NCBI GenBank assembly: GCA_963716175.1
Contig: OY970296.1
Coordinates: forward strand, 3,040,001-3,104,000
Direction of reading: 5' to 3'
From: an uncultured Armatimonadetes bacterium
GTDB taxonomy: Bacteria > Armatimonadota > Hebobacteria > Hebobacterales > Hebobacteraceae
DNA length: 64,000 bases
Part shown: piece after piece, positions 1 through 64,000 of the stretch
Position numbering within the stretch: the first letter of the stretch is position 1
How the letters are laid out: each line of letters begins with the position of its first letter
Made by a program: the position numbers and the translations under genes
The notes under the pieces: generated by a model
What the model saw: the letters and a program-made list of their open reading frames with translations, nothing else
What the model was told of the DNA's origin: nothing
Database searches by the model: none

Positions 1-1022
1 AGGTAATCGAAATCGGCGCCGGCGTGTTCCTCTATCTGCTGGTGAATCCCGAACGCGGCCTCCGCAAGGCCCAGCCTGCCGAGCGCGCAAGGCCCGGGAA
101 CGTCCTCCTGCCCCCCCGGGTATCCCCATAGCTTGCGCGGGCGCTGCGCTATGACGGGTTCCACAGCCAACCACACCTGCTGATTCACGCTCGCCGCATA
201 CTCTCCACCGTAGTCCCTCAGGGCTCTGAGGCTATGGCCCAACTCGTACAGCGCTCCGTATTGGCGCTCGGCCTTGTCCAGCTTCTCCAGGTCGTCCGGG
301 CCGATGCCCAGGCTCTCCCGGTAGTCCTCCAGCAGCTCCCTGGCGGCAGCGCTGTTCATGTGGTTGTCGTACTCAGTGGTGTACTGCTCAGCCTTGCTCC
401 GCACTTGGTACCAGTTAAGGTCTGGCTGCTGTGCGATCAGGTGAAGCTTGTCCACCTCGTCCTTGGTGATAGCGCAGTCGGAGGCGTGGTTCATGAGTTC
501 ACCTGCCTGCCAGAGCATCATCGCCCAGAGGGGCGGCCGACGCACCTCGGTCGCCTCCTGAGTTCCTCCCATCACCTGACACTGCTGGCTATCATCGAAC
601 CATTGCGTGAGATCGGCCAGCAAGAGACGACCATGGAGCCTGGTGGTGTGGAATCTGATCAAGAGGTCGGGCTCCCCGCTCTCGCTTGCCCAGCACCGCT
701 CCACGTAGAATGGCTCGGGGGTCACCGGTATCTTCAGGAGGGCCCTTTTCGCCTGCTGCGGATCCAGAGGGCGACAGCGCCCGGCCTGGGGGGGGTCGTA
801 CATGGCCGGCACATAGCCTCCTTGATCCATCGCCTGCATGAAAGGATCGAGCTGCTCATGGCGGATCAGCAACTGCAGGTCATCCGAGAGCGTCATCCCC
901 CATGGTTGCCAGGAGTCAAGCGCTACGTCTCCGACGTACAGCACGTCCACCTTCGCGCGCCTGAGCACGTCAACTAGGCCACGCGCCATCGCGCACTTCA
1001 CCTGCCTCATGTCCGCTGGCAT
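1..1022 (-). CDS. Hypothetical protein (3' end runs off window); N-terminus resembles a degenerate nucleotidyltransferase-family domain
   Basis: Manual translation from ATG 1022: MPADMRQVKCAMARGLVDVLRRAKVDVLYVGDVALDSWQPWGMTLSDDLQLLIRHEQLDPFMQAMDQGGY..., open to position 1; GAGG upstream; the listed 234..977 + ORF is its antisense shadow. Confidence 0.7.
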   Translation of the reverse strand, partial: MPADMRQVKCAMARGLVDVLRRAKVDVLYVGDVALDSWQPWGMTLSDDLQLLIRHEQLDPFMQAMDQGGYVPAMYDPPQAGRCRPLDPQQAKRALLKIPVTPEPFYVERCWASESGEPDLLIRFHTTRLHGRLLLADLTQWFDDSQQCQVMGGTQEATEVRRPPLWAMMLWQAGELMNHASDCAITKDEVDKLHLIAQQPDLNWYQVRSKAEQYTTEYDNHMNSAAARELLEDYRESLGIGPDDLEKLDKAERQYGALYELGHSLRALRDYGGEYAASVNQQVWLAVEPVIAQRPRKLWGYPGGQEDVPGPCALGRLGLAEAAFGIHQQIEEHAGADFDY

Positions 1023-1592
1023 CTGCGCCTCTTTCGCCTCCGAATTGCATTATGGGTGCACACCCGAGGCGGTGGGTCGGAAACGGGAGCATCGAGGAGG
1101 TCCCATGGCACCAGTGACGGCAGCACGGGATGAGACCTGACCGGACTTGCATCCGCGCCCTCGGGGCGAGCCGTCGGGGGAACACCATCCAGCGAGGAAG
1201 CCGCGCGCGAATCCGGTCCCCGCAGGCCCGCTCGCCTCGGCACGAGCTGAAGACGCATCACGCCCCCCCGCGAGGTGCTCACGAGAGCGATCGGAATGCG
1301 TCAGCGGGATTGGGTTGCACCTCGGCCCGGTAAGTCTACACGGCTTGCCATCCCCAAGTCAAGTGCAAGTCGGCACGGCAGTTGTGTCGCTGGGCAGCAT
1401 GATTCGCCATGGCGAGCATGTCCCACCATGCCGCCTCCGTACACTTGCCCATGCTGGTCAGCAGGTCGCTGAACTGCCTCCCGCCAGGCTGCCCCAGTTC
1501 GCTGTTAGCGAGCGCCTCGCCCCTCGCAGGTCGGCCCAAGCCCCCCGCCCGTCACGGCACCGGAAACGGCGCGGAAATCCCACTGCGCCCTC

Positions 1593-1620
1593 TTGACATG
1601 CCGGCTACCTGTGGTATCAT
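1593..1620 (+). promoter_or_regulatory. Sigma70-type promoter for PadR gene
   Basis: TTGACA (1593-1598), 16 nt, TGgTATCAT extended -10. Confidence 0.6.
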
Positions 1621-1659
1621 GTGATACGAGACGATATATTACGCGTCGTTATAGAGCGG

Positions 1660-2352
1660 ATGCGACAGGAACATCCAACAACTCTCGAGTACGCTATCCT
1701 GGGCCTGATCGGGATCTCCCCGGCGACCGGCTACGACATCCATAAGGTCTTCGCCACGACGCCTCTGGCGCACTTCAGCTCCAGTCCCGGGGCGATCTAC
1801 CCCGCACTGCGCCGCCTCGGCCAGCGCGGCTTGCTGGCAGCTCAGTTGGACAGGACGATAGAGGCGCGGCCCCGCCGCGTGTACGCTCTCACCAAGGCCG
1901 GCAGGGAGCATCTCGTCTCCTGGCTTCGGCAGGCTGTCACCCGGGAGGAGCTGATCCGCGGTGCTGGGGCTCCCATCCTTCGTTTCGCTCTGGCCGAGGG
2001 ACGGGTCGCCAAACGGGAGGTCCTCGCATACCTCGGCAGCTATCGGCGCGCGCTTGAGTCCTACCTCGAAGAGCTCCACGAGTACAGTCGGAGAATGCAC
2101 GCCGATGCAGGGCTTCACCCGCGCCTCGCCCTCGAACACGGGATGCGTGGCTACCAGGGCGAGCTAGACTGGGTCGAGTCGGCCATCTTACAGATCAAAC
2201 GCGCACGCCGCAGCTCCTCGCAGCGGCGGGAGTCGCGCCCAAGACCGGAACGCACAGGAGGCGATGATGCTGCAGGGACTGTCGCGAAGCATGCTGAGCA
2301 TTTGTCTCGTGTTGGTGCTGTTCTCCGGCATCGCCGTCGCGGCCGGGGGTGA
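1660..2352 (+). CDS. PadR-family transcriptional regulator
   Basis: LEYAILGLI...TGYDIHK...SSPGAIYPALRRL...RRVYALTKAGREHL wHTH signature plus helical C-terminal domain; tail overlaps next gene. Confidence 0.9.
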   Translation: MRQEHPTTLEYAILGLIGISPATGYDIHKVFATTPLAHFSSSPGAIYPALRRLGQRGLLAAQLDRTIEARPRRVYALTKAGREHLVSWLRQAVTREELIRGAGAPILRFALAEGRVAKREVLAYLGSYRRALESYLEELHEYSRRMHADAGLHPRLALEHGMRGYQGELDWVESAILQIKRARRSSSQRRESRPRPERTGGDDAAGTVAKHAEHLSRVGAVLRHRRRGRG

Positions 2353-3326
2353 AGGCCAAGTGGCTGCGCCGCAGCCATCCCCGGGCGAGTCGAAGATCTG
2401 GGGCTGGTGGACCCTGGTGCCCTGGGACGGCCGCCCAGTCGGAGCGTCGGCCTGGGCTGATGTCCTCAACCAGGCCTTCGACCTCACGCGCAAAGGGAAG
2501 GCTGGCGAGCAGCACCGTTATCAGATCAAGCGCACCAACCTCACGGTGGACCGCCAAGGGAAGGTCGTCGGCCGCATGACCGCCGAGGCCCAGCTTGCCC
2601 GCACGCTTCTCCGCGAAGCCGAGCCCGGCGTCTGGCTGGAGCGCTGTGAGTGGGAGCGTTTCGCCGTAGCCCAGGGCATGGGCCCGGACGACTACCCGAA
2701 GCCTCAGGAGCTGCCAGGCGGCCGGGGCATCTCCTACGAGTTCTCACCTCGCACCTTCGACTACGTCAACCCGCCCGCCGACTTCGCGCGCGTCGGCGAC
2801 GAGGTCGGCGGCTACCTGCTCAAGGTTCTCACTATGGACGCCATGGGCTGGGACGCGATCCTCCGCGCGCTTGGCGATGAGTTCAGGGGCGGAGTCCGCA
2901 TCGGCGACACCTGGCGCCACACCGAGTTCGAGCCCTGGGATATCACGCGGGTCGGCAGTGAGGGCCTCGATAGGCCGGTACCACGCGGGTGAGATGCAAG
3001 TTGGCGTCGTCGGCCTGACCCGTTTCGGCGGCGAGCCCTGCGTGCTCATCTGGCTCTCGATGGAGGGCAACAAGGTGAGCCAGAATATCGCCACTCCGCA
3101 GTTCTCCATGAACATGCAGAGTACCGAGTACTTCCGCGGCGAGCTTGCCGCCTCTCTTCTCGACGGCCGCCTCGTCTCCATGGAGCTGTGGGGCTCCTTG
3201 CCCTGCGTCATGGAGATGGGCTTCGGGGGCCAGCCTCCCACCGAGCAGCCCATCGGCGCCATCGTCCAGCAGGTTAGCATGTGGGAGATCGCGGCTACTC
3301 CACAGACCAAGACATCCGGGCAGTAG
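2264..3326 (+). CDS. Secreted hypothetical protein (split by one-base frameshift near 2966)
   Basis: AGGAGG RBS and signal peptide in ORF 2264..2992; coding continues in the 2871..3326 frame (SIGRYHAGEMQVG...). Confidence 0.7.
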
Positions 3327-3514
3327 GATCATAGCGTCACCATCAGTCCGCCGCGCAGTGTCGCGACGGCCCATCTCTCCAGGGCGCAGTTGCCTGCAGC
3401 CTCGAGCAGCCTGGAGCTGATTCGGCCCGGGGCCAGCGCCGCGAGAACGCCTCAAGCAGGACTGCTCCGAGCCGCGCCGAACCTCGCGCCCGATCGCGGC
3501 CCCGGAGGAAACAC

Positions 3515-4273
3515 ATGAAAGGCGTTGTGCTCGCGGGTGGACTGGGCACCCGGCTCTACCCGCTGACCAAGGCAACCAACAAGCACCTGCTCCCGGTCTA
3601 CGACCGGTGCATGGTGCACTATGCCATTGGCAATCTTGTTCGGGCCGGGATTACCCACGTCATTGTGGTAACTGGTGGCCCCCATGCCGGCGATTTCGTC
3701 CGTGTCCTGGGGAATGGCAAGGGTCTCGGTGTCGAGCACCTGGAATACGGCTATCAGGAGGGGGAGGGCGGGATCGCCGAGGCCCTGGGCGTGACCGAGG
3801 ATTTCGCCGAAGGCGGCCCAGTGATGGTGGTGTTGGGCGACAACTTCACCGACGCCGACCTCGGCCCCGCCGTGCGCGGGTTCAAGTCCGGCGCGCACCT
3901 CTTCTTGAAGCAGGTCCCTGACCCCAGGGACTACGGAGTGGCGGTGTTCGACGAGAACGACCCCTCGCGCATCGTCCGCATCGAGGAAAAGCCGAAGCAG
4001 CCCAAGAGCAACTACGCCGTGACCGGCTTCTACATCTACGACCGCCGCGCCTTCGACTACATCCGCCAGTCCGAGCCCTCCGCCCGCGGCGAGCTTGAGA
4101 TCACCACCGTCAATAACTTCTACATTCGGGATGGCCTTATGACCTGGAGCGAGCTGGATGGCCTCTGGCTCGACTGCGGGTCCTTCGAGGGCCTGTTCGA
4201 GGCCAATCGCGTGGTGGCCGACGCCCGCCGCAAGGGCGAAAAGCGCTTCCTCCCGCAGGTGGAACCAGGGTAG
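3515..4273 (+). CDS. rfbA: Glucose-1-phosphate thymidylyltransferase-like sugar nucleotidyltransferase
   Basis: GVVLAGGLGTRLYPLT-NKHLLPVYD, LGDN, EEKP, SARGELEIT motifs; GGAGG RBS. Confidence 0.85.
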   Translation: MKGVVLAGGLGTRLYPLTKATNKHLLPVYDRCMVHYAIGNLVRAGITHVIVVTGGPHAGDFVRVLGNGKGLGVEHLEYGYQEGEGGIAEALGVTEDFAEGGPVMVVLGDNFTDADLGPAVRGFKSGAHLFLKQVPDPRDYGVAVFDENDPSRIVRIEEKPKQPKSNYAVTGFYIYDRRAFDYIRQSEPSARGELEITTVNNFYIRDGLMTWSELDGLWLDCGSFEGLFEANRVVADARRKGEKRFLPQVEPG

Positions 4274-4278
4274 GCCAG

Positions 4279-5598
4279 CTAGTGCTGCTTGATCAGGCCC
4301 CGATAGGCCAGGTGCATCATATACTGATCCAGCAGCACCAGCGCCACGAACGCCTCTGCCACCGGCCACACCCGGGGCACGATCGTCGGGTCGCGGCGGG
4401 TGACCGCGGCCAGCACGCGGTTCTCCAGTGATACCTTGTCTATGGTGTGTTGTTCCTTGGCGATGGTGGGCGTCGGCTTCACCGTGATCCGCGCCACGAT
4501 GGGCTGCCCGGTGGTCAGTCCCCCGGTGATCCCTCCCGCGTGGTTCGATCGAAACTTGACCTGTCCCCCCTCGACATACATCTCATCATTGAACTGCGAC
4601 CCGCGGCTGTCTTTCGCCGCCACGCCATCACCGATCTCCACTGCCTTCACCGTGCCGATGCTCAGCATCCGCCCTAGCTCCCCATCCAGCTTGCGAAAGA
4701 CGGGCTCGCCCACCCCGGGCGGAACTCCGGTGGCGATCACCTCCACCACACCGCCGCTGGAATCCCCCGCCTCCGCTATCTCCATGATCCTCCGGTACAT
4801 CTCATCCGCCGCCGCTAGGTCGGGGCAGTTCAGCTTCGGGTGGATGCCGTGCTCGGCGCGGATGCCCTCCTCGGCCATTTCTCGCCACTTCAGCCCGGGG
4901 ATCTCCCGCTCGAACTCCGCCAGCACCGCCATCTTCTCCAGAAATCGCATCCCCGGCTTCAGCCGGCCGGAGACGAACATCGCCTCATAGACCGGATCGT
5001 GCTGCCGCCGCACTTCCTTGTACGCCGCGACCTTCTGCTTGATACTCTCCACCGGCAGCTCTGGCGCCCGCACCCCGGCCGCCTCCTTCACATAGCCGAC
5101 CACTTCGATGCCGTGGTCGCGCAGCACGCGCTTCGCCACTGCCCCTGCCGCCACGATAGTCGCGGTGTACCGCCCGCTGAAGAACCCGGCCCCGATCGCG
5201 TCATCCCACATCCCGTACTTCTGATAGGAGGCATACGAGGCGTGCCCCGGCCTCGGCGTGCGGTTGGTCACCTGGTACTGCTCGATATGCTCGAAATGCC
5301 GGTCCAGGTTCGGGATCAGGATCACCAGAGGAGTGCCGTTGGTGCACCCTGCGTTCTCGAACCCTGGCATGGTGTCCGCCGCGTTCACCCCGCTGTAGAT
5401 GATCGGGATGTCCGGCTCTCGGCGGGGCGAGGTCAGCTCTCCCTGCCCTGGCTTCCGCACCAGCAGCTCGCGGTAGATCTCCTCCTCTGTGATCAGCAGC
5501 CCAGGAGGCACCCCTTGCAGGTGGACCGTGAGGCCCTCTTGATAGGAGCCCCCCGCCACCGCCACCTTGAACAGCGTCCCCATATCGCAGCCCAGCAT
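4279..5598 (-). CDS. aroC: Chorismate synthase (divergent, with internal insertion)
   Basis: RPGHAS, FSGRYTA, GDSSGGVVE, SNHAGGITGGLTTGQPI, KPTPTI, RRDP motifs; adjacent to aroA. Confidence 0.9.
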   Translation of the reverse strand: MLGCDMGTLFKVAVAGGSYQEGLTVHLQGVPPGLLITEEEIYRELLVRKPGQGELTSPRREPDIPIIYSGVNAADTMPGFENAGCTNGTPLVILIPNLDRHFEHIEQYQVTNRTPRPGHASYASYQKYGMWDDAIGAGFFSGRYTATIVAAGAVAKRVLRDHGIEVVGYVKEAAGVRAPELPVESIKQKVAAYKEVRRQHDPVYEAMFVSGRLKPGMRFLEKMAVLAEFEREIPGLKWREMAEEGIRAEHGIHPKLNCPDLAAADEMYRRIMEIAEAGDSSGGVVEVIATGVPPGVGEPVFRKLDGELGRMLSIGTVKAVEIGDGVAAKDSRGSQFNDEMYVEGGQVKFRSNHAGGITGGLTTGQPIVARITVKPTPTIAKEQHTIDKVSLENRVLAAVTRRDPTIVPRVWPVAEAFVALVLLDQYMMHLAYRGLIKQH

Positions 5599-5618
5599 TG
5601 CCGCCGCCTCTCGCCCGC

Positions 5619-6959
5619 CTATTCCTCGATGCTGATGTCGGCTCCCAGTGCCTTCATGCAGTCCGCGAACTCCGGGAAGGTCACCGCTGCCGCCTCCGCA
5701 CCGTGCACGACAGTGGTTCCAGAGATGGCGCATCCCGCCACCGCCAGCGCCATTACTATCCGGTGGTCCCCGTGTCCCTCCACTTCCGCGCCGCCCAGCT
5801 CGCTCTCGTGTACGACCAGCCCATCTTCGAGTTCCTCTACCTCCGCCCCCAACTTCCTCAGCTCACATGCCATCACCGCGATCCGGTCAGACTCCTTGAT
5901 CCTTGCCTGCGGCACATTCACCAGCCGCGTCGCGCCCCTGGCGAAACACCCCAGCACGGCCAGGGTGGGCAGCGCGTCCGGTGTCGCGTTCAGGTCCAGT
6001 TCGCACCCCGCCAACTGGTGCGCCTCCACCCCGATCCAGTCGCCCCGCGCGCGCACGTGGGCCCCCATCTGGCTGATGTAATCGGCCACCGCCTTATCGC
6101 CCTGCGTATCCGTCAGATCCAGCCCCCGCAGCACGATCTCATTGTCATTCAGCGCGCCTGCCCCCAGGAAAAACGTCGCCGACGACCAGTCCGCCGGGAT
6201 CGCCCGGTCCACCGGCCGGTACTGCTGCCCCCCGGGCACGCGGAACTCCCGCAGCCCGTCTTGCTGGAACACGATCCCCTGGCGCCGCAGCCAGTCCAAA
6301 GTCATCTCCACATAGGGCGCTTCGTTCAGCTTAGTGACGTGGATCGCGCAGTCTCCATCCGCCAGCGGCGCGTTGATCAGTAGCCCGGTCACGTACTGGC
6401 TGGTGCTGCCCTCGATGGAGGTCTCCCCGCCCCGCAGCCGCCCCTCCACCACAAAGGGCGCGCTGCCTGTGCCCCGCGTGGACCGCACTTTCGCCCCCAG
6501 GTCGTTGAGAGATTCCGCCAGCGGCCCCGCCGGCCGCCGCCGGATCTGCTCGTCCCCGGTCAGCACCGCTATCCCTTCTCGCAGCAGCGCGCAGGTGCCC
6601 AGCGCCGTCCGCAGCGTCACCCCGGAATTGCGCACATCAATCACGTTCTCCGGGACGCGGATCTCGCCCCGCGTCCCGCGCACGCTCCACACCTGTGGGG
6701 CGGGCATGTCGGAGTTTACCCTGAGCGAAGCCGAAGGGCATGCCCGCTGGCCGTTCCCCGCCGCTCCCGTCTCTATCTCCGCGCCCAGCGCCTGATAGGC
6801 CTCCACCGCCGCCAGGGTGTCATTGGAAACCAGTGGCTCCCGGATCGCGCTCTCGCCTTGCGCCAGGCTGGCGATCGCCACCGCCCGGATGGTGTGCGAT
6901 TTCGACCCGGGAATACGCACCTCGCCCCGCAGCCGCGACTGGCGGCACACCAGCTTCAT
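5619..6959 (-). CDS. aroA: 3-phosphoshikimate 1-carboxyvinyltransferase (EPSP synthase)
   Basis: PGSKSHTIRA, NSGVTLR, TSQY, ARIKESDR, DHRIVMA motifs. Confidence 0.95.
   Translation of the reverse strand: MKLVCRQSRLRGEVRIPGSKSHTIRAVAIASLAQGESAIREPLVSNDTLAAVEAYQALGAEIETGAAGNGQRACPSASLRVNSDMPAPQVWSVRGTRGEIRVPENVIDVRNSGVTLRTALGTCALLREGIAVLTGDEQIRRRPAGPLAESLNDLGAKVRSTRGTGSAPFVVEGRLRGGETSIEGSTSQYVTGLLINAPLADGDCAIHVTKLNEAPYVEMTLDWLRRQGIVFQQDGLREFRVPGGQQYRPVDRAIPADWSSATFFLGAGALNDNEIVLRGLDLTDTQGDKAVADYISQMGAHVRARGDWIGVEAHQLAGCELDLNATPDALPTLAVLGCFARGATRLVNVPQARIKESDRIAVMACELRKLGAEVEELEDGLVVHESELGGAEVEGHGDHRIVMALAVAGCAISGTTVVHGAEAAAVTFPEFADCMKALGADISIEE
6694..6747 (+). repeat. Nested REP-like palindrome inside aroA CDS
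   Basis: TGTGGGGCGGGCATG...CATGCCCGC enclosing CCCTGAGCGAAGCCGAAGGG. Confidence 0.8.
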
Positions 6960-7042
6960 GCTCGCACCCCGACTCTCATCCGCGTTTCCCCCGCTGCCTC
7001 CTGCTCGGCGCCAGCGAGTAGGGGAGGAGGCACAGCGGAGAG

Positions 7043-7115
7043 TAGGCCGTCTGGGATTCGAACCCAGGACACCCGGATTAAAAGTCCGGTGCTCTACCGA
7101 CTGAGCTAACGGCCC
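7043..7115 (-). tRNA. tRNA-Lys (anticodon UUU), CCA not encoded
   Basis: GGGCCGTTAGCTCAGTCGGTAGAGCACCGGACTTTTAATCCGGGTGTCCTGGGTTCGAATCCCAGACGGCCTA cloverleaf. Confidence 0.97.
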
Positions 7116-7123
7116 ACACCCAG

Positions 7124-7152
7124 AATCTACCAACAACCTCCCGCGGTGTCAA
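7124..7152 (-). promoter_or_regulatory. Sigma70-type promoter for tRNA-Lys/aroA/aroC
   Basis: Minus strand TTGACA-17 nt-TAGATT just upstream of the tRNA. Confidence 0.6.
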
Positions 7153-7167
7153 TCAGAGGCCTCGTCT

Positions 7168-7194
7168 TGTAGGGCGGGCATTCCCATGCCCGCC
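7168..7194 (+). repeat. Intergenic GTAG-type REP-like palindrome
   Basis: TGTAGGGCGGGCATTCCCATGCCCGCC. Confidence 0.8.
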
Positions 7195-7213
7195 GCCTGT
7201 TCTGCAATCCGGT

Positions 7214-7243
7214 TTGACCTCCGCCGCTCGGGCATGCTAGAAT
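7214..7243 (+). promoter_or_regulatory. Sigma70-type promoter for rhomboid gene
   Basis: TTGACC-18 nt-TAGAAT with TG extension. Confidence 0.45.
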
Positions 7244-7272
7244 CCCGTGAAAGCCGTCTGGCCGAGGCCTGC

Positions 7273-8026
7273 GTGATCCCTTTCCGCGACGACAACCCGA
7301 CCCGCTCTGTCCCCATCGTCACCATCGGCCTCATCGCCGTCAATGTCGCGGTCTACCTCTACCAGGTGGTCCTACCCGGCCTGAGGCAGGAGCTTTTCAT
7401 CTACACGCACGCCGCCATACCGGCGGTGTTGCTGGGCCAGGTGGGGCTGGAGCAAGTCCTGCCTCACCAGCTTCTGGCCGCCGCCCATCACTACCACATA
7501 CCCATCCTCCCGGTTCAGCCCGCCTGGCTCACCATCTTCACCGCCATGTTCATCCACGGCGGGTTCATGCACATCGCCGGCAATATGCTCTATCTCTGGA
7601 TCTTCGGCAACAACGTCGAGGACCTGCTGGGATCCGTGCGCTTCGTCGTCTTCTACTTCATCTGCGGCACGGTGGCGGCTGCACTTCAGATCGCGTTCAG
7701 CCTGCACTCTCCGGTTCCCATGATCGGCGCCAGCGGCGCCATCGCGGGCGTGCTCGGCGCCTATTACATCAAGTTCCCCCAGGCGCGCGTCCAGTGCCTG
7801 GTGTTCCTTTTCCTCTTCATCACTGTCATCTCGGCTCCCGGCCGGCCTGGTGCTATTGCTCTGGTTCTTGCTGCAGGTCCTCGACAGCCTCGGGACCTTG
7901 GGGCGAAGTGGTGCGCCCGGCGGGGTGGCCGTCTTCGCTCACATCGGTGGCTTTGTTGCCGGCTGGCTTCTCATCCGCCGCTTCGAGCCTCGTCGCCGCC
8001 GTTTCGTCAGGTCCAGCTACTGGTGA
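7273..8026 (+). CDS. Rhomboid intramembrane serine protease (one-base frameshift near 7833)
   Basis: MIPFRDDNP start, HIAGNMLYLWIFGNNVED, GASGA; shifted frame gives LWFLLQ...GVAVFAHIGGF to TGA 8026. Confidence 0.9.
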
Positions 8027-8030
8027 CGTG

Positions 8031-8894
8031 CTATTCCTCGGGCGGCGGGCTGGGCGGCACCCCCAGCCGCCTCAACCCATCTTGGGCGTAGACGTTCACC
8101 GGATCGAGCAGGAGCGCAGTCTGATACTCCCGGGTGGCCGCGGCTCGCTCCTGCTTGCGTTCCAGCGCCAGGCCCAGCCAGATGTGGAGCTCCACGCTCT
8201 TGGCATCCAGCGCCACCCCGGACCTCAGCTCCCGCACCGCCTCGGTGAAGTGCCCGCCATCGCGGTAACCCGCCTTGACGAACGCGTCCCCGATATTCAC
8301 GTGGGCCGCGCCAAGTTGGAGGTGAGCATAGGCACGCAGGGCAAGCGGGATCGCGGGCCCGACCTCAGGGGCCGGCGGGGTGGCCGGTTCTACCGGCAGC
8401 GTTCCTGCCACCGCCGCCGCGACGGTCTCGCGAATCGTCGTTGGCACTGTCGGCCCGTAGCCGATGAAGCGAGCCCGGGCGACGCCCTTCCGATCAATCA
8501 CCCACAGGTCGGGCACTCCATTCACGCCGAAGGCGCGCGCGACGCCCCCTTCATCCAGCAGCATACGGTAGGTCAGCTCGTTCTGCTTGGCGAACTCCGC
8601 CACCGTGTCCTGGTCCTCGCGCTCGTTGATCCCCAGTGCCACCAGGCCCCTCTCGCCGAATTCCCGCGATAGCTCTTGGAGCTGCTTCAGCTCCTCCGGG
8701 CAGTGCTTTCCCCAGGTCGCCCAGAAAGAGATCACCACCACGCTACCCGACAGACCCGACAGCGAGATCACCTCTCCTTCGGTAGAGGTCAACGAGAAGC
8801 CGGGCGCCGGCTCCCCTTTCTGCAGAGCCCAGACCGGCCCCGTCGCGAGCGCCACCAGTGTGGCCCAGAGGGCGATCCATCGGCGGATCATCAT
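8031..8894 (-). CDS. TlpA/redoxin-fold protein with signal peptide and C-terminal TPR-like region (GxxC instead of CxxC)
   Basis: APGFSL...FWATWGKHCPEEL...FGVNGVP..IDRKG; TPR-like helices at C-terminus. Confidence 0.85.
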   Translation of the reverse strand: MMIRRWIALWATLVALATGPVWALQKGEPAPGFSLTSTEGEVISLSGLSGSVVVISFWATWGKHCPEELKQLQELSREFGERGLVALGINEREDQDTVAEFAKQNELTYRMLLDEGGVARAFGVNGVPDLWVIDRKGVARARFIGYGPTVPTTIRETVAAAVAGTLPVEPATPPAPEVGPAIPLALRAYAHLQLGAAHVNIGDAFVKAGYRDGGHFTEAVRELRSGVALDAKSVELHIWLGLALERKQERAAATREYQTALLLDPVNVYAQDGLRRLGVPPSPPPEE

Positions 8895-9072
8895 TGCTCT
8901 CCCTTCACTCCGGGTAATGCGGACCCGGATGCTCACCACTACCATGGGTGCCCGGTCTGTCAGTCATATTAACACACGTCGCGTCTGCCTTGCAGGCAGC
9001 AGACGCGACGCAGTTGCCAGTCAGTCACGACACCTACATTTCGCGGACCATGCCGGCCGCGACCACTACGAG

Positions 9073-10858
9073 CTAACGAAGGGCCAGCTCCGTAGTCAAC
9101 CTGAACCCATAGTCCAGGCTGGGGGGAATCTGCCGCGGCCCTTGCTCTCCCGGCGCCCGGCCAGCTCCTCTCGCCGCGCCCCCTCGCTGTGCGGTTCTGC
9201 CGCGCGGGCACCGCCCCTCGCGGCACCACCGCGCGTGCCGGCGCCGCCGCGCGCAGCACCTCCGCGCGCGCCGCCACGCATGCCGCCTCGGCCACCGCCT
9301 CCTCGTCCGCCGCCACCACCGCCTCGCATTCCTCCGCCGCCGCGCCTGCCGCCGGTCAGCGCCAGCGCATAGCCCCCATCCGGCCCGAGGCTGGCCCGCT
9401 GGCTTGCCCCGGCCCGGAATTCGACTTTGCCTCGAATGGTATCCTCGGTGTGCACTATGCGCCCGCTCTCGCGGGTGACATAGGTGATGCGCTCACCCTC
9501 CAGGGTGACCAAGCGCGCGCTCTCCAAGGCCTGCGGCGTGATGCGCCCCGCGCCTCCAGGCGCCGCCTGTCCAGTTCGGCCCCGCGCCGCGCCCCGCCGC
9601 GCCCCGCCTCCACGTGCAGTAGCGCCAGCTCGCGCCGCCCCGCCGCGCGTCCCGCCCCTGCCCCCGGCGCCGCCGCGCATGCCCCCACCGGCTCTCATGC
9701 CCCCACCACGCGCCCCCCGCCGCCGCGCATGCCTCCACCTCCCCGCCGGCCTCCGGTCAGCGCCACCTGGAACCCGTCGCCGATCGCGGCTGCGGCGGTC
9801 GTCTGCGGTTGAGCTGCAGGCGCCTTCTCTAACAGCGGCAGTTCCGGCAAAGTATAGCTGGAGCTCACCACCGCGCACTCCCGTCCCCGGAACCAGCGCA
9901 ATCCCTCGAAGGTATGCCGCGCTTGCACGAAGATCGCGCGTCGTGTGTAGAGGTCGTAGACCGCGCCCAGCGGCGACTCCCAGGTGTCCCCAGGGAGGAC
10001 TGGATAGTCGGCGAAGGCCAGCGAAACCTCGCCCAGCCCCAGCCGCGGCCGATTGGTGGCGGAGGAGGCCGGGATGGTCAGCCCGTTGCGCGAGACCTGC
10101 ACCATGGTGTACTGCCCCACCTCTGGCACCGACTGTCTCAGCGCCTCCGCCGTCAGGCTGGCCGTCCGCAGCCGGTTCCGCACCAGGGCCGTGACTCCCT
10201 CGTAATAGGCATCCAGCACCGTCTGGTTCAGCTCCCCACGCAGCTCGCCTGCGAGCACGTCGAACCCCTGCGGCAGCACCTGGTCCGCTCTCAGCGCAGA
10301 CATCTCGCCCCGCCCGGTCACGATCCGGTTGAAGATATCGTGCTCGCCGAACTTCACCGTTAGCAGCACCCCGCCCTCCGGCGTCGGGATGGTGTTCTCC
10401 ACTAGCACCTTGATCGAGCTGCTCCCGGCATAGTTCCCGGAGTTGTCATAGGCGTCGGCCCGGATGATGTGTGAGCCGTCTGCTACAGTGCTCGTATCCC
10501 ACCGCACCTCATAGGGGGAGGTGCTGGCATACACGAACTCCCCGTCCACTCGGAAGACTACATATCCGGAACCGCCCGGCCAGTCCCCTTTCACCACTGC
10601 CACCCCCCGCAGCTTAGCCTCGGATTGGGGGGATACGATCTCGAACCCTGGCAGCGGCGCCGGTTGCTTCGGAGCCGCGGCTGGGCCCGCTGGTTTGGTC
10701 GCGCCACTCTTGGCCGGCTGCTTCTGCCCCTTGCCGGGGACCGGGCTAACGCGGCCTCCTCGCTGCGCCCCCCAGAGCAATCCCACGCTGGCGCTCGCCA
10801 CCAGCGCCGCCAGTGCAATCACCCCTGCCAGCCGCCTGCTCCCATCTCGTCTCGCCAT
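9073..10858 (-). CDS. Secreted protein with Ig-like domain and two Gly/Arg-rich tracts (frameshifts near 9715 and 9205)
   Basis: Signal peptide; WDTSTVADGSHIIRADAYDNSGN Ig-like motif; joined ORFs 9695..10858, the 9096 frame, and a terminal frame ...QIPPSLDYGFRLTTELALR*. Confidence 0.65.
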
Positions 10859-11000
10859 TACCCGCTCCTCCACATCCGCCCTCACCGGATTAGACTCCCC
10901 CGAATCTCCCGGAGTTCCTCTCCAGCCCTCGCCGGCCCAGCGCCACCTAGTCTCGCCCCACCCAGGCGGCAGAGCCACTGCGCCGCCAGGGCCGGCCGTC

Positions 11001-11029
11001 ATTATAGTCCAAACCCAAACTGGCTTCAA
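11001..11029 (-). promoter_or_regulatory. Sigma70-type promoter for the Ig/RGG gene
   Basis: Minus strand TTGAAG-17 nt-TATAAT. Confidence 0.55.
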
Positions 11030-11074
11030 CCGGTTGCTAGTCGCACGCTTCCGCCGACTGCGCCCATGACAGGC

Positions 11075-11104
11075 TTGACAAAGCCAAACCGCCTCCAGTA
11101 TCAT
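11075..11104 (+). promoter_or_regulatory. Sigma70-type promoter for HNH gene
   Basis: TTGACA-18 nt-TATCAT, divergent from previous promoter. Confidence 0.5.
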
Positions 11105-11350
11105 CGCAGCTAGTGAACTGCCGTTGGCGGCAGGCGAGATGGATCTGGGATGAACCAGTACCCACCTATCGAGATACGGACCGGTCGGGACCAGCTAGAG
11201 CCGGTGCTGGTGCTGACCGCTTACTTCTCAGACCGGGCCAGAGGAGCTGTGGAGCCCTCAGGCCCGTCGGCGCGCCCATCGCTGGCGGGTTCTGCCATTT
11301 CGGCACACCTATCCCGGGCCGCCGCCCCCGCCAGACGTGAGGCCTAGCTG

Positions 11351-11881
11351 ATGGACGGAGTTCTAGTACTCAACCACAACTACCAGCCCCTGAACGTCAC
11401 CAACGTGCGCCGCGCCCTGGGCATGCTCTGGCTGGGCAAAGCGCATACGGTGGAGAGGGACTCCAAGGTCTTCCGCGCCGAGCGCCTCGAGATAGAGATG
11501 CCCACCGTAGTGCGTCTGAACCACTATGTGCGCCGGCCCACGCCGGTGCTGCACATTTCGCGGAAGAGCGTGTTCGCGCGCGACCACCACACCTGCCAGT
11601 ACTGCGGCGCCCACAACGTCTCCCTCACCATAGATCATGTCATGCCGAAGGAGAGGGGAGGCGGCACCGACTGGGACAACCTGGTGTGCTGCTGCACCGC
11701 GTGCAACAACAAGAAGGGCAACCGCACCCCGGAGGAAGTCGGCATGCGCCTGCGTCGCCGGCCCTTCCGCCCCAAGTTCATCCCCTATATCAGCTACACC
11801 AAGTTCCTCGCCGCCGCTGCCAATCCCACCTGGCGGCCCTACCTCGCGCCCTACGCCGACCTCCCGTCGCTCTCCCTGTAG
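11351..11881 (+). CDS. HNH endonuclease (McrA-like stand-alone family)
   Basis: VLVLNHNYQPL; RDHHTCQYCG...TIDHVMPKERGG.TDWDNLVCCCTACNNKKG. Confidence 0.93.
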   Translation: MDGVLVLNHNYQPLNVTNVRRALGMLWLGKAHTVERDSKVFRAERLEIEMPTVVRLNHYVRRPTPVLHISRKSVFARDHHTCQYCGAHNVSLTIDHVMPKERGGGTDWDNLVCCCTACNNKKGNRTPEEVGMRLRRRPFRPKFIPYISYTKFLAAAANPTWRPYLAPYADLPSLSL

Positions 11882-11908
11882 GGCGGGCATGCCGAAGGCA
11901 TCCCCGCC
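11877..11908 (+). repeat. GTAG-type REP-like palindrome overlapping HNH stop
   Basis: TGTAGGGCGGGCATGCCGAAGGCATCCCCGCC. Confidence 0.75.
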
Positions 11909-11914
11909 GCTCGT

Positions 11915-13096
11915 CTACGGCCTCATCGCCAATTCCAGCGCCAGCCTCGCCACCTCTTCCGCCGCTCGCGGCCGCCCCAGCGATCTGCTGGCCTGGGCCA
12001 TCCGATTGCGCCTGGCGTCATCCCACAGCAGCTCCTCCAGCACCTGCGCCAGCCGTTCCGCCGTCAGCTGCGCATCAGAGATGATGACCGCGGCCCCGGC
12101 CTTTGCCAGCGGCTCGGCGTTCTGCTGCTGCTCTCCCGTGCTCGCACCAGACCACGGGATGAGCACACTGGGCAGGCCCCGCGCGGTCAGCTCGGCCACT
12201 GTGCTCGCGCCCGCTCGCGACACTACCAGATCGGCGGCCGCCAGGGCCGCCGGTAGCTCTGCTCCCAGATAGGGGAGGGCGCGGTAACTCGGCGCCACCG
12301 CGCGCGCTTCCTCCGGCGCCAGTGAGACCGGATGCTGTCGGCCCGTGACGTGCAGCACCTGGAGTCCATGCAGCCGGCCGCCCTCGGCCATCATCCGGAG
12401 CGCCCCCACCAGCGCCTCGTTGATGGGCCGCGATCCCAGGCTGCCGCCGAGCGCCAGCAGTGTGGTCCACCCCGGGTCGAGCCCCAGCGCCCCCGCCCCC
12501 TCCTGCCGCATGGCCTCCACCACTTCCCGCCGCACCGGCAGCCCGGTTACCACTACTCGCGCCGATGGGCGCACTCGTGCCGCGAAGAAGGCCTCTTGCT
12601 CCGGCCAGGCCACTGCCATCACCTCGACCAACTTGGCCGCCGCGCGGCTGGTCCACCCCGGCGTTCGGTTTCCCTCCAGGGCCAGCGAGGGGATGCCCAG
12701 CAGGCGCGCCGCCAGCAGCACCGGACCCGAGACATAGCCGCCCGCGCCGATCACCACCTGAGGCCAGCAGCCGCGGAGCGCGCCTAGGCTCTGGAACAGC
12801 GGAATCCCCAGCGCCAGTTCCGCCGCTGCCCGCGCCCGCCGGCCCAGACCCCCGAGCCCGCGGCCCGCCAGGCCGTGCGCCGAGATGGCGCGGAACTCGT
12901 AGCCGGCCGCCGGCACCACCTGGGCCTCCATCCGATCGCCCCCGATGAACAGCAGCCGGACCTCCGGCCTCAGCCGCCGCAGTTCCGCCGCCACCGCCAG
13001 CGCCGGGTAGACGTGACCGCCCGTGCCGCCGGCGGCCAGCACCACGGAGCGCGCGGTCGCTCCTGCTGCGCCTTCGCGCGTGCGCGGGGCCTTCAC
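11915..13096 (-). CDS. murG: MurG GlcNAc transferase
   Basis: GGTGGHVYPA, GGYVSGP, GGSLGS, SRAGAST motifs; GTG start overlaps ftsA stop. Confidence 0.93.
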   Translation of the reverse strand: MKAPRTREGAAGATARSVVLAAGGTGGHVYPALAVAAELRRLRPEVRLLFIGGDRMEAQVVPAAGYEFRAISAHGLAGRGLGGLGRRARAAAELALGIPLFQSLGALRGCWPQVVIGAGGYVSGPVLLAARLLGIPSLALEGNRTPGWTSRAAAKLVEVMAVAWPEQEAFFAARVRPSARVVVTGLPVRREVVEAMRQEGAGALGLDPGWTTLLALGGSLGSRPINEALVGALRMMAEGGRLHGLQVLHVTGRQHPVSLAPEEARAVAPSYRALPYLGAELPAALAAADLVVSRAGASTVAELTARGLPSVLIPWSGASTGEQQQNAEPLAKAGAAVIISDAQLTAERLAQVLEELLWDDARRNRMAQASRSLGRPRAAEEVARLALELAMRP

Positions 13097-14343
13097 GAGC
13101 TGAACAGCTCCCTCACCCAGGCCACCACCCGACCCAGGACGGGCAGCGCCCGCACCCGCCTCCTGGGCCGGGCGCGGCGCGACTCGGCCTCCCGATGGGC
13201 ATAGTAGACCAGTCCCACGCCGGTGGCCAGCGCTGGCGTCTCCAGCATCTCCACCGGCCCCGATGCCACCCGCGGTCTCCCCAGTCTCGCCCGGCAGCCG
13301 AGTGCCTTCTCTGCCACCGAGGTTAGGCCTGGCAGCAGGCTGCCTCCCCCCGTGAGCACCGCTCCCCCTGGAGGCCGCCATCCCTGTCCACCGGCCGTGT
13401 GGCGGGTGCCCTCCAGCCTGGCCACCTCGTGCGCCACCAGGTTGAAGGTCTCTTCCACTCTGGCCTCGATCACCTCCGCTGCCAGCCGCCGGCTCAGGCT
13501 CCGCTCTTCCTCGCCCGGCAGCACGATCATCTCTTCCTCCGGGACCAGTGCCGCCTGGCAGCAGCCGTGGGTCAGCTTCACCTGCTCCGCCTGGGAGTGG
13601 GTGATGCCCAGGGCCACCGCCAGGTCGTGGGTCACGTTGCTCCCGCCCACCGGAACCGCGCCGGTGAACGCGATACTCCCCTCGAGGAAGAGGCCGAGAT
13701 CGGTGGTGCCGCCGCCCACGTCAACCAGCAGCACCCCGAGTTCCTCCTCCTCCGGGGTGAGCACCGCGTCGGCTCCCGCCAGGGGCTCGGCCACCAGTTC
13801 GGCCACCTCCAGGCCGGCCTGCTCCACCGCCTTCACCACATTCGCGACCAGGTTTCGGGAAGCGGTGATGATGTGGGTCTCGACCGCCAGGCGGTTGGCT
13901 GCGAGCCCGACAGGATTGCGCACCCTCGGCTCGGCGTCCGCCCAGAACCCCCGGGAGATGGCGTGAATCATCCGGCGGTCAGAGGACAGCGACACTGCAT
14001 TCACCGCCGCGCTCATCACCCGCTCCACATCATCCCATGTCACCTCGTGATGGGCGCGCGCAATCTGGATCTCACCCCGGGAGTTCAGGCAGGAGATGTG
14101 CTGCCCCGTCACCCCCACCCAGGCCGCCCCCAGCTCCACCCCGGCCATGCGCTGCGCCCTCGCCACCGCCTCCCGCACCCCCCGCGTGGTCTCGGCCACG
14201 TCCACGACAGTTCCCCGCTTCAGCCCCGCGCAGGGCACCGAGGCCGCCCCCAGCAGCGTCACCTCGGCCCCGCGCTGCCCCACCACCGCGGCCACCTTCG
14301 TGGTGCCGATATCCAGACCCAGGAGGGTCTCCGGCCCGGCCAA
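13093..14343 (-). CDS. ftsA: Cell division protein FtsA
   Basis: LDIGTTKV, DVGGGTTD, VLTGGGSLLPG. Confidence 0.95.
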   Translation of the reverse strand: MAGPETLLGLDIGTTKVAAVVGQRGAEVTLLGAASVPCAGLKRGTVVDVAETTRGVREAVARAQRMAGVELGAAWVGVTGQHISCLNSRGEIQIARAHHEVTWDDVERVMSAAVNAVSLSSDRRMIHAISRGFWADAEPRVRNPVGLAANRLAVETHIITASRNLVANVVKAVEQAGLEVAELVAEPLAGADAVLTPEEEELGVLLVDVGGGTTDLGLFLEGSIAFTGAVPVGGSNVTHDLAVALGITHSQAEQVKLTHGCCQAALVPEEEMIVLPGEEERSLSRRLAAEVIEARVEETFNLVAHEVARLEGTRHTAGGQGWRPPGGAVLTGGGSLLPGLTSVAEKALGCRARLGRPRVASGPVEMLETPALATGVGLVYYAHREAESRRARPRRRVRALPVLGRVVAWVRELFSS

Positions 14344-14441
14344 TCGCCGCCTCCATCACAGGGAATCACGAACTCAGAGTGACTAGGCGAGTCTGCGGCG
14401 CCAGCACCGCTCGGTCCTGCCGCTCCGCCGCCCCGGGCGGT

Positions 14442-14810
14442 CTAGTGCGAGGGCGTGGCATGCCGCGCTCGGTGCGCCTCCAGCCGCGCCCTCACAAACA
14501 ACCCCCGGATCCGGCCCAGGTTGGTGAAGATCCGTATCCCCAGCGCCACCACCACCGCCAGATAGAGATCCACCCCGAGCTTATCGCCAAGGTAGGCCAA
14601 CAGGATCGCCACTCCCATGTTCACGAAGAAGCCGCTCACGAACACGGCCTCGTCGAACTGGCCTTCCAGCCGCGCCCGCACCGCTCCGATGAGGGCATCC
14701 AGCCCGGCCAGGATGGCGATGGCCGCATAGTCGGCCCAGGAGGAGGGGATGGCGAATCGGTAGACCAGCAGGAAGCCCAGCACCAGCGCGACCACCGGAA
14801 GCAGGATCAC
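14442..14810 (-). CDS. DUF1290 / small basic protein family
   Basis: YAAIAILAGLDALIGAVRA...LGVDLYLAVVVALGIRIFTNL; dcw context. Confidence 0.85.
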   Translation of the reverse strand: MILLPVVALVLGFLLVYRFAIPSSWADYAAIAILAGLDALIGAVRARLEGQFDEAVFVSGFFVNMGVAILLAYLGDKLGVDLYLAVVVALGIRIFTNLGRIRGLFVRARLEAHRARHATPSH

Positions 14811-15553
14811 GGCGTCTCCTCCGTGACCGGCTTGGCGTACTTGTACTTCGGGGCAATCGCAATCGGCGGGACCACCAGGTCGTCCTTCGCCGTCAGCTTC
14901 ACTCGGAACTTCGCTGACCGCAGCCGATCCAGGAGACCGTCACGAATGCTCAAGGCAGAGGTCAGGTTATCCTTGTTGCCGATCGCCCGGAACGTGAACG
15001 GGCCGGAGATGGTGGTGTTGTTCACCTGGATGAGAGGGCCGGAGCATCTGATCGCCGTCCCCGACACCAGGCGCTGACCGTTCAGCGAGAGCGCCTCCGC
15101 CCCGGCCGCCCACAGCTCATTGGCGAACTGGACCAGGTCGAAATCGTGGATCAAGAAGATGTCCTGACTCCCGATCTCATTGTCCTGCGTGCGCATGGTG
15201 CTGTCGCCCAGCTCCACTTCCACGCCCGGCCCCTTCACCGGCAGCAGGCCGAGCGCCACGCGGCTGGCCTGCAGTTCCTGGTAGACCCGCTGCGTCACCC
15301 CCTTATCGCTCATCGCCTCCTTCTCGAACTTCCCCACCTGGGCGCGCAGATGTGCGATCTCCTTCGACTGCAGCTCTAGCTGCGTCTGGCTGTTGCTCAG
15401 CATGCTGATCAGGGCACTGCTGCGCCGTCCCGCCTCCGCCGCTCCTCGCAGCTTCTGCGTGTGCACCTGCACTCCCAACAGCCCACCCAGCACCAGGCAA
15501 ATCCCGGACACTGGTAGCGTCCAGGTCTTTCCCGCCTCCCAGAATTCGCGCAT
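14807..15553 (-). CDS. DUF881 family protein
   Basis: TM plus coiled coil; PVKGPGVEVELGDS, IHDFDL..NELWAAGAEALSLNGQR. Confidence 0.88.
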   Translation of the reverse strand: MREFWEAGKTWTLPVSGICLVLGGLLGVQVHTQKLRGAAEAGRRSSALISMLSNSQTQLELQSKEIAHLRAQVGKFEKEAMSDKGVTQRVYQELQASRVALGLLPVKGPGVEVELGDSTMRTQDNEIGSQDIFLIHDFDLVQFANELWAAGAEALSLNGQRLVSGTAIRCSGPLIQVNNTTISGPFTFRAIGNKDNLTSALSIRDGLLDRLRSAKFRVKLTAKDDLVVPPIAIAPKYKYAKPVTEETP

Positions 15554-15586
15554 TCCGACCTCACTCCCCCCGCACTCGCAGCCTGC

Positions 15587-16393
15587 TCATCGCCGTCCCA
15601 CCGCCGCTGCAACATTTCTGGCCAATCGAGGGCGCCAGTAGGGAGCCCGGGGATCACTCAGATCCATGTATGCTATCTGATCCGGCCCCAGGCGATCGAG
15701 CGCCGCAGCCAGCAGCTTGATCTTCGCCTCCATCTGCTCCGCTCCGCCCAGCCGCACTGTCGCGCCCGAGTCCAGCACCGCCTCCACCTCGTTCTCGCCC
15801 ACTCGCTCGAGGCGCGCCACCTGCAGCCGCGGGTCTGGCCCCAGCGCCCGCAGCACCGCCAGCAGTTCCGCCAGCTCCGCTCTGCCAGCCGCAGTGCCCA
15901 CCTCGGCCTTGGTGAGATGAGGAGCCACCAGCTCGGGCAGCCCCCATCCCCACTCATCGCGGATGCCGAACACCACCCCGTCAGGGTTTACCAGCATCGC
16001 TTGGTCCGCCCGCCGCACCACCGCCACTGCTTCTCGCCGCTCCACCGTCACCATCAGGCGGCCGGGGAAGCTTCGCACCACCTCCGCCCGTGCCACCACT
16101 GGCACCCTCTCCGCCCGTTCCTCCAGCAGTCGCACGGGCGCGCGGAAGAAGTTCGTGTCTGCCGGCAGCTTGACGCGAGCCGCTACCTGCTCGGCCACCT
16201 TGGGATCTCCCCGCAGCACTACCTCCCTCACCGCGAAACGGGGCGAGGTGAAGGGAATGCACAGCAGCTCGACGGCCAGCGCGGCCGCCGCCCCCGCGGT
16301 CAGCAGCCGCAGCCGCCTCAGCCCGCGGGCCGCCGGCCGCTCGCGAGAAACCGTCGCGCTCAGCCTGGGCCTATAGGGCGCGCCTTGTGCCAT
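15587..16393 (-). CDS. ftsQ: Cell division protein FtsQ/DivIB
   Basis: TM, POTRA-like region (RSFPGRLMVTVERR), C-terminal YMDLS; position after ddl. Confidence 0.85.
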   Translation of the reverse strand: MAQGAPYRPRLSATVSRERPAARGLRRLRLLTAGAAAALAVELLCIPFTSPRFAVREVVLRGDPKVAEQVAARVKLPADTNFFRAPVRLLEERAERVPVVARAEVVRSFPGRLMVTVERREAVAVVRRADQAMLVNPDGVVFGIRDEWGWGLPELVAPHLTKAEVGTAAGRAELAELLAVLRALGPDPRLQVARLERVGENEVEAVLDSGATVRLGGAEQMEAKIKLLAAALDRLGPDQIAYMDLSDPRAPYWRPRLARNVAAAVGRR

Positions 16394-17480
16394 CGCTCCC
16401 CCGCTCCTCCAGTGCCAGCTCGATCAGTCTGTCCACCAATCGCGGGAAGCTGATCCCGGCCGCCTCCGCCGCTCGCGGCAGCAGGCTGGTGTCGGTTAGG
16501 CCCGGGATCGTCTGCAGCTCGAGCACGTACACCTCATCGGATGCCACGATCATGTCCACGCGGGACATGCCCCGACATCCCAGCGCCCGGTGCGCGGCCA
16601 GCGTCAGCTCCCGCGCTCGCACCGCCTGGGCCTCGGGGATGCGGGCCGGGACGATCTCCTCCGTCGCGCCCGGGGTGTACTTGGCCTCATAGTCGTAGAA
16701 CTCCCGCGACGGCACGATCTCGATCAGTGGCAGCATCTGGGGATCATCATTGCCCAACACCGGCCCGGTGATCTCAATCCCCGAGATGAATCTCTCGGCC
16801 AGCGCTTCCCGCCCATACTGGAAGGCCAGGTCCAACGCCGGCTCCAGTTGCTCTTGCTCCCTCACGATGGTCACGCCGATGGAGGAGCCTTCGGAAGCCG
16901 GCTTCACCACGCAGGGCAGGCCCACCTGAGATAGCACTTGCGCTCCCGCGCTTCCGCGCTCCGAGGCCCGCAGCGGCACCCACTCCGGCGTGGGTATACC
17001 CTCCCGCTCGAACAGCTTCTTGGCGATGATCTTGTTCAGCGCCATCGCGCTTGCCAGCACCCCGGAGCCGACGTAGGGAATCCCGAACAGGTCGAGCATC
17101 CCCTGCACGGTTCCGTTCTCGCCCGCCCCTCCGTGCAAGGCGATGAACACGACATCGGGTCCGCCCGCAGGCTGCTCCGCCAGACAGGCGTCGCGCCCTG
17201 TCTCCCGCGCCAGCGCGCGCGACGGTCCTGGGTCCCGACCTGTTGCCTCTCTTCCTCCGGAAGTGACCGCGGCCAGCGCTTTGGGATCATAACCCTGGGG
17301 CGACATCAGCGCCCCGGCGAGGTCTGCCGCCCTCTGCCCTGTGATTTCGGCCAAGTCCACGGCCGCCGCGTCATAGCGCGCCGGATCCAGGGCGGCCATC
17401 ACCTTCGTCCCGCTCTTCAGGCAGATCTCCCGCTCGGCCGATGTCCCCCCGGTGAGCACCACCACCTTCAACCGCGCCAT
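16371..17480 (-). CDS. ddl: D-alanine--D-alanine ligase
   Basis: GGTSAERE, ALHGGAGENG, VKPASEGSSIG, FYDYEAKY, TIPGLT. Confidence 0.95.
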   Translation of the reverse strand: MARLKVVVLTGGTSAEREICLKSGTKVMAALDPARYDAAAVDLAEITGQRAADLAGALMSPQGYDPKALAAVTSGGREATGRDPGPSRALARETGRDACLAEQPAGGPDVVFIALHGGAGENGTVQGMLDLFGIPYVGSGVLASAMALNKIIAKKLFEREGIPTPEWVPLRASERGSAGAQVLSQVGLPCVVKPASEGSSIGVTIVREQEQLEPALDLAFQYGREALAERFISGIEITGPVLGNDDPQMLPLIEIVPSREFYDYEAKYTPGATEEIVPARIPEAQAVRARELTLAAHRALGCRGMSRVDMIVASDEVYVLELQTIPGLTDTSLLPRAAEAAGISFPRLVDRLIELALEERGSDGTRRAL

Positions 17481-17487
17481 ACCCTCA

Positions 17488-18454
17488 CTATTCTCCGACG
17501 ACCTCGATCTCTAGCTCCAGGTCAATCCCATATCGCCGGAGGGCCAGGGCGTGCGCTCGCGCGATCAGCTCTGTCATCTCCGCAGCGGTGGCGTCCCCCC
17601 GGTTGATCAGGAAGTTGGCGTGTTTGGCTGAGATCTGCCGCGTCGCCCAGCCGCGTCCCCTTGGCCCCCGCCCGGTCCAGCACTTTCCCCGCTGCCACCC
17701 CCCGCGGATTCTTGAACACGCTCCCCGCGGACCAGGCCCGCAGCGGCTGCCGGCCGGCCCGCTTCTGACGCAGCCGCTCCATCTTCGCCCTGATCTCTTC
17801 CTTGGGCGCGGGCTGCAGTTTCAGGCGCGCCGAGATCACCACTGCCTTGGCCGCGCAGATGCTGCTGTGGCGGTACCGGTAGGCGAGCTGCGCCGCGCTC
17901 CATTCCCGCAGTTCCCCCTGCTCCTCCAGCACCAGCGCTCCGGTCACCAGGTCGCCGATGCATCCCGTATCGGTGCCCGCGTTCGTGGCCAGCGCGCCCC
18001 CCAGGGTCCCCGGGATCCCCACCGTGGACTCCAGCCCGCTCAGGCCTACCTCCGCCGCCTCCTTCACCAGCCTTCCCAGCTTCACTCCACCTCCCGCCAC
18101 CACTCCCTGCTCCAGCCATTGCACCTCGCTGAAGTTCGGCGCCAGCCGGATCACGATCCCCCTGATCCCGCGGTCGCCCACCAGCAGGTTGCTGCCATTG
18201 CCGATCACCTTGGCCGGCAGCCCCGCCTCTCGGGCGAAGCGAACCGCCTCGGCCAGGTCCGCGATATCAGCTGGCAGCACGAAGATATCAGCGGGTCCCC
18301 CGATGTGAAAGGTGGTGTGCCGCGCCATCGGCTCGCAGAGCTTGACCACGCTGCCGGGTATGCGCTGGCTGAGCGTGAACGCGGCGTGCTCCAGCTCGCG
18401 GCGCTCTGGGGCCATCACTGGTGCTGCAATCAAGGTCTGCTGTCCCGTGCTCAT
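17488..18454 (-). CDS. murB: UDP-N-acetylmuramate dehydrogenase (one-base frameshift near 17638)
   Basis: HTTFHIGGPAD, GNGSNLL, GIPGTLGG, SAGSVFKNP; shifted frame QISAKHANFLINRG...LELEIEVVGE*. Confidence 0.93.
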
Positions 18455-19851
18455 CTCTTCCCGGCGCTCTGCGGCAGTCTCGCGGGCTTCACTCCCAGGC
18501 GGAGCGCCAGCTCCCGCGCCGTCTCCCCGATGTCCCCCGCTCCCATCACCAGGATCACATCACCTGGTCGCGCCAACCTTGCCAACCCGGCCACCAGTGT
18601 CTGCTTCGCCATCTCAAACACGCCGTCCTCTCCTCGGCGCGTCCTCAGTGGGTCCGCGATCAGACGCGAACTCACCCCAGGGAGAGGAGCTTCGCGCGCC
18701 GGGTAGATCTCGGCCAGCGCCACCACATCGGCCGCCTCTAGGGCGCGGGCGAAGCCGCCCGCGAAATCGCGCGTCCGCGAGTACAGGTGGGGCTGAAAGA
18801 CCGCCACCAGACGTCGCCCTGGGAAGGCCGCTCGCGCCGCCGCAATGGTCGCGGTCAGCTCGCTCGGATGGTGTGCGTAGTCGTCCACCACCGTCACTCC
18901 GCCGCTCTCCCCCAACACCTCGAACCGGCGCTCCACACCCGTGAAGCCGGCCAGCGCGCGAAAGCACGAGGCCAGGGAAGCGCCGGCCCGCAGCGCGGTG
19001 GCGGTTGCCCCTAGCGCGTTCAGCACATTGTGCAGCCCCGGTGTCCCCAACCGCAGCTCGCCCTGGTCCCGGTTCTCCACCAGCAGCCGGCACCGTCCCC
19101 CCAGCCCGTCCGTAGTCGGCTCGGCTCCCCGCACCTGCGCGCCTTCGGTGAACCCGTAGCTCACCACCTCGCGCCCCACTCCCGCCGCCAGGGGGCGCAG
19201 CTCCTCCCGATCCGCGCACAGCACCGCGCATCCCCCGGGCACGATCCGGCCCAGGAACTCGGCAAAGCTCGCCCGCAGGTGGGCCTCGGTCTTATGGTGG
19301 TCCAGGTGATCGGCCTCGATGTTGGTCACCACCGCGATCTCGGGCCGCAGATCCAGGTAAGACTCATAGGCCTCGCACGCCTCCACCACCATCCACTCAC
19401 CCTGGCCCACTCGCGCGTTGCCGTCCAGTGCCGCGTGCTCCCCTCCCAGCACCACCGTCGGGTTCATCCCGGCCTCCAGCAGGATCAGGCCCACCATCGC
19501 CGTCACCGTGGTCTTGCCGTGCGTTCCTGCTACCGCTATCCCCCGGGAGCCGGCCATCAGCTTTGCCAGCAGCTCCGAGCGACGCTGCACCTGCAGCCCG
19601 AGTTCCCGCGCGCGCCTGAGCTCCGGGTTATCCTCGTGAATGGCGTCCGAGATCACCACCCGCTCCGCCCCCTGCACCAGCTCGGCCCGGTGTCCGATGG
19701 TCACGGCTGCTCCCCGCGCGGCCAGCTCCCGGGTCATCGCGGAAGCCTGCAGGTCCGATCCCGACACCTGCACTCCTCGCGCCAGCAGCAGCTTCGCCAG
19801 CGCGCTCATGCCGATCCCGCCGATGCCTACCAGGTGCACCCGCGCGCTCAC
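18451..19851 (-). CDS. murC: UDP-N-acetylmuramate--L-alanine ligase
   Basis: GIGGIGMS, GTHGKTT, DDYAHHP, FQPHLYSRT. Confidence 0.96.
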   Translation of the reverse strand: MSARVHLVGIGGIGMSALAKLLLARGVQVSGSDLQASAMTRELAARGAAVTIGHRAELVQGAERVVISDAIHEDNPELRRARELGLQVQRRSELLAKLMAGSRGIAVAGTHGKTTVTAMVGLILLEAGMNPTVVLGGEHAALDGNARVGQGEWMVVEACEAYESYLDLRPEIAVVTNIEADHLDHHKTEAHLRASFAEFLGRIVPGGCAVLCADREELRPLAAGVGREVVSYGFTEGAQVRGAEPTTDGLGGRCRLLVENRDQGELRLGTPGLHNVLNALGATATALRAGASLASCFRALAGFTGVERRFEVLGESGGVTVVDDYAHHPSELTATIAAARAAFPGRRLVAVFQPHLYSRTRDFAGGFARALEAADVVALAEIYPAREAPLPGVSSRLIADPLRTRRGEDGVFEMAKQTLVAGLARLARPGDVILVMGAGDIGETARELALRLGVKPARLPQSAGKR

Positions 19852-21020
19852 GGCGCCTTCCCGACGCTCTCGGGCTCACGGCATTGGCGGGAGATGTTGA
19901 GCAGCAGTCCCATGCCGATCATCGAGAACAGCAGAGATGAACCTCCATAGCTGACGAAGGGGAGCGTCACCCCGGTGGCCGGAATGGAGCCGGTCACCAC
20001 TGCGATGTTCAGCAGCGCTTGCACCGCAATCACCGCGGTCACCCCGGCTGCCATCAGCCCCGAGAACCGATCCGGCGCGCGCCTGGCCACCTGCATCCCT
20101 CGCCACACCAGAAGGCCGAACAGGGCCAGCACCCCCCAGGTCGCGATCATCCCCAGCTCTTCCCCCACCACCGCCAGGATCGAATCCGTGGTGGCCGCCG
20201 GCAGGTAGAAGTACTTCTCCACGCTCCCACAGTAGCCACTCCCGGTGAGACCACCCGACCCCAGGGCGATCAATGACCTCGCCTTCTGGTAGCCTCCGAA
20301 CAGCTCCAGGTCGCGGCCCTTGCCCAGGACCTGGAGCCCGAAATCAACGATGCGGCGCACCTGGTAGGGATGGTGCCACAGCAGCACCCCGGCCGGGATC
20401 GCGGCCAGCGCTCCCGCCGCCAGCAGGTGGCGCATCCTCGCCCCAGCGACATGGAAGTATACCAGCATGGCCCCGAAGGTGACCGCCGCCGTCCCGGCAT
20501 CCGGCTCGATCGCGATCAGACCCACCACCACGAACATCACCAGGAAGGGCGGATAGGCTTCTGCCCGAGCCGACAGCCCCCGCGGGAAGTGCGCGAAGTA
20601 GCGGGCGGTCACGATCACCAGCACCAGCTTCGCCATCTCGCTGGGCTGGAAGCTGAGCGGACCCAGACTATACCAGGAATGCGCTCCATTTCTTCCGGGC
20701 ACAAAGAAGAGTCCCGCCAGCAGCGCCACCGTGAGCAGCAGGAGCGCCCAGGCGCTCTTCGCCAGCCGCTCCAGCCCGATCCGCATCGCCCCCATCATCC
20801 CCAGCACGCCCACTCCCACAAAGGCCACCTCGCGCAGCAGGTAGGAGAGCACGCTTCCGCCCTGCGAGGCCGCCACTGGTATGCTGGCGCTGTACACCAT
20901 CGCCACCCCCAGGCTCACCAGTGCCAGGGTGGGGATGAGCAGCCACAGATCAACGCCGCCGGCTTCCGCCGGTGCGAGGGAGGCCTGTGGCACCTGCAGC
21001 GCGCGGCTGGCCTGCGCCAC
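19848..21020 (-). CDS. ftsW: SEDS peptidoglycan polymerase FtsW
   Basis: FQPSEMAK, EPDAGT, YLPAATTD, GVTLPFVSYGGSS. Confidence 0.92.
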   Translation of the reverse strand: MAQASRALQVPQASLAPAEAGGVDLWLLIPTLALVSLGVAMVYSASIPVAASQGGSVLSYLLREVAFVGVGVLGMMGAMRIGLERLAKSAWALLLLTVALLAGLFFVPGRNGAHSWYSLGPLSFQPSEMAKLVLVIVTARYFAHFPRGLSARAEAYPPFLVMFVVVGLIAIEPDAGTAAVTFGAMLVYFHVAGARMRHLLAAGALAAIPAGVLLWHHPYQVRRIVDFGLQVLGKGRDLELFGGYQKARSLIALGSGGLTGSGYCGSVEKYFYLPAATTDSILAVVGEELGMIATWGVLALFGLLVWRGMQVARRAPDRFSGLMAAGVTAVIAVQALLNIAVVTGSIPATGVTLPFVSYGGSSLLFSMIGMGLLLNISRQCREPESVGKAP

Positions 21021-22393
21021 TAGCTGATCCCCTCCTTCGCCGTCAGCGCTTGCACCAGTCCCTTGAACCTCCGGCCCCGCTCCGCCATGTTCGCGAACAT
21101 ATCGAAGCTGGCGCAGGCCGGGGACATGAGCACCACCTCCCCGGGCCGCGCCCAACTGCGGGCCAGCTCTACTGCCTCCGCCAGGTCCTGCGCTCGCGCG
21201 ATCTCCCTCACACCTGCCGCCCCTGCTGCCTCTGCGATCTCCTCTGCCGCCTCGCCGATCACCACCAAAGATGCCTTCCGCCGCGCCATCGCCTCCCCCA
21301 GCGATCGGAAGTCGTGCACCTTCGGCCGTCCTCCCGCGATCAGGATCACCCTCTCCGCGAAGGCCTCCAGGCCCGCCACCGCCGCCTCCGGTGTGGTCGC
21401 CTGCGAATCATTCACGAATACCACACCTCCGACCATCCCAACTACCTCCAGCCTGTGCTCCAGACCAGTGAACCGCGCCAGTGTCTCGGACGCCTTCTCC
21501 AGCGATGCGCCGGCCGCCCGCGCCGCTGCCAACGCCGCCAGCACATTCCCGAGGTTGTGCTCTCCGCGAAGCCGCACTGCCGTTCGCCGGCAGATCCTTT
21601 CCCCGGCCACCCGCAGCCAGCCCGCGGCCGTATCCGCGCCGCCGGGCTCCGCTTGCTTGATGCTGTAAGCCATCAGCCGCGCCCGCGTCCAGTCCCGGAG
21701 GGACCAGGCCTCCGCGTCATCGTGGTTGATCACGGCCGTGTCTTCCGGTCCCTGATTCGCGAGTATCCGCGCCTTCGCCTCTCGGTAGGCCGCCACGCTC
21801 CCGTGCCGGTCGAGATGGTCGGGGAACAGGTTCAGTACCACCGCCACCCGGGGACGGAATCCCTGCGTCGCCTCCAGTTGGAAGCTGCTCACCTCGGCCA
21901 CCAGGAGATCGTCTGGCTCGGCCCTGTCGGCCAGCTCGATTAGCGGCCGCCCGATGTTGCCTCCGACCAGGGCCCGTTTGTCCTCAGCTTCGAGCAGCTC
22001 ACCAATCAGCGCGGTGGTGGTAGTCTTCCCCTTGCTCCCGGTGACTGCAACCATGGGGCAGGGCGCAATCCAGTAGGCCACCTCGATCTCGCTCACCACC
22101 GTCGCCCCGCGCTCGCGGGCGCGGAGTAGGGGAGGAATATCCAGCGGCACCCCCGGGCTGGGCACCACCAGCTCCGCCTGCTCGATGCCCTGGTAGGCCC
22201 GGTCTCCGGTGTGGATGGTCACGCCCGTGCCTTCCAGCGCGGCGATCTCGCCAGCCAGCTCTTCTGCCGGCTTGACATCGGACACCGCCACTGCCGCCCC
22301 CCGCGCTGCCAGCACCCGCGCCACCGCCCGGCCCGTGCCTAGACTGCCCAGGCCAATCACATGTACCCGCTTACCCGCGAACCTATCGTTCAT
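21020..22393 (-). CDS. murD: UDP-N-acetylmuramoyl-L-alanine--D-glutamate ligase
   Basis: SPGVP, TGSKGKTTT, EVSSFQLE, HRLE, SPACASFDMF. Confidence 0.95.
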   Translation of the reverse strand: MNDRFAGKRVHVIGLGSLGTGRAVARVLAARGAAVAVSDVKPAEELAGEIAALEGTGVTIHTGDRAYQGIEQAELVVPSPGVPLDIPPLLRARERGATVVSEIEVAYWIAPCPMVAVTGSKGKTTTTALIGELLEAEDKRALVGGNIGRPLIELADRAEPDDLLVAEVSSFQLEATQGFRPRVAVVLNLFPDHLDRHGSVAAYREAKARILANQGPEDTAVINHDDAEAWSLRDWTRARLMAYSIKQAEPGGADTAAGWLRVAGERICRRTAVRLRGEHNLGNVLAALAAARAAGASLEKASETLARFTGLEHRLEVVGMVGGVVFVNDSQATTPEAAVAGLEAFAERVILIAGGRPKVHDFRSLGEAMARRKASLVVIGEAAEEIAEAAGAAGVREIARAQDLAEAVELARSWARPGEVVLMSPACASFDMFANMAERGRRFKGLVQALTAKEGIS

Positions 22394-22396
22394 CCC

Positions 22397-22421
22397 TGTT
22401 GGGCAGGGGCTTGCCCCTGCC
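22397..22421 (+). repeat. Intergenic REP-like palindrome (mraY/murD)
   Basis: TGTTGGGCAGGGGCTTGCCCCTGCC. Confidence 0.75.
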
Positions 22422-22447
22422 ACCTGTTCGTTCTCAATGCCGGCGAG

Positions 22448-23464
22448 TCACAGGGGAGAGGCGAAGACTCCCGTCGTGACCCATGCCGCTACCAGGGCAA
22501 CCGTCCAGAATGTCCAGACCACGCGCCGCTCTGACCATCCGGAAAGCTCGAAGTGATGGTGCAGCGGGCTCATCCTGAAGACCCGCCTACCCGTCGCCTT
22601 GAAAGACACGACTTGCACGATAACTGAAGCTTCCTCGAGAAACGGCACTAGGCACAGCCCAATGAGAGCAACTGGGCTGTCGAGAGACGCGGCCATCGCT
22701 GCCATCGCGCCGCCCAACGCGAGCGAGCCAACATCACCCATGAACACCCGCGCCGGGTACCGGTTGAACCACAGGAACCCAAGGCAACCCCCAGCTATAC
22801 CGAACGCTAGAAGGGTCACATCTGGAGCCGGCCCCGTCACCATGTTCGGCAGAGCTCCGCCAAGCGCAGCGAACCCAAGCGCGCCGATGACCGACAAGCC
22901 CGAGGCGAGTCCATCCAGCCCGTCGGCAAGGTTCATCGCGTTCGACGTGGCAACGACCGCAAGCGCCCAGAACGCTATTCGCCAAGCGTGCCATTCTAAC
23001 GTCGCGGGCAGGGCACTTGGGCGGCCAAACGCCAGAGCAAGCACGAGCGCCGCGGCAACGATGAACTCCAGCGCCATCTTCTGGCGCGCCTTCAGCCCCA
23101 GTGACCGCCCCCTCTTGATCTTCAGCCGGTCGTCGGCGAAGCCGATCCCAGCGAATAGTGCCGTTGCCCCGACCATCGCCGCGAACCGGACTGGCGAAGC
23201 CTGGAGATCAGGCGGTAGAAGGGAATACGCGAGGACCGCGGCGACGAGGGAGGCACTGACTATGAGTATGCCTCCCATGGTGGGTGTGCCCTCCTTCTTC
23301 AGGTGCCTCTGCGGCCCGTCATCTCTCACTCGCTGGCCCGCCCCAGCTCGTTTCAGCCAGCCAATCATGGGGCGACCAAATGCCAGCACTAGCAGTAGGG
23401 AAGCGACTGGTGCTAGCCCCAGGGCTACGGCGACTCTGGTCTGTGGCACGAGAAAGCTAAGCAC
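22448..23464 (-). CDS. mraY: Phospho-N-acetylmuramoyl-pentapeptide transferase
   Basis: KEGTPTMGG, NLADGLDGL, FMGDVGSL, MSPLHHHFEL. Confidence 0.96.
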   Translation of the reverse strand: MLSFLVPQTRVAVALGLAPVASLLLVLAFGRPMIGWLKRAGAGQRVRDDGPQRHLKKEGTPTMGGILIVSASLVAAVLAYSLLPPDLQASPVRFAAMVGATALFAGIGFADDRLKIKRGRSLGLKARQKMALEFIVAAALVLALAFGRPSALPATLEWHAWRIAFWALAVVATSNAMNLADGLDGLASGLSVIGALGFAALGGALPNMVTGPAPDVTLLAFGIAGGCLGFLWFNRYPARVFMGDVGSLALGGAMAAMAASLDSPVALIGLCLVPFLEEASVIVQVVSFKATGRRVFRMSPLHHHFELSGWSERRVVWTFWTVALVAAWVTTGVFASPL

Positions 23465-24830
23465 CCGTCGCCTCTCCGAGCAGCACCCTCACGATCTCCT
23501 CCATCCGCATTGCCCGCGAGCCCTTCACCAGCACCACATCTCCGGCCTGGATCCTCTGATCCACCTCCCGCGCCGCGGCCGCGTTGTCCGCCGCCTCGGT
23601 TACATCGCTCAAGCCTGACCTCGCCCCCTCCGCGATGTAATGGCCCAGCTCTCCCACCGTCACCAGCCCCGCCACCCTCAACGCCGCCGCCAGCTCGCCC
23701 ACCTCGCGATGCCACTCCGCGGTCATGGGCCCCAGCTCTTTCATATCCCCCAGCACCGCCCACTTGCGCTTCCCCGGCAGGTCGGCGAGCAACTCCAGCG
23801 CCACCCGCATCGAGTCCGGGGCCGCGTTGTAGCTGTCGTTGATCACCGTGAAGCCACCGGGAGCCGGTACGATCTGGCCCCTCATATCCGCCGCCTCGAA
23901 CGCGGACAGGCCGGCAGCCACCCATTCCGGTTTCCCCCCTGCCGCCATCGCCGCGGCCGCCGCGGCCGCCGCGTTCAGCGCCTGGTGTCGCCCCGCAGCC
24001 TTCAGGTGGATCTCCTGCTCTCCCCCCCAGCCGCGCAGCACGAACCGCACGCTCCCGTCCGCGCTCAGGCTCACATCAGCGGCCCTAACCTGGGCCGCCG
24101 GTCCCTGCCCGAAGGAGACCGTTCGCGCCGGGCTCCGCTGCCGCAGGAAATCGAAGAAATCATCGTCCGCGTTCAGCACCGCAGTCCCGTCCGCCGGCAG
24201 CGCCGTCAGCAACTCCGCCTTGGCTTCCGCGATCGCCTGCCGGCTGCCCAGCAGCTCCAAATGGGACACCCCCACATTCGTGATCACACCCACCTGGGGT
24301 CGTGCCATCGCTGCCAGATAAGCGATCTGCCCCCGCCCCCGCATGGCCAGCTCCACTACCGCCGCTTGCTGCTGCTCGTCCAGCTCCAACAGCGCCAGCG
24401 GCACGCCAATCTCGTTGTTGTAGTTCCCCGGCGTCCGCGCGGTGGGCCCCCCCTGCGAGAGAATCGCCGCCACCATCTCCTTGGTCGTGGTCTTACCAGT
24501 GCTGCCCGTGACTGCGATCACCTGCACCGGCACTGCCGCCCGATGCGCGGCCGCGATCCCGCCCAGGGCCTCGAGCGTATCCTCCACCAGGATCAATGGA
24601 CCCGTGGCGGCTATCCCCAGGGCCACCACCGCCGCACCGGCTCCGCGGCTGAACGCCTCCTCCACGAACGCGTGTCCATCGAACCGCTCTCCCTTGAGCG
24701 CAACGAACAGCGCGCCCACAGATAACCTCCGAGTATCGGTTGAGACCCCATAGAAAGCCGTCGGCGCTGCTCCTCGCAGCACTCTCCCACCCGTTGCTCT
24801 CAGCACCGTGTCCAGGGTGATCTCAGCCAC
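23457..24830 (-). CDS. murF: UDP-MurNAc-tripeptide--D-Ala-D-Ala ligase
   Basis: TGSTGKTTTKE, NNEIGVP, NDSYNAAPDSM, LVKGSR. Confidence 0.96.
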   Translation of the reverse strand: MAEITLDTVLRATGGRVLRGAAPTAFYGVSTDTRRLSVGALFVALKGERFDGHAFVEEAFSRGAGAAVVALGIAATGPLILVEDTLEALGGIAAAHRAAVPVQVIAVTGSTGKTTTKEMVAAILSQGGPTARTPGNYNNEIGVPLALLELDEQQQAAVVELAMRGRGQIAYLAAMARPQVGVITNVGVSHLELLGSRQAIAEAKAELLTALPADGTAVLNADDDFFDFLRQRSPARTVSFGQGPAAQVRAADVSLSADGSVRFVLRGWGGEQEIHLKAAGRHQALNAAAAAAAAMAAGGKPEWVAAGLSAFEAADMRGQIVPAPGGFTVINDSYNAAPDSMRVALELLADLPGKRKWAVLGDMKELGPMTAEWHREVGELAAALRVAGLVTVGELGHYIAEGARSGLSDVTEAADNAAAAREVDQRIQAGDVVLVKGSRAMRMEEIVRVLLGEATGA

Positions 24831-26325
24831 CGGGTTCCCCCTCCATCTCCTGGATCACCGCCTCCGCCACTTCCCGGTCATCGAAGTGAATGGTGCGGTC
24901 GGCGAAGATCTGATAGTCCTCGTGCCCCTTGCCGGCGATCAGCACCACATCCTCCGGCCTCGCCTCCTCGATCGCCCGCCGGATTGCCGCTTCCCAATCC
25001 CCCTCCACCAGGCAGCGCCTCCGCGCCTCTTCGGGAATCCCGGCCAGGATCTCCTCGATGATCACCTCCGGCCGCTCGCTGCGGGGGTTGTCCGAAGTCA
25101 CCAGGCAGCGATCTGCCAGCCGGCTCGCGATCTCCCCCATCACCGGCCGCTTGCTGCGATCTCGGTCTCCGCCGCAGCCGAACACGACAATCACCCGGCC
25201 GCGGGCGAGCTGCCGCGCCGCCTCCAGTGACCGGGTCAGGCCGTCCGGGGTGTGCGCATAGTCCACGAGCACGGTATGCGTTCGTGACGGCACTCGCTCC
25301 AATCTCCCCCGCACCGGCTCCATGCTCTCCAGGCCGGCGCGCGCGGCCTCCGCCGGGATCCCCAGTCCAAAGCAGGCCGCTATCGCGCCCAGAGCGTTGG
25401 AGACATTGAACCGGCCCAGCAAGCGCATCCTGATCCGTTCCTGGCCGGAAGGGATCACGGCCACGAAGGTCGTGCCATCCGCTCCCAGTTCCACCTTCTC
25501 TGCCCGGCAGTCCGCCTTGCTCTCCAGCGCGTAGGTCAGGGTCTGCCCCAGAGCCTTCGCGCAGAGCTCTCTCCCGGCCTCGTCATCCACGTTCACCGCG
25601 TTCACGCGCTGCCCATGGGCTGGCAGGTATTGCCGATCCTCGAACAGCCGACGCTTCGCCTCCAGGTAGGCCTTCATATCGCTGTGGAAATCGAGATGCT
25701 CCGGGGTCAGGTTGGTGAACACCGCCGCCCTGAATTGGCAGCCGTCTGCCCGGTGCAGAGAGAGCGCATGGGATGATACCTCCATCGCGGCATGGGTGGC
25801 GCCCTCCGCCACCAGCTCGGCCAGCAGGGCCTGCAGGTCTATCGCTTCCGGGGTGGTGTGCACTGCCTTGCGTCGGGCGGCGCCGATCCGGTACTCCAGG
25901 GTCCCGATCACTCCGCTCTCGTGGCCTGCCGCGCGGAAGATGGCGTCCATCATCAGCGCGGTGGTGGTCTTGCCATTGGTGCCGGTGATGCCAGCCAGGG
26001 TGAGGTGGGACGAAGGCTCGTCGTAGAAAGCACGCGCCACCGCCGCCATTGCCGCCCGGGTATCCGCCACTACTGCGATGGCGCCCCCCGGTGGCGCTGC
26101 CATTCCCAGCTCGCGGCCTGCCTCCACCACCAGTGCTCCCGCCCTTCTCGCCAGCGCCTCGGGGATGAAGCGATGTCCGTCGGTCCGCTCGCCTCGCACG
26201 CAGAAGAACGCAAACCCTGGACCCACCCGCCGCGAATCGTAGGCCAGCCCGGTCACCTCCACCTGACCGTTGCCGATGATGCGGGCCCCTGCTGACGACT
26301 CCACCAGAGCCGCGAGCGACTTCAC
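24823..26325 (-). CDS. murE: UDP-MurNAc-dipeptide--diaminoacid ligase
   Basis: TGTNGKTT, MEVSSH, DYAHTPD, DNPR (DAP-type), GKGHE. Confidence 0.96.
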   Translation of the reverse strand: MKSLAALVESSAGARIIGNGQVEVTGLAYDSRRVGPGFAFFCVRGERTDGHRFIPEALARRAGALVVEAGRELGMAAPPGGAIAVVADTRAAMAAVARAFYDEPSSHLTLAGITGTNGKTTTALMMDAIFRAAGHESGVIGTLEYRIGAARRKAVHTTPEAIDLQALLAELVAEGATHAAMEVSSHALSLHRADGCQFRAAVFTNLTPEHLDFHSDMKAYLEAKRRLFEDRQYLPAHGQRVNAVNVDDEAGRELCAKALGQTLTYALESKADCRAEKVELGADGTTFVAVIPSGQERIRMRLLGRFNVSNALGAIAACFGLGIPAEAARAGLESMEPVRGRLERVPSRTHTVLVDYAHTPDGLTRSLEAARQLARGRVIVVFGCGGDRDRSKRPVMGEIASRLADRCLVTSDNPRSERPEVIIEEILAGIPEEARRRCLVEGDWEAAIRRAIEEARPEDVVLIAGKGHEDYQIFADRTIHFDDREVAEAVIQEMEGEPGG

Positions 26326-26447
26326 CCGCCTCGAATCCGCCGCCCTGCCTCCCACTGCGACACAGATCCCTTTCCAGCTATCATTATACTACAGCAGCAG
26401 ATGCCTCGACTCGCCTGCCTCACCCCAGCATCGCCGCTCCTATACCC

Positions 26448-28259
26448 TCAGTCGGCTCCCAGCGCACGCTGGTTGACCTGAAGGCCGCGGGCCGAGGCCA
26501 TCCGGCGGTCGGGCGCGATCTCATCTGGCGGCACCCGCAGGTAGGCCAGGCTGCGTTCGCAGATCTCTCGGAAGGCGGGCGCGGCCACCACGCCCCCGTA
26601 GTGTCCGCCCTTGGGCTCATCAATCACCACCAGCATTCCCAGCCGGGGCTTGTCCACCGGCGCGAACCCCACGAACGAGCCGATGTACTTGCCGGAATGG
26701 TATCCCGCCTCGGGCGTGGGCTTCTGGGCCGTCCCGGTCTTGCCCGCCACCCGCCGGGCGGGGATGGCCGCCCTCTTGCCGGTCCCCTCTTCCACTGCTT
26801 TCTCCAGCGCCGCCCGCAGCCGCTCGCAGGTCGCCGTAGAGAGCACCGGCTTTGGCTGCGGCGGCGTGGGCCGCTCCACTCTGCCCCCTGGGTCAATCAC
26901 CATCTTCACCAGTCGGGGCGACACCAGTTTCCCGCCGTTCGCTACCGCGCAGTAAGCTCTCAACAACTGCAGCGCGGTGACGCTCACCCCCTGCCCGAAG
27001 CCCACATTCGCCACCTGCACCTGCGACCAGGTCTCCGGCGGCATCAGCAGCCCCGCCGACTCTCCCGCTAGCTCCACACCGGTTTGGTGCCCAAAGCCAA
27101 GCCGGTCGGCCCACCGGTACAGCCGCTTCGCCCCCAGCGCCAGCGCCACCGTCCCCATCCCCACATTGCACGACTCGATGATCATGTGGTCCAGGTCCAG
27201 CGTGCCGTGCGCTCGGCTGCCCGAGTGCAGGGCGCAGCTGATGGTCCGGTTCCCCACGGCCCGGCTCCCGGTGCAGGTATAGGTCTCCCCGTGGCTCATC
27301 ACCCCTTCTTCGATCGCGGCGCAGGCGGTGATCAGCTTGAAGGTGGACCCGGGCTCATACGGACTCACCACCGCGTGGCTCACCCAGCTCTTGGGTCCGT
27401 AGCGCTTGAACTCGTTGGGGTCGAAGCCGGGCTGCGTGGCCAGCGCCAGAATCTCACCGCTCTCGGGATCCATCACGATGGCCGCGCCACCGCTGGCGTT
27501 CGCCGCCTCCACCGCCTTCGCCAGTGCCTCCTCGGCGATCGCCTGGATGTCGAGGTCAATGGTGAGCACGACACTGCTCCCAGGGACCATGTCCTTCACC
27601 ACCACACTGCGCCCGGGGATCTGGTCTCGTGATCGCGCCTGCCGGCCATCCAGCATCACCAGCGTCTCCCCGTCCACCCCCGCAAGGCGCCGGTCCAGGG
27701 CGGCCTCGGTCCCGCCCAGGCCCTTGTGGTCCTTGCCCACGAACCCGAGCAGTGCCGCCGCCGTCTGCTCGTGGGGATAGGCTCTCCTCCACTCCGTGGT
27801 TACGATCAAGCCCGGGCAGTCGAGCTGGCGAATCGCCTCCGCCACCGGCTCATCCACAGTCGCGCGCAGCGGCACGTATCGCACCTTCTTCCCCGGCCCG
27901 GAGTCCTCCCCGAAGCTCAGCTTGCTCTCCAGCTGTGCCACTGGCATGCGCAGCAGCGGCGCCAACTGCTTTGCCGTCGCCGTCGGATCGCCGATCAGCT
28001 TTGGGTCGGCCGCCACCGAGAACAGCTTCAGGTTCAGAGCCAGCGGGTTGCCGTTGCGATCGTAGATCAGGCCTCGGGGGGAGCGGATGGGCCAGGCTCG
28101 GCCGCCCGTCTGCTTTGCTTTCTCCCGGTACGCGGAGTGGAACACCAGCTGTACGAAAAACAGCTTGAGCGCCAGCGCAGCCAGCAGCAGCATTGCCACC
28201 GCCGCCCAGCGGGCGCCCCGGCGGGCGATCTGCCTGCGGCCGTCGTCTTCCATGCCCAT
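26448..28259 (-). CDS. ftsI: Class B penicillin-binding protein (FtsI/SpoVD)
   Basis: RGLIYDRNG, EPGSTFK (SxxK), SCN, KTGT. Confidence 0.92.
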   Translation of the reverse strand: MGMEDDGRRQIARRGARWAAVAMLLLAALALKLFFVQLVFHSAYREKAKQTGGRAWPIRSPRGLIYDRNGNPLALNLKLFSVAADPKLIGDPTATAKQLAPLLRMPVAQLESKLSFGEDSGPGKKVRYVPLRATVDEPVAEAIRQLDCPGLIVTTEWRRAYPHEQTAAALLGFVGKDHKGLGGTEAALDRRLAGVDGETLVMLDGRQARSRDQIPGRSVVVKDMVPGSSVVLTIDLDIQAIAEEALAKAVEAANASGGAAIVMDPESGEILALATQPGFDPNEFKRYGPKSWVSHAVVSPYEPGSTFKLITACAAIEEGVMSHGETYTCTGSRAVGNRTISCALHSGSRAHGTLDLDHMIIESCNVGMGTVALALGAKRLYRWADRLGFGHQTGVELAGESAGLLMPPETWSQVQVANVGFGQGVSVTALQLLRAYCAVANGGKLVSPRLVKMVIDPGGRVERPTPPQPKPVLSTATCERLRAALEKAVEEGTGKRAAIPARRVAGKTGTAQKPTPEAGYHSGKYIGSFVGFAPVDKPRLGMLVVIDEPKGGHYGGVVAAPAFREICERSLAYLRVPPDEIAPDRRMASARGLQVNQRALGAD

Positions 28260-28270
28260 CCCTCTCCTGG

Positions 28271-28304
28271 GAAAAAGAAAGGCCACCGCCTACGGGCGGT
28301 GGCC
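28271..28304 (-). terminator. Intrinsic terminator between ftsL-like gene and ftsI
   Basis: Minus strand GGCCACCGCC-CGTA-GGCGGTGGCC perfect 10-bp stem followed by TTTCTTTTTC. Confidence 0.7.
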
Positions 28305-28820
28305 CTTCACCGTGCTCGCCTCGGCCCGGCCCCTGGCGCTGTCGGCCACCTCTGTCGCCAGTTCCGCCAGCACTGTGGCCAAGCCCCCGGACGCTTGCGC
28401 TGGGCCCCGGGTCGCCAGTTGCACCCCTGCCTCCTGTTCGGAGTAGGGGAGGACCACGTAGTCAACCTCCTGCACCGGGTCGGCCGGGCGCAGCCCCAGA
28501 CTGGTTGCGGCCTGCTGCAGGCGCTGGTTGGACTCCGTCAGGTTGATCTGATAGCGCAGCAGCGCATTCTGTGCCCGCAGATTCTCGATCTCTCGCCGCA
28601 GCCCCATGGCCGCATAGGCGTTGCGCGTGGCGAGAGCACACCCCATGGCGTAGAATAGCATGAAGGATAGCACCAGGGCGGCGAGCACGGTTGCGGCTAA
28701 GCCTGCTTGCATCCCCACCGGCCTTCTCCAAGGCACTCTGCCGGGCTGTTGTTTGGAGGAAATGGGCAGATCCCTGGTTCGGCCTTGCCAAGACATTTGC
28801 TGCGATTGCATCCTGCTCAC
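28290..28820 (-). CDS. FtsL-like cell division protein
   Basis: Single TM then coiled coil (LRREIENLRAQNALL...AATSLGL); canonical position between rsmH and ftsI. Confidence 0.7.
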   Translation of the reverse strand: MSRMQSQQMSWQGRTRDLPISSKQQPGRVPWRRPVGMQAGLAATVLAALVLSFMLFYAMGCALATRNAYAAMGLRREIENLRAQNALLRYQINLTESNQRLQQAATSLGLRPADPVQEVDYVVLPYSEQEAGVQLATRGPAQASGGLATVLAELATEVADSARGRAEASTVKGHRP

Positions 28821-28891
28821 CGCCCTGTTTCAGTTTTCGATTATTGGACAGGAGCTTGCCTGCCTGTGGCGGGCCTGCCTCCCTGCCTTTA

Positions 28892-29863
28892 CTACAGCCG
28901 TTCCGCGGCCCGCAGCACCGCGGACCTGGCCCTCGGGTTCTCGCTTGCCTCCTCCGCGGAGGGCTTCACCGCTCGCTTGGTCAAGATCCGCACCTGCGGC
29001 TCCGGTGAAACACCCTCGGACGGGAACGGCGGGCACAAGCTGTGACCACTGGATCGGCGGAACGCCCCCTTGGTTTCCCCGCCTTCAAGACTCTGGTAGG
29101 TCAAGACCACGATTCTGCCGTGACGCCTGGTGCGATGGATGGCTGCGTTCAGGGCTGCGTGAAGCGCTCCGAGTTCATCGTTCACGGCGATTCTCAAGGC
29201 CATAAACGACTTCGTGGCTGCGTGAAGGCGTTTCGGTCGCGCCCGTGCTGGGATAGCTGCTGTGACGATGGCTGCAAGTTGTGCTGTCGTCGTGATCCGT
29301 TGCTGCTGTCGTGCGGTGGCGATTGCTTGTGCGATTTTTCGTGCCCGCCGTTCCCCTCCGTACTCCCAGAGAATGCGTGCTAGCTCTTCCTCTGGCAGTC
29401 GGTTCACCAGGTCGGCTGCGGTGGTGTGCTCCCTCGGATCCATTCTCATGTCCAGCGGCCCCTCCAACCGGAAGCTGAAGCCTCGTCTCGCGGTTGTCAG
29501 TTGCTCCATGGAGGCGCCGCAGTCAATCAGCACTCCATCCACCGCATCCACGCCGAGCTTGTCTAAGATCACCTCCAATCGCGCATAGTTATCATCTACT
29601 AACGTCACCCGGCCCCGGCCGGCTAGTCTGGCTTTCGCTCTCTCGATCGCCTCGGGATCCCGGTCAATCCCGATCAGCCATCCCGCCTTAGCTGAGGCCT
29701 CGGCGGGCAAGCCCCCGGGGGAGATGCAATCCAGAATCGCTCCTGCATGTCCGCCCGACCCTAGCGTTGCATCCACCACCGTCTGCCCTGGCGTACAGGC
29801 CAGGTATGCCAACACCTCCTTCACCATCACCGGCCGGTGTTCGCCCGGCGCCTGCTCCTGCAT
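28892..29863 (-). CDS. rsmH: 16S rRNA C1402 methyltransferase
   Basis: HRPVM, DATLGSGGHA, RGFSF.LEGPLDMRMD, ALRIAVNDEL, NPRARSA. Confidence 0.96.
   Translation of the reverse strand: MQEQAPGEHRPVMVKEVLAYLACTPGQTVVDATLGSGGHAGAILDCISPGGLPAEASAKAGWLIGIDRDPEAIERAKARLAGRGRVTLVDDNYARLEVILDKLGVDAVDGVLIDCGASMEQLTTARRGFSFRLEGPLDMRMDPREHTTAADLVNRLPEEELARILWEYGGERRARKIAQAIATARQQQRITTTAQLAAIVTAAIPARARPKRLHAATKSFMALRIAVNDELGALHAALNAAIHRTRRHGRIVVLTYQSLEGGETKGAFRRSSGHSLCPPFPSEGVSPEPQVRILTKRAVKPSAEEASENPRARSAVLRAAERL
29681..29710 (-). repeat. 30-nt palindromic insertion in rsmH (LPAEASAKAG)
   Basis: CCCGCC TTAGCTGAGGCCTC GGCGGG hairpin, in frame. Confidence 0.75.
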
Positions 29864-29873
29864 CCCTGCTCCG

Positions 29874-29939
29874 CCCCTCGACTGCGCTCGGGGTGGCCCT
29901 GATTCCCTTCCTCGGGGCGATCCTGAGCCTGTCGAAGGA
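29874..29939. repeat. Inverted pair of REP-like palindromes between mraZ and rsmH
   Basis: CCCCTCGACTGCGCTCGGGG and TCCTGAGCCTGTCGAAGGA (same motif class, opposite orientation). Confidence 0.65.
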
Positions 29940-29964
29940 CCGCCCCGCCCGGCCAGCCAGGTTG

Positions 29965-30396
29965 TCAGATGTCAAGATTGAGTTCCGCGGCCTCGGCCAT
30001 GATGCGCTCGGGCTGGAAATGCTCCGCCTGGTAGGCGAGCCAGCGGTCTTTAGCCCAGATCTCGATCCGGTTGATCGCCCCTCGCACCGTCACATCCCGG
30101 TGAATGCCGGCCTGCTCTCGCAGCGCCGCGGGCAGCATCAACCTGCCTTGCCGGTCCAGCCACACCTTGCTGCCGCCGCTGAAGAACTGCCTCACCCGGT
30201 CACCTTTCAGGTCGGTCAGGCGCACCTGGCTCAGCTTCTCCTCGAGCTTCAGCCACTGCTCCCAGGGGAAGAGAAAGAGACAGCCATACCAGCCGCGGGT
30301 GACGAAGCCGCCGTGCTCGAGGCTGTCTCGAAACGCTCGGGGAACTGCTACTCGCCCTCGGTCATCCAGTTGATGCTCGACCTCGCCCGTTAGCAT
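29965..30396 (-). CDS. mraZ: Transcriptional regulator MraZ
   Basis: LDDRGRVAVP and LDRQGRLMLP duplicated AbrB-like motifs; IEIW. Confidence 0.95.
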   Translation of the reverse strand: MLTGEVEHQLDDRGRVAVPRAFRDSLEHGGFVTRGWYGCLFLFPWEQWLKLEEKLSQVRLTDLKGDRVRQFFSGGSKVWLDRQGRLMLPAALREQAGIHRDVTVRGAINRIEIWAKDRWLAYQAEHFQPERIMAEAAELNLDI

Positions 30397-30477
30397 CGCC
30401 GGTGTCCGGTGTCCCTCGTTGCCCTGTCTCGCCTCACGGGGGGAACACTGCTCCCGGCCTCGCCCAAGACCGGGATT

Positions 30478-30553
30478 TCTCCCCCGCTCTCCCCCGGGCT
30501 AGGGAAGATGCTGCGTGATCTTACCACAATCTTCCACGAAGTCAAGTGCCCAC
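30478..30553 (-). promoter_or_regulatory. dcw promoter with putative MraZ boxes
   Basis: Minus strand TTGACT (30540-45)-16 nt-TAAGAT (30518-23); GTGG repeats at 10-nt period in the spacer and GGGGGAGA repeats downstream. Confidence 0.6.
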
Positions 30554-30805
30554 GCCCAGGAGCCCCAACTTTTTTGCGCTTGCATGGCGAACGAACAATC
30601 GCAAATACCCGTTTGCGACGAGGGGAAAGGATGATGCGAGGTGGCGCTTCCTAGGGAGAGAAGGATACGCGTCTGGGAAGACGCCTACCACACAGCCGTC
30701 ACATGGTTCGATCGAGCGGGGCAGCAAGACCACGTGCCGCCCGTGGGTCATCAGCCCAGCGGACGGCACGGGTATTGGACGACGCGCTCATTGCTCAGCA
30801 CCGGC

Positions 30806-31912
30806 TCACCTAGCGGCGCCCTGCGGTCCGGAAGGACCCCCTGCAGCTGGGCGTCCACTACCACCCGGCACGGGGAGGGTGACCGGGGCCAGGTACTCGG
30901 GTCTAACGGCCGGGGCCATAGCAAGGAAAGGCTCCCCGCGGCCGTTCTCGTCATAGGCCGTGCCTTGGAACCAGTAGATCGGCTGTACTGTGTCTAGACG
31001 CCACCCCGTCCCGCCCTCGAAGTAGCGCAGCTCGACACTCTCCACCTCCCCACGATACTGGTGATTAGCGCTGTGCGGGCCGGCGATCCTGCCCTCGTCC
31101 GACTGGGCCACGGCCAAGGCCTCTTCCGGCGACAGCAGCGGATACCGGCCGACAAGAGCAAGTTCGCGCATGCATCGGTTCACTGAATAGATCTCCCCGC
31201 GGCCATTGACCATAACAGTGAATTCGCCGTCGGAGATCCCGTCCAGGAAGCGACTGTAGACAACCTTTCGGCTGAGCAATACTGGTCGCTGGGTACTCTC
31301 TCCGGGAAAGGTATAGCCTCTGGATTCTCCTGCGCGCACCTCGACCAGCCGGCACCCATCTGGCAGTAAAGCGGTCTTGGCGAGGAAACTCTCGGCGGCC
31401 GCGGTGGTCTCCTCCTCGGGGACGGCGCCTACCACCGATTCCACGGAAGCCTCCGGCTGCGGCGATCTATCCAACCAGAAGGCGTAGAAGTTGCCATCCG
31501 ATTGGTAAGAGAGATTGAACCCCTCAGGGCCGCCGATATTGTACTCATTCGGGTCCTGCATCGTCTCAGGGGCCTCAGGGTAGTCTTTCGGATTCAGGGA
31601 CACTCCAAGCCGCGCAGCCAGGGCGCAGGCCGCAGTCTTCGTCGCCGGTTCACGCACGACTCCGTAGGCCGCCGCCCTATCCGGCAGGTACATCCTCGCC
31701 GCTTCGACTACTCCGGCCCCCCAGGCCAGCCCCATACTGGAGCCCTGTCCGCCGTGCTGCGGGAGACGGATCCTCTCGAGACGCGGCAGCGAGCGCTTTT
31801 CCGTCGCAGAGGGATGGACTGCCTTAGGGGACAACCCAAATGCCGCGGCCAGCGCCGCAGCACACAGCACAAGAACGATGAGCCCATACTTTGAGAACAG
31901 TCCGTTCTTCAT
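30806..31912 (-). CDS. Exported hypothetical protein (partner of DUF6345-like gene)
   Basis: N-terminal hydrophobic segment; YPLLSPEEAL...VELRY...QPIYWFQG pattern; AGGAGG RBS. Confidence 0.75.
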   Translation of the reverse strand: MKNGLFSKYGLIVLVLCAAALAAAFGLSPKAVHPSATEKRSLPRLERIRLPQHGGQGSSMGLAWGAGVVEAARMYLPDRAAAYGVVREPATKTAACALAARLGVSLNPKDYPEAPETMQDPNEYNIGGPEGFNLSYQSDGNFYAFWLDRSPQPEASVESVVGAVPEEETTAAAESFLAKTALLPDGCRLVEVRAGESRGYTFPGESTQRPVLLSRKVVYSRFLDGISDGEFTVMVNGRGEIYSVNRCMRELALVGRYPLLSPEEALAVAQSDEGRIAGPHSANHQYRGEVESVELRYFEGGTGWRLDTVQPIYWFQGTAYDENGRGEPFLAMAPAVRPEYLAPVTLPVPGGSGRPAAGGPSGPQGAAR

Positions 31913-31946
31913 GGCGCGCCTCCTGGGCATCCGGCATCAGCGGCGG

Positions 31947-32891
31947 TCACTTAGGGTAGTCCCACCAAGTGAAAGCGTTTAGGTTGTCATCGCATGCGTG
32001 ACAACACGGCGGCTTCACCCCGAAACCATAATGCTTCCAGTTCCCTGGGAGATAATCCGTGAAGCATCCCTGCCAGAGGTGAACCCTGCCGATAACCCCA
32101 ACCCCGCTCGGCTGCCATTTCTCGATGGTCGCGCCCCACGCGTAGTAGATAGGAAGCGGACGCAACTTGGCGCTATAATCGCCCATGAGGTAATACTCGA
32201 ACCATTGGCCGGCCAGAGTGTCATATGGGTCGCCGTCCCAAGCGTGGCTTGCAAAGCTCAGCATGAGATGGTTGCCGTTGTGCATGTGCTTGATCTTGTT
32301 GAGGATGTCCGGATCGGTTGCGTTCCTATGCCACTCACAGGTGACCACTACCGCAACCTTGTTGCGGTTCAGCCCCCACCGGATTTCATTGTGGTTTATG
32401 TTGCCGCAATCCCGGTTATAGTGATGACAACCGGCCCAGTATGGGTCATTGCATATGCAAGTCGCGTCTCTGTCGTGCTGCGAGATCATATGCAGGCAGG
32501 CACCACCGTCACGGTCACCCTCAGGGTACTCTCCTGGGCCGCCCGCGCCAGGGTACTCGCAGACCCACGCGTGGCCTGTCCACACGAAAAGATCTACCGT
32601 GTCACCCCAATTGCACCCGTACTTGTCCAAGTCGTACGAAGTTGCGGCCGCGTTGTCAATCGGGAATGGCGGGATCTCTTGCCATCCGTGAGCCGCGAGG
32701 CGCGTGCGAAAGGCGTTGCGGAAGTTGCTCCAGTGCAGATTCCACAGAGTGCAGCCGCTGCCCTCGTAGGCATCCAGTGCCATGGTGCCCATGTCTCCGG
32801 TCGCGGCGGCTGCTGTGGACACACGCAGGACAGGCATCAGCGCAGCGAGTGCGAGGCAGAACAACAGCGGCGCGTACCTCATCGGCGTCAC
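31947..32891 (-). CDS. Secreted Cys-rich DUF6345-like protein
   Basis: Signal peptide; DTVDLFVWTGHA...IRWG...VVTCE...NGNHLMLSF pattern. Confidence 0.7.
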   Translation of the reverse strand: MTPMRYAPLLFCLALAALMPVLRVSTAAAATGDMGTMALDAYEGSGCTLWNLHWSNFRNAFRTRLAAHGWQEIPPFPIDNAAATSYDLDKYGCNWGDTVDLFVWTGHAWVCEYPGAGGPGEYPEGDRDGGACLHMISQHDRDATCICNDPYWAGCHHYNRDCGNINHNEIRWGLNRNKVAVVVTCEWHRNATDPDILNKIKHMHNGNHLMLSFASHAWDGDPYDTLAGQWFEYYLMGDYSAKLRPLPIYYAWGATIEKWQPSGVGVIGRVHLWQGCFTDYLPGNWKHYGFGVKPPCCHACDDNLNAFTWWDYPK

Positions 32892-33188
32892 CTCCGCTTA
32901 AGCAGATTCCTGCACGGACTGTGACTCAGCGAGGTCGCACGTTAGAAGGCTTAAGATGCCTGAATCATGGCTCACCGCGGACGAATGTCAAGGGTTTCTT
33001 GTGCCTCTCTTGGACATTCAGGTTCGTCAGCCCCGCCTGTCGGCTGGGCTCTCACACACTATGCTGCTGCAAAGGTCCCAACCGGCGTGGACTGCGTAGC
33101 AGGGACCCCGAGACGCTCCGACTCATGCTGAAGGCGTTTGCAGCCGTACCAGGCGCAACGCCCGGAGGTGAGTTCTTCGCCTCCTCGC

Positions 33189-35543
33189 TCACAAGGGCAG
33201 CTTGAACGCCCGCGCGACGTAGACCGCCATCTGGTCCCGGGTTACCGCAATCTCGGGGTGGTAGAGGCCATCGGGATAGCCCGCGACAATGCCCGCTGCC
33301 TTGCTGTACTCGATGTACCTATAGGCCCAGAAACCTCTGCCCACATCGGGGAAGCTCGGCGTGCTCGGCGGCACATAGCTCTGCAGTCCGTCATCGCCCG
33401 TTGGGTCCACCACCGACCTGGCGACAAACGCGGCCATCTGACCTCGGTCCACGGGGAGCTCGGGCCGATAGTGGCGATCGTCGTATCCCCGCACGATGCT
33501 CTCGCTCGTGCAGTACTCCACGTACCTATAGGCCCACGCGCCCTTCGGCACATCGTAGAAGGTGGGCTGCTGCGGCCCTTCCGGCACGCCCTCCTCTCCA
33601 CCTGCCAGCGCGCGGGCGATGTAAGTCGCCATCTGATCGCGAGTCACCACCACCTCGGGGCGGTACGTCCCATCCTGGTAGCCGGCCACGATCTTCGCGT
33701 CTACCGCAGCCTGCACCTCATCCTTGGCCCAGAAGTACCACGGGACATCCGGGAACGGCCCCGGGCGGTACGTGAAAACCAGTATCCGGCCCGCCTGCGC
33801 ATCCAACACCCGCACGTGCCCATTCTCATCTATATGAACTGACGATGCCTGCAAGATCAGCGATTCCGTCTCGCTCCCGGCGCCTGGCCATAGGCCGATC
33901 TCGCCGAGATACTCGCCAGAGGCCGAGAACTTGGCGATGCGCTCCTCACCTGCCAGGTAGAAGCTCCCACCAAGATCCCGCGCTACCAAGCCGACGTACC
34001 TATACGAATGTTGCGGCGTCTGCCATGAATCCAGCAGCTTCCAGTCGGCATCGAACACGCCCGCCCATGCGACGCCGACGTCGGGCAGCGAAAAGCCGTA
34101 GAGGCCTACCAGGAACGTCCCGCCTGGCTCCTGGGTGACGGCCGCGCTGGTGCAGCAGGGCGCCTCCCCGGCCACCACGGGCCCGGGAATGGTGACCGAG
34201 GTTGCCTGCTCAGGACCACATATCTGAATCGGCCCCTGCCACTGCACAGAGTCTGTCCCTGGCATCTTTGCCCAGAGACTGTCTTCAGATCGCATGCACA
34301 CCCAGGAGTAGGTGGTTCCGTCCGCGGCCACCGCGTTCTGCTGCTCTGGCAGCAGCTCGACCGTGCCGGTCACGCCATTGTAGAACGGATAGCTCGCGGT
34401 CTCGGTGACGTCTACCAGCTCGCCTGTGGTGTCGAAGTGGGCGACATAACTCGGTCCCGGAGGCTCCAGGTTGAACTGCGCCCGAACGTAGGTCTGTCCG
34501 TCCGGCGTGAACGCCGCCGAGCGCGGCGACATCAGCGCGGCCCGGCGCTCCATGTCCTCTGCGTCCCCGAGCGCGAGCAGCGGGTTGCCATCCCAATCGT
34601 GCTCCTCGATCCCGAGCACTTGTCTGCAGGAGTGCGTGTATCCATCGTAGCTGGGAGTGAGCACCGTACCCTCGGGCGTCAGTGAGAAATCCAAGGCGTA
34701 GCTGTGCACCGGCGCAGCCGGCTTCAGAACCTGGCCCAGCGCGTTGTAGCACACGACGCCAAAGCTAGGTGCGAAGTCACCGAGCGGACGCAAGAGGTAC
34801 ACGTTCCCCGCGCTGTCCGTCTCCAGCGCGTACGCGCTGGGTTCCTCCCAGCCGCCGGCTTTCGAGCCATCCGGGTTGTAGTAGACTACCTGGGATACCT
34901 GCGATGGCTCCCAGGTCTGGAGCAGCGCCCACACCCCTGACGGTACCCCCGGCGCGATATGGCTGCATGTGACCTCCTCCGGGAGCGGCCACTGCTGCAG
35001 CAGCGCGCCATCGGCCGAGAGGTGGACCAGTCGCTGAGGGTAGACGCCGTCGAGCACATACAAGGACGAATCCGGCGAAACGGCCAGCGCCACCGGCGTG
35101 CTGGTCGGGCCCAGTGCCGGCCTGAGATCTAACCCGCTGACGAACTCCCCCACCGAAGTGTACCGCTGCACCGTCGCGTAGTCACGATCCAGCAGGTACA
35201 GCAAGCCTGCCGGTGCCAGCGCCATGTCCCATACCTGCGAGACCGGTTCCGGTGCGTCCGGGAGCGGGCCGCCCAGACCTCTCGCCGGAGACGAGAAAGG
35301 CCAGAACCCCTGCCAATCACCCTCCCGCGAGAAGACGTTGACCTGCAGGCCGCCAACATAGATACGGGAGGCGTCCGCTCTTACCGGGGGCACGAAACAC
35401 CCAGCACTGCTGACTCTGAGCGCCTGGATCGGCGGCTGCCCATAGGCGTAGTCGAACGCGGGGATGTCTTCGCCCCACGCCGCCGCGCAGGCCAGCGTGC
35501 TCAGGAACGCCAGCGCCAGCACCCTGAGACGACCGGCTCGCAT
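33189..35543 (-). CDS. Surface protein: NHL-like beta-propeller plus three C-terminal SLH domains
   Basis: Signal peptide; FPDVP..FWA...GIVAGYPDG.Y.PE..VTRDQMA x3. Confidence 0.9.
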   Translation of the reverse strand: MRAGRLRVLALAFLSTLACAAAWGEDIPAFDYAYGQPPIQALRVSSAGCFVPPVRADASRIYVGGLQVNVFSREGDWQGFWPFSSPARGLGGPLPDAPEPVSQVWDMALAPAGLLYLLDRDYATVQRYTSVGEFVSGLDLRPALGPTSTPVALAVSPDSSLYVLDGVYPQRLVHLSADGALLQQWPLPEEVTCSHIAPGVPSGVWALLQTWEPSQVSQVVYYNPDGSKAGGWEEPSAYALETDSAGNVYLLRPLGDFAPSFGVVCYNALGQVLKPAAPVHSYALDFSLTPEGTVLTPSYDGYTHSCRQVLGIEEHDWDGNPLLALGDAEDMERRAALMSPRSAAFTPDGQTYVRAQFNLEPPGPSYVAHFDTTGELVDVTETASYPFYNGVTGTVELLPEQQNAVAADGTTYSWVCMRSEDSLWAKMPGTDSVQWQGPIQICGPEQATSVTIPGPVVAGEAPCCTSAAVTQEPGGTFLVGLYGFSLPDVGVAWAGVFDADWKLLDSWQTPQHSYRYVGLVARDLGGSFYLAGEERIAKFSASGEYLGEIGLWPGAGSETESLILQASSVHIDENGHVRVLDAQAGRILVFTYRPGPFPDVPWYFWAKDEVQAAVDAKIVAGYQDGTYRPEVVVTRDQMATYIARALAGGEEGVPEGPQQPTFYDVPKGAWAYRYVEYCTSESIVRGYDDRHYRPELPVDRGQMAAFVARSVVDPTGDDGLQSYVPPSTPSFPDVGRGFWAYRYIEYSKAAGIVAGYPDGLYHPEIAVTRDQMAVYVARAFKLPL

Positions 35544-35667
35544 CACGTTCCCGCCCCTCTCGGCAGGGCCAGTCACTGATGGGACTGGGTAGTGGATGTG
35601 TCCAATCTACCCGCGCCGGGCGCCGCGCAAACCCCACGTCAGTGCCCGGGTAGCTTGAGGCTGCCCC

Positions 35668-38600
35668 TCACGGCCTGAACCCCTGAAACCGTTCCCCCAG
35701 AATCACTGTTCCATATCGGCCCTTCTTCTGCAGCACCCCATCCACGATCAGGGCGGAATGGGAGAAGATCACCTTTCCCCATTGCTGGTAGACGCGCTCG
35801 AACACCGTCACCTCCAGCAGCCCGGCCTCGTCCTCCATGGTGATGAAGACCACGGTGTGCCCGCTCTTGATCGGCGGCCGCTGCCGGGCGATCACGATCC
35901 CCGCCACTCGCACCCGCTTCCCATCCGGCAGCGCGTCGAGTTGATTCCGGGACACTACCCCCAGCGCGCGCAGCTTCTCCCGTGCGAAATAGAGTGGATG
36001 CCTCCTCACGCTCACGCCCATCATCGCCAGCTCGGAGGCCACCTCCTCCCGCTCGGTCAGAGGAGCGAGATCGGGCATCGTGCTGTGGTTGTCATTCTGA
36101 GCGGCTTGCCCTGCGTAGCCTTGGCGAAGCAGGGAGCGAAGAATCTCGCCGTTCTCTCTGGGGCAGGGGGCCCCTAAGCCCGCCTTCGGCGGGCCGGGGT
36201 GGCGGTCTGCCATGGCAGACCTAGCCACAGGCTCCTGCCCAACAGACTCATCTCCGCGCTGGCCCTCATGGTAGGGCAGGTCCGCGACCTGCCCCATCAC
36301 CAGCGCCAGCTGCCCGTTCACCTGCTGAGCGCGGTCGCGGCGGCGAGCGCCGGTGTTGCAGATCTCGTTCAGCTCCCACAGCAGCCTGCGCCGCGATCCG
36401 CCCATGGCATCGAACGCTCCGGCGCGAATCAGGTTCTCTACCATCGGGCGCGGCAGCCCGGTGCGCGCGCAAAATCCTCGCAATGAAAGAAAAGGCCCAT
36501 CCGCCTCCCGTGCCGCCAGCATCGCTTTCAACCCGGCCCCACTCAGCCCCATCACCTGGGCCAGCCCCACCCGGATCGCCCCCTGCTCCACCCAATAGCG
36601 ATCCCGGCTCTTATTCACGTCCACCGGCCGCACCTCGATCCCGCAGTGCTTCGCTTCCTGTAGGATCACCTCCGGGGGATAGAAGCCCATCGGCTGATTC
36701 GAGAGAATCGCCGCCAGGAACTCGGCGGGATAATGCGCCTTCAGATACGCGGTTTGATAGGCGAGGATGGCGAACGAGGCGGCGTGCGCCTTACAGAAGC
36801 CATAGGCCGCGAATGCGGAGAGCTGGCGAAAGGCCTCCTGCGCCACCGAGTCCTCGACCCCGCGCCGCCGGCATCCCTCCAGGAAAGTCCCGCGGATGCT
36901 CTCCATCTCCTCCGCCGCGCGATCGTGCGTCATCGCCCGCCGCAGCGAATCCGACTGCCCCAATGTGAACCCGGCCAGCGCGCTCGCCACCTCCAGCACC
37001 TGCTCCTGATAGAGAATCACTCCATAAGTGTCTTCCAGCGCCGGCTTCACCGCGGGGTGAATGTAGCTGACCGGTTCCTCCCCATGCCGCCGCGCCAGGA
37101 AGGGTCTGATCATATCGGCCTGCATGGGCCCGGGGCGGAACAGCGACACCTGAGCGATGATGTCATCGAAGCGGGTGGGCTGAAGCTTGGAGAGCAACCC
37201 CCTCATGCCCGGGCTCTCCAATTGGAAAACGCCCACCGTGCGCGCGGAGCGAATCAGTTGAAACGTCTTCTCATCCTCCAGGGGAAGGTGCTCCAGGTCC
37301 AGCTCGATGCCCCGCGTCTCCCGGATCGTGTGGATCGCTTCCTCGATCGCGGCGAGGTTGCGCAGCCCCAGCAGGTCCATCTTCACCAGGCCCAGGGCCT
37401 CGATATCATCTTTATCGAACTGGCAAACAACCACTCCTTTGCTCGACACCTCCAGGGGGGTGGCATCGGTGATGGGATGGCGGGATATCACCACCCCGCC
37501 CAGGTGCACGCTGAGGTGGCGCGGGAAACCGTCAATCGCCTCGCAGATATCCAGCAGCTCCTTCAGCGCCTCCGCGTCGAAGCCTGACCCCCGCAGCTCC
37601 GGCACCGTGGCGATGGCCTGGCGAATGTGGCTCGCCGGGATGTAAGGCAGGGCTTTGCTGATGCGATCAGTCAGCTCCTCCGGCAGCTCGATCGCCTTCC
37701 CCACCTCTCGGATCGCCGAGCGCGGCATTATAGGTGTTGATGGTGGCCACCATCCCGGTGTGATCCACCCCATAGCGCCGGGCCACATACTCCAGCATCT
37801 CATCCCGGCGGCGGGAGTCGAAGTCAATGTCAATATCCGGCATACCCCGCCGCTCCGGGTTGAGGAACCGCTCGAACAGCAGCCGCGCCGCGATCGGATC
37901 TACCTCGGTGATCCCCAGCACATAGCTCACCAGCGAATCCGCCGCCGATCCCCGGCCCGAGCAGCGGATCCCCCGCGCCCGCGCTTCCTCTACGATGTCC
38001 CACACCACCAGAAAGTACTCGCACAGCCCCAGCTCGCGGATGATCCTCAGCTCGTGCCGTAAGCGAGATGCCACCTGCGTTGGGCAGGAGCTTGTGGCTA
38101 GGTCTGCCATGGCAGACCGCCACCCCGGCCCGCCGAAGGCGGGCTTAGGGGCCTCCTGCCCGTCATTGTCGTTCTGTAGGGCGGGCATGTCTCCGCATGC
38201 CCGCCGCTTCCCCCGTGGGAGCCCCGTCCTCGGGGCGACTCCGTATCTCCTCCTCGCACCCTGCCAACACAACCACTCCAACAACCTCTCGGCGCTTTCC
38301 CCCTCCACCTCCTCATCAGGTTTGGGGGACCAGTCAGGGAGGGCAGGTTGCCGCCACACGGCCGGCGGCCAAGGCGGACCTGCCCTACGATCCGTCCGGT
38401 GTTTCGGGACTTCAGTCCCGAAACCACCCCCATCGCGCATCCGAAAATGCGGGAAATGCAGCTCCCCCAACCCCAGGTCTACCTCGCACCTCTCGGCGAT
38501 GCGAATCGTGTTGCACAGCGCCTCCGGGTGATGGGCGAAGGCCCGCGCCATCTCCTCCGCCGACTTCAGATAGCGCTCCGCCCCCAGCCGCCGGATGGGA

Positions 38601-39550
38601 TGCCACTCGCTCCGCCTGGTCAAGGTCTGGATGCAGGCCAGCACATCTTGGATCGTCGCTTCCTGCGGGGTGAGGTAATGCACATTCGCAGTGGCGACCG
38701 TCGGCGCCTCCATCTCCTGCGCCAAGGCCGCCAGCTTGGCCACCTGCATCCGGTCCCGCTCGCCCTCCTCCAGCATAAGCTCAATGAAGAAGTTATCCTT
38801 CCCGAAGATCTCCTGGTAGCGCCGCACCGCCCGCCGCGCCCCTTCCATATCCTCCCGCCGCACCGCCGCCGACACCTCCCCAATCCGGCATCCCGAGAGC
38901 GCGATCACATCGGCCGCGCATTTCGCCAGAGTGGAGAAGCTGCAGCAAGGCGCTTTCCTCCACTGCGCGCCGATTGTGCTGATCATGTTGGGCAGGAGCT
39001 TGTCTCCTGCCCGGCCGTTGCCGTTCTGTAGGGCGGGGTCTCCTGACCCCGCCGCCTCCGCTTCCCGCAGCACCCGAGACTGTCCCGCGGCCACCCCTTT
39101 GTTGTCATCCTGAGCGCCAGCGAAGGATCTCGCCGTTCCGCCCCTCGCCTCTCTCAGCACCCGAAACTGTCCTGCGGTCACCCCTTTGTTGTCATCCTGA
39201 GCGCTAGCGAAGGATCTCGCCGTTCCGCCCCTCGCCTCTCTCAACACCCGAAACTGTCCCGCGGTCACCATCCGCGACAAATTCCCGTACCCCCTCTTCG
39301 AGGCCGCAACCACGGTGAGATGGTGCCCGCCCTCCGTGGTCAGCTCCACCCCCAGAATCGGCTTGATCCCCGCCGCCTTCGCCGCCTGGTAAAACCGCAC
39401 CGCTCCATACAGCCCATCGTGATCCGTCACTGCCAGCGCCGGCATCCCCAGCTCGGCCACCCGCGCCACCAACCGGTCCAGTCGGCAGGTGCTGTCGAGG
39501 AAGGAGAAGACGCTGTGGAGATGGAGATGAACGAAATCTCTAGCTGTCAT
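35668..39550 (-). CDS. dnaE2: Error-prone DNA polymerase III alpha-type DnaE2 (one-base frameshift near 37724; four repeat-derived insertion blocks)
   Basis: HLHSVFSFLD PHP, GRGSAADS, PDIDIDF, GFPRHLSVH, QFDKDD, YGFCKAHAASFA, NQPMGFY, RQRPP..VFITMEDE. Confidence 0.9.
36091..36294. repeat. In-frame REP cluster in dnaE2 C-terminal region
   Basis: GTCATTCTGAGCG..AGCGAAGAATCTC (36091-147), 83-bp composite (36161-243), GTAGGGCAGGTCCGCGACCTGCCC (36271-294). Confidence 0.85.
38079..38238. repeat. In-frame REP cluster in dnaE2
   Basis: 83-bp composite (38079-161), TGTAGGGCGGGCATGTCTCCGCATGCCCGCC (38175-205), GTGGGAGCCCCGTCCTCGGGGCGA (38215-238). Confidence 0.85.
38341..38424. repeat. In-frame REP cluster in dnaE2
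   Basis: Minus GTAGGGCAGGT[CCGCC..TGGCGG]CAACCTGCCC (38341-388); GTTTCGGGACTTCAGTCCCGAAAC (38401-424). Confidence 0.8.
38986..39270. repeat. In-frame REP cluster and 87-bp tandem repeat in dnaE2 PHP domain
   Basis: TGTTGGGCAGGAGCTTGTCTCCTGCCC, TGTAGGGCGGGGTCTCCTGACCCCGCC, and about 2.3 x 87 bp units starting 39071/39158/39245; the two full units contain GTCATCCTGAGCGCYAGCGAAGGATCTC. Confidence 0.9.
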
Positions 39551-39567
39551 CTGAGCCCGCCGTCGTT

Positions 39568-39594
39568 TGTAGGGGAGCCCCTCAGCGGGCTCCC
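39568..39594 (+). repeat. GTAG-type REP-like palindrome in dnaE2 5' UTR
   Basis: TGTAGGGGAGCCCCTCAGCGGGCTCCC. Confidence 0.7.
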
Positions 39595-39603
39595 TCCTGC
39601 CTG

Positions 39604-39632
39604 AACATAACGCAAACATACGTTTGTGTCAA
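39604..39632 (-). promoter_or_regulatory. dnaE2 promoter with LexA (SOS)-like operator
   Basis: Minus TTGACA-17 nt-TATGTT; palindrome CAAAC-ATAC-GTTTG (39613-39626) in the spacer, resembling GAAC-N4-GTTC. Confidence 0.75.
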
Positions 39633-39665
39633 GAGGCTGTGGAAACGACGTGGACAGCACGCCTG

Positions 39666-39691
39666 GTTGGGCAGGAGCTTGCCTCCTGCCC
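39666..39691 (+). repeat. REP-like palindrome (left flank of 39729..40418 gene)
   Basis: GTTGGGCAGGAGCTTGCCTCCTGCCC. Confidence 0.8.
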
Positions 39692-39728
39692 AGAGAACAC
39701 AACCTCACTGTCAAGGGGGAGGGCAAAC

Positions 39729-40418
39729 GTGGCGGCGAACGGTCTTCCTGGTTCGGGCGCACTCGAAGTCCCGCTCACTCAGGCTCAAGTCCAAGCTGCC
39801 AACCACCTTCACGAACGCATGGCTGGTTGGAGGCTATTCGACGGCGTCCTCTCCAGTTTAGCCGAACACTTCCCCAGCAACTGCGACCTGGCGCAAGTTC
39901 TTCCCAAAGCTATAACGCTCAACAGCCTATATGCCACAAGGATCATGGCCATCCAGCAGATGGCACACCACGTCGTGTCCACCTTCCAGGGCGGTTGCGA
40001 TGAGTCGAGCCCCGATCTTGTCGAGAAGCTAGCCGCGCTGTCGGATCTCGGACCGGCCAAGAAAACCAAGCGCTTTGTCAGCTTCGCCAGCAAGTACTGC
40101 CACTTCTTCGTTAACCGGGGCCGCTTCGCGATCCTCGATACCTATGCGTTCAGCGCCCTGTCGTTCCACATTGGCAAGAAGAGGCTAAGAGTTCACAGAT
40201 ACGAGGACTACCTTAACGCGGTGGACAGCCTTCGAGCCGGAGCCGGCCTGTTGTGCAACTACTCGGAACTGGATCACTACCTCTGGCTCCGCGGGCAATG
40301 GATGGCGTTCAGCCTGAACGAGAACGCTCCCATCAACGGAGAAGCAAGGGAGGTCTTTCAGACCCCAGATCCGGCAGTGCGTTCTCTGCGCGACCGCGCC
40401 TTTCCGCTCGGCCCGTAG
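39729..40418 (+). CDS. Hypothetical protein, possible helix-hairpin-helix glycosylase-like fold
   Basis: GGAGGG RBS then GTG; LNSLYAT, SFASKYCHF, AILDTY, LDHYLW motifs; visibly lower GC. Confidence 0.75.
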   Translation: MAANGLPGSGALEVPLTQAQVQAANHLHERMAGWRLFDGVLSSLAEHFPSNCDLAQVLPKAITLNSLYATRIMAIQQMAHHVVSTFQGGCDESSPDLVEKLAALSDLGPAKKTKRFVSFASKYCHFFVNRGRFAILDTYAFSALSFHIGKKRLRVHRYEDYLNAVDSLRAGAGLLCNYSELDHYLWLRGQWMAFSLNENAPINGEAREVFQTPDPAVRSLRDRAFPLGP

Positions 40419-40475
40419 GGCAGGAGCTTGCCTCCTGCCCCTGCTTGCTCCGCGCTCTCCGCGCCTCTGCGGTGA
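40415..40475 (+). repeat. REP-like palindrome over the stop codon plus CTCYGCG triplet element
   Basis: GTAGGGCAGGAGCTTGCCTCCTGCCC; CTCCGCGCTCTCCGCGCCTCTGCGGTGA. Confidence 0.75.
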
Positions 40476-40551
40476 TCCCACCCTTTCCCCAGCAGGCGTT
40501 CCGTGCTCCCCCTCCGAATCTACTGCCATCCCAAGGACATATCGTCAGCTC

Positions 40552-41409
40552 ATGCCCTCCCACACCAGCTCCCGCCTCTTTCTCGTCACCGCGGCTATCT
40601 TCTGGAGCATCAGCGGCGTCATCCTCAAGAATCTCCCCGATGTTCACTGGCTGGTGATCGCAGGCATGCGGTCCCTCTTCGCAGCCATCGTCTTCCTGCC
40701 CGGCCTGCGGCAGCCCCGCCTGCCGCTGGCGAAACTGCTCGCCGCCATCCTCTTCTTCGCCATCATCGTGGCCGCCTTGATGGGAGCGATGCAGCTTGGC
40801 ACTGCGGCCCAGGGGATCTGGCTTCACTTCACCGCGCCGGCCCTGGTCGCGCTCTGGGTCTGGCTGGTCCAGCGGCAGCGGCTGCGCCCCACCGAGATGC
40901 TGGCCGCGCTCCTGACCCTACTGGCCGTAGTGCTGATCGCCGGGGCAGGCGGAGGTCCGGCTCAGCGCGCCTCGCTCTTGCTCGGCCTCATCAGCGGCTT
41001 TGCTTTCGCTGCTTTCCTGCTCCTGCTCAAGAGCTTTGGCCCGGTGCCGGCGGCCTCCGTCCATCTCTGGGTCAATCTGGGCGCGGCCCTGCTCTTGCTC
41101 CCGCTCGCTTTCGCTTTCCGCGTCCCTTTCCCCACCGCGCCCCGCGATCTGGCCCTGCTCGCCGCCATGGGCATGGGCCAGTTGGGCATTGGTTACTACT
41201 TCTTCATGGCCGGGATCGGCGGGGCCACGGCAGTGGAGGCCTCCCTCATCGTCCTGCTGGAGCCCATCCTCAATCCCATCTGGGTCTACCTGCTGGTGGG
41301 TGAACTCCCCTCGCCCCGGGTGATCACCGGTTGCGCCCTCATCGCCTTCGGCCTGCTGGCCTTCGCCCTCACACCGGGCCGGCGCGAACCGCCTATCCCC
41401 GACGGTTGA
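40552..41409 (+). CDS. DMT/EamA family transporter
   Basis: About 10 TM segments; EASLIVLLEPILNPIWVYL..GE.P. Confidence 0.9.
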   Translation: MPSHTSSRLFLVTAAIFWSISGVILKNLPDVHWLVIAGMRSLFAAIVFLPGLRQPRLPLAKLLAAILFFAIIVAALMGAMQLGTAAQGIWLHFTAPALVALWVWLVQRQRLRPTEMLAALLTLLAVVLIAGAGGGPAQRASLLLGLISGFAFAAFLLLLKSFGPVPAASVHLWVNLGAALLLLPLAFAFRVPFPTAPRDLALLAAMGMGQLGIGYYFFMAGIGGATAVEASLIVLLEPILNPIWVYLLVGELPSPRVITGCALIAFGLLAFALTPGRREPPIPDG

Positions 41410-41422
41410 CCTCGCTGGCGCG

Positions 41423-41452
41423 GCGAGGCCGGCCCTTTCGGGCCGGCCTCGC
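41423..41452. terminator. Hairpin between convergent genes
   Basis: GCGAGGCCGGCCC-TTTC-GGGCCGGCCTCGC perfect 13-bp stem. Confidence 0.65.
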
Positions 41453-41503
41453 ACTCGGGCTCAGCTATGGGGTTGCCCGTTTCCCGTTCTGCCTATCCCA
41501 GTC

Positions 41504-42205
41504 TCACTTTGCTTTCTTTGGGGACGCCTTCGGCTTCTCCGGCGCGGGGGGCGCAGGTGGCGCGGGTGCTTCGGCCTTCTTCTGGCCCATCGAGCGGAGG
41601 CTGAGAATGGCCGGCAACGAACCCCCACCCGCGCTGGCGATCTGCCCCAGCAGTTCCCCGAGTGGCTTGGTCGTGGTCACCAGGCCCACCACCATCTCAT
41701 TCTTGCCGTTCACTGCGAAGAAGAGACCTTTGGCTTCCCGCGCCAGCATGATCGAGACTGTCGTGTTCCCTTGATCTCGCACCGTCAGTAAGGGAGACCA
41801 GCCAAACGGGCTCAGCAGACCGCTGTAGTACGCGAGGAAATCAGCTCCCTCAACCGGGCCCTTAGCCCTCATCACCAGGATAGTAACCCGGCTCAGGCTC
41901 TTGATCGCCTCTTTTGCCGGGTCAACCATCGGCGCCACCGCAGGCAGCATCGCCAGCGGCCCCTCGGCTGGCTTGCCCGACTCCTTCATTGCTTTCGCCT
42001 GTTCCTGCGCCTGTGCCGCCGCCGCGTCCAGTATGCCGCCGATCAACTGCATCGCCGCTTCCCCGTTCACATCCACCTGGGTCTTGACCTCGACGCCTTG
42101 GTAAACCAGTTGATCGCTGGCGATCTCCGCCCCAGCCGCCGCGGCCGCGCTCGCCGTCGCGACCGCCAGCGCCAACACTACTGCCAGCATCCTCACGTTG
42201 CGCAT
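41504..42205 (-). CDS. Secreted hypothetical protein
   Basis: Signal peptide, GAGGTG RBS, Pro/Lys-rich tail. Confidence 0.8.
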   Translation of the reverse strand: MRNVRMLAVVLALAVATASAAAAAGAEIASDQLVYQGVEVKTQVDVNGEAAMQLIGGILDAAAAQAQEQAKAMKESGKPAEGPLAMLPAVAPMVDPAKEAIKSLSRVTILVMRAKGPVEGADFLAYYSGLLSPFGWSPLLTVRDQGNTTVSIMLAREAKGLFFAVNGKNEMVVGLVTTTKPLGELLGQIASAGGGSLPAILSLRSMGQKKAEAPAPPAPPAPEKPKASPKKAK

Positions 42206-42307
42206 GCTCGCACCTCGCCTTTCCTCCCTGCCAGGAGGGTTATGGGATCACAGCTAGATACGGGAATTCGGGCCCGCGGGTTTCATCCTTATGTCCGCCT
42301 GCCGGCT

Positions 42308-42871
42308 TCAGGCCGGCACCTTGTCGAAGATCACCTCGCATGGCGCCCGATGGAGCAGCGCATCCGCGGTCCTTCCCCAGCCTGCGTGGCTGTGGTCCCG
42401 GCTTGGCCCCAGGCCGGTGACGATCACGTCGGCCCGGTGGTCTTTGACCGCCGCGATGATGCCATCCCCGGCGGTGCGGGCGCGCTGGACGATGGTGCGC
42501 GCGGGCAGGTTGTGCAGGGTGACCACCTGGCGGCCGATCTCCAGGGCTTCCCGGGCTTCTCTTTCGGTCTGCTCCAGCGGCGCCCCCAGGGGCAGTGTGC
42601 GCGGCACTTCGATCACATACACCAAGAGGATGGCGGCCTGCTGCTCTTGCGCCAGGCGGCAGGCCAGCTCCACTCCGCGTTGCGAGTGGGGGGCGCCGGT
42701 GGTGGGGACCAGGATGAGTCGTGCCATGTCCAGGGAGCGGCGGGCCTTGGCCACCAGTGGGGCGACCGGCCTGGGCACCCGGAACATCCACAACATCACC
42801 CCACCCATAGCCACCGCGAAGGCGATGGCTACCAGGACGCCCAGGGAGGAGGTGTGTACCGGGACTTCCAT
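42308..42871 (-). CDS. Universal stress protein with N-terminal TM anchor
   Basis: ILVPT...VYVIEVPRTLPL...ADVIVTG...GRTADALLHRAPCEV. Confidence 0.9.
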   Translation of the reverse strand: MEVPVHTSSLGVLVAIAFAVAMGGVMLWMFRVPRPVAPLVAKARRSLDMARLILVPTTGAPHSQRGVELACRLAQEQQAAILLVYVIEVPRTLPLGAPLEQTEREAREALEIGRQVVTLHNLPARTIVQRARTAGDGIIAAVKDHRADVIVTGLGPSRDHSHAGWGRTADALLHRAPCEVIFDKVPA

Positions 42872-43068
42872 CAAGAGGCTCGATTCGCTCGCAGGGCGCG
42901 CAGGATGTACCGCGCCCGGTAGAGCCCGTATCCCACGAAGGCAAACGCGAGCACATAGCTCTCAATCGGCGCGCTCAGCAGCGCGCACCGCGCCAGCATC
43001 ACCACCCCGATCAAGATGAAGAGCACGGTGGTCGCGATCTGGTACTTGTCACGCCAGCTGAGCTTCAT
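42871..43068 (-). CDS. Small 2-TM membrane protein
   Basis: MKLSWRDKYQIATTVLFILIGVVMLARC...; translationally coupled to flanking genes. Confidence 0.7.
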   Translation of the reverse strand: MKLSWRDKYQIATTVLFILIGVVMLARCALLSAPIESYVLAFAFVGYGLYRARYILRALRANRAS

Positions 43069-44675
43069 GGCGCGGTGTCCATCCTCGCTCGATCCCGTGC
43101 CGCCAGCGCCCCGCGATAGCGCTCCAGCAGATCGTACTCCTCTGCGCTCTCGAGCACTTCCTGCTGCTGTCCCTCCCAATCATGGGGAAGCGAACGCCAC
43201 ACGGGAAGCTTGCTCCGGTAGCGATAGATAGTGTAGTAGAGGAAGCAGGCCAGCAGCCACGAGGGCCCGGCGATCCGGCCGATCTCGTGAGTCGCCACCA
43301 CCATGAACAGGATGAGGCTGACCCCGAGCGTCCCGAAGATCGCCAGTACCGGGAACTCGACCGTCTGTCCACCCCGCCGCAGCTTGAGGTTCAGCGGGAC
43401 CTTGTAAGGGCGGGGAGAGAAGGGGTCGGTGAAACGCAACCGGATCAGCGAGATGAACACCAACAGATAGCCCGTGCTGGCCCCGAACGCGTACATGTTA
43501 CCCAGTATCTCCAGCGCCCGATTCCTTCCCGCCAGAAATGCCAGCACGATCTCCAGGATGCCGATGCTGGAGAAGATGAGGATGGTCCGGGCCGGAGTGC
43601 GATAGCGAGGATGCACCACGTCAAACCACTGGCTGATGAACTGGAACCGGCTCATGGAGAAAGTGAGCCGGGAGGCGCTCATCACCCCCGAGTTAGCGCT
43701 GATCAGCAAGATGGTGGCCCCGAGCATAGCAGCAAACGGCCCGGCGACGATCCCGATGTAGGGAATGTGGCGCGCCAGCATCGCCACCGGGTCTCCCTCC
43801 CGGCCCTGGAATGCTTGCCAGGGCAGCACGCCCAGGCTCAAGCTGGAGAAGGCGGTGGCGAAGAAGAACACCGTCAGGATGAGGGAGATGGAGGTCCGCG
43901 GCACGATGCTGGCCGGCCGGCGCGTCTCCTGCGCCGCCTGAGAGATGGATTCCAGCCCCACGAAGGAGATGATCGCCAGGCTGGCGCCGTAGGCGAACCG
44001 GTGCCAGTTCCAGTGCGCGATCTCGACGTGCCACTGGTGGGCGAGAAGCTCCGGCCGCCAGGCGAAGAGAAAACCAAAGATGATGATGCTGGACTCAGAG
44101 ACGATGTCCACTGCTCCCAGCACCTCGTTCAAGAGCGAGGACTCGCGCATGCCCTTGATATTCAGCAGGATCAACAGGATCACCAGCACCACCGCCTCCG
44201 CACACCAGATGATGGCCACATCGTGGAAGGGCCCGATGCTGACGCTGATCTTGCCCAGCGCGGGGAAGAGGAAGTTGATATACCCGGAGGAGGCCACCGC
44301 GAACAGAGCGATATCTATGGTGTAGTCCAGCAGCAGCGCCGAGCCAGCCATGAAGCCCCAGAAATCACCCAGACCGCGCAAGGCGAAATACTGACCCCCG
44401 CCCGCCACCGGGTAGGTTGCCGCCAGCTCGGTGTAGGCCAACCCGATCATGATGTAGATCAGGCCGGCCAGCGCGAACGCCGCCACCGCACCGCCTTGCG
44501 CGGCGGCGATCACCAATCCCAGCGCGGCGTAGATGTCGGCGCCGACATCGGCGTATCCCCACATATAGGAGCCCCAGATGGTGACCTCGCGCCGCAGGTC
44601 CAGAGAAGGCCTGCCGGCGGTCAGCCCGGGTCCCCCATCGGCTTCTGCTTGCGCTCTCGGTACGGAATCAGACAT
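43065..44675 (-). CDS. APC-family permease
   Basis: GYADVGADIY, YTELAATYPVAGG, SFVGLESISQAAQE; about 12 TM. Confidence 0.92.
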   Translation of the reverse strand: MSDSVPRAQAEADGGPGLTAGRPSLDLRREVTIWGSYMWGYADVGADIYAALGLVIAAAQGGAVAAFALAGLIYIMIGLAYTELAATYPVAGGGQYFALRGLGDFWGFMAGSALLLDYTIDIALFAVASSGYINFLFPALGKISVSIGPFHDVAIIWCAEAVVLVILLILLNIKGMRESSLLNEVLGAVDIVSESSIIIFGFLFAWRPELLAHQWHVEIAHWNWHRFAYGASLAIISFVGLESISQAAQETRRPASIVPRTSISLILTVFFFATAFSSLSLGVLPWQAFQGREGDPVAMLARHIPYIGIVAGPFAAMLGATILLISANSGVMSASRLTFSMSRFQFISQWFDVVHPRYRTPARTILIFSSIGILEIVLAFLAGRNRALEILGNMYAFGASTGYLLVFISLIRLRFTDPFSPRPYKVPLNLKLRRGGQTVEFPVLAIFGTLGVSLILFMVVATHEIGRIAGPSWLLACFLYYTIYRYRSKLPVWRSLPHDWEGQQQEVLESAEEYDLLERYRGALAARDRARMDTAP

Positions 44676-44767
44676 CACTCAACTCAGTCTGGGCCGGCAA
44701 TGCCAGTGCCCAACAGCGGGTCCGCAAGGGGAAGCATCGGTCGGGCCAGGGTGCGCTGCCGCCCCGG

Positions 44768-45331
44768 TTACTCCAGCACCCGGTCGAATATCACCTCACA
44801 GGGCGCACGGTGGAGCAGGGCGTCTGCCGTGTGGCCCCAACCTAGGTGGCCGTGATCCCGGCCTGCGCCCAGGCCGGTGACTATCAGGTCAACTCGATGG
44901 TCCTTGGCAGCGGCGACAATGCCATCCCCGGCGGTGCGGGCGCGCTGCACGATGGTGCGGGCGGGCAGCTCGTGGAGGGTGACCACCTGGTGCCCGATCT
45001 CCAGCGCCTCCCGCGCCTCTTGCTCGGCCTTCTCCAGGGGGGCGCCCAGGGGCAGGGTGCGCGGCACCTCGATGACATAGACCAGGAGGATGGCCGCGCG
45101 GTGCTCCTGGGCCAGGCGGCACGCCAGCTCCACCCCGCGCTGGGAGTACGGCGAGCCGGTGGTGGGGACCAGGATCACCCGGGCCAGGTCCAGCGAGCGG
45201 CGGGCCTTCGCCACTACCGGGGCGACCGGCCGGGGCACCCTGAACATCCACAGCATCAAGGCTCCCAGTGCCACCCCGAACCCGAGGGCGATCAGGATCC
45301 CAGCCAGCGAGGTTTGAATGTGAGGGATCAT
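44768..45331 (-). CDS. Universal stress protein with N-terminal TM anchor (paralog)
   Basis: Near-identical to 42308..42871; start MIPHIQTS. Confidence 0.88.
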   Translation of the reverse strand: MIPHIQTSLAGILIALGFGVALGALMLWMFRVPRPVAPVVAKARRSLDLARVILVPTTGSPYSQRGVELACRLAQEHRAAILLVYVIEVPRTLPLGAPLEKAEQEAREALEIGHQVVTLHELPARTIVQRARTAGDGIVAAAKDHRVDLIVTGLGAGRDHGHLGWGHTADALLHRAPCEVIFDRVLE

Positions 45332-45389
45332 GGGCAGGTCCAGCAGGTGGTCGCTGCTGGCGGAGCGCGCTCCAGCGGCCGCAGCGACC

Positions 45390-47006
45390 TTACCCTGGCT
45401 CTCCTTCTCGCGCCCGGTCCCGGGCCGCCAGCGCCGCCCGGTAGCGTTCCAGTAGATCGAACTCCTCTGCATCCCGGAGCACTTCCTGCTGTTGCGCCTC
45501 CCAATCGTGAGGCACGCTGCGGAAGACGGGCAACTGGTGTCGGCTCCGGTACCAGGCATAGTAAGCGAAGCAAGCGACAATCCAGGCCGGCCCGGCGATG
45601 CGGCCGATGGCGTGGGTCAATATGACCATGAACAGAATGGCCCCGATCCCTGCGGCGCCGATCACCGCCATGATCGGGAACTCGTAGCTCTGCCCGCGCA
45701 GCCGGAGGCGAAGGTTGAGCGGCACCTTGTAGGGCCGAGGGGAAAAAGGGTCAATGAAGCGCAAGCGGATCAACGCGATGAACACCAGCAGGTAGCCCGT
45801 GCTGGCGCCGAAGGCATACATATTCCCCAGCGTATCCATCGCCCTGGGGCCGGTGAGGGAGGCGAGGATCACCTGCAAGGCGGCAATGCCGGAGAAGATG
45901 AAGATGGTGCGGGCCGGAGTTCGATACTTGGCGTGTACCGCGTTGAACCACTGGTCAATGAAGTGGAAGCGGCTCATGGAGTAGGTCAGCCGGGAGGCTG
46001 ACATCACCCCGGAGTTGGCCGAGATCAGCAGGATCAGCGCGCCCAGCACCGCGGTGAGCGGGCCGGCGATGTACCCGATGTACGGCATGGCATGGGCCAG
46101 CACGGCCACGGGGTTGTCCTGGTGTTTGCCCAGCAGTTGCCACGGATGCACCAGGTTGCCCTCGGCCGGGATCTGCATTCCCAGGCCGAGAGTGGCGAAG
46201 GCGGTGGCGAACAAGAAGACGCTGAAGATCAGGGCGATGGAGGTGCGGGGCACGATGGTGGCCGGCCGCCGGGTCTCCTGCGCCGCCTGGGAGATGGACT
46301 CCAGTCCTACGAAAGAGATGATGGCCAGCGAGGTGCCGTACATGAAATTCGAGGTGCTGGGGAATTGGTGCAGCCACTGGAAGGTGAAGATCTCGGGCCG
46401 CCACGCCGCCACGAAGCCGAACAGCACAATGCCGGCCTCGCTCGCGATCACCAGCACTCCGATCACCTCGTTCAGCAGCGACGACTCCCGAATCCCGCGG
46501 ATGTTCAGCCACACCAGGAATACGATCAGCACCAGAGACTCGCTCATCCAGACATACGGGATGTTGTGGAAGGGGCCGAAGCTGACCACGAGATCGCTGA
46601 TCTTGACCCCGAATAGGTACGGGAGGAAGAAGTTCACATACCCCGCGCAGGCCACCGTGAACAGCGCAATGTCTATGGTGTAATCCAGTAGCAGCGCCGA
46701 GCCGGCCACGAACCCCCAGAAATCGCCCAGACCGCGCAGGGCGAAGTATTGGCCGCCTCCGGCCACGGGATAGGTGGCCGCCAGCTCGGTGTAGGCCAGG
46801 CCGATCATGATGTAGACCAGGCCGGCCAGGGCGAAGGCCAGGCTGGTAGCGCCCTGAGCGTAGGCCATCACCAGCCCCAGGGCGACGTAGCTGTCGGCCC
46901 CCACGTCCGCAAACCCCCACATATAGGAGCCCCAGACGGTGACATCGCGTCGGAGCCCCTCGTCAGTGCCACCCCCAGCGGGCAGCGGTCCTCTCTGAGC
47001 GCTCAT
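45390..47006 (-). CDS. APC-family permease (paralog)
   Basis: Same motifs as 43065..44675. Confidence 0.92.
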   Translation of the reverse strand: MSAQRGPLPAGGGTDEGLRRDVTVWGSYMWGFADVGADSYVALGLVMAYAQGATSLAFALAGLVYIMIGLAYTELAATYPVAGGGQYFALRGLGDFWGFVAGSALLLDYTIDIALFTVACAGYVNFFLPYLFGVKISDLVVSFGPFHNIPYVWMSESLVLIVFLVWLNIRGIRESSLLNEVIGVLVIASEAGIVLFGFVAAWRPEIFTFQWLHQFPSTSNFMYGTSLAIISFVGLESISQAAQETRRPATIVPRTSIALIFSVFLFATAFATLGLGMQIPAEGNLVHPWQLLGKHQDNPVAVLAHAMPYIGYIAGPLTAVLGALILLISANSGVMSASRLTYSMSRFHFIDQWFNAVHAKYRTPARTIFIFSGIAALQVILASLTGPRAMDTLGNMYAFGASTGYLLVFIALIRLRFIDPFSPRPYKVPLNLRLRLRGQSYEFPIMAVIGAAGIGAILFMVILTHAIGRIAGPAWIVACFAYYAWYRSRHQLPVFRSVPHDWEAQQQEVLRDAEEFDLLERYRAALAARDRAREGEPG

Positions 47007-47067
47007 TCCTCGGACAAGTCCAACCTACTGCGGTTCCTCTCCTGCCATTGCCGGAGAAAGTCCGTTG

Positions 47068-47095
47068 AGTATAGGTCTTGGCCGGTAGCTGTCAA
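47068..47095 (-). promoter_or_regulatory. Sigma70-type promoter for the APC/USP operon
   Basis: Minus TTGACA-16 nt-TATACT. Confidence 0.6.
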
Positions 47096-47249
47096 GCCCC
47101 GCTGCCACCGGCTTCTCTGCTCAAGCTGTGAAACCTGCGGATCGTAAGCCGCGCCTTGATTGCCCGCGCCCGGCCATTGTGGTATCCTCTCTCCGCTGGG
47201 CAGGGCGCCGGAGGCGACCTGCCCCTCTCGTTCGAGGTTCGCGCCGACC

Positions 47250-49382
47250 ATGCCGCGCTTTGTGCTCGAGATCGGAACAGAGGAGATCCCGCCGCGCTAC
47301 TTCCCGGTGGCCCTGCCGCAACTCAAGGCCGACGGCGAGGCGATGCTGGCGCGCGCCCGGCTCAGCTTTCGGGAGGTGAGAGTCTACGGCACTCCTCGGC
47401 GGCTCGCGCTGATCGCGGAGGAGATGGCCGCCGTTCAGGCTCCGGCGGTGAGAGAGGAGCGCGGCCCCGCCGCCCGGGTCGCGTTCGACGCCGAAGGCAA
47501 GCCCACCAAGGCCGCCATCGGCTTCGCCCGGCGCCATGGGCTCGCGCCGCAGGACTTGGTGACCAAGCAGACCGACCAGGGCGAATACGTCTTCGCCGTG
47601 ATCCAGGAGCCCGAGGCCCCGGCAAAGGATGCCCTGGCCCCACTCCTACCTGCGCTCATTACCGGCATTCCCTTCCCGAAGGCCATGCGCTGGGGACGCG
47701 GCGCCCTCCGCTTCGGCCGCCCCATCCGCTGGCTGCTGGCCCTGGTGGATGACCAGGTGGTGGAGTTCGAGCTGGATGGAATCAAGAGCGGCCGGCTGAC
47801 GCGGGGCCACCCGGCGCTGGCCGATGGGATGTTTGAGGTGAGGAGCGCGGGAGAGTATGAGGGGGTGCTGAAGGAGCGCAAGGTGGTCATATCTGCGGCC
47901 GAGCGCGAGGGAAACATCTTCAGCCAGCTCCAGACGATAGCGACTGCGGAAGGTGGTGAAGCGGTTGGTGTTGAGCCCGAGTACTGGCACCGCCGTTCCG
48001 AGTTGGCGCTGGATGTGATTGTTCATGACCGCGATAGGTTCGAACAAGAAATGAGCGAGAGCTTGCTCACCCAGACAGCCTTTCTGGTTGAGCAGCCAAC
48101 CGCGGCGAAGGGCAGCTTCGATGCAGCGTTTCTCACCCTCCCCCCGCCGGTGCTCGAAGCCGAGATGATAGATGTGCAAAGCTACTTCCCTCTTGCAGAC
48201 GCGCAAGGAAGGCTTCTGCCCACCTTCATCGCGGTCCGCGACGGGGGCAGAGATTACCTCGAGACTGTGGTGGAGGGCTGGCAGAACGTGCTCCGCGCCA
48301 AGCTCATAGACGCCAAGTACTTCTACGAGCAGGACCTGAAGAGACCCCTCGCAGACCGGGTCGAGGACCTCAGCGGCGTCGTCTTCCATGAACTCGCCGG
48401 CACCATGTACGACAAGATGGAGGCTGTCCGCCGCACTGCCCAGGAGGCCGCCAGCCAGCTCGGGCTCGAGGACGAGGCGAAGACTCTCGATCGCGCCGCC
48501 TATCTCTGCAAGGCCGACCTCACCACTGAGCTCGTCCGCGAACTGCCAAACCTGCAGGGCGTGATGGGTGGTATCTACGCGAGGTGTTCCGGCGAGTCGG
48601 ACGAGGTGGCCAACGCCATCGTAGAGCACTACCATCCGCGCTTCGCAGGCGACGACCTGCCCGTTTCGCCAGTGGGTCGTGCTCTAGCGCTCTCCGATAA
48701 GTTTAGCACCCTCGCCGTGCTCGTCGCCGTTGCCGGAGTCTCGTCAGGCTCCACTGATCCCTATGGGCTTCGCAGAGAGGCTTCGGGCGTAGTCCGCATT
48801 GCTGTCGAGATTGGCCGCCCAGGATCCGTCCGGCGGCTGGTAGAACGAGCGTTGGGGCGACTCGCACAGCAGGCCCCGACGGCAGTTGACCAGGTGATGG
48901 ACTTCCTGCGGCAGCGGCTCGAGACCCATCTGCGGCAGGAGGCGGGCATCCGCTACGACCTGGTGCAAGCCGCGCTGGCGGTGGGAGCGGATGATATCCG
49001 CCTCGCCTCCGCTCGCGCCCACGCGCTGGATCTGCTGAGCGCGCACGAGGATTTCTTGCCCACCGTCATCGCCACCACCCGTGTCAGCAACATCGTGAAG
49101 GGCTTCGAGGGCGGCGAGCCCGACCCCGCTCTGTTCCGGGAGGAGGCCGAGACGGGACTCTGGCAGGCCTACCAGCAAGCGCTGCGGGAGGCCGAGACGG
49201 CCAATCTCATGGAGTTGTTCGGCCTCTTCGGCCGCCTCCGAGAGCCCATCAACCGCTACTTCGACGAAGTGCTGGTGATGCACGAGGATGAGAAGATCAG
49301 GCGCAACCGGCTGGCGATGTGCTGGCAGATCAACCAGCTCTTCCGCCGCCTCGCCGATTTCACGCTGATCGTGCAGGTGTAG
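47250..49382 (+). CDS. glyS: Glycine--tRNA ligase beta subunit
   Basis: LEIGTEEIP, TPRRLA, FPKAMRWG, LQGVMGGIYA, DPYGLRR, IRRNRLA. Confidence 0.95.
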   Translation: MPRFVLEIGTEEIPPRYFPVALPQLKADGEAMLARARLSFREVRVYGTPRRLALIAEEMAAVQAPAVREERGPAARVAFDAEGKPTKAAIGFARRHGLAPQDLVTKQTDQGEYVFAVIQEPEAPAKDALAPLLPALITGIPFPKAMRWGRGALRFGRPIRWLLALVDDQVVEFELDGIKSGRLTRGHPALADGMFEVRSAGEYEGVLKERKVVISAAEREGNIFSQLQTIATAEGGEAVGVEPEYWHRRSELALDVIVHDRDRFEQEMSESLLTQTAFLVEQPTAAKGSFDAAFLTLPPPVLEAEMIDVQSYFPLADAQGRLLPTFIAVRDGGRDYLETVVEGWQNVLRAKLIDAKYFYEQDLKRPLADRVEDLSGVVFHELAGTMYDKMEAVRRTAQEAASQLGLEDEAKTLDRAAYLCKADLTTELVRELPNLQGVMGGIYARCSGESDEVANAIVEHYHPRFAGDDLPVSPVGRALALSDKFSTLAVLVAVAGVSSGSTDPYGLRREASGVVRIAVEIGRPGSVRRLVERALGRLAQQAPTAVDQVMDFLRQRLETHLRQEAGIRYDLVQAALAVGADDIRLASARAHALDLLSAHEDFLPTVIATTRVSNIVKGFEGGEPDPALFREEAETGLWQAYQQALREAETANLMELFGLFGRLREPINRYFDEVLVMHEDEKIRRNRLAMCWQINQLFRRLADFTLIVQV

Positions 49383-49476
49383 GGCGGGCATGCCCATGCC
49401 CGCCGGGCAGGTCGCGGACCTGCCCTACCCGTTGGGCCGGAAAGGTGTGTTGTAGGGCGGCCATGCGCAGGTCGCC
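49378..49476. repeat. Cluster of three REP-like palindromes after glyS
   Basis: TGTAGGGCGGGCATGCCCATGCCCGCC; GGGCAGGTCGCGGACCTGCCCTAC (inverted); TGTAGGGCGGCCATGCGCAGGTCGCC. Confidence 0.8.
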
Positions 49477-49518
49477 TCTCGCGACCAAGCATCGCCGCCG
49501 GGCACCGGCATCACCGAG

Positions 49519-50569
49519 ATGATGACGCCACGCGAAGAACGCGAGCAACTTGAAGACCAGATCCTCTCCCCGCTCTCCGCGCGGAGCGCTCACAGCCGCG
49601 GCCGGGAACGCCCCGAGGACCCCTGCCCCATCCGCACCGCCTTCCAGCGAGACCGCGACCGCATCATCCACTCCAAGGCCTTCCGCCGCCTCACCTACAA
49701 AACCCAGGTGTTCATAGCCCCGGAGGCGGATCACTTCCGCACTCGCCTCACCCATAGCCTGGAGGTGGCGCAGATCGCCCGCACCATCGCCCGCGCCCTG
49801 CGCCTGAACGAAGACCTGACCGAGGCCATCGCGCTGGGCCACGACCTCGGGCACACTCCCTTCGGGCACGCCGGAGAGTGGGCGCTGGAAGCGGCCTACC
49901 GCGAGTTCGACCCCGAGGGCCCGCTTCCGCCATGCCGAGCAGAGCCTGCGCGTAGTGCAGGTGCTGGAGAAAGACGGGGAGGGCCTGAACCTCACCTGGG
50001 AGGTGAGGGATGGCATCGCCAACCACAGCAAGGGAATGGAGGATCTGCCGAGAGAGGCCGGCTCCGGCCCCGCCACGCTGGAGGGGGAGGTGGTGATGTA
50101 TGCGGATCGGGTGGGCTACATCAACCACGACATAGACGATGCCATCCGGGCCGGGCTGATCACTGCCGCGTCTCTTCCCCCGGAGTGCATCTCCGTGCTG
50201 GGAGACACCCATGCCCGCCGCATCACCACCATGGTCAGCGACATCGTCCAGCACAGCCAGGGCCAGCCCGCCCTCGCCATGGGAGCGGGAGTCCAGCATG
50301 CCACCAACTGCCTGAAGGACTTCCTGTTCGACCGGGTTTACACCTCCGGCGGGACGGAAGAGGCGGCCCAGGTAGAGCGTGTGATCGAGCACCTGTTCCG
50401 GTTCTACATGGAGCGCCCGGAGCAGGTGCCGGGCGGCCGGGAAGCGGCCGGCGACCAGCGCCGGCTGGCGCGCGTTGTCTGTGATTACCTGGCGGGCATG
50501 ACTGACCGCTTCGCCGCCCAGCAGTTCCTCCAGTTCTTCCTGCCGCGTCGCTGGTGGCGGGGAGCCTGA
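49519..50569 (+). CDS. dgt: dGTP triphosphohydrolase-like HD protein (one-base frameshift near 49918)
   Basis: [45 protein letters not shown]; second frame GLNLTWEV...[11 protein letters not shown]. Confidence 0.92.
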
Positions 50570-50650
50570 GGGGCCGCGACTTTCGCTGGCCCCGAGTGTC
50601 GGTGATAATAGGGAGGGTGTGCCCGCGCGGAGGCTCTTGTCGGGGGCTCT

Positions 50651-52618
50651 TTGGTTGTGAGCCGGGAAGGTCCTGGTGCTTTGACCGAGCGCGAACTGTC
50701 CCGCCCCGGATCGCCGGGGAGTGGCGCAGGGAGCAGACTGCGGCCATTTCTTGCCTACTTGCTGCTGTGCCTGGTGGCGGGGCCTGTGCTGGCCCGGGCC
50801 ACTACCGGCCAGCGGCAAGGCGAGCAAGTTGCCCATCAGCAGCCAGATGGAAGCTTCGTCGTGCAGGGCCGCACCTACCAGGCGGTGATCGGAGCAGACG
50901 GAAACCTCCATTCGCTCCGGGTGGGCGAGGCCGAGATGCTCGATGACAGCGTCGCCATCTCTCTGGGCGCTTTCTTCTACGCCGACGGTCCCCGCAAGCT
51001 GAGCACCATCACCCTGCTCAACCCCACCACGGTGGAGGCGACCGACGGGACCTACCGCGCGCAATACCGCTTCTCCCGGAAAGAGGTCCAGGTCACTCTC
51101 ACCAACCGGGGCCGTGCTCCCGTCCCCTACTTCGTGGTGCTCTCCCCACAGATCACCGTCGTCTCTAACTCTCACACGGGCGAGGCGGCGGCCGCCGCCG
51201 TCACCCAGAGCTGGGGAGAGGTCCGCTGCAGCACCGAGAAAGGCGCCTATCTCGAGCTCCGCGGCGGCTCTCGCGTCTGGGGTCCGTGGCTGGGCCGGCA
51301 GGTCTGGGAGGTAAGCCGTCTGGCCCCGGATCAGCGTCGGGAGATTCGCCTCGAGGCCGGGGTTGGCGAGCCGCCGAAGCCGACGCTCGAGCAGCTTGTC
51401 GGCGCCCGGGTCAGAGTCGGCTCCTCGGATGGACTGGTGCGCGTGGACAACCCTATCACCCTGCAAGTGTCGGTCGAGAACCGCTCCGACACTACCCTGG
51501 ACAGCCAGATCGCGATGGAGCTTTCCGCCTCCCGCAGCGACCAGGTGATCTATGCCGCCACCCCGCTTCAACTGCCGGCCAAACAGGCCGTCGTCGCCAC
51601 CTTCAAGGCCGCCGTGGAGGCCCCCGACTTCTACCACGTTCTCGTCACGGTTTCGGCTCAGGGGCGCGACCTGACCACAGTCCGCGGCGCCGCCGGCTAT
51701 CGGGTGGCCGAGATCCTGCCTCGCGTGAGCCGCCCATCTGGCTTTGGCGAATTCTGGCAGCATCTGGTGGCCGAGACCGGGGACCAGGCTCCGGAGTTTC
51801 GGCTCGACCTGGCGGAGGGCCGATCGCGGGACGAAATCGCGGTCTGGGTGGCGCGCTACGCCAGCATGGCCCACAAGACCGTCTACGGCTGGTATCTCTG
51901 CCCCAATGCACCCGGTTGCCATCCCGCCGTCCTCTATCTGTCTGGTTACGGCGCGCGTCCGGTGGCGCCACCTCTCGCCCTTGCCAAACAAGGCTATGTG
52001 GTGCTCGCCATAGATGTGCGGGGCAACCCAGTGGACAAGCACCGTCCCCACCCGTTTGAGGATTACTGCACTGAGGGGATCACCTCCCCTGGTGCCTATG
52101 TCTATGGCGAGATCGTGGGCCACGCGCTGCGCGCCGTCAGCTTCCTCGCCTCCCGCCCAGAGGTGGACCCGAGTCGTATCGCCGTAGTGGGGGTGAGCGA
52201 GGGCGGCGGCGTCGGCCTGATCCTGGGGGCGTTGCTGCCTCAGGTCAAGGCGGTGGTAGCTGACGCTCCCATGCTCTGCGATTTCCCGCTCTCCTTGCGT
52301 GCCGCGGCCTGGCCCTACACTGAGATCGTGCGCTACACCCAGCGCCACTCCGAGCAGGCCGCCCAGGTACAGGAGACCCTGGCCTATTTCGATGTGGTGA
52401 ACTTTGCTCCCGACATCAAGTGCCCGGTCCTGGTCAGCACCGGATTCCTCGACCCGGTCTCTCTCCCCGCCGCAGTCTACGGCATGTTCAATCTGTTGGG
52501 GGGTCCGAAGGAGATCAGGCCTCTGCCCGAGGCCGGACACGAGGGCGGCGGGCAGGATCTCTGGGCGTTCAAGCTGGCCTGGTTGGCCCAGCACCTGACC
52601 CCAGCGCCAGCGCGCTAG
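50651..52618 (+). CDS. Acetylxylan esterase/cephalosporin deacetylase-like alpha/beta hydrolase with N-terminal extra domains (start uncertain)
   Basis: RPSGFGEFW, GVSEGG nucleophile elbow, YFDVVNFA, D.VSLP, AGHEG. Confidence 0.85.
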   Translation: MVVSREGPGALTERELSRPGSPGSGAGSRLRPFLAYLLLCLVAGPVLARATTGQRQGEQVAHQQPDGSFVVQGRTYQAVIGADGNLHSLRVGEAEMLDDSVAISLGAFFYADGPRKLSTITLLNPTTVEATDGTYRAQYRFSRKEVQVTLTNRGRAPVPYFVVLSPQITVVSNSHTGEAAAAAVTQSWGEVRCSTEKGAYLELRGGSRVWGPWLGRQVWEVSRLAPDQRREIRLEAGVGEPPKPTLEQLVGARVRVGSSDGLVRVDNPITLQVSVENRSDTTLDSQIAMELSASRSDQVIYAATPLQLPAKQAVVATFKAAVEAPDFYHVLVTVSAQGRDLTTVRGAAGYRVAEILPRVSRPSGFGEFWQHLVAETGDQAPEFRLDLAEGRSRDEIAVWVARYASMAHKTVYGWYLCPNAPGCHPAVLYLSGYGARPVAPPLALAKQGYVVLAIDVRGNPVDKHRPHPFEDYCTEGITSPGAYVYGEIVGHALRAVSFLASRPEVDPSRIAVVGVSEGGGVGLILGALLPQVKAVVADAPMLCDFPLSLRAAAWPYTEIVRYTQRHSEQAAQVQETLAYFDVVNFAPDIKCPVLVSTGFLDPVSLPAAVYGMFNLLGGPKEIRPLPEAGHEGGGQDLWAFKLAWLAQHLTPAPAR

Positions 52619-52632
52619 CTGAGGCAGACCCG

Positions 52633-53526
52633 GTGACCGGCCGCCTGCCTCCTGGTCCGGACCCCACCTCCGCGATCGCGCTGCGCGGCCTCTTCCGCCA
52701 GTACGGCTTCCGCCCCCGCCGCTCCCTGGGCCAGACCTTCCTCACCGATGCCAACATCGTCGCCAAGATCGTGGCCGCCACCGAGCTGGCCGGGGCCGAA
52801 TCCGTGCTGGAAATCGGACCCGGCGCCGGGGCTGTGACCCGGGCGCTGGCCGCGGCTGCGGCTCGCGTGATGGCGATCGAGATAGACCCCACGCTGGTCG
52901 CCATCCTCCGCGAGACTGTAGGCGACGCGGCCCAGGTGATCGAGGCCGACGTGCTCGCGGTGGACTGGCCCCAACTGCTGGGGCAGGGGCGCCAGGGGCG
53001 CTGGCGCGTGGTGGCGAATCTGCCCTATGCCATCACCGGCCCGGCGATTCTGCACCTGCTCGCGGCCCGGGACTGGGTTGAGCGCTTGGTGATCATGGTG
53101 CAAGCAGAGGTAGCGGAGAGGCTGATGGCTCCCCCGGGCGGGAGGGAGCGCGGGCTGCTCTCGGTGGTGGTGCAGGCGGCCTGCCAGGTGAAGTTGGTAT
53201 GGCGCGTGGCGCGCACCTGTTTCTGGCCTCAGCCGGCCGTGGATTCAGCTATCCTCGGCCTTTCGGTGCGGCGTCCGCCCCTCGTCCCAGACGAGCTGCA
53301 GCCAGCTTTCATGGAAGTGGTGCGGGCAGGATTCGCGGTCAGGCGCAAGACGCTTCTCAACGCCCTCGCTCACTCATCCCAGCTCGGGCTCACCAAACAG
53401 GATGCACGGCGCTTGCTTGACTTCTGCGGGATTGACGAGAGCCGCCGCGCCGAGACCCTGAGTGAGTTGGAATTCCTCACGCTGGCGGAGGCGCTGGCCG
53501 CCCGTGGAGGAGAGGCCCCGCGGTGA
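52633..53526 (+). CDS. rsmA: 16S rRNA adenine dimethyltransferase
   Basis: RRSLGQTFL, LEIGPGAG, ANLPYAIT, RRKTL.N, RAETLS. Confidence 0.95.
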   Translation: MTGRLPPGPDPTSAIALRGLFRQYGFRPRRSLGQTFLTDANIVAKIVAATELAGAESVLEIGPGAGAVTRALAAAAARVMAIEIDPTLVAILRETVGDAAQVIEADVLAVDWPQLLGQGRQGRWRVVANLPYAITGPAILHLLAARDWVERLVIMVQAEVAERLMAPPGGRERGLLSVVVQAACQVKLVWRVARTCFWPQPAVDSAILGLSVRRPPLVPDELQPAFMEVVRAGFAVRRKTLLNALAHSSQLGLTKQDARRLLDFCGIDESRRAETLSELEFLTLAEALAARGGEAPR

Positions 53527-54443
53527 CAGGTCTCACGGTGCGCACCTGCGCCAAGGTCAACTTCTGCCTCCGGGTGCTGGGCCGGAGGGCAGACGGCTAC
53601 CACAATGTGGAGACAGTCTTGCAGACCATCGGCCTCTGGGATCAGGTGCGGCTCGCGGTTCTGCCCGGGGATCGGCAGATCAGGCTTCAGGCCGCCCCGC
53701 CCGAGGTCCCGGCCGATGAGACCAACACCTGCTGGCGCGCGGCTAGCCTCCTGGCGGAGCGAGCCCGGGTTTCCGATGGCGCGGTCATCGCTTTGGAGAA
53801 GGGGATTCCCGTGGGCGCGGGGCTGGGCGGCGGCAGCAGCGATGCTGCCGCCACCCTCACGGGCCTGGCCCGGCTGTGGGGCCTGGGGCTCTCCCAGGAG
53901 GAACTCGAGGAGATAGGGGCTCAGGTGGGCGCCGATGTGCCGTTCTTCCTGCGCGACGGCTGCTGCCTCGCCCGTGGCCGGGGTGAGAAGCTGGAGGCCC
54001 TTTCTCATGTTGCCCTTTGGCTGGTGATCGTCGTCCCCGAGCGGCGAGTGGTGACGGCGCAGGCCTATGCCGCGCTCAGGCGCGGCGCCACTCGGGGGCG
54101 GCGCCGCGGGGTGACGCGCGCGGTTCAGCGCACCCTGGCCGCGATCGAGGTGGGCACGCCGGAGGCGCTGGCCAGCGCGCTGCACAACGATTTCGAGGAC
54201 CTGCCCATGACTGGGATAGAGGAGGCCCATCAGGCAAAGGCCGCGCTGCTGGAGGCCGGATGCCTGGGCGCCGGCCTCGCCGGCAGCGGCTCAGGGGCCT
54301 TCGGCATCGCCGCGGATCGAGAGTCGGCCGAACGCGCCGCGCCGCGGCTGCGAGCCTCTTGGCACTGGGTCCAGGTCGCGCCCACGCTGCCGCCGGGCGA
54401 GAGCATGTTGATCTCGGAGGCCCCGGACCTCATGCCAACATGA
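53523..54443 (+). CDS. ispE: 4-diphosphocytidyl-2-C-methyl-D-erythritol kinase
   Basis: AKVNFCL, DGYH, IPVGAGLGGGSSDAA, GADVPFF. Confidence 0.95.
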   Translation: MTGLTVRTCAKVNFCLRVLGRRADGYHNVETVLQTIGLWDQVRLAVLPGDRQIRLQAAPPEVPADETNTCWRAASLLAERARVSDGAVIALEKGIPVGAGLGGGSSDAAATLTGLARLWGLGLSQEELEEIGAQVGADVPFFLRDGCCLARGRGEKLEALSHVALWLVIVVPERRVVTAQAYAALRRGATRGRRRGVTRAVQRTLAAIEVGTPEALASALHNDFEDLPMTGIEEAHQAKAALLEAGCLGAGLAGSGSGAFGIAADRESAERAAPRLRASWHWVQVAPTLPPGESMLISEAPDLMPT

Positions 54444-55207
54444 TTGATGCGGTGGTGCTGGCCGGGGGCGAGGACAAGGGCGACATCGCCGCCCAGACCG
54501 GGGAGGTGCACCGGGCCCTGCTGGAGGTTGGCGGCCGGCCTATCGTGCGCCGCATCGCCGCCGCTCTGCGCGGCGCCTCCGAGATCGGCAAGGTGGCCCT
54601 GGTGGCCCCCTCCCCGGTGCAGGCCGCGGTCTCGGATGACGCGGTTGACCTGCGAGTGGAGGCGGCCGATAGCTTCGCAGAGAACGTGGCCCGGGGCGTA
54701 GAGGCGACCGCGCCTGGCAGCGACCAGGTGCTGGTGCTCACTGGCGACCTGCCCCTGATCACCCCGGCCGCGATCAACGACTTCGTGCGTCAGTCCGTCG
54801 CCTCGCGGGCCGATGTCACCTATTCCATCATCCCCAGGGAATCGTGCGAGCGCCGCTTCCCGGAGGGGAGGCGCACCTATGCCCGCTTGCGCGAAGGCAC
54901 GTTCACGGGCGGCAACGCGGTGGTGCTCACCAGGGAATTCGTGCGCCTGCGCCAGGAGCTGATCGCCCGGCTCTATGCCGCGCGCAAGAACCCGCTCCAG
55001 CTGGCCGCGCTGCTCGGGATTCAGTTCCTCATCGGGCTGCTCACCCACCGGCTGACACTGCCCCAGCTCGAGGCCAGGGCCAGCCACATCGTCAGGGGCC
55101 GGGTGGTGGCCGTCATCAGCACCTACCCGGAGCTGGGCTTCGACGTGGACAAGCTGCAGGACCTCTACCTGGCGCGTCGGGTCGCCGATTCCTTCGACGC
55201 ACTGTAG
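54440..55207 (+). CDS. MobA-like NTP transferase family protein
   Basis: DAVVLAGG, TGDLPLIT, FTGGN, GFDVDK. Confidence 0.85.
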   Translation: MIDAVVLAGGEDKGDIAAQTGEVHRALLEVGGRPIVRRIAAALRGASEIGKVALVAPSPVQAAVSDDAVDLRVEAADSFAENVARGVEATAPGSDQVLVLTGDLPLITPAAINDFVRQSVASRADVTYSIIPRESCERRFPEGRRTYARLREGTFTGGNAVVLTREFVRLRQELIARLYAARKNPLQLAALLGIQFLIGLLTHRLTLPQLEARASHIVRGRVVAVISTYPELGFDVDKLQDLYLARRVADSFDAL

Positions 55208-55226
55208 GGCGCCGTCTCCCGGCCCT
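55203..55226 (+). repeat. GTAG-headed palindrome over stop codon
   Basis: TGTAGGGCGCCGTCTCCCGGCCCT (imperfect). Confidence 0.5.
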
Positions 55227-55464
55227 TACCGCGCCTTTGGGGACGCGGGGGGAGAACTGAGGGGGAGGGTCCTCCCTCCCCCTTCGAAGTGCGCGCAGGT
55301 AATGGTCATCCACCAACAAGCTTGACACTGGCGATGAGCAGGCCCAGTACTCGCGTCGTCGGGTGCGGGCCCTGCCTGACGGTCAGGTTCTGAGCGCCGC
55401 GCCACGCCGATAGGACCAGACGGGGCCCGCATCGGCAGGGACGCCAGAGTTCTGGGGTCCGGGG

Positions 55465-56175
55465 GTGCCGCCTGTGGCCACGGTGCGGTGTCCGAAGTGC
55501 GGGACCATCAACCCCGGCGGCGGCCGACGCCTGGCCCGCTGTCGCTCGTGCCGGGAAGCCCTGGGGAAATGCCGCTACTGTCGCTACTTCGATGCTCGTC
55601 TGCTGGACTGCGTGCACTTGGCGCGCCGCAGCGACGAGCGGATACTCGATGCCGACGAGGTGCTGAACTGCGCCTACTTCCAGACCGTCTTGACCGACCG
55701 ACCGCTGTCCAGGGCCCTCCCCCTGCTACGCGCCATGTCCATCTCCGTCGTTCTGGGCCTGGGCCTGATGCTGGGCCTGCTTCGGCTGGTCAGCCCGCGC
55801 CGGGCTCCGCCGCCGGCCTCTCTGCGAACCAGCGTCAGCGCCCCGGCCACCGCCTTCCAGGAGGAGGGCTTGGAGATCAAGGTCCTGGTGCGCAACGAGG
55901 CCGACCAGCCCGCTCACGACATCCGGGTCATCCTGTCCGGCCGCAGCATGCGCTATCTGGTGTGTCAGGCCGTGGATCCGGCCGAGGCCTTCGAGGAAGC
56001 CACTCCGCAGTACGTCTCCGCTTGGTTGGGCGACGTGGAACCAGGCGAGATCGGGGCGGCGTCGTTTCGCTTCACCTCCAACACCATCGGGAAGCTGGAC
56101 CTGGCCGCGCATATCACCGCGAGCAATGTCTCGGTGCCCACCAAGACGCCCATCGAGTGCGAGGTGATGCCGTAG
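55465..56175 (+). CDS. Hypothetical protein: Cys-rich zinc-ribbon N-terminus, TM, Ig-like C-terminus
   Basis: CPKC..CRSC..CRYC; hydrophobic segment; beta-rich tail. Confidence 0.75.
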   Translation: MPPVATVRCPKCGTINPGGGRRLARCRSCREALGKCRYCRYFDARLLDCVHLARRSDERILDADEVLNCAYFQTVLTDRPLSRALPLLRAMSISVVLGLGLMLGLLRLVSPRRAPPPASLRTSVSAPATAFQEEGLEIKVLVRNEADQPAHDIRVILSGRSMRYLVCQAVDPAEAFEEATPQYVSAWLGDVEPGEIGAASFRFTSNTIGKLDLAAHITASNVSVPTKTPIECEVMP

Positions 56176-56194
56176 GGGCGGGATCCGTCCCGCC
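56172..56194 (+). repeat. GTAG-type palindrome over stop codon
   Basis: GTAGGGGCGGGATCCGTCCCGCC. Confidence 0.7.
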
Positions 56195-56239
56195 TGCCTG
56201 TTCGCGCCGGTCCCATCCCCGGTCCACGGAAGAGATGCC

Positions 56240-57091
56240 ATGAAACCCGGCCGCATTGACCTGCATGTGCACACCACCGCCTCCGACGGCAGCCTCTCGC
56301 CAGCCGAGATGGTGCGGGAGGCGGCCGAGCGGGGCATCTCACTGCTTGGGATCACCGATCACGACACCACCGAGGGGATCGCAGCCGCCCAGGCCGCCGC
56401 CCGTGAGATGGGCATCACGTTGGTGCCCGGCGTGGAGCTGAGCGCGGACTCGGAGGCCCAGGACATCCACCTGCTGGCCTACTTCATCAACCCCGATGAC
56501 CCCGACCTGCAATCACTGCTGACCGCGCTGCGAGAGACGCGGAATGCGCGCAATGAGCGCATCCTGGAAAGGCTGCGATCCTTGGGCGCGCCAGTGTGCG
56601 CAGAGCGGGTGGCCGAGATCGCGGGGTCCGGCTCTGTCGGTCGGCCCCATATTGCGGAGGCCTTGGTGGAGGCCGGGCACGTCACCTCCCGCAATGAAGC
56701 TTTCTCTCGCTACCTGGCGCGCGGCAAGCCGGCCTTCGTGACGCGGGCGCGGTTCACCCCGGCCGAGGCTTGCGCCCTCATCGAGCGCGCCGGCGGCATC
56801 GCCGTGCTCGGGCATGCCGCCAAGATCGGCTCCCGCGCGGCGATTGAGGAAGTGCTGGCCGCCGGCCTTGATGGCATTGAGGTCTATCACACCGACCACA
56901 CGGCGAAGGACGTTGACATGCTGCTGGCGCTGGCGAGAGAGAAGTCGCTGCTGGTGACCGGGGGCACCGATTCCCACGGCCCCCACTCCGACCGCCCGCT
57001 GGCCCTCGGCAGCGTCACCGTGCCGGAGTGGGTGAGGGAGGAGGTGCTGGGGAGAGCGCCCGAGTGGTGGCGGAGATTGAACCGCAGATGA
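56240..57091 (+). CDS. PHP-domain phosphoesterase (TrpH/YciV-like)
   Basis: DLHVHTTASDG, ITDHDT, PGVELS, GRPHIA, GGTDSHG. Confidence 0.92.
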   Translation: MKPGRIDLHVHTTASDGSLSPAEMVREAAERGISLLGITDHDTTEGIAAAQAAAREMGITLVPGVELSADSEAQDIHLLAYFINPDDPDLQSLLTALRETRNARNERILERLRSLGAPVCAERVAEIAGSGSVGRPHIAEALVEAGHVTSRNEAFSRYLARGKPAFVTRARFTPAEACALIERAGGIAVLGHAAKIGSRAAIEEVLAAGLDGIEVYHTDHTAKDVDMLLALAREKSLLVTGGTDSHGPHSDRPLALGSVTVPEWVREEVLGRAPEWWRRLNRR

Positions 57092-57120
57092 AGGTCCATG
57101 AGCCCAGATGCACAGGCGCG

Positions 57121-57252
57121 ATGCTGCCCATCATAGACAAGGTGCTGGCCTACGTCACGCGCGACGATCGGCTGCTGGTGTTCACTGAGCCCTGCGAGGG
57201 CCGGGCGGGCGCGGGGCGAGGTCGTCGTCCATCTGCGTTGATCCGCGGCTAG
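57121..57252 (+). pseudogene. Truncated NUDIX-hydrolase-like remnant
   Basis: IDKVLAYVTRDDRLLVFTEP resembles NUDIX N-termini; no Nudix box follows. Confidence 0.45.
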
Positions 57253-57299
57253 AGCGCGGTGGCAGGTTCGCTCGCGCTCCCTCCCGAAGTCACTCGCTC

Positions 57300-57908
57300 A
57301 TGACCGATAGTCCAGATGATCTGCCGGATGACTTCCTGGAGCATATCCGCGGCCTGGAGCGGTATTACCTGGAGAACACGGATCCGATCGAGCAATCCGG
57401 GTTCTACGGTGGGGCTGAGAGGTGGACGAGGGAACGGATCGTCGTCCTGGAGGCGGTGGAGGGGGACGGGGATTTCATGGATGCGGCCTGCGCGAACGGC
57501 TACCTGCTCGCGTGCCTGGTCGAGTGGGCGGGTGAGAGGGGCATCGCGCTCACGCCGTATGGGCTCGACATCGGGCCTCGGCTGATCGAGCTGGCGCGCA
57601 CGCGACTCCTCCAATACGCCGATCACTTCTGGGTTGGGAACTCGTGGACGTGGCGACCACCGAGGGAGTTCCGTTACGTCTACACGCTGCACGATTGCGT
57701 GCCGGAGAGCCTGCTGGGTGAGTATGGACACCGACTGCTGGAGCGCTATGTTGCCAAGGGCGGCCGGCTGATCATCGGGGCCTATGGCACGCGGCAGTCG
57801 CCGGCGCGGGACGTGAGCGCGGCGCTGAGCGAGTGCGGGTTCGTGGTGGTCGGATCAGCTGCGTGTGGCGACCCGCCAGCGACGCGGATCGCGTGGGTTG
57901 ATCGGTAG
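57300..57908 (+). CDS. Class I SAM-dependent methyltransferase
   Basis: FMDAACANGYL, YGLDI, GGRLIIG. Confidence 0.8.
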   Translation: MTDSPDDLPDDFLEHIRGLERYYLENTDPIEQSGFYGGAERWTRERIVVLEAVEGDGDFMDAACANGYLLACLVEWAGERGIALTPYGLDIGPRLIELARTRLLQYADHFWVGNSWTWRPPREFRYVYTLHDCVPESLLGEYGHRLLERYVAKGGRLIIGAYGTRQSPARDVSAALSECGFVVVGSAACGDPPATRIAWVDR

Positions 57909-57993
57909 CCCACCCTACGAATGGCCGCACCCCTGCTGCGCAGGGGTAGGCTACCCGTGTCAGGCCTCTGCGTTCTCTCCGTCTCTGCGGCGA
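57892..57993. repeat. REP-like elements between convergent genes
   Basis: Minus CGTAGGGTGGGCTACCGATCAACCCACG; CTCTGCGTTCTCTCCGTCTCTGCGGCGA. Confidence 0.6.
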
Positions 57994-58001
57994 ATACCTC
58001 G

Positions 58002-58648
58002 TCATCCCAGCACTTGCTTGGTGGTCTTGAAGTGCACCTTCGCCACTTGCCGCAGCAGCGCTTCGCCGCCTTTCTGCACGACCTGGCGAGCCGCCGGCAG
58101 CACATGGGTGGCGCCGCGGGGAGGTCGAGGCCGGCCGTGGCCGAGACGCGCTCGATGGAGCGAAGGAAGTCGGCGCGGGCCAGCACCGAGGCCGCGGCCA
58201 CCGCGGGATCGGACTCAGCACGCACCTGCTGGATCAGCCTGATCCGGCGACCGCGGGTAATCAGCCGTTCTTCCAGGTAGTGCTCATCACCGAACTGGTC
58301 GGTCACCGCCAGACCGCACTCCACCTTCTCCAGCACATTCTCGATCGCCCGCGCGTGCGCCCAGGCGAGCAGACGATTGAGGTTCTTCATCTCGGCGTGG
58401 AGAGTGTTGTAGCGCTCGGGCATGATGCGGACGACTTCGAAGGCGGGGCAGATCTGCTTCACCGCCTTCTCCAGCCGCCACAGCGTCGAGTTGGCGACCT
58501 TCTTCGCGTCTCGCACCCCGGCCTGGGGCAAGCGCTCCAGCGCGACTTCGTCGGCGTAGACTGCGGCCACCACCAGCGCGCCGAAGTAGTCGCCTTTGCC
58601 GGCCTCATCGCTGCCGATGTGTGGGCCGCGAACCCCCTCCGCGCTCAT
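58002..58648 (-). CDS. rnhC: Ribonuclease HIII, catalytic domain only (one-base frameshift near 58120)
   Basis: HIGSDEAGKGDYFG, NLNRLLAWAH, DQFG, VAAASVLAR; shifted frame LPRGA...AKVHFKTT*. Confidence 0.88.
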
Positions 58649-58679
58649 GCCGGCCTCCGGTTGGTGGCGTCAGGAGGCA

Positions 58680-59645
58680 TCACCCCGCCAGCGCCTGCTT
58701 CAGCACGATCATGGCCTTGGCGCTCACCCACTTGGAGGGCTGCCCCTTCTGCGGGAAGAACGCGCGCATCCGCTTGCAGTTGGCGCGAGCTTCCGGGTAC
58801 GGTCCCATGCGCTCCAGCCACCGCCCGTCCTTGCCCTGCCGAGTCAGGATGCTCTTCCAGCACGTCTTCAGCGGCTCCTCGTCTGCGCTCACGCCCAGTC
58901 CCAGGTAGATCTCGGCCAGCTTCACATCGTCCACCCAGAAGTTCCAGCACTGAGGATAGCTGAATTCGCGACCGCGACCTGCGGATGAGGCCGTCACCTT
59001 CGCCAGGAACCCGATGCCTTTCCTTGCGACGGGTGTACCGGCGAAGGTGCCGGCGGTTGCCAAACCCCAGAGCACATTCGCCGAGGCGTTGAGACAACCC
59101 GCGGCGGCCGGCTCGCAGTGACCTCGGGTCCCGGTCCAGCCGCCTTCCCGAGTCTGATCCTGCTTGACCCAGCGGAACATGCGCTTCACCCGGCGGTCAG
59201 CGCCCAGCCCGAACTGGTGCATGAACCGGATGATCAGGCCGATGTCATAGGGACCGAACGGGCATCTCGCAGGATCATGCCCGGGGAAGCCGCCGTCCTC
59301 GCGCTGGGTCTGGAGCACGGCCCGGACGGCCTTCAGGACGCGGTCATCCTCCGCGGTAGCGCCCAGGTTGCCCAGGAGAGTAAGCTGGTAGATGGTTGCA
59401 GTGTAGTGAGGCGCGTGCATATTGCCTGGGCTCTCCCAGTGTCCCTCGGGCTTCTGCTGGCGGAACACCTCCGCTGCCAGCTCGCCCTCGAGGGCCTGCC
59501 GCCGGGCCGCCTCCACCCGGCGCTTCGGCGCGTCCACCAGGTCGCGCAGCGCCCAGAACCGCACCACTGGGTTGTCGGGTTCGAGCAACCAGTCGGTGGG
59601 ATTGGCCTTCAGTACGCTGGTCCAGCTCGCTCTCCCCCTCGCCAT
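58680..59645 (-). CDS. Prenyltransferase/squalene-cyclase-repeat protein
   Basis: WLLEPDNP, QKPEGHW, QREDGGF, QTREGGW, QGKDGRW, GQPSKWVS. Confidence 0.75.
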   Translation of the reverse strand: MARGRASWTSVLKANPTDWLLEPDNPVVRFWALRDLVDAPKRRVEAARRQALEGELAAEVFRQQKPEGHWESPGNMHAPHYTATIYQLTLLGNLGATAEDDRVLKAVRAVLQTQREDGGFPGHDPARCPFGPYDIGLIIRFMHQFGLGADRRVKRMFRWVKQDQTREGGWTGTRGHCEPAAAGCLNASANVLWGLATAGTFAGTPVARKGIGFLAKVTASSAGRGREFSYPQCWNFWVDDVKLAEIYLGLGVSADEEPLKTCWKSILTRQGKDGRWLERMGPYPEARANCKRMRAFFPQKGQPSKWVSAKAMIVLKQALAG

Positions 59646-59674
59646 CTTGCCCTCCCGCTATCCGTGTACACCAG

Positions 59675-59702
59675 GAACGGACCGCTTCGCAGCGGTCCGT
59701 TC
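59675..59702. repeat. Perfect hairpin (REP-like or terminator)
   Basis: GAACGGACCGCT-TCGC-AGCGGTCCGTTC. Confidence 0.6.
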
Positions 59703-59727
59703 TGATGTGGGTCTCTATGGGAATAGG

Positions 59728-59859
59728 CTAGAGCGCATTTCATAACCTACCTGCTGGCTGGCCGCACCACGCCCTCGCATGAAATGCGCCTGCCACTGCC
59801 TGACGTTGTGCCGTGCTGTTTCATAACCTCCCCTGGGAAGGTTATGGAACAGCTTCTAG
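59728..59859. mobile_element. Candidate 132-bp MITE bounded by CTAG and imperfect terminal inverted repeats
   Basis: CTAGAGCGCATTTCATAACCT ... AGGTTATGGAACAGCTTCTAG. Confidence 0.45.
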
Positions 59860-60797
59860 CCCTTGGGCAGCGGCGAACCCGCGCCGCTCGGCTTGGGCTG
59901 CTCGAACGGCCGGCCGCAGGCCTGGCAGGCCTTGCTGCCCTTGGGGCTGGGCAGCCCGTCCACCGGGCAGACCACCCAGAACGGGTCATTGGGGAAGAGG
60001 AAGAAGGCCAGGGCTCGCTGCTGGCGGGCGGTGTTCTCCAGCACGATCTGGCGGCGGTGCTCCTGGGGGTCGTTCCAGTGCGCGGTCCACCAGTCTATGT
60101 CGCGCTTCACCATCTTCTGCTGGACGTGATCGTCCTTGTGCTCCTTCAGCGCCTCCCGCATCGCCGGGAACAGCTTCTTGAAATCCATGATGTGCTCGTA
60201 CACCCGGTAAGTCATGCGGCTGACGTAGGCCGGGGAGCCGGGCACCTTGTCGGCCTGCTTGATGTACTCCGCCGCCCGATAGGGCTCATGTGCGCGGTCG
60301 TAGTAGGTCCAGCCCAGCTCGAACAGCATCTCCCAGGACTTCGGGTTCACCTCCACCGCGCGCTGCAGGATCTCGAGGCCTTGATCCAGCCAGTACCTCC
60401 GGTCAACCAGGGTCTCGGACTCCGCGTTCAGGTTGTAGGCGCAGTGCCAGCCGTAGACCTTCCAGGCGAGCACGAAGTGGGGGTCGAGCTGGGTCACGGC
60501 GTCGAGTAGAGGGAGCAGCGCGAACCAGTTGCCGCTGTCCCACACCCGCTCCATGTTGAGCCAGAGCAGGTCGGCGGCCACGGTGCGGAAGCCCCCCAGG
60601 GAGGCGATCACGGCAGGGGTGGGCCCCAGCTCCATCACACTGGCGGATCGCACCTTGCGATTGGGGTCGAAGATATCCGGGCGGGACCGCTGCAAGCTCT
60701 GCTGCAGCGGCACCAGCAGCAGCAGTACGCCCAGCGCCAGCAGCCAGAGCTGCCAGCGGCGGACGACCGCGCCTCGCGTGGCGCCAGAGGGCTGCAT
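59856..60797 (-). CDS. Membrane-anchored TPR-like protein with C-terminal CxxD/CxxC
   Basis: TM; LGGFRTVAADLLWL..VTQLDPHF..WHCAYN..FELGWTYY. Confidence 0.75.
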   Translation of the reverse strand: MQPSGATRGAVVRRWQLWLLALGVLLLLVPLQQSLQRSRPDIFDPNRKVRSASVMELGPTPAVIASLGGFRTVAADLLWLNMERVWDSGNWFALLPLLDAVTQLDPHFVLAWKVYGWHCAYNLNAESETLVDRRYWLDQGLEILQRAVEVNPKSWEMLFELGWTYYDRAHEPYRAAEYIKQADKVPGSPAYVSRMTYRVYEHIMDFKKLFPAMREALKEHKDDHVQQKMVKRDIDWWTAHWNDPQEHRRQIVLENTARQQRALAFFLFPNDPFWVVCPVDGLPSPKGSKACQACGRPFEQPKPSGAGSPLPKG

Positions 60798-60798
60798 T

Positions 60799-61698
60799 TC
60801 ACACCTGCCGATCGTTGAAGAAGACCGCGGCCAGCAGCAACACCACCGCGGTATACGCGATGCCGTGGAGCACGGCCTGCCAGCCGCTGACCACGCTGAT
60901 GGGCATGAAGTTGGAAACCTCGTGCCGAAAGTCGAAGTTCTCCAGCTTGGGCACGATGTAGTAGATCACCAGCAGCAGCACCCGCGCCGCGCCGGTGGCA
61001 TGCTCAGCCAAGTCGTTCAGGGTGGACTGAAGGCTTCCCACCCCCCAGATGATGAAGGCGCTGACCACGGCCATGGTGGTGGAAGAGATGGTCGAGATGA
61101 GGATGATCAGCGCGGTGAGCACCGCCAGCGCGCAATACTGCATGAAGGCCGCGAACAGCACCGGCCCCAGGTTGGGGTTGAAGGCGGATTCGGGGCTAGA
61201 GGGCACCAAGCGCTGCTGGATCAGCAGCACCGCCACCAGCACCGCGGTCATGACCGCGGTGATCACACCCAGCACGATCAGCGCCCCCAGGTACTTGCCC
61301 AGCACGAACTCGAAGCGCCGCACGGGCTTGGACAGGATGGCGTAGACGGTGCGGCTCTCGATCTCTTGCGGGATGAGGAAGGCGGCGATGAAGATCGACA
61401 GCAGAATACCGAACACGGTGATGGCGGCGAGCCCGCCGGAGATGATCATCCGGGATTGCTCTTCCGGGCTGAGATAGGAGAAGAAAGTCATGGAGAGCAG
61501 GATCACCACCACCAGGATGATCACCGCCTGCACCACCCGTCGTCGCCGCGCCTCCGCCACCGTGATCTTGGCCACTCGCCAGATGGAGGGCACGGCATGG
61601 GCGATGGCGGGCGCCCAGGCGCGGCGGGTCACCGTCAGCACCGCCGCCACCAGGATCAGCCCGACGAGAGGGATAAGTCTTCCCAGGATCGCGCTCAC
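60799..61698 (-). CDS. ABC-2 type transporter permease
   Basis: IPQEIESRTVYAILSKPVRRFEFVLGKYLG; C-terminal F..RQV. Confidence 0.88.
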   Translation of the reverse strand: MSAILGRLIPLVGLILVAAVLTVTRRAWAPAIAHAVPSIWRVAKITVAEARRRRVVQAVIILVVVILLSMTFFSYLSPEEQSRMIISGGLAAITVFGILLSIFIAAFLIPQEIESRTVYAILSKPVRRFEFVLGKYLGALIVLGVITAVMTAVLVAVLLIQQRLVPSSPESAFNPNLGPVLFAAFMQYCALAVLTALIILISTISSTTMAVVSAFIIWGVGSLQSTLNDLAEHATGAARVLLLVIYYIVPKLENFDFRHEVSNFMPISVVSGWQAVLHGIAYTAVVLLLAAVFFNDRQV

Positions 61699-62648
61699 GG
61701 CTCTCTCTCCCCGATCTGCCCGATGGCCCGCACGAACACCTCCTGCAGGGTGGGCCTAGGCCGCCTCAGCTCCAGCACTCTCCCGCCGGCGTCGTGGATG
61801 GCCTGCAGCACCGCCCAGACTTGGTCCTCGTCGGCCTTGCCCATGCGGACCGTGTCGTTCTCCACGTTCAGCACCGCCGACTTCTTCGCCACTTGCTCCG
61901 CCATTCGGTCATCCAGCACGGTGGTGGTGATGACCACCTCGCTGGGCTCTCCGGCCAGCTCCGAGAGCGTGCCCTCGGCCACCAGCCGCCCGGCATAGAG
62001 GATGCCCACGCGGTCGCACACCTCCTCCACCTCGGCCAGGAAGTGAGAGCAGAGCAGGATGGTCTTGCCCCGCCGCTTCAGCTCCTGGATCAACCGGGTC
62101 ATCTGGTGCCGCCCGGCCGGGTCCAGGCCGGAGGTGGGCTCATCCAGGATAAGCAGCGCCGGGTCGTTGACCAGGGCCTGGGCCAGGGCCAGCCGCTGTC
62201 GCATGCCCTTGGAACATTCCCGGAAAGGAACCTTGCGGTTGGCCTGCATGCCCACCAGGGCGAGCAGCTCGTCCACCAGCTCCTTCCGCCTTCTCTGGGG
62301 ATAGCCGAAAAGGCCCGCATAGAAGTCCAGCAACTCCTCGCCGTCGAAGCAGTCGTAGAGGTAGGCGTCCTCGGGCAGGAAGCCGATCCGCTCCCGCACC
62401 GAGAGGTCGGCCACACTCTTGCCGAAGATGCTGGTGGTGCCACTAGTAGGGAAGATGAGTCCGAGCAGAATCTTCAGCGTGGTGGTCTTGCCCGACCCGT
62501 TCGGGCCTACCATCGAGTAAGTCTCTCCCTGACGGATCGCCAGGCTGAGGTTGTCCACCGCCTTGACGCCGGCCGGGGTGAAGAGGGACCGATAGATCTT
62601 GGTCAATCCCTCGATCTGGAGTACCGTCTCCGCGTGCTCCACTCCCAT
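61695..62648 (-). CDS. ABC transporter ATP-binding protein
   Basis: GPNGSGKTT, SKGMRQR, LILDEPTSGLDP, SH. Confidence 0.95.
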   Translation of the reverse strand: MGVEHAETVLQIEGLTKIYRSLFTPAGVKAVDNLSLAIRQGETYSMVGPNGSGKTTTLKILLGLIFPTSGTTSIFGKSVADLSVRERIGFLPEDAYLYDCFDGEELLDFYAGLFGYPQRRRKELVDELLALVGMQANRKVPFRECSKGMRQRLALAQALVNDPALLILDEPTSGLDPAGRHQMTRLIQELKRRGKTILLCSHFLAEVEEVCDRVGILYAGRLVAEGTLSELAGEPSEVVITTTVLDDRMAEQVAKKSAVLNVENDTVRMGKADEDQVWAVLQAIHDAGGRVLELRRPRPTLQEVFVRAIGQIGEREP

Positions 62649-62740
62649 CCCTCCTGGGCGGCGAGTCTGACTCGCTCCGGACACTCGCACCGATCACAAC
62701 GAAGCGGGGCGAAAACGCAGCCTTCGCCCCCGCTAGCTGA

Positions 62741-62770
62741 AGTATACCCGCCGCCAACCTCCACTGTCAA
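62741..62770 (-). promoter_or_regulatory. Sigma70-type promoter for ABC operon
   Basis: Minus TTGACA-18 nt-TATACT. Confidence 0.5.
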
Positions 62771-62881
62771 GGGTTCGCGCCAGTGCTGCTCCCGGCGCGG
62801 CGGGGCCGGGCAGGTAAGCCCCACAAGCCCGGCGAAGCAGCCCCTGCATGGGTTCTGTGCGGCGAGAGGAGGAAGCAAGGC

Positions 62882-64000
62882 ATGGGGATCGTGAGCGCTG
62901 ATTTTGGGGGCCGACGCCTGCGCCGGCGGGTGCTGCGTTGGGTGCTGCTGGTCGTCGCCGTGCTGGTGGTTTTCTGGATGGCGCCCGGCCTGCTGAACCT
63001 GTACACGGAGTGGCTCTGGTTCAAGCATGACGTGCGTTTTCCTGGGGTGTTCTCCACCATCCTTCTCACTCGCATCGGGTTGGGCCTGGTGTTCGGGGTG
63101 GCCTTTCTGATCCTGCTTCTGGGCAATGTAGAGCTCGCCCGGCGGCTAGCCAGGCGCACGCTCTGGTACGAGGAGGAGCGAGCCCTGCGCCAGCGCATGG
63201 CGGAAGTGATGGAGTACGTCGTGGGGCGCTACCTCTATCTGGGCCTGGTCATCCTCGCCATCCTGATCGCCTACTCTGTGGGGAAGGCCGGAGCCGAGAA
63301 GTGGAACAGCTATCTGCTATTCCGCCACGGCCTGCCCTTCGGCCTCTCGGACCCAGTGTTCAAGCGGGACCTGGGCTTCTACATCTTCCGGCTTCCGTTC
63401 TGGCAGTTCCTCTGGCAGTCGCTCTACCTGGTGCTGATCGGCGTGCTGGCGCTGTCCGCTGCCACCCACTACTTCGACAAGGCGATCCGGGTGCTGCGCG
63501 GCGTACCCGCCTTCGCCTCTCACGTCAAGGTTCACCTGTCGATCCTGCTGGGCCTGATCCTGGTAGTGAAGGCGATCGGCTACCGCATCGAGGCCTACTA
63601 CCTGCTCTACTCGGCCCGGGGGGCGGCGTTTGGCGCCAGCTATACCGATGTCAACGCGCAACTGCTGGCCTACAACGTGCTTTTCGTGATCGCCCTGGCC
63701 TGCGCCGCGCTGGCCCTGATCAACATCTACTTCCGAGGGCTGTGGCTGCCGCTGGCCGGCATTGGCTTTCTCGCCGTCGCCTCTCTGCTGCTGAACGTCA
63801 TCTACCCGAGCCTGGTACAGCGCTTCCAGGTGCAGCCCAGCGAGTTCGGCCGGGAGGAGCCCTATATCCGGCGCACTATCGAGTTCACCCGCCGCGGCTT
63901 CGACCTCGAGAAGATGGAAAACCGCGAGATGCTGCGGGTCGAGCTGCTGAGTATGGATGCGATCAGGCACAATATCGCGACCATCGAGAACGTGCGCCTC
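62882..64000 (+). CDS. UPF0182 family membrane protein (runs off window)
   Basis: Manual translation: LYTEWLWF...DPVFKRDLGFYIFRLP...GASYTDVNAQL...QRFQVQPSEFGREEPYIRRTIEFTRRGFDL...TIENVRL. Confidence 0.9.
   Translation, partial: MGIVSADFGGRRLRRRVLRWVLLVVAVLVVFWMAPGLLNLYTEWLWFKHDVRFPGVFSTILLTRIGLGLVFGVAFLILLLGNVELARRLARRTLWYEEERALRQRMAEVMEYVVGRYLYLGLVILAILIAYSVGKAGAEKWNSYLLFRHGLPFGLSDPVFKRDLGFYIFRLPFWQFLWQSLYLVLIGVLALSAATHYFDKAIRVLRGVPAFASHVKVHLSILLGLILVVKAIGYRIEAYYLLYSARGAAFGASYTDVNAQLLAYNVLFVIALACAALALINIYFRGLWLPLAGIGFLAVASLLLNVIYPSLVQRFQVQPSEFGREEPYIRRTIEFTRRGFDLEKMENREMLRVELLSMDAIRHNIATIENVRL

Follow-up and report, generated by a model that had tools for sequence, protein, structure and literature searches.

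REPs of the GTAG and CGTC classes are known to lie within genes in many species. In its treatment of intragenic repeats, the survey of Di Nocera, De Gregorio and Rocco (2013; PMC3733652) reports tagged palindromes inside ORFs and clusters of up to ~82 aa, with tRNA synthetase, truB and ligase genes among the targets and genes of the same category mostly struck at different sites. Its dnaE2 entries name four species (inserts at 934–971 in O. terrae, 166–246 in S. wittichii, 128–157 in R. palustris and 175–203 in E. litoralis), each row giving one site and one family. Our literature search for a link between REPs and dnaE2 found only this survey, which also speaks against an assumption of the first-pass annotation of the locus described below, namely that most known coding insertions come from Rickettsia. 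According to PMC8266576, RAYT (TnpA-REP) transposases cut beside single-stranded REPs. Rickettsia palindromic elements (RPE) offer a further parallel, being palindromes whose translation adds loops to functional proteins. RPE-1 is longer and forms a single family, unlike the inserts of the present gene, which are mosaics of 25–60-nt units concentrated in one gene.

Here we describe a polymerase gene of an uncultured Armatimonadetes bacterium (source genome G000); coordinates refer to the window, the whole 64,000-nt stretch analysed. The in-frame REPs of this dnaE2-like gene are of an already known kind, and the gene is an extreme case of it: compared with the dnaE2 entries of PMC3733652, it has four sites, ~seven sequence types, putatively of both classes, and nested mini-elements, and its family re-uses the same loops across genera. 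We favor, with some reserve, the reading that a functioning LexA-repressed DnaE2-type polymerase accumulates selfish repeats of the REP type, which would be spread by RAYTs and tolerated in loops.

A dnaE2-like gene with a LexA-type box

The gene (35668..39550, minus strand) encodes a C-family polymerase of ~1293 aa when read across a single frameshift (see below). Pfam places PHP, palm, fingers, HhH and OB domains in the product, which stops at the OB fold and lacks the C-terminal extension of its replicative paralogue. The latter is encoded by a separate dnaE1 at G000:3.848–3.852 Mb, scores above the replicative cut-offs and continues for ~135 aa beyond the OB fold, an extension that is presumably tau-binding. 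As a second Pol III alpha paralogue ending after the OB fold, the gene resembles DnaE2/ImuC, and so it does in having a LexA-type box that is also found before a Y-family (ImuB-like) gene. This palindromic box (39613..39626) overlaps a −35-like hexamer and, allowing one mismatch, precedes the gene or its orthologue in 15 of 17 cases; boxes of the same type occur at three sites before lexA and one before a DUF6504-like/Y-family cassette. Unlike DnaE2/ImuC, the gene falls below the NCBIfam NF004225 cut-off (939 bits; orthologues score 852 and 894) and stands apart from the ImuB-like gene, which lies ~440 kb away under the same box and not in an imuA-imuB-dnaE2 cassette. The replicative cut-offs (1002) are missed too (orthologues at 943 and 974). 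Overall, sequence comparison points to a DnaE2-type polymerase, putatively LexA-repressed.

Four in-frame insert blocks

The gene holds 12 outer REP-type hairpins and four nested mini-elements, arranged in four in-frame blocks (loops S1–S4, all given on the minus strand; extents and net gains from orthologue alignment). The first-pass annotation, made from the sequence alone, had proposed four blocks, all keeping the frame, about 12 palindromic elements and an excess of ~250 aa. Every block indeed exists and keeps the frame, and the element count agrees with ours; the excess amounts to ~256 aa (94+43+50+69) against distant homologues and to ~205–215 aa against the emptiest alleles of the same family. 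One boundary, placed at 38305, proved to be ~37 nt too far, reaching into family-conserved sequence.

S1 (38975..39232, net +71 aa) lies in the PHP domain. Host sequence together with a repeat has been duplicated in tandem there over 87 nt (92% identity between copies), and the block holds four elements, all on the plus strand: a GTAG hairpin, a GTTG hairpin and a pair tagged TGTC. The TGTC elements are imperfect hairpins, putatively of the CGTC class (copy 1 at 39190..39216, copy 2 at 39103..39129), and the GTAG (39028..39053) and GTTG (38987..39012) hairpins have 15 and 24 genome copies, respectively, within 4 mismatches. The GTTG hairpin is 96% identical to an intergenic one upstream of the promoter (39666..39691, plus strand), a match already recognized in the first pass. 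One more GTAG hairpin (39569..39595, plus strand) occupies the 5′ leader between the LexA-type box and the start codon.

S2 (38342..38431, net +25 aa), at the end of the PHP domain, combines a GTGT hairpin (38399–38425) with a GTAG hairpin (38342–38388) that carries a ~24-nt mini-element in its loop. S3 (38075..38239, net +42 to +51 aa) precedes the palm and comprises a GTGG hairpin, a GTAG hairpin and a GTTG hairpin with a 57-nt double hairpin. Its GTAG member is a 33-nt REP (38174..38206, plus strand) present exactly at 6 genome places, one of them directly preceding a RAYT gene (G000:961980); the segment 38175–38205 has arms in common with repeats at 7168 and 49378, as had been noted. The TA-bulged 57-nt double hairpin (38095..38151, plus strand), nested in a REP loop, occurs at only two genome places, both inside the dnaE2-like gene.

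S4 (36085..36297, net +65 to +67 aa), between the HhH and OB domains, begins right after a conserved Q-L-x-L stretch that we take to be clamp-binding-like. It contains a GTAG hairpin, a GTTG hairpin with a nested double hairpin, and a TGTC element with a nested 30-mer. An 83-nt composite in this block (36161..36243, minus strand) is a 98% inverted copy of 38079–38161 in S3 and is found nowhere else in the genome, marking it as a local copy between the two loops. The nested 30-nt mini-element (36107..36136, plus strand) has a 28-nt core recurring at 10 genome places within 4 mismatches, several of them inside the loops of other repeats. The previously reported identity of 36271–36294 with the exact reverse complement of 49405–49428 holds as well.

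Reading frame and selection

At 3883 nt (1 mod 3), the assembled gene does not form a single ORF: an extra base at ~37724 (+1 frameshift, 37722..37726, minus strand), located in the conserved core outside the inserts, separates a 627-aa ORF from the frame of the C-terminal part. The earlier estimate of a ~1290-aa product is thus correct in length and valid only across this frameshift, which had been missed. Around the extra base the gene has 49 nt vs 48 nt in 12 of 12 aligned orthologues. The frameshift is probably an assembly error, since the base is absent from the contigs of runs X2 and X3 (two other studies) that cover the site; frameshifts are present in 4 of 28 conserved genes checked in the same assembly.

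That the gene is a pseudogene gathering repeats, or that its inserts are assembly artefacts, would fit the broken core and the S1 87-nt duplication, which none of the contigs listed bridges. This reading is largely refuted, and we hold it very improbable: apart from the X2 and X3 contigs and the frameshifts elsewhere in the assembly, one X3 contig spans the whole of S4 while others cross the S1–S3 junctions, the core evolves under purifying selection (dN/dS 0.07–0.20 in 10 orthologue pairs with G000), and still larger arrays sit in orthologues whose reading frame is unbroken (L126, 1357 aa; L128, 1327 aa). The catalytic aspartates are intact, aligning with those of Taq Pol III alpha. Among the substitutions listed from other-study contigs, 35 fall in the gene (22 synonymous, 13 non-synonymous; five of the 40 rows lay outside and were dropped, and 194 further rows are outside the count); this set, mixing strains and a more distant relative, was given no weight.

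The same loops in relatives and in predicted structures

In an alignment of 89 genes, 14 of them with REP-arm matches, 63 of the 64 matches lie in six intervals, 55 of these in S1–S4. In relatives, these loops house elements that differ from those of the source gene, and the insert peptides of different lineages have no common sequence, length or reading orientation. The loops are empty or nearly so in L034, L036 and L116, and sister pairs may differ widely, as at S3 (+24 aa in L114 vs +175 aa in L126) and S4 (+40 aa in L031 vs +101 aa in L121). The family supplies a map of six positions at which a C-family polymerase takes inserts of up to ~180 residues; it includes alleles with and without inserts in a given loop, and sister pairs differing by single nested units.

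As judged from AlphaFold models, the inserts would be floppy surface loops, consistent with the initial idea that they form new peptide loops. In the model of the G005 orthologue (pTM 0.80) pLDDT falls below 50 in exactly four segments, and these are the insert loops; the structural placement of S4 comes from this model (pLDDT < 50 at 1002–1055). The model of the window protein covers the N-terminal half, where S1–S3 are three of the low-confidence regions (pLDDT < 50 at residues 111–197 for S1). Locus L160 is absent from the alignments behind the folding.

The arrays could in theory have been selected for altering DnaE2 output, and hence mutation rate, through ribosome stalling, mRNA or protein turnover, or partner binding. 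Predicted mRNA hairpins are stable in four insert segments (z −2.6 to −5.4, vs +0.8 and +1.6 in two core segments), one REP sits in the 5′ leader as well, and mutator effects are speculated on in the survey's discussion of such repeats (PMC3733652). On the other hand, the divergence of the peptides between lineages, the relatives with empty loops and the presence of the same repeat families in unrelated genes make such adaptive tuning quite improbable.

REP families and RAYT genes of the genome

The inserts belong to several genome-wide REP families, which bears out the multi-family repeat system proposed in the first pass. Hairpin-complete copies of the REP-type families number 557, compared with 17 in a shuffled genome, and the individual insert seeds have 1–55 genome copies each vs 0 in each of three shuffles per seed. 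Nine of the in-gene elements are short palindromes with a GTAG, GTTG, GTGG or GTGT tag at the foot, a trait of GTAG-class REPs. The other three have TGTC+AT and the partner arm, with interrupted stems longer than the 8–9 bp of the CGTC class, which the survey defines by a CGTC/TGTC tag, an 8–9-bp stem starting AT, a 4–5-nt loop and a short tail (PMC3733652). By a conservative rule 50 of 447 repeat clusters are intragenic, the families being mostly extragenic, as are GTAG-class REPs; a looser rule places 66 elements within 59 called genes. The REP-bearing candidate ORFs are of mixed function (Pfam on 45 of 48, the halves of dnaE2 and a 75-aa ORF being set aside). Rfam gave no match over 35400–39900 at E ≤ 0.1, a search of other genomes for similar stretches found none, and REP orientation could not be related to replication direction because the irregular cumulative GC skew allowed no replichore assignment.

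A search for RAYT/Y1 transposases, suggested in the first pass, yielded five genes. All five Y1 proteins of the genome score above the RAYT cut-off NF047646 (92–104 bits vs 80), and their genes adjoin GTAG/GTTG hairpins: catalogue copies at four, GTAG hairpins read by eye at the fifth. These HUH Y1 genes, candidate RAYTs flanked by GTAG-tagged perfect hairpins similar to group-3 REPs, resemble the REPtron system (PMC8266576); as differences, five RAYT genes share one genome, the tags vary (GTAG, GTTG, GTGG, GTGT), and the REPtron scheme gives no account of the TGTC class or of nested elements. TGTC/CGTC-class repeats appear in the survey as having no known transposase (PMC3733652). Small GIY-YIG genes were considered as possible movers of this class; catalogue repeats lie near one of three.

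Tolerance or targeting

In the reading that we favor, RAYTs acting on single-stranded DNA would lay down REPs by cleavage and strand transfer, and only frame-keeping, stop-free landings in about six tolerant loops would survive. Any cost that mRNA hairpins and floppy loops impose would rarely be exposed because the gene is presumably repressed most of the time and dispensable, a replicative dnaE1 being present. A seeded loop might then feed itself, a REP being a RAYT substrate and its loop a target for smaller elements; arrays could also grow by local copying and tandem duplication of units, the insert peptides being probably near-neutral. This scheme builds on the observed REP families, their flanking of RAYT genes, the in-frame confinement to loops, the purifying selection on the core and the varied elements in relatives.

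The first-pass view of dnaE2 as a hotspot is borne out as gene-specific: the relatives' dnaE2 genes have 26 REP-arm matches in 29.7 kb, compared with one in 119.2 kb of five controls (uvrA, ligA, priA, alaS, dnaE1). The source gene has four REP-bearing sites in 3.9 kb vs ~0.07 expected (Poisson 1e-6; ~1e-3 genome-wide) and accounts for 3 of the genome's 18 clusters of at least three elements. At the loci compared, tag hairpins are no less dense in dnaE2 (49 in 73.4 kb) than in the rest of the DNA, which is mostly non-coding (24 in 54.3 kb); this counts against plain tolerance. The strength of the bias is not obviously explained by tolerance alone.

Insertion itself might be biased, with dnaE2 being single-stranded during SOS induction, when HUH transposases would be most active. 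Besides the numerical excess, such active targeting could claim the conserved LexA-type box, the strand bias (of 64 matches, 46 have their tag on the template strand and 18 on the other, a skew for which stop-codon avoidance is only a partial explanation) and the unrelatedness of the four species with dnaE2 REPs in the survey's entries (PMC3733652). None of the 29 LexA-type box sites scoring at least 12 bits precedes a RAYT gene, however, and the other damage-response genes checked are without internal REPs, a point that is not decisive, since most of these genes are shorter and loops able to take inserts may be missing from them. We rate targeting as rather unlikely. An extended form of it, in which the mechanism itself would direct REPs moved by RAYTs, TGTC repeats and 24–57-nt elements homing into REP loops to dnaE2, with insertion coupled to damage-induced expression or activity, is in our judgement unlikely; were it true, selfish repeats would repeatedly remodel the enzyme setting the mutation rate of their host. 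The five candidate RAYTs, the matched control genes and the allele set make tolerance vs targeting directly testable, and the family bears on the spread of REPs and their preference for repair genes.

No sign of SOS-wide targeting came from the further damage-response genes examined: in the source genome, no internal REPs occur in lexA, the Y-family cassette gene, dinB, the radical-SAM repair gene or uvrA, and recA has no net insertion. In ligA, priA and alaS, compared with their orthologues, the repeat takes the place of a host linker, with small net gain.

The dnaE2-like gene and its four insert loops

The dnaE2-like gene (39550-35668, minus strand; domains PHP, palm, finger, HhH and OB) carries four insert loops, designated S1 (38975-39232), S2 (38342-38431), S3 (38075-38239) and S4 (36085-36297), all on the minus strand, with net gains of 71, 25, 42-51 and 65-67 aa, respectively, over the emptiest alleles of the same family. 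The first-pass annotation had described four repeat-built blocks in one continuous frame; orthologue alignment recovers all four, but the gene as assembled is split by an extra base. The three matches it listed between the blocks and intergenic copies hold on re-comparison.

The gene contains 12 REP-type elements (short tagged hairpin repeats), three with TGTC tags and nine with GTAG, GTTG, GTGG or GTGT tags, and four of the 12 have a smaller element nested in their loop. Within the genome, a nested mini-element of ~24 nt occurs at 19 places (within 2 mismatches), the 28-nt core of a 30-nt one at 10 places, and a nested 57-nt double hairpin twice. An 83-nt unit of REP plus double hairpin is found only in S3 and S4, the two copies being 98% identical and inverted relative to each other; in S1, an 87-nt stretch of host sequence and repeat is duplicated in tandem. 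In the AlphaFold model of the intact G005 orthologue (37 sequences, pTM 0.80), pLDDT falls below 50 in exactly four segments, which are the four loops; S1-S3 are likewise of low confidence (pLDDT < 50) in a model of the N-terminal half of the window protein.

At S1, the "empty" alleles of four relatives (G013, G014, G010 and G004) keep a 23-aa extension whose DNA, by eye, loosely resembles decayed REP arms and which may be an old domesticated insert. Contigs from each of the four sediment/wetland runs cover the TGTC element at 39100-39243 at very high depth (309-934); it is therefore widespread in other organisms.

We read the gene as DnaE2-like and putatively SOS-controlled because the genome has a separate replicative dnaE1 with a longer C-terminus (with no internal match to the REP catalogue of this genome), and because a conserved box is common to lexA and a Y-family cassette. 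This palindromic box overlaps a -35-like hexamer, is present in 15 of 17 upstream regions when 1 mismatch is allowed, and recurs at three sites before lexA and one before the DUF6504-like/Y-family cassette (DUF6504 match below cut-off), which is not adjacent to the dnaE2-like gene. Orthologues of the protein fall short of the NF004225 cut-off. LexA-type boxes were also seen ~40 nt before an IS110-family-like transposase ORF (G000:44978) and, as a weaker site (16.7 bits, window ~30602), ~200 nt upstream of an mraZ-like ORF (29965-30396), both ORFs being named by eye.

Integrity of the reading frame

In the assembly the gene spans 3883 nt, and a single surplus base near 37724 interrupts its conserved core; the segment in question has 49 nt here, and 12 of 12 orthologues have 48 nt. 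The extra base is absent at full depth from the covering contigs of two sequencing runs from two studies (X2 and X3), and similar breaks affect 4 of 28 conserved genes of the same assembly. The frameshift is most likely an assembly error; it may instead be a strain-specific mutation. Core dN/dS is 0.07-0.20 (10 pairs, each against this genome). S4 is covered from end to end by one X3 contig, whose record exceeds the window stretch by 24 nt and aligns with 24 gap positions, and junctions in S1-S3 are crossed by other contigs; the S1 duplication is bridged by no contig among those listed.

A hotspot within the genome

The REP catalogue gives 657 matches in the genome, 557 of them hairpin-complete; after triplet shuffling of the genome the corresponding figures are 45 and 17. 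All five Y1 transposase genes pass the RAYT cut-off and are adjoined by tagged hairpins; the 33-nt REP at 38174-38206 occurs exactly at 6 places, one of which immediately precedes a RAYT gene. Close to small GIY-YIG genes lie palindromes that are double-hairpin-like or of the GTGT type (L055:1406-1458; L056:1319-1364).

The highest count in any 3.9-kb window lies over the dnaE2-like gene (13 REPs, two of them upstream), the next best elsewhere being 8. Among the 132 called genes of at least 800 aa, from which the split dnaE2 was left out, nine hold one element and none more than one. The other candidate genes with REPs vary in function (ligA, priA, a DHH-family gene, alaS, tilS, tgt, two radical-SAM genes, aroA, glycosyltransferases, and truB- and recG-like ORFs named by eye only). 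In aroA (5622-6959, minus strand), the EPSP synthase frame stays open across a GTGG hairpin that carries a nested insert (6695-6747), at residues ~71-89; a weak one-mismatch match within murG (12274-12303; gene 11918-13045, minus strand) may be a false positive.

The hotspot across relatives

Matches to hairpin arms learnt from this genome numbered 26 in 29,706 nt of relatives' dnaE2 (6 of 10 loci positive, from 8 genomes, the query orthologue's 3 further hits being counted apart), as compared with uvrA 0 (12 loci), ligA 0 (12), priA 1 (13), alaS 0 (11) and dnaE1 0 (5) in 119,191 nt of control genes, counts in which one element may score at both ends and kin do not count as independent. With a family-free detector applied to 26 loci, dnaE2 had 49 matches over 73.4 kb, some of them background; flanking coding DNA had 5 over 88.2 kb, the remaining DNA 24 over 54.3 kb, and a set of 19 short homologues free of inserts (58.8 kb) had none.

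Of 97 fetched dnaE2 loci, all were kept except 9 that were broken or fragmentary, and 89 genes, this genome's included, were aligned; arm hits occur in 14 of the 89, and 63 of the 64 hits fall inside six intervals. Each loop holds different element types in different lineages, and whole arrays distinguish sister sequences from one another; gains are therefore recurrent. Cases heavier than the window gene exist as single open frames (L126, 1357 aa; L128, 1327 aa).

In the only paper found on dnaE2 and palindromes, the accessible text (PMC3733652) reports intragenic REPs in repair genes, DnaE2 being named for four species and a single site carrying up to about 81 aa. The present gene shares with those cases REPs inside dnaE2, a repair gene, and differs from them, as far as that text describes them, in greater degree, nested elements and re-use of the same loops; these features, together with the gene-level controls, are what is added here.

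In ligA (L094, residues 589-596), alaS (L082, 263-271) and priA (L084, 225-233), a REP stands in place of host linker with little net length change, which suggests overwriting rather than simple insertion. An insert of 451 aa in the dnaE homologue L174 resembles an intein at its ends, starting with Cys and finishing with His-Asn (by eye). In three distant homologues (L177, L178, L185), loops are expanded by 44-178 aa and mostly lack hairpins; two of these expansions lie at sites used by REPs in L128. Two dnaE2-like loci in G004 (C137, C108) and two partial ones in G001 (1.876 Mb, 2.277 Mb) may reflect either duplication or binning.

Possible routes of insertion

Targeting of REP insertion to SOS genes at large appears unlikely, as lexA, the Y-family genes, a radical-SAM repair gene, uvrA and recA are all clean and no LexA-type box precedes any RAYT gene. 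Adaptive tuning by the inserts, for which hairpin stability is the sole support, seems less likely still. A preprint on REPINs under stress (10.1101/2024.07.17.603846), in its accessible part, reports stress-dependent protection but no circles, and does not decide the mechanism either way.

The best reading, which we consider reasonably probable, is that RAYTs would deliver REPs, that insertions would survive only where loops of dnaE2, presumably a normally repressed and dispensable gene, tolerate them, and that arrays, once seeded, would feed their own growth. According to the accessible text of PMC8266576, RAYTs cut single-stranded REP substrates beside the hairpin and then transfer strands. 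Tolerance as the whole explanation is disfavored by a REP density in dnaE2 no lower than in non-coding DNA, and by the strand bias of the elements, 46 of the 64 arm hits having their tag on the template strand.
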